Below, in pieces: positions 1 to 12,171 of a stretch of DNA of 12,171 bases; positions within the stretch are counted from its first letter, which is position 1, and every line of letters begins with the position of its first letter. The notes under the pieces were generated by a model. The model saw only the letters and a program-made list of their open reading frames with translations, had not been told where the DNA came from and searched no databases. The position numbers were made by a program, and so were the translations under genes. The stretch lies in the IMG/VR virus record IMGVR_UViG_3300029219_000167, one strand, 5' to 3'. The stretch comes from a virus. Taxonomy: Duplodnaviria > Heunggongvirae > Uroviricota > Caudoviricetes.

Positions 1-1
1 A

Positions 2-322
2 CGCTTCGCTGAATGACCGGGATGTGGCAGCCTGATCACTCAGGCAAAATACTCTCCAGGAAAACCGGAGCGGTTCATAGGTCGGTAACACACCAATTAA
101 GGTGGTACAGATCCCCATCATGGTGATGGTAATAAAGAGCACTTTTTTACGCCCTATTCTGTCGCCCATTTTGCCGAAAATAAATGCTCCGACAATACGC
201 GCCACATAACCTGCACCGTAGGTTCCCATTGCCAGAATTAACGCCATTGCCGTTGATGATTCAGGAAAAAATATTTCATGAAACACTAACGCTGCGCCGA
301 GCGAATATAACTGGAAATCCAT
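2..322 (-). pseudogene. ydfJ: MFS transporter fragment (metabolite:H+ symporter-like, ydfJ-like), N-terminally truncated and running off the window edge
   Basis: Minus-strand translation from ATG 322..320 gives MDFQLYSLGAALVFHEIFFPESSTAMALILAMGTYGAGYVARIVGAFIFGKMGDRIGRKKVLFITITMMGICTTLIGVLPTY, with an MFS motif-A-like loop (GKMGDRIGRKK) between hydrophobic segments, resembling ProP/ShiA-type TM1-TM3. An in-frame TGA lies two codons upstream of the Met (316-318 on plus), so the N-terminus is missing. After ...LPTY (about position 77) the frame stays open but is no longer transmembrane-like. Not in the ORF track because it is open to the window edge. Confidence 0.6.
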
Positions 323-924
323 AATTCACAGGTGTTTTTTCCCATCCTGTGGTTTCCTTGGCGTTTTCTAGGTTTTTTCAGATAGTTGCATTTTTTTAAA
401 AGCATCCTAAGTTCGATCTCAGTGTCTATCTGGGGCCTATTTCTGTCCCATATATGCCCCAAAAAACTCCCCAACAGATAAGTAGTTTTTTCATGGATTT
501 ACGCGTAAAATCAATAACGGCTGGAAATCATTCAATACTCGCACTATCGAAAAATTTACCAGCCAACCGCAGCACGTTCTTGCATAAGGCGTGTCTGCGG
601 TTTTTCAACTATTCAGATACATCACTCCCATCACATTCATTCCTCCGCATCAAAGGCATATAGGCTATATCACCTTGATATTTTTCTTCTTCAGATAAAA
701 ATTGTTATCTATGTATACTTTTAAACCCAATCCGTGTAGAGTCTCTGCATAAGATAGTTTGCAGTTGCCACTTCAGATTGCGCCATAAACCGCCTGATTT
801 TTGCCGCCACCTGTTAGCATTCCTGTATACCTGAAACGACAATGTTTATCTACGAACTTTAAGAACACCCAAGATAAAAATTGTCAACTATATCATATAT
901 AACACATTACTAATTCGAGGCTAT

Positions 925-1038
925 ATGAACAGCATACTGATAATCACTTCTCTCCTTATCATATTCAGCATTTTTAGTCATGCCCTAATAAAATTAGGGA
1001 TTGGCATATCCAATAACCCAGACAAAACCGATGTATAA
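925..1038 (+). CDS. Small hydrophobic protein, 37 aa (candidate small membrane protein)
   Basis: ATG 925 preceded by GAGG (917-920, 4-nt spacer, short but usable); translation [37 protein letters not shown] is one hydrophobic helix with a polar tail; stop TAA 1036-1038. Below the ORF-track size cutoff. No homology recalled with certainty. Confidence 0.35.
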
Positions 1039-1106
1039 GTCAACATATCCTGAATCAGACATACAATATCGCAATGAAAATCAATAATATTTTAAGGAAT
1101 ATCTTC

Positions 1107-1340
1107 ATGAAATCAAAAGACACCCTAAAGTGGTTCCCTGCGCAGCTTCCTGAAGTAAGAATTATCCTAGGGGATGCTGTAGTGGAAGTAGCAAAACAGG
1201 GAAGACCTATCAATACCAGAACATTGCTTGATTACATTGAAGGAAACATAAAGAAAAAATCATGGCTGGATAACAAAGAATTATTACAAACAGCGATATC
1301 AGTTCTTAAAGACAACCAAAATTTAAATGGTAAAATGTAA
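1107..1340 (+). CDS. ydfK: YdfK/YnaE-family prophage protein, 77 aa (cold-shock-induced in K-12)
   Basis: Translation MKSKDTLKWFPAQLPEVRIILGDAVVEVAKQGRPINTRTLLDYIEGNIKKKSWLDNKELLQTAISVLKDNQNLNGKM matches my recollection of K-12 YdfK/YnaE (77 aa). AAGGA (1094-1098) sits 8 nt upstream of ATG 1107. The ORF-track start at 1074 has no Shine-Dalgarno and adds 11 residues. Confidence 0.85.
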   Translation: MKSKDTLKWFPAQLPEVRIILGDAVVEVAKQGRPINTRTLLDYIEGNIKKKSWLDNKELLQTAISVLKDNQNLNGKM

Positions 1341-1656
1341 TATAACAAACTTACTTTTTTATCATTTTTCCACTTTAACAACATTTTGCTCCACTTTTCC
1401 ACGACCAAACAAATTAAAATCTGGTTAAAATAACACGCAACACTATTCTTCTTCCTTGAGTCTGCCCGGAACTCGAAAAACAAACCGAGTTAAAGCCATT
1501 TTTCACAAAATCGATTTTGGGTCTCACCAAAATTACGGGGTTGCATACGCATTCGTTTATTTTCGAACGTGTACATACAAATATGCACAAAAATAATCAA
1601 AATTATTTTCTGAGATGCATTATGATATGAACACCAATTTCGTATAGAGTCTCACT

Positions 1657-2247
1657 ATGTCTCGAATTTTTGCTTACTGTCGGATATCAACGCTGGATCA
1701 GACCACCGAAAATCAACGCCGGGAAATCGAAAGTGCAGGTTTTAAAATCAAACCTCAGCAAATAATCGAAGAACACATTAGCGGCTCAGCAGCAACCAGT
1801 GAGCGTCCTGGTTTTAACCGGTTGCTTGCTCGCCTGAAATGTGGTGATCAATTGATTGTGACAAAACTGGATCGCCTTGGTTGTAATGCAATGGATATCA
1901 GGAAAACAGTGGAACAACTGACCGAAACAGGTATCAGAGTGCATTGCTTAGCATTGGGGGGCATTGACCTGACCAGTCCAACAGGAAAAATGATGATGCA
2001 CGTAATTTCAGCAGTCGCTGAATTTGAACGAGACCTTTTACTTGAACGCACTCATTCCGGGATAGTAAGAGCCCGCGGCGCAGGGAAACGTTTTGGTCGA
2101 CCACCTGTGTTAAATGAAGAACAGAAACAGGTGGTATTCGAACGAATTAAGTCAGGTGTAAGTATAAGTGCCATTGCCCGGGAATTCAAAACCTCGCGGC
2201 AAACCATTTTAAGAGCCAAAGCAAAACTTCAGACACCTGACATATAA
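1657..2247 (+). CDS. pinQ: Serine recombinase (resolvase/invertase family, PinQ/PinR-like), 196 aa
   Basis: N-terminal catalytic motif ...YCRISTLDQ... (nucleophilic Ser), resolvase core ([23 protein letters not shown]) and C-terminal HTH ([22 protein letters not shown]). Convergent with tfa; 97-bp gap to the tfa stop. Confidence 0.92.
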
Positions 2248-2344
2248 AAAATAATCTCGGTGTGAGATGCTTTACGTCTTCCAAGCCCCCTTCCTTGCCG
2301 TAAATGGAAAGATACATCTAATTATAGAATTTATATGTTTTACC

Positions 2345-2920
2345 CTACGGCAGTGCTGGCCATTCAATATCCTGTGCAGTTGATGTATCAACACGGTTCA
2401 GCAACACCCGATACTTTTTCCAGGCTTCCAGCAATGAGGTTTCTTCCTCCGTTGCGATTTCCAGATCTACAGCATCCTGAAGTGGCGCTATATGCTCACT
2501 GGCTACCTGCATCAGGCTGTTTTTTGTTTCTTCCGCCTCCCGGATCCGGAACAGTTTTTCTGCTTCCGTATCCTTCACCCAGACTGTACCGTTCCACTTC
2601 TGAAACTCCCCTTCCGGCGATAACCAGGTAACATTTTCCGGTAACGGACCGAGTTCAGAAATAAATAACGCGTCGCCGGAAGCCACGTCATAAACCATTT
2701 TACCCCGATGATCTTCAACGAGATGCCACGATGACTCATCACTGTTGAAAACAGCCACGAAGCCAGCCGGAATATCTGGCGGTGCAATATCGGTACTGTT
2801 TGCTGGCAGACCTGTATGAGGCGGAATATATGCATCACCTTCACCAATAAATTCATTAGTTCCGGCCAGCAGATTATAAATTTTTATGGTCCGTGGTTGT
2901 TCACTCATTCTGAATGCCAT
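2345..2920 (-). CDS. tfaQ: Tail fibre assembly protein (Tfa chaperone), 191 aa
   Basis: 191-aa ORF directly downstream of stf, as in lambda stf-tfa. Its ATG (2920..2918) shares one nucleotide with the stf TAA stop (TAATG overlap), suggesting translational coupling. Sequence consistent with TfaR/TfaQ of K-12 from memory. Confidence 0.88.
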
Positions 2921-5900
2921 TATGCAAGCCTCACAATATAGTTAAATGCGATGTTTTTGACGGTGTTTTCCGCGTTACCAGCAGCGTTAACGGTGATGGT
3001 GTGTCCATGTGAACCAATCGCAACGGAGTGCGTATGAGCACCAATACCCACAGTATGTGCGTGTGCACCTGCGCTTGCAGCAGTACCCGATACAGAGTGC
3101 GTATGAGCGCCTGCAGAAGAAGTGTTAACACTGTATTTAGAATAATCAGATGCTCCACTTCCCGGAGCACCACTGGAACCACCTGAAACAAATGTCATCG
3201 AATGGGTATGTGCACCGGCTGAAGCAGCCGTACCGCTAACACTATGGGTATGCGCCCCGGTGTTATTCGTGGATTTAGTGCCGTAATCAAACGACGATGT
3301 GGTTTTCGTCCCCAAATCCGTACTGGATGCGCTGGCGCTGTGGGTATGCGATTTAATGCCGTCCTGTTCCTGAGACAATACGGCCCGACCACTGGCAGGT
3401 TTGCCCTTAATCGTCCAGCCACGCATATCAGGGATCACGCCTGACGGATAAGCGGCTGCAAGTTTCGGGTAAGCAGATTTGTCAAAAGTCTGCCCCTGCA
3501 TCAGGGCATAACCAGACGGAACGGTATCTGATGGCCACGGGATTGGTGCGCCGACTGGGTAGCTTTCTGGTGGAAGATTTTTCGAGGTATAAACTTCTGC
3601 CCAGTCTTCCTCAAAACCATAACCGTCTCTTGAAGAACGGTAGAACAGACCACCATTTCTGTAATGCGCCTTCATCTGCAAGGTCCGGCAACTTCCGACT
3701 CCGGTATAGAAGTTAACCAGAATATAGCTGTCGCCAGAGCGGGTGACATTGTAAGCACCTGATTCGGCATTCCAGGGAACGCCACCATCCGCATCGGCAT
3801 ATGTATCCGTTGCCCTTCTGGCAAAAGCAGCCACATGCGCGGCGGTTAAAGTAATATCTCTGGAACCATCAAACTCAACACCAGAAACCAGTCTTGGCGT
3901 TTGCAGCTTTGTTGCTGTTAATGCATTACCGTTCAGACTTGCGGACAGTTTGGTTCCAATAACCAGTTCGCCGGTTGCGTTATAAATAGCAAACGGTCTT
4001 AATGTATTCCAGCCACCATAAACATCACCTTGATTGGTAAGCAGCAGGTAAGTTTTAGCGCCATCATTACGCCATAATGCACCATACTCCCCACCTATCA
4101 TTCGAATCTGATTACCACCACGCGCTACAATTTCGTCTGTGGCAAAAAGTTTTTTGCACGACAAATTATCGTTAACGATTAACGAATGAGACTCATAAAA
4201 ACCACGCCCACTCTTAAAATCAAGGATAACGTCCGCCGCGATACATTCAGTCGCTGGATTTGTTGCCCCAAACTTATAGGTCGTATCATTAACAACGAGA
4301 TCAGCACCAGGTGCGGATATTGACAGGCCATCTTCGATAAACGCAAAAACAGGGAAAGCAGCGCCATCAACATAGAACACAGAGCGCAAATCATCGCCCT
4401 TATTACTCATCATTATTGAGTGGATGGCTCGTTCATTGTTTTGATATTGCCAGAACATTCCATAAGCATAACGCCCCCTGTCAGTCCAGCCACCAGGCAT
4501 AACAAATCCGTTAAACTCGCAGTTATTCATCGGATCGCCTGCGGTTCGCGTTGCCGTGGTGATAATGACCCTTGATGCCAGTTCGCTTACTGAGCCAGCA
4601 GAACGCATAACAACAACAGGGTAATATTTTCCAGATGTTGCACCTGCAGGAGCGTTAACCCGCACATAACGCATACCACGCTTATCAGCAAAGTCTGTTT
4701 TACTGACCGCGTTAATGTTGTTCAGGAAGCGTCCCTTATCGGGTATATCAGCGCCGTTCTGGTCTTTCTGCAGACGTTTCTCTGCATTGTCATAGGCTGA
4801 TTTTACTGCCTTTGGCGTTGCCGCCAGCGTTTCAGACGTACTGTTGGTCGCACTGCTGAGCTGTACTATCCCCTTTTTCGTCGTGCTCGCATCCTCAAGC
4901 GCCACGGCGGATGCAATATCCTCTGCCCGTTTTGCCGCTGTCTCGGCGCGCGTTGCCGCGGATTCCGCCGTACTTTTGCTCTGTGCTGCCGCCGTCGCAC
5001 TGCCAGCTGCCTCTGTCGCCTTCGTGGATGCTGTCGTGGCGCTGCCCTTCGCTGCTGACGCCTGTCTGGTCGCCTCATCTTTTGAAGCAGACGCCGATGA
5101 TGCCGATGACGCCGCCGAACTGGCTGACGATGCGGCAGCCGTTTTTGAGGATTCTGCGCTGGTTTCCGACGCTTTCGCGTTCGTTTCGGATGTCTTCGCT
5201 GCGGAAGCAGAACTCGCTGCTGCGCTGGCCTGTTCAGTGGCTTCGCCAGCCTTCGTTGTGGCTGTTGAAGCGGATGATGCGGCGCTTTCTGCCGATTTTC
5301 CGGCGGCGGTGGCACTGGCTGAGGCCTGCCCGGCACTTGTTGACGCGGCGCTGGCAGATGATGCAGCCGCTGTTTTTGAGCCTGCCGCAGCTGAGGCGCT
5401 CTGTCCCGCTGCCGTCTCAGAAGACTTAGCGTTCGTCTCGGACGTTTTTGCCGCCTTCGCGGAATTTCCTGCCGCCGTTGCCGAGGAAGTTGCGCTACTG
5501 GCGCTCGAGGATGCGTTCGTTTCTGATGATTTCGCTGCCTCTTTTGAGGCCGCCGCATCCCGGGCTGAGGTGGCAGCTTCTGACGCTTTCGTGGTCGCGG
5601 TGGATGCAGAAGTGGCTGCTGATTGTTGTGACGCTGCGGCATTCGTTTCTGACGTTTTCGCGGCACTGGCACTGGTAGCTGCCGCGCTTTTTGAGGACTC
5701 TGCAGCAGCAGCACTTTTCGATGCTTCACTGACCTTTGTTGATGCCGTTCCTGCGCTGGAAGACGCTGACTGAGCCGACGACGCGGCCTGTCCGGCTGAC
5801 GTGCTGGCTGCGCGTGCTGAGCCTGCAGCATCAGTCGCATGGGTTGCCGCCTCACGGGCTGATGTGCCGGCATCGCCGGCTGACTTCTTCGCGGCTGCCG

Positions 5901-6276
5901 TGTTCTGTGCCACCGCGGACGCGTTACGCGCCACCTCTTCCACCATCAGCTCAAAACGGCGCAGTGCCTCTGGCCGGGCATCATCCTCCGTCATGGCACC
6001 GAGAAAATCATTCAGCGTACCGGGTCGGGAGTCTTCATACACGGTGATGGTCCCGGCATGTGACGGCGGGAATCCTTCCACCAACAGAATAACGCTGTAC
6101 TGACCGTACTCAACGTCCATGCTGTAACGCCCGGCTTCATCCGGATTTTCTGAGGCCACCGTGTTCACCACCACCGTGGTGCTGTTACGTTTTGCTTTCA
6201 GCTGGATTGTGCAGTTCTGTACCGGTTTTCCTGTGCCGTCTTTCAGTACACCTGAAATCTTTACTGCCATATTCAC
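2920..6276 (-). CDS. stfQ: Side tail fibre protein (Stf, lambda-Stf/StfR-like), about 1116-1118 aa
   Basis: N-terminus (MN)[20 protein letters not shown]... matches lambda Stf; long Ala/Ser/Thr-rich periodic region (repeated AAKTSETNA units); C-terminal HxH repeats (GAHTHS x3, GAHAHT, SHGHT) and ...[18 protein letters not shown] end, as in lambda Stf. The ORF track uses GTG 6276; the lambda-like ATG is at 6270 (MAVKIS...). Preceded by GGGG/GTG purine-rich RBS. Confidence 0.9.
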
Positions 6277-6280
6277 CCCA

Positions 6281-6308
6281 CAAAAAAGCCCGCCTGAACC
6301 GGCGGGCT
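6281..6308 (-). terminator. Rho-independent terminator downstream of lom
   Basis: Minus strand reads AGCCCGCC-GGTTCA-GGCGGGCT followed by TTTTTTG: perfect 8-bp GC-rich stem plus T-run, 27 nt after the lom stop, immediately before the stf RBS. Confidence 0.8.
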
Positions 6309-6334
6309 GTCATAACACTGTGTTACCTGGCTAA

Positions 6335-6934
6335 TCAGAATTTATAACCGACACCCACGATGAAACCGTCAGTGCGCCAGTCACCACTGCCGGAGCCTTC
6401 ATAAGCAATATCAATGGCCACGGATTCGGTCGGGTTAAACTGCACGCCAGCCCCCCACGCCAGAGACGTGTTGCTGTGGCGACCGTCATCACTTCCGGTC
6501 AGCACATCGTGCGTTTTCCCCTTGTTGTCAGTTACGCGGAGATAATCCCCGAAGAAAGTCGACACACGGCTGTAAGCCACACCCGCCATCGCATACACGC
6601 TGAACCATTCATTCACGCGCACAGACGGCCCCGCCATTACGCTGAACCAGCGGTTACGCACGGAATCTTCATGCCAGCGGGTATCGCTGTAATGCGTTTT
6701 TTGCTCATCTTCAGCGTTGGCATAACTGAATGACGTAATCAGCCCCAGCGTGTCCGTAAACTCATAACGGTATTTCACGTTAATCCCGTTCAGATTATCG
6801 CTGCCGGGAGCGTTCGTACGGGCATTAAGATACCCTGCGCTCAGTGTGGCCTGCTGCTCAGACGCCCATGCAGGCGCACCGGATACGGCCAGACAGATGG
6901 CTGTGGACAAAATGGCTGCACAAACTTTACGCAT
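6335..6934 (-). CDS. lom: Lom-family outer membrane protein (Ail/Lom/OmpX/PagC beta-barrel), 199 aa
   Basis: Signal peptide [24 protein letters not shown], aromatic-rich beta-barrel pattern, C-terminal ...[10 protein letters not shown] ending in Phe; sits between J and stf as in lambda. GAGAGG Shine-Dalgarno 6 nt upstream of the ATG. Confidence 0.9.
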
Positions 6935-6956
6935 AATTACCTCTCGCTTTTCTGCA

Positions 6957-6982
6957 ATAAAAAAGGCGCCATTTCTGGCGCC
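6957..6982 (-). terminator. Rho-independent terminator downstream of the Nu1'-'J ORF
   Basis: Minus strand reads GGCGCC-AGAAAT-GGCGCC followed by TTTTTTATTG; located between the J-fragment stop (7002-7004) and the lom RBS. Confidence 0.8.
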
Positions 6983-7001
6983 CGTATATGGGTTATAAAA
7001 T

Positions 7002-9458
7002 TCAGCTGATACTGATGCCTGCGGTGGCTTTCTTCATCACCACAACCAGCAAATCGCTGATACTTGCTGTGGGATACCAGTCATTTACCAGCCATGCTGA
7101 CACCGAAAACTCCAGCGTCATGTGGCCGTGACCAGCTGGCATATCAATAACACCACTGTAAATCAGCGTATTATCCAGCGCGGTACGGTTATAAATTTCA
7201 GCACCATTTTTCTTCACTATCAGGCGGCATGAGGAGTAAATATCAGTATGCTCTCTCTCATGTTTAGCACCGCTGAATGCCACCGCCGGAATAACAATCT
7301 GCCGGTCAAACGGCTGATCGTCATAAATCCTGACGGTAATGGTCCCTGATGGCCACCGCTCCGGTGCCCGGGAGTCCCGCGGGAAAGCCTTACCCACTGT
7401 TTTGACAATATCGCCTTCAATCTGGTTGGCTGACAGTTTCCCTTTAATCTGACAGTTTTCATTTATCGTAACGTTGTTGAGCGTCCCGGCGTTCGCATTC
7501 ACACTGCCACTGATATCTGCATTTTTAGCGGTCAGCTTTCCGTCCGGTGTCAGGGAAAATGCAGGAGGATTACCGCCGCTGGTAATGGTGGGAGCCGTCA
7601 GATATTTCAGGAACACTTCATTCATGAATATCTGATCACCCTGACCAACAAACATCGGTTTTGTGTTGCCATTTGCAGGATTAATCATCGCAATCCTGTC
7701 TGCCGCCAGCAGCACCTGACTCTGCATGCCGTCGGGGGTGTTCTCAATACCGGCACCGATACCCGCAATATAAAGGCGTCCGTCCTGCATCTGCTGCAGC
7801 TTCACAGCCCACATGCTGTTCAGATTATTATTTGTATCAACCTGAACCTTCTGTATCTGCTGGATCGCTGCACTCTGGTCTTCCAGTTTCTTATTGACGG
7901 TCTGTGTGATTTCATTGCTGACATCCGTAATGGATGTCCTGATTTCAGCCAGGTCAGGCGCAAGCTGACCGTTATCAATCTGCGTCCACAGCTCCTGAGC
8001 CAGATGGGTTTTCCCTATCTCGCCTTTGAAAAAATCCAGATAGCCGGATGCGTCATCACTCGGCTGACCAACAGCCTCCACGAATGCCGATTTGCCAACG
8101 GTGTTCACACTGCGAACGTAAAAATAATAATTATGGCCCGGCCTGATATTGATACTGGCGGCTATCCAGTACAGCGCCGTGCCAAGATAGCGTGCTGTGG
8201 TTTCAACCTGCCTGATATCCGCAATCCGCTTTTCCGAGAACCAGAACTCAAACTGTACCGTCGGATCATAAACCGCAAGATGCGGCGTGGCGGTTATCTG
8301 AAAATAGCCCGGCGTCAGCTCAATCCGCGACGGCGCTGCCGGTGCGGCAATCCGGAACGATACCGACGCCGGATCGCCCTGCTGCCCCCACGCATTTACC
8401 GCCCGGACTGTCAGCCTGTAGTTCCCCAGAGCCAGTTGTGTGAAGCGGTAAGTGGTTTCCGTCGTCCGGGCCGTGCTGACCAGCCGCTCACTGCCGTCAT
8501 CCGCTGCCACGGTCAGGCGAAGCAGGAAGCTCACGCCCTTCACCACCTTCGGCGTGTCCCAGCGGGCCAGCACCTGGTATTCCCCGCTGTCTGCAGTGAC
8601 TTCTGCGGTCAGGTGCTGCACCGCTGGCGGCGTGACACCGTTCACCGTGCCACTCTGTTCGCCGTCAAAGTGCGCCCCGTTATCCACGATGACCTCTTTT
8701 TCCGGCACATGCTGCACGGCGGTGATGGCATACGTGCCGTCGTCGTTCTCACGGATACTCACGCAGCGGAACAGTCGCTGGCGCAGCCTCGGCAGCTTCA
8801 GCCCCCATACGCTGTATTCAGCAACACCGTCAGGAACACGGCTCACTTTCACCTTCACGCCGTCGGTGACGGACTGAACCTCCACGCTGACCGGATTGCC
8901 ACTTCCGTCAACCAGGCTTATCAGCGTGGTACCGGAGGATGGCAGCCAGGATATCAGTTCATCCAGCGCGGCTGCTTTGTTCATGGCTTTGATGATATCC
9001 CGTTTCAGGAAATCAACATGTCGGTTTTCCAGTTCCGGAAAACGCCGCTGCACCGACAGGGGGATCCCGTCGAGAATACTGGCAATTTCACCTGCGATCC
9101 GCGACAGCACGAAAGTACAGAATGCGGTTTCCACCACTTCAGCGGAGTCTCTGGCATTCTTCAGTTCCTGTGCGTCGGCCTGCGCACGCGTAAGTCGATG
9201 GCGTTCGTACTCAATAGTCCCTGGCTGGAGATCTGCCTCGCTGGCCTGCCGCAGTTCTTCAACTTCCCGGCGCAGCTTTTCGTTCTCAATTTCAGCATCC
9301 CTTTCGGCATACCATCTTATAACGGCGGCAGAGTCATAAAGCACCTCATTACCCTTGCCACCGCCTCGCAGAACGGGCATTCCCTGTTCCTGCCAGTTCT
9401 GAATGGTACGGATACTCGCACCGAAAATGTCAGCCAGCTGCTTTTTGTTGACTTCCAT
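7002..9458 (-). CDS. Chimeric deletion-fusion ORF, 818 aa: N-terminal ~169 aa of terminase small subunit Nu1 (nohQ-like) fused in frame to C-terminal ~650 aa of tail-tip protein J
   Basis: Residues 1-169 ([46 protein letters not shown]...[13 protein letters not shown]) are near-identical to lambda Nu1 as I recall it, including the winged-HTH DNA-binding domain. From about plus position 8951 the frame continues as ...[49 protein letters not shown]... matching the lambda J C-terminal half through ...[16 protein letters not shown]. Junction is in frame, so roughly 19 kb of head and tail genes (Nu1 3' end, A through I, J 5' half) are absent. Confidence 0.85.
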
Positions 9459-9480
9459 TGTTCATTCCACGGCCAAAAAC

Positions 9481-9665
9481 AGAGAAAGGAAACGACAGAG
9501 GCCCAAAAGCTCGTTTTCAGCACCTGTCGTTTCCTTTCTTTTCAGGGGGTATTTTAAATAAAAACATTAAGTTACAACGAAGAAGAACGGAAACGCCTTA
9601 AACCGGAAAATTTTCATAAATAGCGAAAACCCGCGAGGTCGCCGCCCCGTAACCTGTCGGATCGC
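9481..9665 (-). other. Lambda-type cos site: cosB (R1, R2, R3 terminase-binding repeats with AT-rich IHF-site region), cosN and cosQ
   Basis: Reverse complement of 9636-9647 is GGGCGGCGACCT, the lambda 12-nt cohesive end. R-site-like repeats at 9481-9498 (AGAGAAAGGAAACGACAG), 9524-9538 (CTGTCGTTTCCTTTC, inverted) and 9580-9598 (GAAGAAGAACGGAAACGCC). 9648-9663 reverse-complements to GATCCGACAGGTTACG, the lambda right-end (cosQ-side) sequence. Spacing to the Nu1 start matches lambda. Confidence 0.85.
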
Positions 9666-9846
9666 CGGAAAGGACCCGCAAAATGATAATAATTATCATC
9701 TGCATGTCACAACGTGCATCTACGCCATCAAACCACGTCAAATAATCAATTATGACGCAGATATCGTATTAATTGATCTGCATCAACTTAACGTAAAAAC
9801 AACTTCAGACAATACAAATCAGCGACACTGAATACGGGACAACCTC

Positions 9847-10080
9847 ATGTCAACGAAGAACAGAACCCGCAGAACAACAACCCGCAACATCCGCTTTCCT
9901 AACCAAATGATTGAACAAATTAACATCGCTCTTGAGCAAAAAGGGTCCGGGAATTTCTCAGCCTGGGTCATTGAAGCCTGCCGCCGGAGACTGTGCTCAG
10001 AAAAAAGAGTTTCTTCTGAAGCAAACAAAGAAAAGAGTGACATTACTGAATTGCTCAGAAAACAGGTCAGACCAGATTGA
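9847..10080 (+). CDS. ynfO: YnfO/YlcI-family small prophage protein, 77 aa, possible ribbon-helix-helix DNA-binding fold
   Basis: MSTKNRTRRTTTRNIRFPNQMIEQINIALEQKGSGNFSAWVIEACRRRL...: basic N-terminus, then a strand-helix-helix pattern typical of Arc/CopG-like proteins. Same position relative to cos/Nu1 as K-12 ynfO in Qin. The RHH assignment is inference. Confidence 0.7.
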   Translation: MSTKNRTRRTTTRNIRFPNQMIEQINIALEQKGSGNFSAWVIEACRRRLCSEKRVSSEANKEKSDITELLRKQVRPD

Positions 10081-10137
10081 AGCAATTTAGATAATCGTGC
10101 AGACTACGCCCCCTCATATCACATGGAAGGTTTATCT

Positions 10138-10548
10138 ATGGATCAGGTAGTCATTTTTAAACAAATATTTGATAAAGTTCGAAACGATTTAAACTATCAA
10201 TGGTTTTATTCTGAGCTAAAACGTCACAATGTCTCACATTACATTTACTATTTAGCCACAGAGAATGTTCATATTGTATTAAAAAATGATAATACAGTGT
10301 TATTAAAGGGCCTAAAAAACATTGTGTCTGTCAAATTTTCAAAGGATAGGCATCTTATAGAAACGACCTCTAATAAGCTGAAATCCAGAGAGATCACATT
10401 TCAGGAATACAGAAGAAACCTTGCTAAAGCAGGAGTTTTTCGGTGGGTTACAAATATCCACGAACAAAAAAGATATTACTATACCTTTGATAATTCATTA
10501 CTATTTACTGAAAGCATCCAGAAAACTACACAGATCTTACCACGCTAA
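10138..10548 (+). CDS. ydfO: YdfO-family protein (DUF1398-like), 136 aa from the preferred start
   Basis: ORF-track start at 10123 (MEGLSMDQ...) lacks a Shine-Dalgarno; ATG 10138 is preceded by GGAAGG (10126-10131, 6-nt spacer). Protein [40 protein letters not shown]... recalled as Qin prophage YdfO. Confidence 0.75.
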
Positions 10549-10699
10549 ACCATAACGTCCGGCTTCTCTCACTCCTGAGCCGGACTGCATTGGTTTAATA
10601 AAAACCATCAACAATTGTGATTTAGATATTCGGAACCATTCAAATATAACAAAACCCCGTAAAAACGAGGTTTATGGATAAATTTTATTATTGAATACA

Positions 10700-10873
10700 T
10701 CAGATTAAATTAATCTTGACATCATAGCTTTCAAGACCCGTCATTTTTTCCCGTGCGGTAAACTGAATACTGGTAACTTCTTTCCCGGTCTTTTTCTTAA
10801 GTTCAATAATTTTTTTTGTTATATATTCAGAAATATCTGCTTCTGCTTTTGTTTTTAAGTTTTCAATATTCAT
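10700..10873 (-). CDS. gnsB: GnsB-like small protein, 57 aa (GnsA/GnsB family)
   Basis: Not in the ORF track (under size cutoff). Minus-strand translation MNIENLKTKAEADISEYITKKIIELKKKTGKEVTSIQFTAREKMTGLESYDVKINLI; AAGAGGAA Shine-Dalgarno 5 nt upstream of the second of two tandem ATGs (10873). Resembles K-12 GnsA/GnsB from memory. Confidence 0.7.
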   Translation of the reverse strand: MNIENLKTKAEADISEYITKKIIELKKKTGKEVTSIQFTAREKMTGLESYDVKINLI

Positions 10874-11044
10874 CATTTCCTCTTTTAGTCTGTTATGACT
10901 TTCCAGTTACACAGTAAGTCGATTATATGGTGCAAACGTGTAAAAGATAAGATGAAACATCGCAATAATCAACATACGATAGTCTAAATTTTACACAAAC
11001 AGACAAAGAGAATTTTCCTGAATTATCAATGCAATAGCATCAAA

Positions 11045-11275
11045 TCAACTCAAGAGCCTTATTGCTGCTTCCAGAATTTCTTCTGAAGTAACATGTCGAT
11101 CCGCGGCTACATAAATGACTTTATGATCTCCGGTCAGAGATGGAAACCCTGCGGCCATTACAGTAAGGTGTGTTTTTTCGCCATTTGGATATTCACGCAT
11201 GATGGTGTTAACTCCAGTCATCGCTGGCACTACCACTGCTGGTTCAGAGTTAAAAAAAACTATGATTTTTTTCAT
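11045..11275 (-). CDS. ynfN: YnfN-family prophage protein; 76 aa if started at MKKIIVFF, 51-aa core if started at 11200
   Basis: C-terminal 51 aa (MREYPNGEKTHLTVMAAGFPSLTGDHKVIYVAADRHVTSEEILEAAIRLLS) correspond to K-12 YnfN as I recall it. The frame stays open upstream through MKKIIVFFNSEPAVVVPAMTGVNTI (ATG 11275) and further to 11317. No strong Shine-Dalgarno at any candidate start, so the start is uncertain. Confidence 0.55.
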   Translation of the reverse strand: MKKIIVFFNSEPAVVVPAMTGVNTIMREYPNGEKTHLTVMAAGFPSLTGDHKVIYVAADRHVTSEEILEAAIRLLS

Positions 11276-11320
11276 GATGTTACCGTAGTATGTGAGTATC
11301 CATCGAATAGACACCAAGCC

Positions 11321-11345
11321 AAAAAGCTCCCGAAGGAGCCTTCAT
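11321..11345 (-). terminator. Rho-independent terminator (UUCG-tetraloop hairpin plus U-run) on the minus strand
   Basis: Minus strand reads GGCUCC-UUCG-GGAGCU followed by UUUUU: 6-bp stem (one G-U pair), stable UUCG loop, T-run. Lies about 200 nt downstream of the cspI stop and just upstream of the ynfN ORF. Confidence 0.6.
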
Positions 11346-11546
11346 TTTCACTTTTTTAAATCCAACGACAGACGGCTGGCATTTAAGTATTGTGAAATAT
11401 TATCAAATGTAATCATCATTGATTTACAAAAGATACATTTTGCCCCGAAAGGATTCATGTCAGAAACATCAAAAGATGATGTTCTATACTGGGAACCATG
11501 ACAACACGGGCATCTAAAGTGAATATGGTTTGTAATATTGTCTACC

Positions 11547-11759
11547 TCAAAGCGCCACTACATGAACAGCGGCAGGACCTTTAGGTCCGTTCTCAATACC
11601 AAATTCAACTTCCTGATTCTCAGTTAATGTTTTGAAATCGTTGCTCTGAATTGCTGAGAAATGGACAAACACATCTTTGCTGCCATCTTTCGGCGTGATG
11701 AAACCAAAACCTTTTTCAGGGTTAAACCATTTTACTAAACCAGTCATTTTGTTAGACAT
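11547..11759 (-). CDS. cspI: Cold-shock protein CspI (CspA family, S1-like cold-shock domain), 70 aa
   Basis: [70 protein letters not shown] carries the RNP1 (KGFGFI) and RNP2 (VFVHF) motifs; AAGG Shine-Dalgarno about 7 nt upstream of ATG 11759. Confidence 0.92.
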
Positions 11760-11930
11760 AATTATTACCTTTTGAAGAAATTAGCCCTTGGGCAGAATGG
11801 TCCGAAAAAAAATATCAGAGAGAAAAACCAACAAGGAAATCTCAAGAGGTACAAATAATAAAATTATAACAATGACTGCTTCAGATAAATTTGTAACAAA
11901 CCAGAACACCATTAACGCATGATTAACCAC
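11760..11930 (-). promoter_or_regulatory. Probable long AT-rich 5' UTR and promoter region of cspI (cold-shock-type leader)
   Basis: CspA-family genes typically have leaders of about 160 nt; about 335 bp of AT-rich non-coding DNA separates the cspI ATG from the IS1 end. Promoter and cold-box positions not determined; boundaries approximate. Confidence 0.35.
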
Positions 11931-12094
11931 CCATAGCAAGGATTACTTTTGTAAAGAAAAACACAGCAATGAAAGAATAGCTTTATTTATTAATAAAACG
12001 TGTCATTCTGATTAAGACCTTTTATCTTACCCTTAAGATTTCAGGAATTTTGGCTCATGGAAGAGTCCTTTTTATTTAAATTTTACATTCCGCG

Positions 12095-12171
12095 GGTAAT
12101 GACTCCAACTTATTGGTAGTGTTTTATGTTCAGATAATGCCCGATGACTTTGTCATGCAGCTCCACCGATT
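12095..12171 (-). mobile_element. insB: IS1 terminus (inverted repeat plus 3' end of insB), element continues beyond the window
   Basis: 12095-12171 matches the IS1 end GGTAATGACTCCAACTTATTG(A/G)TAGTGTTTTATGTTCAGATAATGCCCGATGACTTTGTCATGCAGCTCCACCGATT from memory. Minus-strand translation gives ...SVELHDKVIGHYLNIKHYQ* (InsB C-terminus, stop at 12110-12112). Confidence 0.85.

What the first reader, a model, noticed from the sequence alone, without database searches (positions are those of the whole stretch)
1341..2344. Orphan serine recombinase with no invertible tail-fibre cassette
In Mu (gin), P1 (cin) and e14 (pin) the invertase sits beside an invertible segment carrying two alternative tail-fibre C-termini and tfa genes, flanked by inverted crossover sites. 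Here only one stf-tfa set exists, pin is convergent with tfa with just 97 bp between stops, and I found no convincing 26-bp gix/hix-like inverted repeat upstream of pin or in stf. The protein is also a divergent family member, not Gin/Hin-like at the N-terminus. Its substrate is therefore unknown; it may act in trans or on undefined sites.
Basis: partly seen in the sequence, partly recalled or inferred. Interest (0 to 1): 0.5.

Follow-up and report, generated by a model that had tools for sequence, protein, structure and literature searches.

The report
Relic transposon resolvase beside tail-fibre genes
The "orphan invertase" is pinQ of the E. coli Qin prophage, a known gene that is really the left-over resolvase end of a Tn3-family transposon, with a worn-out recombination site, a cysteine replacing a catalytic arginine and a remnant terminal repeat, so it never had a tail-fibre cassette of its own.

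Summary
pinQ (1657-2247, +) faces tfaQ with 97 bp between the stop codons. There is one stf-tfa set, and no gix/hix/pix-like site or convincing inverted repeat anywhere in the window.

The interpretation needs reframing. The window is the ydfJ-proximal end of the E. coli Qin prophage, and pinQ is an annotated gene. PinQ is only 35-39% identical to PinE, Gin and Hin, but 76-84% identical to TnpR resolvases of Tn3-family transposons. One such element, on a plasmid, is intact: 38-bp terminal repeats, a 5-bp target duplication, a Tn3-type transposase and a three-part res site.

The window keeps a decayed copy of that res (1539-1652) and of the right terminal repeat (2256-2290). There is no transposase. 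All phage-borne PinQ/PinR-type copies examined, apart from rare alleles repaired by recombination with transposon copies, have Cys76 where 74 of 74 other family loci, and Gin, Hin, PinE and gamma-delta resolvase, have the arginine equivalent to resolvase R71. Mutating that arginine in Tn3 resolvase abolishes recombination. Purifying selection is about four-fold relaxed.

The best reading is a fossil resolvase module with no substrate in cis and probably little catalytic activity. A 2025 paper reports that over-produced PinQ inverts the e14 P segment in trans. Its own data show inversion depends on PinE. The finding is already known in substance and of modest interest.

The parts
1539..1652 (+). 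Decayed res site (resolvase binding and crossover region) directly upstream of pinQ. It is colinear with the three-part res of the transposon-borne relatives.
   Evidence: A profile HMM built from the res regions of 66 family loci with Arg76 matches here at 31.1 bits, E 5.7e-10. The training loci score 64.7-114.2 bits, median 100.8. Pairwise alignment to plasmid locus L005 supports the same homology.
1544..1569 (+). Site I relic (CATACGCAT-tcgtttat-TTTCGAACG). The family consensus is TGTMCGAAA-N8-TTTCGKACA, and the crossover would lie at its centre.
   Evidence: 6 of 18 specified positions are mismatched. 64 of 66 Arg76-clade loci have 0-3 mismatches, with a maximum of 5. The less decayed variant in L011 (CATCCGAAT...) shows that the whole site is homologous.
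1584..1615 (+). Site II relic (TGCACAAAA-N14-TTTCTGAGA).
   Evidence: 4 of 18 positions are mismatched, against 0-3 in all 66 Arg76-clade loci. 0.2% of shuffles do as well.
1626..1646 (+). Site III relic (TATGAACA-ccaa-TTTCGTATA). A -10-like TATGAT lies just before it at 1621-1626.
   Evidence: Alignment to the family consensus TTATAATTCGTACAtccaTTTCGGACG. The half-site hit at 1638-1646 appears.
1657..2247 (+). pinQ, a small serine recombinase of 196 aa. It is a TnpR-type resolvase homologue.
   Evidence: Pfam Resolvase 3.6e-36 and HTH_7 3.8e-11. RefSeq names it pinQ. It is 84% identical to the TnpR of an intact Tn3-family element.
1687..1689 (+). Codon for Ser11, the catalytic nucleophile. 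It is intact.
   Evidence: Alignments with Gin, Hin, PinE and gamma-delta resolvase.
1882..1884 (+). Codon 76, TGT (Cys), where the family has CGT (Arg). This is the arginine equivalent to R71 of gamma-delta/Tn3 resolvase.
   Evidence: Searches give the alignment. Arg occurs in 115 of 121 aligned sequences (120 cluster representatives plus the window) and in 74 of 74 non-phage loci. Tn3 resolvase mutated at R71 shows no recombination and about 10^3-fold slower cleavage (PMC2794168).
2256..2290 (-). Relic of the 38-bp right terminal inverted repeat of the transposon, starting 8 bp after the pinQ stop codon.
   Evidence: 27 of 38 aligned columns are identical to the L005 repeat GGGGTCCGCTTGGAAAACGGAAAATATCCCACGCTAAG, with a 3-nt gap. 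0 of 2000 shuffles reach this score. Megablast homology to the plasmid transposons stops at about 2286.
2291..2357 (.). Phage DNA between the repeat relic and the body of tfaQ. Together with the last few tfaQ codons it travels with the pin module.
   Evidence: tfa homologues in prophages without pin lose similarity at window 2354-2358.

Best explanation
pinQ is the fossil resolvase end of a Tn3-family (Tn5403-like) transposon that became embedded beside tfa in the accessory (b-region-like) end of Rac/Qin-type lambdoid phages. What survives is a decayed res site, the tnpR gene and a decayed right terminal repeat. The transposase half is gone. In its native setting this enzyme binds three dyad sub-sites between tnpA and tnpR (half-site TGT[C/A]CGAAA). 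It resolves cointegrates by crossover at site I between two directly repeated res copies, and it probably represses its own promoter, which lies inside res (inferred from Tn3/gamma-delta biology). It was never the invertase of a tail-fibre cassette, which is why no second stf-tfa set or crossover sites exist here. In the phage-borne lineage the enzyme carries Cys in place of a conserved catalytic arginine, its cognate res is degraded, and purifying selection is about four-fold relaxed. Most likely it has no substrate in cis and little or no strand-exchange activity. Any remaining role would be DNA binding or an indirect effect in trans. Shown: the homology, the relics, the substitution and the relaxed constraint. 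Inferred: the loss of activity and any residual role.
For: Identity of the locus: Qin prophage end, pinQ annotated. PinQ is 35-39% identical to PinE/Gin/Hin and 32% to gamma-delta resolvase, but 76-84% identical to plasmid and chromosomal proteins. Plasmid locus L005 is an intact 3,814-bp element. It has perfect 38-bp inverted repeats, a TTTTA target duplication on both sides, a TnpA with DDE_Tnp_Tn3 + DUF4158 and a tnpR 84% identical to PinQ. The relatives at 69-84% identity in L005, L014-L017, L019, L020, L029 and L055 all have this transposase, divergently transcribed, about 160 bp upstream. Across the 73 loci in that comparison a conserved three-part res lies directly upstream of the gene. 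The window keeps homologous but degraded res and terminal-repeat sequences. The plasmid homology stops at the repeat end. Residue 76 is Cys in the window, K-12 PinQ, phage Turner and a 16%-divergent allele at the same site. It is Arg in 74 of 74 other loci. Tn3 resolvase mutated at R71 does not recombine. dN/dS inside the Cys76 lineage is 0.38, against a median of 0.10 (maximum 0.17, 22 pairs) in the Arg76 clade. That value is significantly above 0.10 (p 6e-12) and below 1 (p 6e-4). Recent alleles differ by 3:0, 4:0 and 4:1 non-synonymous to synonymous changes. The window holds no perfect family half-site, and hits with one mismatch are at chance level (6 found, 5.5 expected). It holds no invertase-type site. 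The same pin/tfa layout occurs in complete phage genomes. In the published work, deleting pinE drops P-segment inversion to 1.5% although pinQ and pinR are present, while deleting pinQ changes it only from 30% to 22%.
Against: Kirigo et al. (PMC12529663) report that over-producing PinQ raises e14 P-segment inversion from about 30% to 88% and protects against phage T2. They also report that a pinQ deletion sensitises cells. This suggests the protein does something. dN/dS of 0.38 is below 1, and the ORF is intact across about 10% nucleotide divergence, so some constraint persists. The effect of Arg-to-Cys is inferred from Tn3 resolvase and was not measured in PinQ. R71 mutants of Tn3 resolvase are 'not inert'. 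The left boundary of the relic is simply where similarity ends next to site I. No empty site was found to prove the insertion history. More distant family members (62-75% identity) mostly lack a detectable adjacent transposase, so the family as a whole is a res/resolvase module rather than exclusively transposon-borne.
Confidence: 0.7

Rival explanations
1. PinQ is an active DNA invertase that works in trans. It recognises the pix sites of the e14 prophage and inverts the 1.8-kb P segment, creating chimeric tail-fibre proteins that block adsorption of phage T2 (Kirigo et al. 2025).
For: Published experiments: over-production gives 88% inverted cells, T2 survivors carry the inversion, there is no protection without e14, stfP or stfE, and a pinQ deletion sensitises cells. 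Cross-action of invertases on foreign sites is known among Gin, Hin, Cin, Pin and Fin (and general knowledge).
Against: All inversion tests used pinE+ cells. A pinE deletion leaves 1.5% inversion despite intact pinQ and pinR. No catalytic mutant and no pinE-deletion/pinQ-plasmid control is listed. A freely reversible inversion should approach about 50%, as PinE over-production does (49%). The 88% seen with PinQ points to selection or bias rather than simple catalysis (inference). PinQ shares only 35-39% identity with the interchangeable invertases, and its helix-turn-helix matches a family whose half-site is TGTMCGAAA, unlike pix (TTCTCCCAAACC...). Cys76 replaces a catalytic arginine. At least 1,368 of the 2,734 complete genomes with pinQ/R lack a pinE-type gene at 80% or more coverage.
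Confidence: 0.2
2. PinQ is still a working resolvase on its own degraded res. For example it might resolve phage or prophage multimers, or recombine between the Rac and Qin copies.
For: The res relic is still colinear and significantly similar to the family profile. The ORF is intact and under some constraint. The helix-turn-helix is nearly identical to that of Arg76 relatives.
Against: Sites I and II are worse than in every one of 66 functional-looking relatives, and the site I centre is changed (3 of 8 positions match). Cys76 is present. The window holds a single res copy. The authors of PMC12529663 found no inversions involving Rac or Qin in database genomes.
Confidence: 0.05
3. PinQ is a Gin/Hin/Cin/Pin-type invertase whose invertible tail-fibre segment was deleted, leaving it orphaned.
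For: Its position next to stf-tfa and its historical name. Gin is the best hit among solved structures (E 2e-30).
Against: Its 5' end faces away from the tail-fibre genes, unlike pinE/pixR. No residual crossover site exists. Its nearest relatives are transposon resolvases with res sites, and the gene is flanked by res and terminal-repeat relics.
Confidence: 0.02

Closest known systems
TnpR resolvase of small cryptic Tn3-family transposons (Tn5403-like; example here: the 3.8-kb element on E. coli plasmid pRM10386-2, locus L005)
   Same: 84% protein identity. There is a homologous res region upstream and a homologous 38-bp terminal repeat directly after the stop codon. The helix-turn-helix is the same. 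In Klebsiella plasmid papers the gene next to the Tn5403 transposase is auto-annotated 'pinR'.
   Different: There is no transposase and no left repeat. The res sub-sites and the right repeat are degraded. Residue 76 is Cys rather than Arg. The location is a lambdoid prophage or phage rather than a plasmid. That the plasmid element is Tn5403 itself was not verified here.
Gamma-delta / Tn3 resolvase
   Same: Same fold and domain order. The catalytic residues Y6, R8, S10, Q14, Q19, R45, D67, R68 and E124 have equivalents. The gene sits next to a three-part res.
   Different: Only 32% identity. The half-site sequence differs. The R71 equivalent is Cys. PinQ has Glu at the D36 position, as does its whole family.
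PinE of e14 and Gin, Hin, Cin (enhancer-dependent DNA invertases)
   Same: Small serine recombinases encoded in or near phage tail-fibre regions. PinQ was named after them.
   Different: 35-39% identity. In e14 the 26-bp pix site lies 55 bp upstream of pinE, and a second inverted copy lies 1.8 kb away inside stfP. Nothing comparable exists here.
PinQ/PinR of E. coli K-12 as described by Kirigo et al. 2025 (NAR, PMC12529663)
   Same: The same gene: 98% identical protein, 3 substitutions (R3Q, H115Q, V159A).
   Different: That paper treats it as an active trans-acting invertase. It does not mention the transposon origin, the res and terminal-repeat relics or Cys76.

Membership tests
Small serine recombinases (resolvase/invertase) | N-terminal Resolvase catalytic domain followed by a C-terminal helix-turn-helix | tested here: met
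   Pfam PF00239 3.6e-36 (residues 4-144) and PF02796 3.8e-11 (147-190). PDB hits to Gin and gamma-delta resolvase.
Small serine recombinases (resolvase/invertase) | Full set of conserved catalytic residues (gamma-delta numbering Y6, R8, S10, D36, R68, R71) | tested here: not met
   Y7, R9, S11 and R73 are present and E39 stands for D36, but Cys76 replaces R71.
Enhancer-dependent DNA invertases (Gin/Hin/Cin/Pin) | Close sequence relationship to the other members | tested here: not met
   39/37/35% identity to PinE/Gin/Hin, barely above the 32% to gamma-delta resolvase, against 76-84% to transposon TnpR proteins.
Enhancer-dependent DNA invertases (Gin/Hin/Cin/Pin) | Two 26-bp crossover sites in inverted orientation, one next to the 5' end of the gene | tested here: not met
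   No match above chance in the window. e14 as a positive control shows both sites.
Enhancer-dependent DNA invertases (Gin/Hin/Cin/Pin) | Invertible segment with alternative tail-fibre C-termini and tfa genes | tested here: not met
   One stf and one tfa only. The same holds in complete phage genomes.
Enhancer-dependent DNA invertases (Gin/Hin/Cin/Pin) | Fis-bound recombinational enhancer inside the 5' part of the gene | not tested
   No reliable sequence test was available.
Tn3-family transposon resolvase module (res-tnpR) | Nearest relatives are tnpR genes of elements with a Tn3-type DDE transposase, 38-bp terminal repeats and 5-bp target duplications | tested here: met
   L005: repeats, TTTTA duplication, DDE_Tnp_Tn3 + DUF4158. 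Nine loci at 69-84% identity have the divergent transposase.
Tn3-family transposon resolvase module (res-tnpR) | Multi-part res site immediately upstream of the gene | tested here: inconclusive
   A homologous, colinear relic is present (31 bits, E 5.7e-10) but scores below all 65 scored comparators (64.7-114.2 bits). Site I has 6 of 18 mismatches and site II has 4 of 18. Homology is met. Function is doubtful.
Tn3-family transposon resolvase module (res-tnpR) | Terminal inverted repeat of the element next to the module | tested here: met
   Relic at 2256-2290, 27 of 38 identical, 0 of 2000 shuffles reach the score.
Tn3-family transposon (complete element) | Transposase gene and a second terminal repeat | tested here: not met
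   No TnpA similarity in the window or in any phage-borne locus. No second repeat above chance.

The most novel reading that the evidence does not exclude
PinQ/PinR are catalytically crippled resolvase fossils that were kept because the protein still binds DNA or pairs with other serine recombinases. On this reading the reported anti-T2 phenotype arises from PinQ biasing or stimulating PinE-catalysed inversion, for example through mixed tetramers, site occupancy or regulation of pinE, and not from PinQ acting as the recombinase. That would be a non-catalytic, regulatory use of a transposon resolvase by a prophage.
Probability: 0.15. Interest if true: 0.6.

Novelty: already known. Interest (0 to 1): 0.3.

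Why it matters
pinQ and pinR sit in about half of all complete E. coli genomes and are routinely labelled 'invertase'. A 2025 paper builds a new class of anti-phage defence on PinQ being an active trans-acting invertase. If the gene is instead a transposon resolvase fossil with a substituted catalytic arginine and a degraded cognate site, three things follow. It explains why no cassette exists here. It corrects the annotation logic, since plasmid transposon resolvases are auto-named 'pinR' for the same reason. And it defines simple controls (a pinE deletion background, S11A and C76R variants) that would decide whether that defence model is right. Beyond this, the locus is an ordinary piece of prophage mosaicism.

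Tried and rejected
1. Crossover sites. I searched for gix/hix/pix-type sites and for any paired inverted repeats around pin, in stf and across the window. Nothing exceeded chance.

2. A palindrome at 1570-1589. TGTACATAC-AA-ATATGCACA looked at first like a crossover site with an AA core. Comparison with relatives showed it is the spacer plus the left half of res site II. The apparent symmetry comes from the self-complementary TGTACA core of the half-site, so I dropped it.

3. A junction at the site I crossover point. The local alignment starts exactly at the right half of site I, which suggested a resolvase-made junction. The less decayed variant L011 and the profile alignment show that the left half-site is also homologous, so I rejected this.

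4. An empty site. I looked for a tfa with the same 3' flank but no pin. Prophages without pin lose similarity already at 2354-2358, so the insertion history cannot be reconstructed this way.

5. A left terminal repeat. The GGGTCTCACC motif at about 1520 looked promising, but the whole-window scan gave no second repeat above shuffle level.

6. The promoter/terminator scan of 1300-2400 was uninformative. Rfam found nothing in 1341-2344.

7. Whether all family members are transposon-borne. They are not. Only the closest relatives are, and most of the 62-75% identity relatives have no detectable transposase within 4 kb.

8. NCBIfam gave only sub-threshold hits (Mpi, XisF), so no named subfamily could be assigned.

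Full report
WHAT THE WINDOW IS

The first 6.4 kb match hundreds of complete E. coli chromosomes at 99.9-100% identity. RefSeq annotates ydfJ (truncated), ynfT, ydfK, pinQ, tfaQ, a prophage tail-fibre gene and lom there. This is the ydfJ-proximal end of the cryptic prophage Qin, as in K-12. In this strain an internal deletion has fused nohA (Nu1) to the C-terminal part of J (7002-9458). No complete genome in the collection has exactly that fusion.

CHECKING THE OBSERVATION

- pinQ is 1657-2247 (+) and tfaQ is 2345-2920 (-), so 97 bp (2248-2344) separate the stop codons.
- There is one stf (2920-6276) and one tfa.
- The core shared by gix, hix, cix and pix sites (AAACCNNGGTTT, up to 2 mismatches) occurs 5 times against 6.8 expected. 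No hit lies near pin or in stf.
- The e14 pix arm has no match with up to 3 mismatches.
- The best inverted repeats in the window are short and imperfect, and none brackets a sensible segment.
- As a positive control, e14 of K-12 shows the canonical layout. TTCTCCCAAACCAACGTTTATGAAAA lies 55 bp upstream of pinE, and an inverted copy lies 1.8 kb away inside stfP.

THE PROTEIN

PinQ has the Resolvase and HTH_7 domains. It is 39, 37, 35 and 32% identical to PinE, Gin, Hin and gamma-delta resolvase (PDB hits). It is no closer to the mutually interchangeable invertases than a generic family member would be.

The catalytic Tyr7, Arg9, Ser11, Gln15, Gln20, Arg50, Asp72, Arg73 and Glu124 are in place. 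Residue 76 is Cys, where Gin, Hin, PinE and gamma-delta resolvase all have Arg (R71 in resolvase numbering). In Tn3 resolvase, both substitutions tested at R71 abolish resolution in vivo and slow strand cleavage about 1000-fold. R71 is ranked among the six most critical residues (PMC2794168).

WHERE THE PROTEIN COMES FROM

A database search returns thousands of relatives at 62-85% identity, many on plasmids.

The closest plasmid copy examined, locus L005 on pRM10386-2, is 84% identical. It lies inside an intact 3,814-bp element with these features:
- perfect 38-bp inverted repeats, GGGGTCCGCTTGGAAAACGGAAAATATCCCACGCTAAG;
- the same 5-bp TTTTA on both outer sides;
- a 914-aa ORF with DDE_Tnp_Tn3 and DUF4158 domains, transcribed divergently;
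- about 160 bp between the two genes.

This is a Tn3-family transposon without passenger genes. Nine relatives at 69-84% identity (L005, L014-L017, L019, L020, L029, L055) have this transposase at the same distance.

Across the 73 upstream regions compared among one-per-species loci, the region directly upstream of the recombinase gene holds a conserved res:
- site I: TGTMCGAAA-N8-TTTCGKACA;
- site II: the same arms with a 14-16 bp spacer;
- a third pair of half-sites around a TATAAT box.

More distant members (62-75% identity) mostly lack a detectable transposase within 4 kb. The family at large is therefore a res/resolvase module, and the branch PinQ belongs to is transposon-borne.

Papers on Klebsiella plasmids show a gene auto-annotated 'pinR' next to the Tn5403 transposase. 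Tn5403 is a passenger-less Tn3-family element. The parent is therefore probably Tn5403-like, though I did not verify the name.

RELICS IN THE WINDOW

Upstream of pinQ, positions 1539-1652 align colinearly with the res profile at 31.1 bits (E 5.7e-10). Every comparator scores 64.7-114.2 bits.
- Site I (1544-1569) has 6 of 18 mismatches and an altered centre.
- Site II (1584-1615) has 4 of 18 mismatches. Both are worse than all 66 comparators.
- Site III (1626-1646) is also degraded.

Downstream, 8 bp after the stop codon, 2256-2290 matches the transposon's right terminal repeat at 27 of 38 positions with a 3-nt gap. None of 2000 shuffles reaches that score. Nucleotide similarity to the plasmid transposons stops at about 2286.

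The window contains no transposase and no second repeat. So 35 of the 97 'intergenic' bases are transposon end. The convergent position next to tfa reflects where a transposon once landed, not a functional link with the tail fibre.

HOW GENERAL THE DERIVED STATE IS

- Cys76 (TGT against CGT) is found in the window, K-12 PinQ, phage Turner and other E. coli and E. ruysiae copies. It is also in a 16%-divergent allele at the same chromosomal site (L006).
- All 74 other family loci have Arg.
- Rare prophage-borne alleles with Arg76 (L087, L088) are patchworks. Their promoter-proximal res and most of the gene match the plasmid transposon, while the distal res and the 3' end match the phage lineage. 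They look like repair by homologous exchange with transposon copies.
- Within the Cys76 lineage dN/dS is 0.38. The Arg76 clade at comparable divergence has a median of 0.10 and a maximum of 0.17 (22 pairs).
- The value 0.38 is significantly above 0.10 (p 6e-12) and below 1 (p 6e-4).
- Near-identical alleles differ by 3:0, 4:0 and 4:1 non-synonymous to synonymous changes.

Constraint is relaxed but not gone.

The same ydfK-pin/tfa-stf-lom-J layout occurs in complete genomes of phages Turner, HannyBb, 2H10, mEp460_ev081, Tritos and others. The orphan state is therefore a property of the module and not a product of decay in this prophage. The module is present at 80% or more coverage in 2,734 of 5,426 complete E. 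coli genomes.

WHAT IS PUBLISHED

Kirigo et al. (NAR 2025, PMC12529663) studied K-12 PinQ, which is 98% identical to this one. They report the following:
- a pinQ deletion sensitises cells to phage T2;
- over-production protects;
- survivors carry an inverted e14 P segment;
- over-production raises the inverted fraction from 30% to 88%.

However, their quantitative table shows 22% inversion in the pinQ deletion and 1.5% in the pinE deletion, which still has pinQ and pinR. All PinQ over-production was done in pinE+ cells. No catalytic mutant is listed.

PinE over-production gives the roughly 50% expected of a reversible switch. The 88% seen with PinQ suggests selection or bias (my inference). 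The helix-turn-helix of PinQ is almost identical to that of relatives whose sites are TGTMCGAAA dyads. The pix sites do not resemble these, and no family half-site lies at them. A pinE-type gene is present at 80% or more coverage in only 1,366 genomes. At least half of the pinQ/R carriers therefore cannot use that partner.

VERDICT

The finding is real but already known in substance: an annotated gene, whose orphan status and trans action are in the literature.

What the analysis adds is the likely reason for the orphan state, a Tn3-family resolvase fossil flanked by its own relics. It also adds a sequence-based caution about its catalytic competence.

I put 0.7 on the fossil reading with little or no activity in cis. 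The origin alone I rate at about 0.9. I put 0.2 on the published trans-invertase model being mechanistically correct, and small probabilities on the other rivals.

Noticed in passing
window 7002-9458 (-): A single 818-aa ORF fuses the Nu1/NohA terminase small subunit (residues 1-164) to the Ig-like and C-terminal receptor-binding domains of tail-tip protein J. A deletion from nu1 to mid-J has removed the head and tail genes. The deletion differs from that of K-12 Qin (nohA next to a truncated stfQ), and no complete genome in the collection has it.
   Followed up: partly
L087 4600-5700 and L088 1-740: Rare prophage-borne pin alleles with Arg76 are mosaics. A patch covering the promoter-proximal res and most of the gene matches plasmid transposon copies, inside otherwise phage-type flanks. 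This points to ongoing homologous exchange between plasmid-borne transposons and the chromosomal relic. One of them (P0006) also has Asp72 changed to Ala.
   Followed up: partly
L006 6400-7800 compared with window 1341-2344: A second pin allele at the same Qin site is 90% identical in the coding region, but 96% identical in the 316 bp upstream and about 90% in the 97 bp downstream. The gene is thus more diverged than its upstream flank. This allele stands for a cluster of 374 database sequences (P0009).
   Followed up: partly
window 2379-2577 (-): Rfam family IS009 (an sRNA candidate originally predicted in K-12) matches at 226 bits, entirely inside the tfaQ coding sequence.
   Followed up: no
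window 11520-11905 (-): A cspA-type thermoregulator leader (Rfam RF01766, 115 bits) overlaps the 5' part of the cspI-like gene (11547-11759) and extends into its upstream leader.
   Followed up: no
window 4844-5873, both strands: The central Ala/Ser/Thr-rich repeat region of stf has 60-62% GC and an AT skew down to -0.46. It carries long antisense and out-of-frame ORFs (309 and 335 aa) that are almost certainly artefacts of the composition.
   Followed up: no
L008, L009, L010: Contigs carrying 98-99% identical pinQ are filed in public metagenome bins named Alistipes, Draconibacterium and Caldithrix. This is most likely E. coli DNA mis-binned. The trematode 'host' quoted in PMC12529663 may have a similar cause.
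   Followed up: no
window 9483-9539: The best hairpin-forming inverted repeat in the window (26-nt arms, 85% complementary, 5-nt loop) lies just upstream of the nohA start.
   Followed up: no
window 2354-2358: tfa genes of prophages that lack pin are 93-96% identical to tfaQ up to this point, and similarity then stops. The last three or four tfaQ codons therefore belong to the pin-linked module, a typical mosaic joint.
   Followed up: partly

What the first reader, a model, noticed from the sequence alone, without database searches (positions are those of the whole stretch)
7002..9458. In-frame Nu1'-'J fusion: a precise deletion of the whole morphogenetic block leaves one 818-aa chimeric ORF
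The Nu1 DNA-binding N-terminal domain (about 169 aa) is joined in frame to the C-terminal half of tail-tip protein J, with the junction near plus position 8951 (...AALDELI|[16 protein letters not shown]...). The whole ORF is open, has a clean terminator, and sits between an intact cos site and intact lom/stf/tfa genes. That pattern fits either very recent decay or retention of a domesticated product. K-12 Qin, as I recall it, is more decayed here (stfQ and nohQ are pseudogenes), so this may be an intermediate or alternative deletion state.
Basis: partly seen in the sequence, partly recalled or inferred. Interest (0 to 1): 0.7.

Follow-up and report, generated by a model that had tools for sequence, protein, structure and literature searches.

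The report
Nu1–J fusion from prophage deletion
The 818-codon gene is real, but it is a young, rare by-product of a large deletion in the decaying Qin prophage of E. coli; the more notable point is that its left breakpoint lies on a nucleotide-precise deletion hotspot in the terminase gene Nu1 that dozens of independent deletions share.

Summary
Window 7002-9458 (-) is one open 818-aa ORF. It consists of lambda Nu1 codons 1-169 (99% identical to lambda nt 191-697), 5 junction bases (TCCTG), and then the J homologue from codon 513 to its stop. It sits in the Qin cryptic prophage between an intact cos site and open lom, stf, tfa and pinQ genes.

Domestication is not supported. The allele is absent from 5,426 complete E. 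coli genomes. It occurs as a single protein sequence on 7-14 metagenome or SRA contigs, with no nucleotide differences in the ORF. Its J part is 100% identical to a longer J remnant in another Qin. The best reading is a recent neutral deletion that came out in frame by chance (about 1 in 3).

K-12, strain 17MR471 and this window carry three independent Nu1-anchored deletions in the same locus.

The unexpected result is the Nu1 breakpoint (...GAACTGATA|CCGGGG, lambda nt 697). It is a one-sided deletion hotspot. In two unbiased contig samples, 8 of 11 and 6 of 18 distinct breakpoints fall within 10 bases. About 30 distinct protein tails start there, including W, B, E, FI, V, J, lom, stf, tfa and int. 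Its cause is unresolved.

The parts
9636..9647 (-). cosN, the 12-base cohesive-end sequence GGGCGGCGACCT. The flanking cosQ and cosB (9459-9700) are nearly identical to lambda.
   Evidence: window 10009-9648 matches lambda 48141-48502 at 95%, and window 9647-8952 matches lambda 1-697 at 98.3%.
8952..9458 (-). Nu1' : codons 1-169 of the lambda-type small terminase subunit. This covers the winged-HTH DNA-binding domain and the oligomerisation domain. The last 12 residues of the TerL-binding tail are missing.
   Evidence: domain layout from PMC9026076.
8947..8951 (-). Junction filler TCCTG, which comes from neither Nu1 nor J. Together with the next 4 bases (TCCTGGCTG) it is identical to the portal-gene sequence at the Nu1(697)::B(3466) junction of E. 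coli ML35.
7002..8946 (-). 'J : the tail-tip protein J homologue from codon 513 to the stop. It contains two Ig-like domains, the tip fibre and the receptor-binding domain. It is 100% identical over 1873 nt to the J remnant of Qin in E. coli 17MR471.
6964..6983 (-). Terminator-like hairpin (8-bp stem, 6 G-C pairs, followed by a T run) between the fusion stop codon and lom.
6335..6934 (-). lom (199 aa, Ail/Lom), open.
   Evidence: (Pfam on the 99.99% identical contig L005).
2920..6276 (-). stf side tail fibre (1118 aa), open.
2345..2920 (-). tfa tail fibre assembly protein (191 aa), open.
1657..2247 (+). pinQ serine recombinase (196 aa). No inverted repeats of an invertible segment were found nearby.
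9847..10548 (+). ynfO (9847-10080) and ydfO (10123-10548). These Qin genes lie upstream of cos on the strand opposite to the fusion.
12095..12171 (.). End of an IS1 copy. The window ends inside it, upstream of the cspI-gnsB block. It separates the fusion from the Qin lysis and late-promoter region in this haplotype.
   Evidence: window 12171-12095 matches the IS1 copies in L001 and L002. L005 lacks the IS1 and L006 has it.

Best explanation
The ORF is a by-product of illegitimate, microhomology-type deletion in the Qin cryptic prophage of an E. coli lineage.

Shown: about 16.3 kb (gene A through the first 512 codons of J) has been removed. The left end of the deletion lies at a recurrent breakpoint in Nu1, after ...GAACTGATA at lambda nt 697, 3 nt before the Shine-Dalgarno sequence of gene A. 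The join happens to be in frame (prior chance 1 in 3). The allele is young and rare.

Inferred: the 5-9 junction bases identical to a Nu1::portal junction seen elsewhere suggest two steps. The first would be a hotspot deletion from Nu1(697) to portal nt 3466. The second would be a deletion from portal nt ~3476 to J nt 17040, across a GCTG microhomology.

The product would carry a cosB-binding, self-associating Nu1 body without its TerL-binding tail, joined to a J fragment that lacks the hub domains and all partner tail genes. It therefore cannot act as terminase or build a tail tip. It is most likely inert, and poorly expressed, because an IS1 and oppositely oriented genes lie between it and the late promoter.

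For the hotspot, the junction signature fits a top-strand 3' end near lambda nt 700-702. That end would anneal to an imperfect ~10-bp microhomology downstream (CnGrTA|wCGG) and be trimmed back to the TA before extension. What creates that end is not known.
For: Identity and breakpoints.

Qin context.

Rarity and youth: no contiguous junction in 5,426 complete genomes; a one-member cluster on 7 contigs with no NCBI isolate; 14 contigs read; 0 differences in the ORF among 8 contigs, while stf and ynfO carry recombination patches; the J part is 100% identical to 17MR471 Qin.

Independent deletions in the same locus.

Hotspot, metagenome sample: the search pattern lay 33 nt upstream of the break. 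8 distinct junctions fall at 695-704, against 3 true deletions in the next 330 nt.

Hotspot, IMG/VR sample: the pattern lay at the Nu1 start. 6 of 18 distinct junctions fall at 697-703 out of ~1470 nt scanned, where about 0.1 would be expected.

Hotspot, protein survey: 30 of 52 distinct tails begin at codons 168-170.

All mapped partners lie downstream on the same strand.

Partner-site logo: T at -2 in 21/23 and A at -1 in 19/23; at +1, A or T in 20/23 and G in 1/23; C at +2 in 14/23 and G at +4 in 15/23; background frequencies from +5.

Most hotspot alleles are singletons, as expected from high mutational input.

Filler matches the ML35 Nu1::portal junction.
Against: In-frame fusions may be over-represented at the hotspot (13-15 of 26 mapped), which could hint at selection. 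However, tails shorter than 12 aa were excluded, and that exclusion removes mostly out-of-frame cases.

The two-step origin rests on a 5-9 nt match. No intermediate was found in a Qin context: ML35 carries its junction in DLP12, and its Nu1 region is only 98.3% identical to the window.

No expression data were available.

No enzyme or structure explains the hotspot. There is no significant hairpin at 697 (z=0.1). Other CCGG and GAACTG sites are not hot.
Confidence: 0.8

Rival explanations
1. Truncated Nu1 is selected. A TerS that still binds cosB and oligomerises but cannot recruit TerL would sit next to a functional cos. It could interfere with, or redirect, packaging by incoming lambda-type phages, much as PICI Rpp proteins do. 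Under this view the clustering of break points at codon 169 reflects selection for exactly this truncation. The J tail of this allele would be irrelevant cargo.
For: The break removes only the last 12 residues of the TerL-binding tail and keeps the DNA-binding and oligomerisation domains. TerS lacking its C-terminus binds TerL poorly, and Rpp proteins are TerS-like wHTH proteins without that tail, encoded next to a cos site (PMC9026076). cos is intact in these remnants. In-frame fusions may be in excess.
Against: The peak is nucleotide-sharp (697 +/- 3), although break points anywhere between about codon 141 and 181 should give the same phenotype. Breaks further upstream in Nu1 (237-623) and inside A (880, 913, 956-960) occur at ordinary per-base rates. 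So neither keeping Nu1 nor removing the A start is strongly required. Most hotspot alleles are rare singletons with arbitrary tails. The partner sites show a base-pairing signature, which selection does not predict.
Confidence: 0.12
2. The 818-aa chimera itself is a domesticated functional protein, for example a J receptor-binding module kept for exchange with incoming phages or for a surface-related function.
For: The long ORF is open, a terminator-like hairpin follows it, and the neighbouring lom, stf and tfa are intact. dN/dS of the J half against a live phage is low, at 0.074.
Against: The allele is absent from 5,426 complete genomes. It is a single sequence with no variation. The low dN/dS was accumulated before the deletion. 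The J fragment lacks its N-terminal 512 residues and all tail assembly partners. There is no signal peptide or secretion route. Sister alleles at the same breakpoint are out of frame and annotated as pseudogenes.
Confidence: 0.05
3. The junction is an assembly chimera caused by repeated prophage sequence.
For: The window looks like a short-read contig that ends in IS1. E. coli genomes carry several Nu1 and J copies (median 3 places per genome).
Against: The identical junction and flanks are recovered from at least 7 independent samples with different assemblers, on contigs up to 12.6 kb. Finished genomes show analogous junctions at the same Nu1 position.
Confidence: 0.02

Closest known systems
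nohA (nohQ)-stfQ junction of Qin in E. coli K-12 MG1655 (b1548/b1547)
   Same: It is the same chromosomal locus and the same kind of event. A lambda-type Nu1 gene next to cos is truncated near its 3' end and joined to tail-fibre DNA, with the head and tail genes deleted.
   Different: K-12 breaks at lambda nt 719 (after ...SEY) rather than 697. It joins stfQ out of frame to give a 189-aa NohA, and it has lost J and lom. The window keeps 647 codons of J, plus lom and a full stf. The two deletions are independent.
Nu1'-'J junctions of Qin in E. coli 17MR471 and of DLP12 in E. coli B (REL606, BL21)
   Same: The Nu1 breakpoint is the same (lambda 697-699) and the partner gene is the same (J). The 17MR471 J DNA is 100% identical to the window's J part.
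   Different: The J break points differ (codon 61 and codon 211, against 513 here). Both are out of frame, so RefSeq annotates a 192-203 aa 'terminase small subunit' followed by a J pseudogene. BL21 carries a further internal J deletion.
Other Nu1(1-169) fusion proteins in public databases, e.g. the 244-aa and 234-aa Nu1-Lom proteins annotated as 'Ail/Lom family outer membrane beta-barrel protein', and the 223/224-aa Nu1-Tfa proteins
   Same: They are in-frame chimeras created at exactly ...AALDELI| by deletion of the morphogenetic block.
   Different: The partner genes and positions differ. Some of these alleles are much commoner than the Nu1-J(513) allele of this window.
Rpp proteins of Gram-negative PICIs (TerS-like wHTH proteins lacking the TerL-binding tail, encoded next to a cos site)
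   Same: The architecture is superficially alike: a cos site followed by a TerS-type DNA-binding protein without a working TerL-binding C-terminus (PMC9026076).
   Different: This is a resemblance only. Rpp is a distinct, conserved family with its own oligomerisation domain and an island context. The sequence here is lambda Nu1 itself (99% identical), truncated by deletion. No interference function was tested.

Membership tests
Lambda-type small terminase subunit (gpNu1/TerS, Pfam PF07471) | N-terminal winged-HTH DNA-binding domain and central oligomerisation domain | tested here: met
   PF07471 matches residues 1-164 over model positions 1-164 of 164, E=1e-99. PDB 1J9I covers 1-68 and 6HN7 covers 1-98. 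DNA identity to lambda is 99%.
Lambda-type small terminase subunit (gpNu1/TerS, Pfam PF07471) | Complete C-terminal TerL-binding tail (last 30-40 residues) and an adjacent large-subunit gene A | tested here: not met
   Residues 170-181 (PGLLSEYIEQSG) are replaced by J sequence. Gene A is deleted. Domain definition from PMC9026076.
Tail tip / central fibre protein J (TipJ) | C-terminal Ig-like domains, tip fibre and receptor-binding domain | tested here: met
   PF24421, PF24489, PF09327 and PF12421 all score above their cut-offs. Lambda gpJ chains 8IYK, 8XCJ and 9WCA match.
Tail tip / central fibre protein J (TipJ) | N-terminal hub part (about 512 residues) and neighbouring tail genes H, M, L, K, I needed for assembly | tested here: not met
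   J homology starts at lambda nt 17040, codon 513. There is no DNA between Nu1 and that point apart from 5 bases.
Qin cryptic prophage of E. coli | Position and flanking genes: ydfJ side, ydfK, pinQ, tfaQ ... cos, ynfO, ydfO, gnsB, cspI | tested here: met
   The window is 99.2-99.7% identical to Qin of 17MR471 and 98.5-99.4% identical to K-12 Qin on both flanks.
Domesticated prophage gene (kept by purifying selection in the host) | Presence across divergent host lineages, with substitutions that spare the reading frame and the protein | tested here: not met
   0 of 5,426 complete genomes carry it. The cluster has one member. There are zero differences in the ORF among the carrying contigs.
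DNA-invertase (Pin/Gin/Cin) quasi-site deletion | Crossover at the central dinucleotide of a 26-bp site (...ACC NN GGTT...), with partner sites sharing both half-sites | tested here: not met
   The Nu1 site resembles such a site (TGAACTGATACC GG GGTTGCTGAGTG; the consensus is from my memory). However, junctions lie 3 nt to the left of the would-be centre, and partner sites show no GGTT half-site. The hotspot also occurs in DLP12, which has no pin gene.

The most novel reading that the evidence does not exclude
Lambda-type Nu1 contains a nucleotide-precise, one-sided mutational hotspot for large deletions, at lambda nt ~697-702, just before the ribosome-binding site of gene A. A recurrent DNA end or replication stall at this site would repeatedly prime microhomology-mediated joins to variable downstream sites. 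This would make it a main route by which lambdoid prophages of E. coli lose their head and tail genes while keeping cos and Nu1'. Candidate causes include a cosN-like half-site (TACCG|GGG against TTACG|GGG) nicked by terminase, but this is untested. I found no description of such a hotspot in the searchable literature.
Probability: 0.5. Interest if true: 0.6.

Novelty: new member of a known kind. Interest (0 to 1): 0.33.

Why it matters
The fusion itself matters little. It is one more deletion allele of a well-known cryptic prophage, and it warns against reading long open chimeric ORFs in prophage remnants as domesticated genes.

The shared breakpoint could matter more. If it is a true mutational hotspot, it would explain why so many E. 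coli prophage remnants keep cos plus a truncated Nu1 (the noh genes). It would give a concrete, testable mechanism for the first step of prophage 'grounding'. It would also account for the many odd 'terminase small subunit-Lom/Tfa/J' hybrid proteins in databases.

Because functional cos sites are retained, these remnants also remain substrates for packaging by, and recombination with, incoming lambdoid phages.

Tried and rejected
Explanations for the hotspot that I tested and set aside:

1. CCGG-specific cutting. The two hot positions in the 3' third of Nu1 (nt 611 and 698) coincide with its only CCGG sites there. However, the CCGG sites at 379, 760 and 783 had no events. No partner has a perfect CCGG.

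2. A GAACTG+3 rule. The breaks at codons 144 and 169 both lie 3 nt after GAACTG. The copies at 250, 392 and 482 are not hot.

3. A hairpin at 697. None is present (z=0.1). The weaker hotspot at codons 139-144 does lie in a 7-bp-stem hairpin, GTTTTCC-GGAACT-GGAAAAC (z=-2.1).

4. A Pin/Din invertase quasi-site, a lambda Int secondary att site, a Chi-like GCTGGATG, a type I-E protospacer with an ATG PAM, FokI-type or type III restriction sites, and IS10, Tn3 or IS91 pseudo-ends. I judged each by eye against consensus sequences recalled from memory. Each puts the cut at the wrong position or in the wrong polarity.

5. A mosaic boundary. Undeleted copies run collinear with lambda past nt 697 (199 loci).

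6. A selection window (keep Nu1, remove the A start). Breaks upstream in Nu1 and inside A occur at ordinary rates.

7. A homing-endonuclease or IS insertion at the site. None was seen downstream of the unmapped junctions.

Other steps that led nowhere:
- dN/dS was computed but is uninformative for the time since the fusion formed.
- The REL606 J comparison in that script failed on a saturated dS estimate.
- No invertible segment was found near pinQ.
- Literature searches found no description of the hotspot.
Full report
WHAT IS THERE

Window 7002-9458 (minus strand) is a single 818-codon ORF. Pfam places a full-length Phage_Nu1 match on residues 1-164 (E=1e-99). It also places the four C-terminal gpJ modules (Ig_J, Ig_J_second, Phage_Tail_Tip, Ig_GpJ_C) on residues 269-818. 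Solved lambda TerS and gpJ chains match the same two parts.

At the DNA level, fusion nt 1-507 equal lambda 191-697 (99.0%). Fusion nt 513 onward equals lambda J from nt 17040 (93.8%, then more diverged toward the receptor-binding end). The protein is therefore Nu1 1-169, two junction codons (S, W), and then J from codon 513 to the stop. The equivalent of lambda 698-17039 is absent.

Five bases (TCCTG, window 8947-8951) belong to neither parent. cosN and cosB are intact upstream. A terminator-like hairpin follows the stop codon. lom, stf (1118 aa), tfa and pinQ are open.

WHERE IT IS

The flanks are Qin:
- On one side lie ydfK, pinQ and tfaQ.
- On the other lie ynfO, ydfO, gnsB and cspI.
- They are 99.2-99.7% identical to Qin of E. 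coli 17MR471 and 98.5-99.4% identical to K-12 Qin.

The window ends inside an IS1 copy (12095-12171). This IS1 separates the fusion from the lysis and late-promoter side in this haplotype.

HOW COMMON AND HOW OLD

No complete E. coli genome out of 5,426 has the junction as one contiguous piece. The protein is a one-member cluster known only from metagenome and SRA assemblies. It was read on 14 contigs from at least 7 samples, which excludes an assembly chimera.

Among eight such contigs the ORF has zero nucleotide differences. Differences elsewhere are confined to patches in stf and ynfO. The J part is 100% identical over 1873 nt to the longer J remnant of Qin in 17MR471. The allele is therefore young and rare.

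dN/dS of the J half against the live phage PhiR55_1 is 0.074 (66.8 synonymous and 17.2 nonsynonymous differences). The Nu1 half has only 3-5 differences from its relatives. These numbers describe the phage past, not the fusion. There is no evidence for domestication.

RELATION TO OTHER QIN AND DLP12 STATES

- K-12 nohA runs to lambda nt 719 and then joins stfQ out of frame.
- 17MR471 Qin joins Nu1 nt 697 to J nt 15685 (codon 61), out of frame.
- E. coli B DLP12 joins Nu1 nt 699 to J nt 16135 (codon 211), out of frame. BL21 has a further internal J deletion.

None of these can be derived from another. The same locus has therefore lost its morphogenetic genes several times independently. One in-frame outcome among three Nu1::J junctions is what chance predicts.

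THE UNEXPECTED PART: A ONE-SIDED DELETION HOTSPOT

Three different J break points share the same Nu1 break point to within 2 nt. I tested whether this is general.

1. Protein survey. A search with Nu1 1-169 returned many clusters that diverge right after ...AALDELI. Sorting the listed 120 proteins by where they leave lambda Nu1 gives the following counts of distinct tails per codon:

| Nu1 codon | Distinct tails |
|---|---|
| 139 | 5 |
| 140 | 4 |
| 141 | 1 |
| 144 | 3 |
| 165 | 3 |
| 168 | 4 |
| 169 | 22 |
| 170 | 4 |
| 173 | 2 |
| 176 | 2 |

That query ended at residue 169, so I then took two samples whose ascertainment does not depend on the break.

2. Metagenome sample. An exact-pattern scan used a 30-mer at lambda 635-664 (120 loci).
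   - 91 loci continue collinear with lambda.
   - Distinct breaks fall at 695, 697 (four different partners), 699, 700 and 704.
   - Only three true deletions occur in the next 330 nt: 719 (the K-12 type), 913 and 956. The apparent breaks at 731, 832 and 974 are local divergence.

3. IMG/VR sample. A scan used a 28-mer at the Nu1 start (120 loci). It gave 18 distinct breaks over about 1470 nt. Six of them fall at 697-703, where about 0.1 would be expected.

In total I hold 17 distinct DNA junctions at this spot.

All mapped partners lie downstream on the same strand. They include A, W, B, E, FI, V, I, J (at least 5 sites), lom (3 sites), stf, tfa and an integrase. These are therefore deletions with a fixed left end and a variable right end. 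Most alleles are singletons, which is what high mutational input predicts.

SIGNATURE AT THE JUNCTIONS

I aligned 23 native partner sites on the junction.

| Position relative to the junction | Partner bases (of 23) | Nu1 base at that position |
|---|---|---|
| -6 | C in 13 | C |
| -4 | G in 16 | G |
| -2 | T in 21 | T |
| -1 | A in 19 | A |
| +1 | A or T in 20, G in 1 | C |
| +2 | C in 14 | C |
| +3 | G in 11 | G |
| +4 | G in 15 | G |
| +5 onward | background | - |

The native Nu1 sequence around the junction is CTGATA|CCGG. The partners thus resemble the Nu1 site on both sides of the junction, with one tolerated mismatch at +1. The worst mismatch (C.C) is avoided, and the product always carries the partner's base at +1.

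This is inference, but it fits the following sequence of events. A Nu1-side top-strand 3' end lies near nt 700-702. It anneals to an imperfect ~10-bp microhomology. It is trimmed back to the matched TA and then extended.

What produces that end is unknown. The site lies 3 nt upstream of the GGGG Shine-Dalgarno sequence of gene A (GTG start at 711), and it loosely resembles the left half of cosN. The explanations I tested and rejected are listed in Tried and rejected.

A selection-only explanation is weak. Breaks upstream in Nu1 and inside A occur at ordinary rates, and the peak is only a few bases wide. A contribution from selection for a TerL-binding-deficient TerS next to cos cannot be excluded (domain data in PMC9026076). 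A possible excess of in-frame fusions (13-15 of 26 mapped) is compatible with it, although my filter on tail length biases that count.

ORIGIN OF THIS PARTICULAR JUNCTION

The native J sequence upstream of the join (...GAAATCAC|GCTGCC) lacks the TA rule. The filler plus the next four bases (TCCTGGCTG) is identical to the portal sequence at the Nu1(697)::B(3466) junction of E. coli ML35. Only 2 complete genomes carry that junction.

The simplest reading has two steps. The first is a hotspot deletion to the portal gene. The second is a deletion from portal nt ~3476 to J nt 17040 across GCTG. This is an inference from a 5-9 nt match, and no intermediate in a Qin context was found.

WHAT THE PRODUCT COULD DO

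It keeps the cosB-binding and oligomerisation parts of TerS but lacks the last 12 residues of the TerL-binding tail, and gene A is absent. The J part lacks the N-terminal 512 residues and all tail partners.

It cannot function as terminase or as a tail tip. Its expression would depend on read-through from a late promoter that lies beyond an IS1 and beyond oppositely oriented genes. I consider it inert (confidence about 0.8). A small chance remains that the Nu1 part, like any Nu1(1-169) allele, interferes with packaging by incoming lambda-type phages.

NOVELTY AND VERDICT

The fusion is a new allele of a known kind of object, a deletion derivative of Qin, and in itself it is ordinary.

The Nu1 hotspot is robust in three data sets. 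I found no description of it in the searchable literature. Whether it is mutational or partly selective, and what causes it, remains open.

Noticed in passing
window 8947-8960 (minus strand; lambda nt ~690-703); also L001:8495-8512, L002:8495-8512, L015:6085-6110 and 13 further loci: There is a one-sided deletion hotspot in Nu1 at ...GAACTGATA|CCGGGG. I hold 17 distinct DNA junctions and about 30 distinct protein tails that start here. All join to downstream, same-strand prophage DNA. Partner sites share the pattern CnGrTA|wCGG. The cause is unknown.
   Followed up: yes
L004 (lambda) 605-624; equivalent to window ~9025-9044 (minus strand): A second, weaker cluster of deletion end points lies at Nu1 codons 139-141 and 144 (13 distinct tails). 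It falls inside a 7-bp-stem hairpin, GTTTTCC-GGAACT-GGAAAAC (DNA fold z=-2.1). A further small cluster of 3 tails lies at codon 165, right after the CAGC-CGC-GCTG mini-hairpin.
   Followed up: partly
window 8943-8951 against L015:6100-6108 (E. coli ML35, DLP12): The junction bases TCCTGGCTG are identical to the portal-gene sequence at the ML35 Nu1(697)::B(3466) junction. This suggests the window's junction arose in two steps. Only 2 of 5,426 complete genomes carry the ML35 junction.
   Followed up: partly
window 12095-12171: The window ends in the terminal 77 bases of an IS1 copy inserted upstream of the cspI block. The otherwise identical contig L005 lacks it, and L006 has it. The fusion allele therefore exists in at least two haplotypes.
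   Followed up: partly
L006 against window 2920-6276 (stf); L010 against window 9847-10080 (ynfO): All 23 differences between L006 and the window fall inside stf. All 7 differences in L010 fall inside ynfO. These are recombination patches in otherwise identical haplotypes, so these prophage remnants still exchange segments.
   Followed up: no
proteins P0003-P0062; tails mapped: Among junctions at Nu1 codons 168-170 with a mapped partner, at least 13-15 of 26 are in frame with the partner gene, against 1 in 3 expected. The count is biased by my exclusion of tails shorter than 12 aa. Several of these fusions are annotated in NCBI as 'Ail/Lom family outer membrane beta-barrel protein', 'head-tail joining protein' or 'DNA-packaging protein FI'.
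   Followed up: partly
L013 (K-12 Qin) 5799-6368; L001 (17MR471 Qin) 8001-11752; window 7002-9458: Three mutually incompatible Nu1-anchored deletions occur at the same chromosomal locus. The Qin morphogenetic region was therefore either retained until recently in several lineages or repeatedly restored by recombination with incoming phages.
   Followed up: partly
L004 (lambda) ~880; loci L201 and L221: Two different deletion partners share a left end at lambda nt 880 inside gene A (ACTGCCCTTTCA|). This may be another minor recurrent breakpoint.
   Followed up: no
window 1500-6400: pinQ is intact. No inverted repeats of 16 nt or more flank the stf/tfa region, so there is no recognisable invertible tail-fibre segment for the invertase to act on.
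   Followed up: partly

What the first reader, a model, noticed from the sequence alone, without database searches (positions are those of the whole stretch)
9481..9665. Apparently intact cos site retained in a prophage lacking terminase large subunit and all head genes
The 12-nt cohesive-end sequence, three R-site repeats in lambda-like arrangement and the cosQ-side sequence are all present and nearly lambda-identical by my reading. With only a truncated Nu1 and no gpA, the element cannot package itself. A superinfecting lambdoid phage's terminase could still recognise this cos, which would allow helper-dependent transduction of adjacent DNA.
Basis: partly seen in the sequence, partly recalled or inferred. 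Interest (0 to 1): 0.6.

Follow-up and report, generated by a model that had tools for sequence, protein, structure and literature searches.

The report
Intact lambda cos in Qin remnant
The window holds a complete lambda-type DNA-packaging site (cos) left in a gutted Qin-like prophage of E. coli; it is real but ordinary, since most E. coli genomes carry such sites, and alone it would let a helper phage start but not finish packaging neighbouring DNA.

Summary
On the minus strand the window carries a full lambda-type cos: cosQ (9671-9677), cosN (9636-9647), I2, R3 (9583-9598), I1, R2 (9524-9539) and R1 (9483-9498). Every defined subsite and all spacings are identical to lambda. The 12 differences in 255 bp all lie in spacers, and 11 of them occur in phage records deposited as complete genomes. 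The locus is the ydfJ end of the Qin cryptic prophage. Compared with a near-complete relative (strain ABWA45), which is 100% identical across nu1-cos-ynfO, about 16 kb (A through mid-J) is deleted. Recognition by a lambda-specificity terminase is likely. Packaging would run towards nu1'-J'-lom-stf-tfa-pinQ-ydfJ and needs a second cos to terminate, so efficient transduction is not expected. Such cos copies occur in 4,591 of 5,426 complete E. coli genomes, so the finding is ordinary. In passing I found that the nu1 breakpoint (after codon 169) recurs in dozens of independent deletions, always keeping the cos side. That pattern is unexplained and more interesting than the cos site.

The parts
9671..9677 (-). 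cosQ core (GGGTCCT; lambda 48473-48479), needed for packaging termination
   Evidence: Identical to lambda in alignments. Its role is given in PMC4669245 and PMC4856287. The lambda coordinates are from my own knowledge (Wieczorek & Feiss 2001).
9634..9650 (-). cosN: 12-nt cohesive end at 9636-9647 plus the flanking CG dinucleotides at the nick sites
   Evidence: 17/17 identical to lambda and a single occurrence in the window.
9598..9630 (-). I2 spacer (lambda bp 18-50; bp 30-35 critical)
   Evidence: Identical to lambda. I2 is defined in PMC4856287.
9583..9598 (-). R3, the critical Nu1 (TerS) binding site (lambda bp 50-65)
   Evidence: Identical to lambda, including bp 55-63 (PMC9026076). The cosN-R3 spacing is unchanged.
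9540..9582 (-). I1 region (IHF site) between R3 and R2; carries C72T and A73G (window 9576, 9575) and T102C
   Evidence: A73G and T102C are shared with phage records deposited as complete genomes. C72T is shared only with prophages and IMG/VR contigs. My placement of the IHF core at bp 74-86 is an inference.
9524..9539 (+). R2, Nu1 binding site, inverted relative to R3 and R1
9483..9498 (-). R1, accessory Nu1 binding site
8952..9458 (-). nu1' : codons 1-169 of the terminase small subunit (the DNA-binding and self-association parts are kept; the last 12 aa are lost)
   Evidence: BLAST alignment 169/174 (97%) to lambda Nu1; residues 1-169 differ only by K48R and L132I. Pfam Phage_Nu1 covers residues 1-164. 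100% DNA identity to ABWA45 nohA.
8947..8951 (-). 5-nt junction filler (TCCTG on the minus strand), identical to the start of the portal-gene remnant at the nu1|portal junction of strain ML35
7002..8946 (-). J' : C-terminal ~647 aa of tail-tip protein J, in frame with nu1', giving an 818-aa ORF (7002-9458)
   Evidence: The identical protein is on at least 14 other contigs.
6335..6934 (-). lom (Ail/Lom outer-membrane protein)
2920..6276 (-). side tail fibre gene stf (1118 aa)
2345..2920 (-). tfaQ, tail fibre assembly protein
1657..2247 (+). pinQ, serine DNA invertase
9847..10080 (+). ynfO (DUF3950), first gene on the cosQ side
10123..10548 (+). ydfO (DUF1398)
1..72 (.). end of an IS3-family element interrupting ydfJ' (contig boundary)
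12095..12171 (.). end of an IS1 inserted between cspI and rzpQ (contig boundary); absent from sister contig L008

Best explanation
This is the cohesive-end site (cosQ-cosN-I2-R3-I1-R2-R1) of a lambda-type prophage at the Qin locus. A ~16-kb internal deletion removed A through the first ~511 codons of J and joined nu1 codon 169 to J. The cos site is intact because the deletion began ~700 bp to its right and happened recently, not because selection for it has been shown. How it would work is inferred from lambda. A co-resident or superinfecting phage of lambda packaging specificity supplies Nu1 and gpA. [quoted passage not shown] Terminase stays on the nu1-side end and translocates DNA leftwards in window coordinates (nu1'-J'-lom-stf-tfa-pinQ-ydfK-ydfJ...). 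The ynfO-side end is left exposed to nucleases. With no second cosQ-cosN downstream, packaging cannot terminate. The expected products are therefore a chromosomal double-strand break, one-cos ('docL'-type) heads, and break-stimulated recombination with the phage, not efficient transduction. Shown here: sequence integrity, locus identity, deletion structure and prevalence. Inferred: binding, cleavage, direction of packaging and consequences.
For: All defined subsites and spacings are identical to lambda, judged against the published requirements: R3 bp 55-63, I2 bp 30-35, the left half of cosN, the 7-bp cosQ and the cosN-cosB spacing. Eleven of the 12 spacer differences occur in phage records deposited as complete genomes (PhiR42_1, PhiR34_1, Kati). 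The identical 225-bp allele lies beside intact nu1-A in other genomes (RM10042; ABWA45). Qin locus identity comes from gene order. Deletion structure and recency: window 73-8946 is 99.99% and 8952-9916 is 100% identical to ABWA45. There is precedent for packaging in trans through a shared cos and for cos-proximal recombination with DLP12.
Against: There are no functional data. C72T (window 9576), 7 bp 3' of R3 and beside the inferred IHF core, was not seen in any of the sampled phage records. It appears only in prophages and IMG/VR contigs. The window is probably a metagenome contig bounded by IS copies, so it is unknown whether a helper phage or a second cos exists in that genome. In-situ cutting of chromosomal cryptic cos sites is only suggested, not shown, in the papers I could read.
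Confidence: 0.8

Rival explanations
1. The cos-nu1(1-169) block is kept not by chance but by a specific process. One option is a site-directed, polar deletion mechanism that starts at the nu1 3' end. The other is selection for a C-terminally truncated Nu1 plus cos, for example a dominant-negative small terminase or terminase decoy acting against lambda-like phages.
For: The window's left breakpoint (ref nt 696, after codon 169) is shared by deletions with many different right partners. In IMG/VR, 7 of 128 nu1 copies break at 696-702 (6 distinct partners), against about 20 other breaks spread over 719-4724. The mirror-image scan gave 0 of 145. Among the best 120 Nu1 protein clusters, 41 diverge right after residue 169, with about 27 distinct continuations, against about 5 at other nearby positions. 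A non-motif control site gave 0 of 136.
Against: The mechanism is unknown. There is no local hairpin and no Pin-like site. A second GATA|CCG site (ref 2267) gave only 1 junction in 123 copies, so the motif alone does not explain the spike. The best-120 protein ranking favours late breakpoints. No expression or phenotype data exist for Nu1(1-169). K-12 Qin and DLP12 break elsewhere (nt 718 and ~1017).
Confidence: 0.2
2. The site is a dead relic that lambda-type terminase no longer uses, because the changes next to R3/I1 (C72T, A73G) or in other spacers impair IHF or Nu1 assembly.
For: C72T is absent from the sampled phage records. The changes lie between R3 and the inferred IHF core.
Against: A73G and all the other spacer changes occur in phage records deposited as complete genomes. 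IHF is only accessory for lambda unless R3 bp 58 is mutated. The same allele accompanies complete nu1-A and near-complete morphogenetic modules in several genomes. Natural phage records tolerate even R3 changes: G54A in PhiR42_1 and C53T in an Stx1 phage.
Confidence: 0.07
3. The element is a helper-dependent hitchhiker (satellite-like) that is excised, replicated and packaged as a unit through its cos.
For: It has cos but no terminase large subunit or capsid genes, which superficially resembles cos-type PICIs.
Against: The window has no integrase, replication or Rpp-like gene. The cosB is the phage's own, not a PICI-specific one. The structure is a plain deletion derivative of a resident prophage. 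K-12 Qin is ~20 kb, which from my own knowledge of lambda's packaging limits is too short for a monomer. IS elements now break the element up.
Confidence: 0.03

Closest known systems
Bacteriophage lambda cos (cosQ-cosN-cosB)
   Same: It has the same 12-nt cohesive end, cosQ heptamer and I2. R3, R2 and R1 have the same sequences, order, orientation and spacing, and it is followed by nu1.
   Different: There are 12 spacer substitutions in 255 bp. It sits in a chromosome as a single copy without gpA or head genes.
Qin (Kim) cryptic prophage of E. coli K-12, nohA-cos-ynfO region
   Same: It occupies the same chromosomal locus with the same gene order: ydfJ'-ynfT-ydfK-pinQ-tfaQ-stf...nu1-cos-ynfO-ydfO-gnsB-cspI. 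The right part is 99.4% identical.
   Different: K-12 joins nu1/A' (nt 718) to stfQ' and has lost J and lom. The window joins nu1 nt 696 to mid-J and keeps lom and a full stf. K-12's R3 carries G54A whereas the window's R3 is lambda-identical.
DLP12 cryptic prophage nohD-cos region
   Same: It is a defective lambdoid prophage that keeps cos, nu1 and part of the late region. Its cos-proximal homology recombines with lambda.
   Different: It is at a different locus, with different neighbours (ylcI, bor/iss, rzpD) and a different breakpoint (~nt 1017).
O157 Sakai defective prophage Sp4, packaged via Sp14 terminase
   Same: It is a defective lambdoid prophage without working terminase whose cos matches that of a co-resident phage. 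It was found packaged, and the authors inferred that the co-resident terminase did it (PMC2669165).
   Different: Sp4 is excised and replicated as a near-full-length genome. Nothing suggests the window's element can excise or replicate, and it has lost ~16 kb.
cos-type phage-inducible chromosomal islands (EcCICFT073)
   Same: They carry lambda-like cosQ and cosN and depend on helper TerS/TerL.
   Different: PICIs have their own cosB, an Rpp protein that redirects TerS, plus integrase and replication genes. None of these is here, and this cosB is lambda's own.
Lambda docL (one-cos) particles from unexcised prophage
   Same: Packaging starts at a chromosomal cos and runs through the left arm into host DNA.
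   Different: This item rests on my own recollection of Sternberg & Weisberg 1975 and Sternberg 1986, which I could not retrieve. Those cases used a complete, induced, replicating prophage.

Membership tests
lambda-type cos site | 12-nt 5' cohesive-end sequence with conserved CG dinucleotides flanking both nick positions | tested here: met
   ACG|GGGCGGCGACCT|CG at 9634-9650 is identical to lambda.
lambda-type cos site | 7-bp cosQ upstream of cosN | tested here: met
   GGGTCCT at 9671-9677, with the same distance to cosN. There is one spacer change (T48486C) that also occurs in deposited phage genomes.
lambda-type cos site | cosB with R3-I1-R2-R1, R2 inverted, and lambda-specificity bases at R3 bp 56, 58 and 59 | tested here: met
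   Three exact R matches in the right orientation against 0 expected. R3 is identical to lambda.
lambda-type cos site | Unchanged cosN-to-R3 spacing and intact I2 (bp 30-35) | tested here: met
   No indel or substitution in bp 1-71. The requirement is described.
lambda-type cos site | Cleavage by terminase and ability to sponsor packaging | not testable with these tools
   This needs an in vivo cos-cleavage or cosmid-transduction assay.
Qin (Kim) cryptic prophage | Located at the ydfJ locus with the order ydfK-pinQ-tfaQ-stf...nohA-ynfO-ydfO-gnsB-cspI | tested here: met
Qin (Kim) cryptic prophage | Same deletion structure as K-12 (nohA joined to stfQ') | tested here: not met
   The junction differs (nu1 nt 696 to J), with lom and a full stf retained. 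This is a different allele at the same locus.
cos-type PICI / phage satellite | Own integrase, replication module, Rpp-like TerS redirector and a non-phage cosB | tested here: not met
   No such genes are in the window or in sister contigs, and the cosB is lambda's. The test is limited to the 12 kb available.

The most novel reading that the evidence does not exclude
The window's arrangement (cos plus Nu1 residues 1-169, with everything to the right removed) is one instance of a recurrent, polar, near-nucleotide-precise deletion class in lambda-like prophages. Its left end lies at ...CTGATA|CCGGGG, about 14 nt upstream of the A start codon. If the class reflects a dedicated mechanism or selection for a truncated small terminase with its cos, then cos-Nu1(1-169) modules would be a domesticated unit and not debris. 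Candidate mechanisms include terminase anchored at cosB mis-cutting at a TACC^GGGG sequence that resembles cosN. A selected unit could act, for example, as an anti-phage terminase decoy.
Probability: 0.15. Interest if true: 0.65.

Novelty: new member of a known kind. Interest (0 to 1): 0.2.

Why it matters
The finding matters little by itself. Sequence-intact lambda-type cos sites in defective prophages are the rule in E. coli (4,591 of 5,426 complete genomes, median two copies). Their known or suspected consequences are recombination hotspots for phage-prophage exchange and occasional packaging in trans. For this strain, a lambda-type helper could break the chromosome at 9636-9647. It could then reel in the tail-fibre/lom module and, judging from related genomes, the ydf-mar region. 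Without a second cos this should rarely give infectious transducing particles. The recurrent nu1 codon-169 breakpoint could matter more. It suggests that prophage decay at the packaging end is not random, and that idea can be tested.

Tried and rejected
1. I looked for the window's exact nu1::J junction in complete E. coli genomes and in GTDB species representatives and found none. It was found only by exact-protein look-up on short metagenome and Logan contigs.
2. I tried to retrieve the primary papers on cosQ (PMC1461673) and on IHF at cos (PMC331553). They are not held. A search for docL found nothing. The lambda qin111 and Murialdo 1988 terminase-lethality papers were recalled from memory only, so I did not use them as evidence.
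3. I found no paper describing the PhiR phage set. Their status as viable phages therefore rests on the GenBank records alone.
4. For the recurrent breakpoint, a local DNA hairpin is rejected (z = -0.46). A PinQ pseudo-site is rejected, because no pix-like repeat was found and the junctions are not at a fixed central dinucleotide. A long shared motif at partner sites is rejected, because only 0-4 nt of microhomology is present, often TA. A purely motif-driven (GATA|CCG) mechanism is not supported, because the second motif site gave only 1 junction in 123 copies. Descent from a single ancestral junction is rejected, because partners inside A (2245, 2488) cannot derive from the nu1|portal deletion.
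5. I found no literature on this breakpoint.

Full report
WHAT IS AT THE COORDINATES

Read on the minus strand, window 9440-9712 aligns without any indel to lambda from about 60 bp left of the cohesive end to the start of nu1. I use the numbering of the DE3 and PV340536 lambda records, in which cosN bp 1 is the first G of GGGCGGCGACCT and the nu1 ATG is at bp 190. In this numbering lambda bp n maps to window position 9648-n.

The 17-mer that includes the flanking CG dinucleotides occurs once in the window (0.01 expected).
- I2 (bp 18-50) is at 9598-9630.
- R3 (bp 50-65) is at 9583-9598, R2 at 9524-9539 (inverted) and R1 at 9483-9498.
- The nu1 ATG is at 9458.

The R consensus CGTTTCCKTTCT hits exactly these three places, with none in 200 shuffles. 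The repeat finder recovers the R1/R3 direct pair and the R2 inverted pairs.

IS IT INTACT?

The window has 12 substitutions relative to lambda in positions -60 to +195. None lies in cosQ, cosN +/-2, I2, R3, R2 or R1, and the cosN-R3 spacing is unchanged. These are the elements the literature defines as required:

- cosN plus cosB for initiation, cosQ plus cosN for termination.
- R3 bp 55-63, especially 56, 58 and 59, for Nu1 recognition.
- Exact cosN-cosB spacing.
- I2 bp 30-35.
- The left half of cosN.

These requirements come from PMC4669245, PMC9026076 and PMC4856287. The last paper uses lambda 48446-182 as a sufficient cosmid insert.

Eleven of the 12 spacer changes also occur in phage records deposited as complete genomes with named propagation hosts (PhiR42_1, PhiR34_1, PhiR26_1, Kati). 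The twelfth is C72T (window 9576), 7 bp 3' of R3. It is shared with the ABWA45 prophage and with 14 IMG/VR contigs, but with none of the sampled phage records.

The identical 225-bp allele is common in complete genomes. In strain RM10042 it lies directly beside a 100%-identical, uninterrupted nu1-A stretch. I rate the site very likely competent for recognition and nicking by a lambda-specificity terminase. This is inference, not a test.

WHAT THE ELEMENT IS

Gene content and order place the window at the ydfJ end of the Qin (Kim) cryptic prophage locus. The order is IS3 end | ydfJ' - ynfT - ydfK - pinQ - tfaQ - stf - lom - J'::nu1' - cos - ynfO - ydfO - gnsB - ynfN - cspI | IS1 end.

Strain ABWA45 carries a near-complete lambdoid prophage at the same place: nohA, A, W, portal, C, D, [IS66], E ... 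J, lom, stf, tfaQ, pinQ. Window 73-8946 is 99.99% identical to it, and 8952-9916 is 100% identical.

The window is therefore a simple deletion derivative. It lacks 19.0 kb in ABWA45 coordinates, or about 16.3 kb without the IS66. The deletion runs from nu1 nt 697 to J codon ~511. The result is an in-frame 818-aa ORF made of Nu1 residues 1-169 (substitutions K48R and L132I), two junction-encoded residues, and the C-terminal ~647 aa of J.

The claim of 'no gpA and no head genes' is therefore correct for this element. 'Truncated Nu1' means only the last 12 residues are lost.

The exact junction is absent from 5,426 complete E. coli genomes and from GTDB representatives. The identical fusion protein, however, is on at least 14 contigs from gut metagenomes and sequencing runs. 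All are 12.6 kb or shorter and break at the same repeats. The allele is therefore real and circulating, and the window is most likely such a contig.

[quoted passage not shown] Terminase then stays on the cosB-bearing end, docks on a prohead and translocates DNA away from cos on the nu1 side. The cosQ-bearing end is left open to nucleases.

In window coordinates, packaging would run leftwards through nu1', J', lom, stf, tfaQ, pinQ, ydfK and ydfJ'. By analogy with ABWA45's flank, it would continue into ydfI ... dcp ... marRAB, which lies about 13-14 kb beyond the prophage end. The window's own flank is interrupted by an IS3 element.

Termination needs a downstream cosQ-cosN. Without it the DNA is not cut, and protruding DNA blocks tail attachment (PMC6687093). 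The window has a single cos, and no second cos is evident in the packaging direction in related genomes.

The realistic outcomes are a chromosomal break, one-cos heads, and break-stimulated recombination with the helper. The last of these was proposed for DLP12 (PMC3945230; PMC545071). Packaging in trans of a whole defective prophage through a shared cos has been reported (Sp4 and Sp14; PMC2669165). That element was excised and amplified, and nothing suggests the same here.

I could not retrieve the papers.

HOW ORDINARY IT IS

The 225-bp cos stretch matches 4,591 of 5,426 complete E. coli genomes. In 3,984 of them the match covers at least 80% of the stretch. The median is two copies per genome and the maximum is eight. 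In 571 records the identity is at least 99%.

K-12 itself keeps cos with nohA in Qin. An intact cos in a defective lambdoid prophage is therefore the norm. I file this as a new allele of a known kind and rate it of low interest.

AN UNEXPECTED SIDE OBSERVATION

I compared deletion junctions using ABWA45 as a ruler (bp counted from cosN). The window's left breakpoint (nt 696...CTGATA|CCGGGG, after codon 169) is shared by deletions with quite different right partners:

- portal 3467 (ML35)
- gene I (PSJ-23)
- J 19181 (AH21; left breakpoint at nt 698)
- J 19419 (F829)
- J 19732 (the window)

A further class joins nohD to a tail-fibre gene at the same nucleotide (AMA1167 and relatives).

My first examples came from a biased ranking, so I repeated the test in three other ways.

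1. In IMG/VR, 7 of 128 copies of the 21-mer ending at nt 696 break at 696-702, with six different partners. About 20 other breaks are spread over 719-4724.
2. The mirror scan, using the 25-mer just to the right of the site, gave 0 junctions in 145 copies. The events are therefore polar and always keep the cos-nu1 side.
3. Among the best 120 Nu1 clusters in the 5.8-billion-protein collection, 44 are full length. Another 41 diverge right after residue 169, plus 5 each at residues 168 and 170. They have about 27 distinct continuations, including Lom, Tfa, gpU, gpFI, gpJ, portal, capsid, Big_2 and integrase. Only about 5 diverge at other nearby positions.

A non-motif control site gave 0 junctions in 136 copies.

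Four of the six mappable partners share a TA overlap. Three of the five forward GATACCG sites in the 28.7-kb arm coincide with left breakpoints (696, 2267, 5206). The 2267 site, however, gave only 1 junction in 123 copies.

The window's 5-nt filler (TCCTG), together with the next four bases, equals the first 9 nt of ML35's portal remnant. This hints at a two-step origin: nu1|portal first, then portal|J through GCTG microhomology.

I found no hairpin, no Pin-like site and no literature on the pattern. The cause is open. It may be a site-specific DNA end, with terminase mis-cleavage at TACC^GGGG as my speculation. It may instead be selection for Nu1 lacking its C-terminal tail. Caveats are that the protein ranking favours late breakpoints and that counts of independent events are not phylogenetically controlled.

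VERDICT

- Novelty: a new member of a known kind.
- Interest is low for the cos site itself. The recurrent nu1 breakpoint deserves separate follow-up.

Noticed in passing
window 8947-8952 (nu1 codon 169/170); also L035, L036, L037, L038 and IMG/VR loci L048, L083, L100, L120, L134, L142: The left end of the window's deletion (...CTGATA|CCGGGG, nt 696 from cosN, ~14 nt upstream of the A start codon) is a recurrent, polar breakpoint. Dozens of independent deletions with different right partners share it. There were 7 junctions in 128 viral-contig copies against 0 in 145 in the mirror-image scan, and 41 of the best 120 Nu1 protein clusters diverge right after residue 169. The mechanism is unknown.
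   Followed up: partly
window 7002-9458 (-): The deletion left an in-frame 818-aa Nu1(1-169)::J(C-terminal ~647 aa) ORF. It combines the TerS DNA-binding and self-association parts with the J Ig, tail-tip and receptor-binding domains. The identical protein is on at least 14 contigs from different samples. Whether it is expressed or has any activity is unknown.
   Followed up: partly
window 8943-8951 versus L035 (strain ML35): The 5-nt junction filler TCCTG plus the next GCTG equals the first 9 nt of the portal-gene remnant at ML35's nu1|portal junction. This suggests a two-step deletion (nu1|portal, then portal|J through GCTG microhomology) or a junction acquired by recombination.
   Followed up: partly
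ABWA45 reference arm (rc of L007) nt 696, 2267, 5206; L035 junctions: Three of the five forward GATACCG sites in the 28.7-kb left arm coincide exactly with left breakpoints (GATA|CCG). Three of ML35's four internal joints have a 2-nt TA overlap. A direct scan of the 2267 site found only 1 junction in 123 copies, so the motif alone does not explain the nu1 spike.
   Followed up: partly
window 1-72 and 12095-12171: The window is bounded by the end of an IS3-family element inserted in ydfJ' and by an IS1 end inserted between cspI and rzpQ. Sister contig L008 has the IS3 end but lacks the IS1 and continues into rzpQ as in K-12. The IS1 insertion is therefore polymorphic or is an assembly path choice.
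   Followed up: partly
L004 (K-12 Qin) cos, lambda bp 54; L030 (PhiR42_1): K-12's own Qin cos carries G54A inside R3. The same change is present in the deposited phage genome PhiR42_1, so this R3 position appears to tolerate variation. The window's R3 is lambda-identical.
   Followed up: partly
L003 (19SZHZ713Rt), L038 (F829), L004 (K-12), window: The Qin locus exists in many structural alleles across E. coli, from near-complete prophage (ABWA45, G3/10) to different nu1-J, nu1-stf and A'-stf deletions. Right breakpoints also recur: the same stf partner ACCGCGYTGACAGAC is joined to left ends 718 (K-12) and 879 (L121).
   Followed up: partly
window 4844-5873, both strands, inside stf (2920-6276): Several long ORFs overlap the Ala/Ser/Thr-rich repeat region of the 1118-aa side tail fibre gene, in the antisense frames and in other sense frames. 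They look like compositional by-products and not genes.
   Followed up: no

What the first reader, a model, noticed from the sequence alone, without database searches (positions are those of the whole stretch)
9847..10548. ynfO-ydfO two-gene module directly beside cos
A 77-aa basic protein with an apparent ribbon-helix-helix pattern is followed 57 bp later by a 136-aa protein of unknown function, in the moron slot next to cos. The layout resembles small regulator-plus-effector modules (toxin-antitoxin-like or anti-defence), but no function is established from the sequence.
Basis: inference. Interest (0 to 1): 0.45.

Follow-up and report, generated by a model that had tools for sequence, protein, structure and literature searches.

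The report
Two unlinked prophage genes beside cos
The two small genes next to the DNA-packaging site of this defective lambda-like E. coli prophage are the already named ynfO and ydfO; they are real, conserved genes, but they are independent accessory genes, not a regulator-plus-effector or toxin-antitoxin pair.

Summary
ynfO (9847-10080, 77 aa, pI 10.6) and ydfO (10138-10548, 136 aa) lie 57 bp apart on the + strand. They start 200 bp from the lambda-type cos site and point against the late operon.

Both are known. YnfO is a YlcI/YnfO (DUF3950) protein. YdfO is DUF1398 and 135/136 identical to the solved structure 2HH8. Phage lambda carries the same pair, split by a third gene.

The "module" reading fails its own test:
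- 38 divergent YnfO homologues have no DUF1398 gene within 6 kb.
- 153 phage records carry YnfO, only 43 carry YdfO.
- EHEC genomes sampled have 8-12 ynfO copies; EDL933 has one ydfO-like gene.
- DUF1398 genes such as ycgX stand alone.
- No toxin or defence family matches either protein.

YnfO is probably a ribbon-helix-helix-type DNA binder. Most relatives sit in PICI/P4-like satellites, divergent from the primase operon. They lie behind arrays of GTG-N6-CAC operators whose centres co-vary with the four residues before the invariant I-R-F strand.

Its target in Qin and lambda was not found. YdfO's biochemical function remains unknown.

Verdict: an ordinary, already annotated locus.

The parts
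9636..9647 (-). cosN 12-nt cohesive-end sequence (reverse complement GGGCGGCGACCT). The lambda right end begins at window 9648.
   Evidence: Sequence. Blastn to the lambda right end starts at window 9648. The lambda end sequence itself is from established knowledge.
9671..9677 (-). cosQ heptamer (reverse complement GGGTCCT), corresponding to lambda 48473-48479.
   Evidence: Sequence and coordinate mapping. The identity of cosQ rests on my own knowledge of the lambda literature, not on a tool result.
9679..9697 (+). Fur box, 16/19 match to GATAATGATAATCATTATC. It is the published 'nohA' Fur site and lies about 150 bp upstream of the ynfO ATG (9847).
   Evidence: One match with 3 mismatches; 0 of 200 shuffles gave any. 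Chen et al. 2007 report gel shift and earlier in vivo selection of a Fur site 233 bp upstream of nohA in Qin (PMC2189734). 9458 + 233 = 9691.
9683..9710 (-). Sigma-70-like promoter match (GTGACA, 16 nt, TATCAT; 10/12) pointing towards cos and nohA and overlapping the Fur box.
   Evidence: Consensus scan. This is a match only, not shown to be active.
9745..9785 (.). Interleaved inverted repeats (ATCAATTA...TAATTGAT and GCAGAT...ATCTGC) in the ynfO upstream region. They are candidate regulatory sites only.
   Evidence: Repeat search. They are conserved in lambda apart from one G/A difference in a repeat arm, but lambda is 95% identical here, so this carries little weight.
9847..10080 (+). ynfO, 77 aa, YlcI/YnfO family (DUF3950). 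The conserved DNA-binding core is codons 1-54 (9847-10008).
10010..10063 (+). Junction segment. These 54 bp replace 613 bp of lambda that include lambdap79/ybcW. They encode most of the non-conserved YnfO tail; the last six codons come from the ydfO leader.
   Evidence: Blastn of the window against lambda: blocks 9648-10009 and 10064-10567 match L001 1-362 and 976-1480.
10061..10077 (+). PdhR box AACAGGTCAGACCAGAT (10/14 to consensus) at the 3' end of ynfO, upstream of ydfO.
   Evidence: Sequence. The genomic SELEX site listed between ynfO and ydfO is in PMC7660256.
10064..10137 (+). The ydfO leader, conserved with lambda and DLP12. It holds the PdhR box, a GATAAT -10-like hexamer at 10090-10095 and the Shine-Dalgarno GGAAGG at 10125-10130.
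   Evidence: (84% identity block) and sequence inspection. The promoter assignment is inference.
10138..10548 (+). ydfO, 136 aa, DUF1398, 135/136 identical to PDB 2HH8.
10557..10585 (+). Strong stem-loop just after the ydfO stop codon, without a canonical U-run. It is a probable 3' end or stabiliser of the ydfO transcript.
   Evidence: RNA fold: -21.7 kcal/mol, z = -5.65, 0 of 200 shuffles as stable. Its start is conserved in lambda.

Best explanation
These are two separate accessory genes of a lambdoid prophage. They occupy the variable segment between the lysis cassette and cos and are read against the late operon.

YnfO:
- It is a small basic DNA-binding protein. Its conserved 50-residue core (strand T-T-R-N-I-R-F-P, helix, G-S-G-N-F-S turn, helix) most likely forms a ribbon-helix-helix dimer that reads DNA with its N-terminal strand.
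- In most of its family the gene sits alone on the opposite strand in PICI/P4-like satellites, directly divergent from the primase operon.
- There it lies behind two to four GTG-N6-CAC operators, which is the arrangement of an autoregulated repressor.
- By analogy, YnfO in Qin and lambda probably binds in the cos-ynfO spacer and represses its own promoter, the divergent promoter, or both. Its operator there was not identified.
- Residues 55-77 of this YnfO are a by-product of a deletion or replacement junction.

YdfO:
- It is a stand-alone DUF1398 protein with its own conserved leader and 3' hairpin. It is probably expressed in the lysogen from its own promoter.
- Its biochemical activity is unknown.

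Shown here: gene identity, family membership, purifying selection, lack of co-conservation, the satellite context, the operator arrays and the strand-operator covariation.

Inferred: the ribbon-helix-helix fold, repressor action, any action of YnfO in Qin, and independent transcription of ydfO.
For: Identity:
- Pfam, NCBIfam and PDB matches.
- 100% DNA identity to annotated ynfO/ydfO in E. coli ECONIH5, and matches in 4841 of 5426 complete E. coli genomes.
- Lambda carries the same genes at its right end.

Independence of the two genes:
- 0 of 38 divergent YnfO loci have a DUF1398 or Nu1 gene within 6 kb.
- tblastn on phage records finds YnfO in 153 and YdfO in 43.
- Stx phages have Rz, then YnfO, then HNH-TerS-TerL, with no YdfO.
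- Sampled O157/O111 genomes carry 8-12 ynfO copies, while O157:H7 EDL933 has one ydfO-like place.
- DUF1398 occurs without YnfO at bluR-ycgX-iraM, in an ATCC 25922 prophage, and in Klebsiella and Salmonella.
- Lambda has 613 bp and the opposite-strand lambdap79 between the two genes.
- A PdhR SELEX site lies in the ydfO leader.

YnfO as a DNA binder:
- Satellite context is int (28 loci), AlpA (20), AntA/Rha/Bro, then YnfO on the opposite strand, small ORFs, and a Toprim/D5_N primase (20). It is divergent from the upstream neighbour in 30 of 37 loci.
- GTG-N6-CAC is 63-fold enriched in the 130 nt upstream, with sites most often near -99, -76 and -30, or at matching offsets.
- Operator centres correlate with the four residues before I-R-F (partial Mantel r = 0.57, p = 2e-4). 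They do not correlate with the two helices (r = 0.09, p about 0.1).
- The AF2 model shows an extended segment 13-18, a helix 19-32 and a helix from 37.
- hhalign z-scores are 3.7 for Arc and 5.4 for the NikR N-domain, in register.
- Two family members fuse DUF3950 to the TerS-type helix-turn-helix.

Constraint: dN/dS is 0.09 for ynfO and 0.18 for ydfO.
Against: - Pfam RHH models and a family profile against PDB found nothing significant.
- The Qin and lambda spacer contains no GTG-N6-CAC array. The only one-mismatch site (9714) is not conserved in lambda. Repressor action in this phage context is therefore unproven.
- No sigma-70-like promoter for ynfO passed the scan.
- In Qin the 57-bp gap has no terminator, so ynfO and ydfO may be co-transcribed here even though they are not a conserved unit.
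- The strand-operator covariation cannot fully exclude linkage with another regulator of the same islands.
Confidence: 0.62

Rival explanations
1. ynfO-ydfO is one operon in which the DNA-binding YnfO regulates the effector YdfO, and the pair acts together in phage exclusion, anti-defence or stress response.
For: The two genes share a strand and are 57 bp apart with no predicted terminator between them. Within lambda- and Qin-type phages the two genes are usually both present. The region does interact with defence, because the lambda gene lying between them (lambdap79) activates the Vulcan system.
Against: Co-occurrence is confined to one roughly 85-95% identical DNA block, so it reflects shared descent. 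It is absent elsewhere. In lambda and DLP12 an opposite-strand gene separates the two. ydfO has its own conserved leader with a PdhR site. Neither protein hits PADLOC.
Confidence: 0.12
2. The pair is a type II toxin-antitoxin module, with YnfO as a ribbon-helix-helix antitoxin and YdfO as the toxin.
For: The gene order (small DNA binder first, larger protein second) and the prophage location resemble toxin-antitoxin loci.
Against: The pair is not co-conserved. YdfO has no similarity to any toxin family. Stand-alone DUF1398 genes such as ycgX are common. YdfO was over-produced in E. coli for the NMR structure 2HH8, which argues against strong toxicity; that last step is inference. The YnfO tail that would have to neutralise a toxin is junction-derived and not conserved.
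Confidence: 0.03
3. YnfO is a packaging-site accessory factor. It binds near cos and modulates terminase action, or protects or insulates the packaging start.
For: YnfO is the last gene before the packaging module, always on the opposite strand, in phages with two unrelated terminase systems: Nu1/A in lambda and Qin, and HNH-TerS-TerL in Stx phages, where it is only 41 bp from HNH. Two family representatives fuse DUF3950 to the N-terminal DNA-binding part of Terminase_2 TerS. It is also listed among the genes of capsid-forming PICIs that encode TerS and TerL.
Against: Most family members lie in satellites next to a primase operon, and no cos sequence was found close to the gene. To my knowledge lambda packaging needs no such factor, and this is not a tool result. 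The gene runs antisense to the late transcript. CRISPRi tested only the neighbouring genes, not the lambda ylcI-like ORF.
Confidence: 0.1
4. In this defective prophage the two genes are passengers with no present function. They are retained only because the region recombines freely among lambdoid prophages.
For: The prophage is crippled: Nu1 is fused in frame to the C-terminal part of J. The YnfO tail is a junction product. The lambda YdfO homologue is dispensable for lytic growth. Lambda readily exchanges this segment with Qin.
Against: Both genes are under purifying selection across lineages. ydfO is transcribed and strongly inducible in K-12. Fur and PdhR sites flank them.
Confidence: 0.12

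Closest known systems
Phage lambda right end (unannotated ylcI-like ORF, lambdap79/ybcW, lambdap78/ybcV) and the DLP12 ylcI-ybcW-ybcV genes
   Same: The same two families sit in the same place and orientation beside cos. The DNA is 95% identical across cos and ynfO codons 1-54, and 84% identical across ydfO and its leader.
   Different: Lambda and DLP12 carry an extra 613 bp holding the opposite-strand ybcW/lambdap79 gene. The Qin type in this window replaces it with 54 bp, which gives YnfO a different 23-residue tail and brings the two genes to 57 bp apart. Lambda mutants that escape the Vulcan defence system appear to acquire exactly this Qin arrangement.
YlcI/YnfO (DUF3950) genes of PICI/P4-like satellites of Enterobacterales
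   Same: The same conserved core is present (33-56% identity; I15, R16, F17, P18, F37, S38, W40, V41, A44 and C45 are invariant). In both settings the gene is a lone opposite-strand gene divergent from the main operon.
   Different: The satellites have GTG-N6-CAC operator arrays and a primase operon as neighbour. Qin and lambda have cos and Nu1 as neighbour and no recognisable array.
Arc and Mnt repressors of phage P22 and the NikR N-domain (ribbon-helix-helix superfamily)
   Same: The size and pattern match: a basic N-terminus, an alternating strand ending in Pro, helix, a Gly-x-Ser/Asn turn, then helix. hhalign is in register with z 3.7 (Arc), 5.4 (NikR-N) and 2.3 (Mnt). The strand residues track operator sequence in relatives.
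   Different: There is no significant HMM or fold-search match. The dimeric ribbon is not shown.
Lambda morons bor and lom
   Same: These are non-essential accessory genes embedded in the late region. Like bor, the pair runs opposite to late transcription and is variably present among relatives.
   Different: bor and lom encode envelope proteins with known phenotypes. YnfO and YdfO are cytoplasmic-looking proteins with no established phenotype.

Membership tests
YlcI/YnfO family (Pfam DUF3950 PF13132; NCBIfam NF041551) | Score above the curated cut-offs of the family models | tested here: met
   PF13132 scores 75.6 bits against a cut-off of 25. NF041551 scores 36.6 bits against 30. PHROG 949 matches at E 6e-34.
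DUF1398 / YdfO-like (PF07166) | Score above the Pfam cut-off and identity to the structural prototype | tested here: met
   157.7 bits against a cut-off of 22. 135/136 identical to PDB 2HH8.
Ribbon-helix-helix superfamily (Arc/MetJ/CopG) | Strand-helix-helix topology of about 45 residues | tested here: inconclusive
Ribbon-helix-helix superfamily (Arc/MetJ/CopG) | Detectable sequence or profile relation to known RHH proteins | tested here: inconclusive
   hhalign of the family profile against sequences I recalled from memory gave Arc z 3.7, NikR-N z 5.4, Mnt 2.3 and ParG 2.3. Nine others were no better than shuffles. No RHH model appears in the Pfam scan. The PDB profile searches gave one CopG-family hit at E 0.65 and none at all.
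Ribbon-helix-helix superfamily (Arc/MetJ/CopG) | Base recognition by the N-terminal strand | tested here: met
   This was tested in satellite relatives only. Operator centres co-vary with the four residues before I-R-F (partial Mantel r = 0.57, p = 2e-4) and not with the helices. It was not tested for the Qin protein itself.
Ribbon-helix-helix superfamily (Arc/MetJ/CopG) | Obligate dimer forming a two-stranded antiparallel ribbon | not testable with these tools
   Only monomer prediction was available.
Type II toxin-antitoxin module | Adjacent, co-oriented antitoxin and toxin genes with a short gap or overlap | tested here: met
   Same strand, 57-bp gap. In lambda and DLP12, however, the gap is about 660 bp and holds an opposite-strand gene.
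Type II toxin-antitoxin module | Co-conservation of the two partners across genomes | tested here: not met
   0 of 38 divergent YnfO loci have DUF1398 nearby. Phage records: 153 with YnfO, 43 with YdfO. DUF1398 stands alone in ycgX, ATCC 25922, Klebsiella and Salmonella.
Type II toxin-antitoxin module | Downstream protein belongs to a toxin family or is toxic | tested here: not met
   No toxin family appears in Pfam, NCBIfam or PADLOC. Toxicity itself cannot be tested here.
Known anti-phage defence systems (PADLOC-DB) | Match to a defence-system protein model | tested here: not met
   No hit at E <= 1 for YnfO, YdfO, GnsB or YnfN.
Phage moron / accessory gene | Non-essential, variably present among close relatives, inserted in the late region with its own orientation and signals | tested here: met
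   Presence and absence vary among lambdoid phages. The lambda YdfO homologue is non-essential by CRISPRi. ydfO is transcribed and inducible in K-12. It has its own leader and 3' hairpin.

The most novel reading that the evidence does not exclude
YlcI/YnfO proteins are the type-specific master repressors of a large class of PICI/P4-like satellites of Enterobacterales. Each type would have its own strand residues and matching GTG-N6-CAC operators. The cos-proximal copy carried by lambda, Qin and Stx helper phages (strand T-T-R-N, closest to the common satellite type T-T-K-G) would then be a phage-borne homologue that cross-talks with satellite switches, for example by keeping a resident satellite silent or by having been captured from one. 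In that case the gene beside cos would be a player in phage-satellite conflict and not a partner of ydfO.
Probability: 0.12. Interest if true: 0.6.

Novelty: already known. Interest (0 to 1): 0.25.

Why it matters
For the window itself it matters little. Both genes are annotated E. coli K-12 'y' genes present in most E. coli genomes, and the proposed module does not hold.

The useful outcomes are negative and corrective:
- ynfO and ydfO should not be treated as a toxin-antitoxin or defence pair.
- The only phenotype attributed to YdfO in the literature seen here is a citation mix-up with YfdO.
- The Fur site long assigned to nohA lies equally upstream of ynfO.

The wider lead is the family-level result. 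DUF3950 proteins look like strand-reading repressors with type-specific operators in phage satellites. If confirmed, this would fill a gap, because to my knowledge no repressor has been assigned to the AlpA-type satellites of Gram-negative bacteria.

Tried and rejected
- AlphaFold model of YdfO from a shallow alignment: pLDDT 49.7, too poor to search with, so no fold search was run on it.
- Family-profile searches of PDB gave one weak CopG-family hit (E 0.65) and then none. A Pfam scan of 51 members at E <= 10 returned no RHH family.
- PADLOC: no hits.
- The IMG/VR scan with YnfO returned only 96-100% identical Qin-type loci, which are useless for co-occurrence.
- The apparent 233-aa YnfO-YdfO 'fusion' protein (P0122, 761 members) has W at the TGA. 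I read it as a gene-calling artefact of an alternative genetic code, not a real fusion.
- Search for cos next to satellite YnfO genes: the only blastn hit of the cos region to a divergent locus was 35 bp in one Tatumella locus, about 700 bp away, and the scattered 12-mer cosN matches show no consistent position. Search for GTG-N6-CAC operators in the Qin spacer: only one one-mismatch site, not conserved in lambda.
- Rfam scan of the window and four satellite loci: nothing in the ynfO-ydfO region or in the satellites.
- The reported oxidative-stress phenotype of YdfO (stated in PMC4077768) traces to Wang et al. 2010, whose text names YfdK, YfdO and YfdS of CPS-53 and never mentions ydfO. I rejected it as evidence.
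- The 'head protein' (PHROG 413) and 'putative envelope protein' labels for YdfO homologues have no support in anything examined here.

Full report
**What the window is.** The window is a defective Qin-type lambdoid prophage of E. coli.
- The stretch 9459-10700 is 100% identical to the chromosome of strain ECONIH5, where the genes are annotated ynfO, ydfO and gnsB. Similar DNA occurs in 4841 of 5426 complete E. coli genomes.
- The gene order is ydfK, a pin invertase, tfa, a long stf, lom, an 818-aa in-frame fusion of Nu1 to the C-terminal part of J (7002-9458, - strand), cos, ynfO, ydfO, gnsB, ynfN and cspI.
- The cohesive-end sequence is at 9636-9647 and the cosQ heptamer at 9671-9677. From 9648 onward the DNA is 95% identical to the right end of phage lambda.

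**The observation.** It is accurate.
- ynfO is 9847-10080 (77 aa, pI 10.55).
- ydfO is 10138-10548 (136 aa; an alternative ATG at 10123 gives 141 aa). The gap is 57 bp.
- YnfO is a clear member of DUF3950/YlcI_YnfO.
- YdfO is DUF1398 and 135/136 identical to the NMR structure 2HH8.
- Both are constrained. dN/dS is 0.09 for ynfO codons 1-49 against an Stx-phage copy and about 0.18 for ydfO against lambda.
- The two ORFs share a frame with one TGA between them. A 233-aa 'fusion' cluster in the protein database has W at that codon, which I read as a gene-caller artefact.

**Relation to lambda.** Lambda carries the same pair at its right end.
- It has an unannotated 64-aa YlcI-like ORF, then lambdap79 (ybcW) on the other strand, then lambdap78 (the YdfO homologue).
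- Alignment shows two homology blocks. Window 9648-10009 matches lambda locus 1-362, and window 10064-10567 matches 976-1480. In the window, 54 bp stand in place of 613 bp of lambda.
- A 2026 preprint reports that lambda mutants escaping the Vulcan defence system lose lambdap79, probably by recombining with Qin. That would give them the arrangement seen here.

**Is the pair a conserved unit? It is not.**
- A scan of one genome per species with a family alignment gave 38 divergent YnfO loci, in Serratia, Pectobacterium, Xenorhabdus, Klebsiella, Proteus, Tatumella and others. None has a DUF1398 gene or a Nu1 gene within 6 kb.
- Among phage records, tblastn finds YnfO in 153 and YdfO in 43.
- Stx-converting phages have YnfO alone, 41 bp from a divergent HNH-TerS-TerL packaging module.
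- In E. coli genomes the ynfO core occurs at 9861 places in 4184 genomes. ydfO-like DNA occurs at 8903 places in 5376 genomes. The sampled O157/O111 strains have 8-12 ynfO copies, while O157:H7 EDL933 has a single ydfO-like place.
- DUF1398 genes also stand alone: ycgX between bluR and iraM; a copy beside a DUF1441-type terminase in ATCC 25922; and chromosomal-type copies in Klebsiella and Salmonella.
- Co-occurrence is therefore confined to one inherited DNA block.
- Neither protein matches a defence model or a toxin family.

**What YnfO probably is.** The family is small (120 representatives at 50% identity among 1.8 billion proteins), and its named members are almost all from Enterobacterales.
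- *Context.* Most divergent members lie in islands with integrase (28 loci), AlpA (20), an AntA/Rha/Bro-type gene, then YnfO alone on the opposite strand, small ORFs, and a Toprim/D5_N primase (20 loci). This is the architecture of PICI/P4-like satellites. YnfO is divergent from its upstream neighbour in 30 of 37 loci. A recent survey lists YlcI/YnfO among the accessory genes of capsid-forming PICIs.
- *Operators.* The 130 nt upstream of these genes carry two to four copies of GTG-N6-CAC, most often near -99, -76 and -30. That is a 63-fold enrichment over the rest of the loci.
- *Covariation.* The central six bases differ between islands and track the four residues that precede the invariant I-R-F. 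Examples are T-T-K-G with CAYAWA, x-Y-K-G with TTTAAA, A-K-K-N with TGCGCA and A-K-K-H with TGAACC. The partial Mantel r is 0.57 with p = 2e-4, while the two helices show no such relation (r = 0.09, p about 0.1). Several islands have near-identical helices but different strand residues and different operators.
- *Reading.* This is what a ribbon-helix-helix repressor reading DNA with its N-terminal strand would give.
- *Direct fold evidence is weaker.* The AF2 monomer has the right topology. hhalign scores to Arc and NikR-N exceed all shuffles. No fold search or HMM search is significant.
- *Fusions.* Two family representatives fuse the domain to the DNA-binding N-terminus of a Terminase_2 small terminase.

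**What YnfO does in Qin and lambda.** This remains inferred.
- The cos-ynfO spacer has no GTG-N6-CAC array.
- It does hold some inverted repeats.
- It also holds a Fur box (9679-9697). This is the published 'nohA' Fur site, bound in vitro and selected in vivo.
- The Fur box overlaps a promoter-like match pointing towards cos and nohA.
- YnfO is the last gene before the packaging module in phages with two unrelated terminases. This may reflect a role at that boundary, or only a favoured insertion slot.

**What YdfO is.** It is a stand-alone DUF1398 protein of unknown activity.
- Its 74-bp leader is conserved with lambda and contains a PdhR SELEX site. A stable hairpin follows the stop codon.
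- ydfO mRNA is strongly induced by an ionic liquid in K-12. In DLP12 the homologous ybcV drops ten-fold in a pdhR mutant.
- The lambda homologue is non-essential.
- The claim that YdfO over-production protects against peroxide is a mix-up with YfdO of CPS-53.

**Verdict.** The locus is already known and ordinary. The family-level picture of DUF3950 as a satellite repressor is the only lead of wider interest, and it lies outside this window.

Noticed in passing
window 9679-9710: A 16/19 Fur box sits 2 bp from cosQ and overlaps a leftward promoter-like match. It is the published 'nohA' Fur site (gel shift and in vivo selection). It lies about 150 bp upstream of ynfO, a gene that paper does not mention, so its true target gene is open.
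   Followed up: partly
window 10061-10077: A PdhR box (AACAGGTCAGACCAGAT) lies at the 3' end of ynfO, inside the conserved ydfO leader. It is listed as a genomic SELEX site in PMC7660256.
   Followed up: partly
window 7002-9458 (- strand): An 818-aa ORF fuses the complete Nu1 small terminase domain (residues 1-164) in frame to the Ig-like, tail-tip and receptor-binding domains of J. A deletion has removed everything from gene A to the middle of J, so the prophage cannot make particles.
   Followed up: partly
window 9847-10548; protein P0122: ynfO and ydfO are in the same frame with a single TGA between them. A database cluster of 761 sequences reads through it as W, giving a 233-aa protein. 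This is most likely alternative-code gene calling on short contigs.
   Followed up: yes
loci L089-L119, L136, L143 (genome contigs) and many 3.5-kb ENA contigs: Lambda right-end DNA, often as contigs of about 3.5 kb, appears in assemblies labelled Streptomyces, Cohnella, Flavobacterium, Staphylococcus, a spider and others. This is almost certainly sequencing-control contamination, and it spreads 'YlcI/YnfO' and 'DUF1398' annotations into unrelated taxa.
   Followed up: partly
loci L123-L162, 170 nt upstream of the YnfO-like genes: The satellite islands share a conserved G+C-rich hairpin followed by a T-rich tract (GCCCGGTTAGTG..CACTGCCGGGCTTCGCTATTT) just upstream of the operator array. An invariant CACGTCAA also follows the second operator. 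No Rfam family matches.
   Followed up: partly
proteins P0310, P0328: Two family representatives (129 and 120 aa) combine DUF3950 with the first 50 or so positions of the Terminase_2 small-terminase model. Their genomic context could not be looked up.
   Followed up: partly
locus L163 (Pasteurella 'phage' Pmp7) 4778-5032 +: The YnfO-like ORF is unannotated. The record instead calls a 224-aa opposite-strand ORF with no Pfam match a 'transcriptional repressor'. This is probably a strand or gene-call error in a PICI-like element.
   Followed up: partly
loci L132, L146, L148, L150 (Tatumella): Here the YnfO homologue is not in a satellite. It lies upstream of, and co-oriented with, a roughly 450-aa protein that looks like a membrane transporter and a second roughly 445-aa protein that looks like an aminotransferase; neither was scanned against Pfam. 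This suggests a domesticated regulator.
   Followed up: no
window 10700-10876 (-), 11045-11317 (-), 11520-11905 (-), 2379-2577 (-): gnsB matches the Pfam 'GnsA/GnsB toxin' family. ynfN has only PHROG matches. The cspI leader matches the Rfam cspA thermoregulator (115 bits). An Rfam IS009 RNA match (226 bits) lies inside tfa.
   Followed up: no
literature: PMC4077768 versus PMC3105296: The statement that YdfO over-expression raises oxidative-stress resistance cites a paper that actually reports YfdK, YfdO and YfdS of prophage CPS-53. ydfO is not mentioned there.
   Followed up: yes
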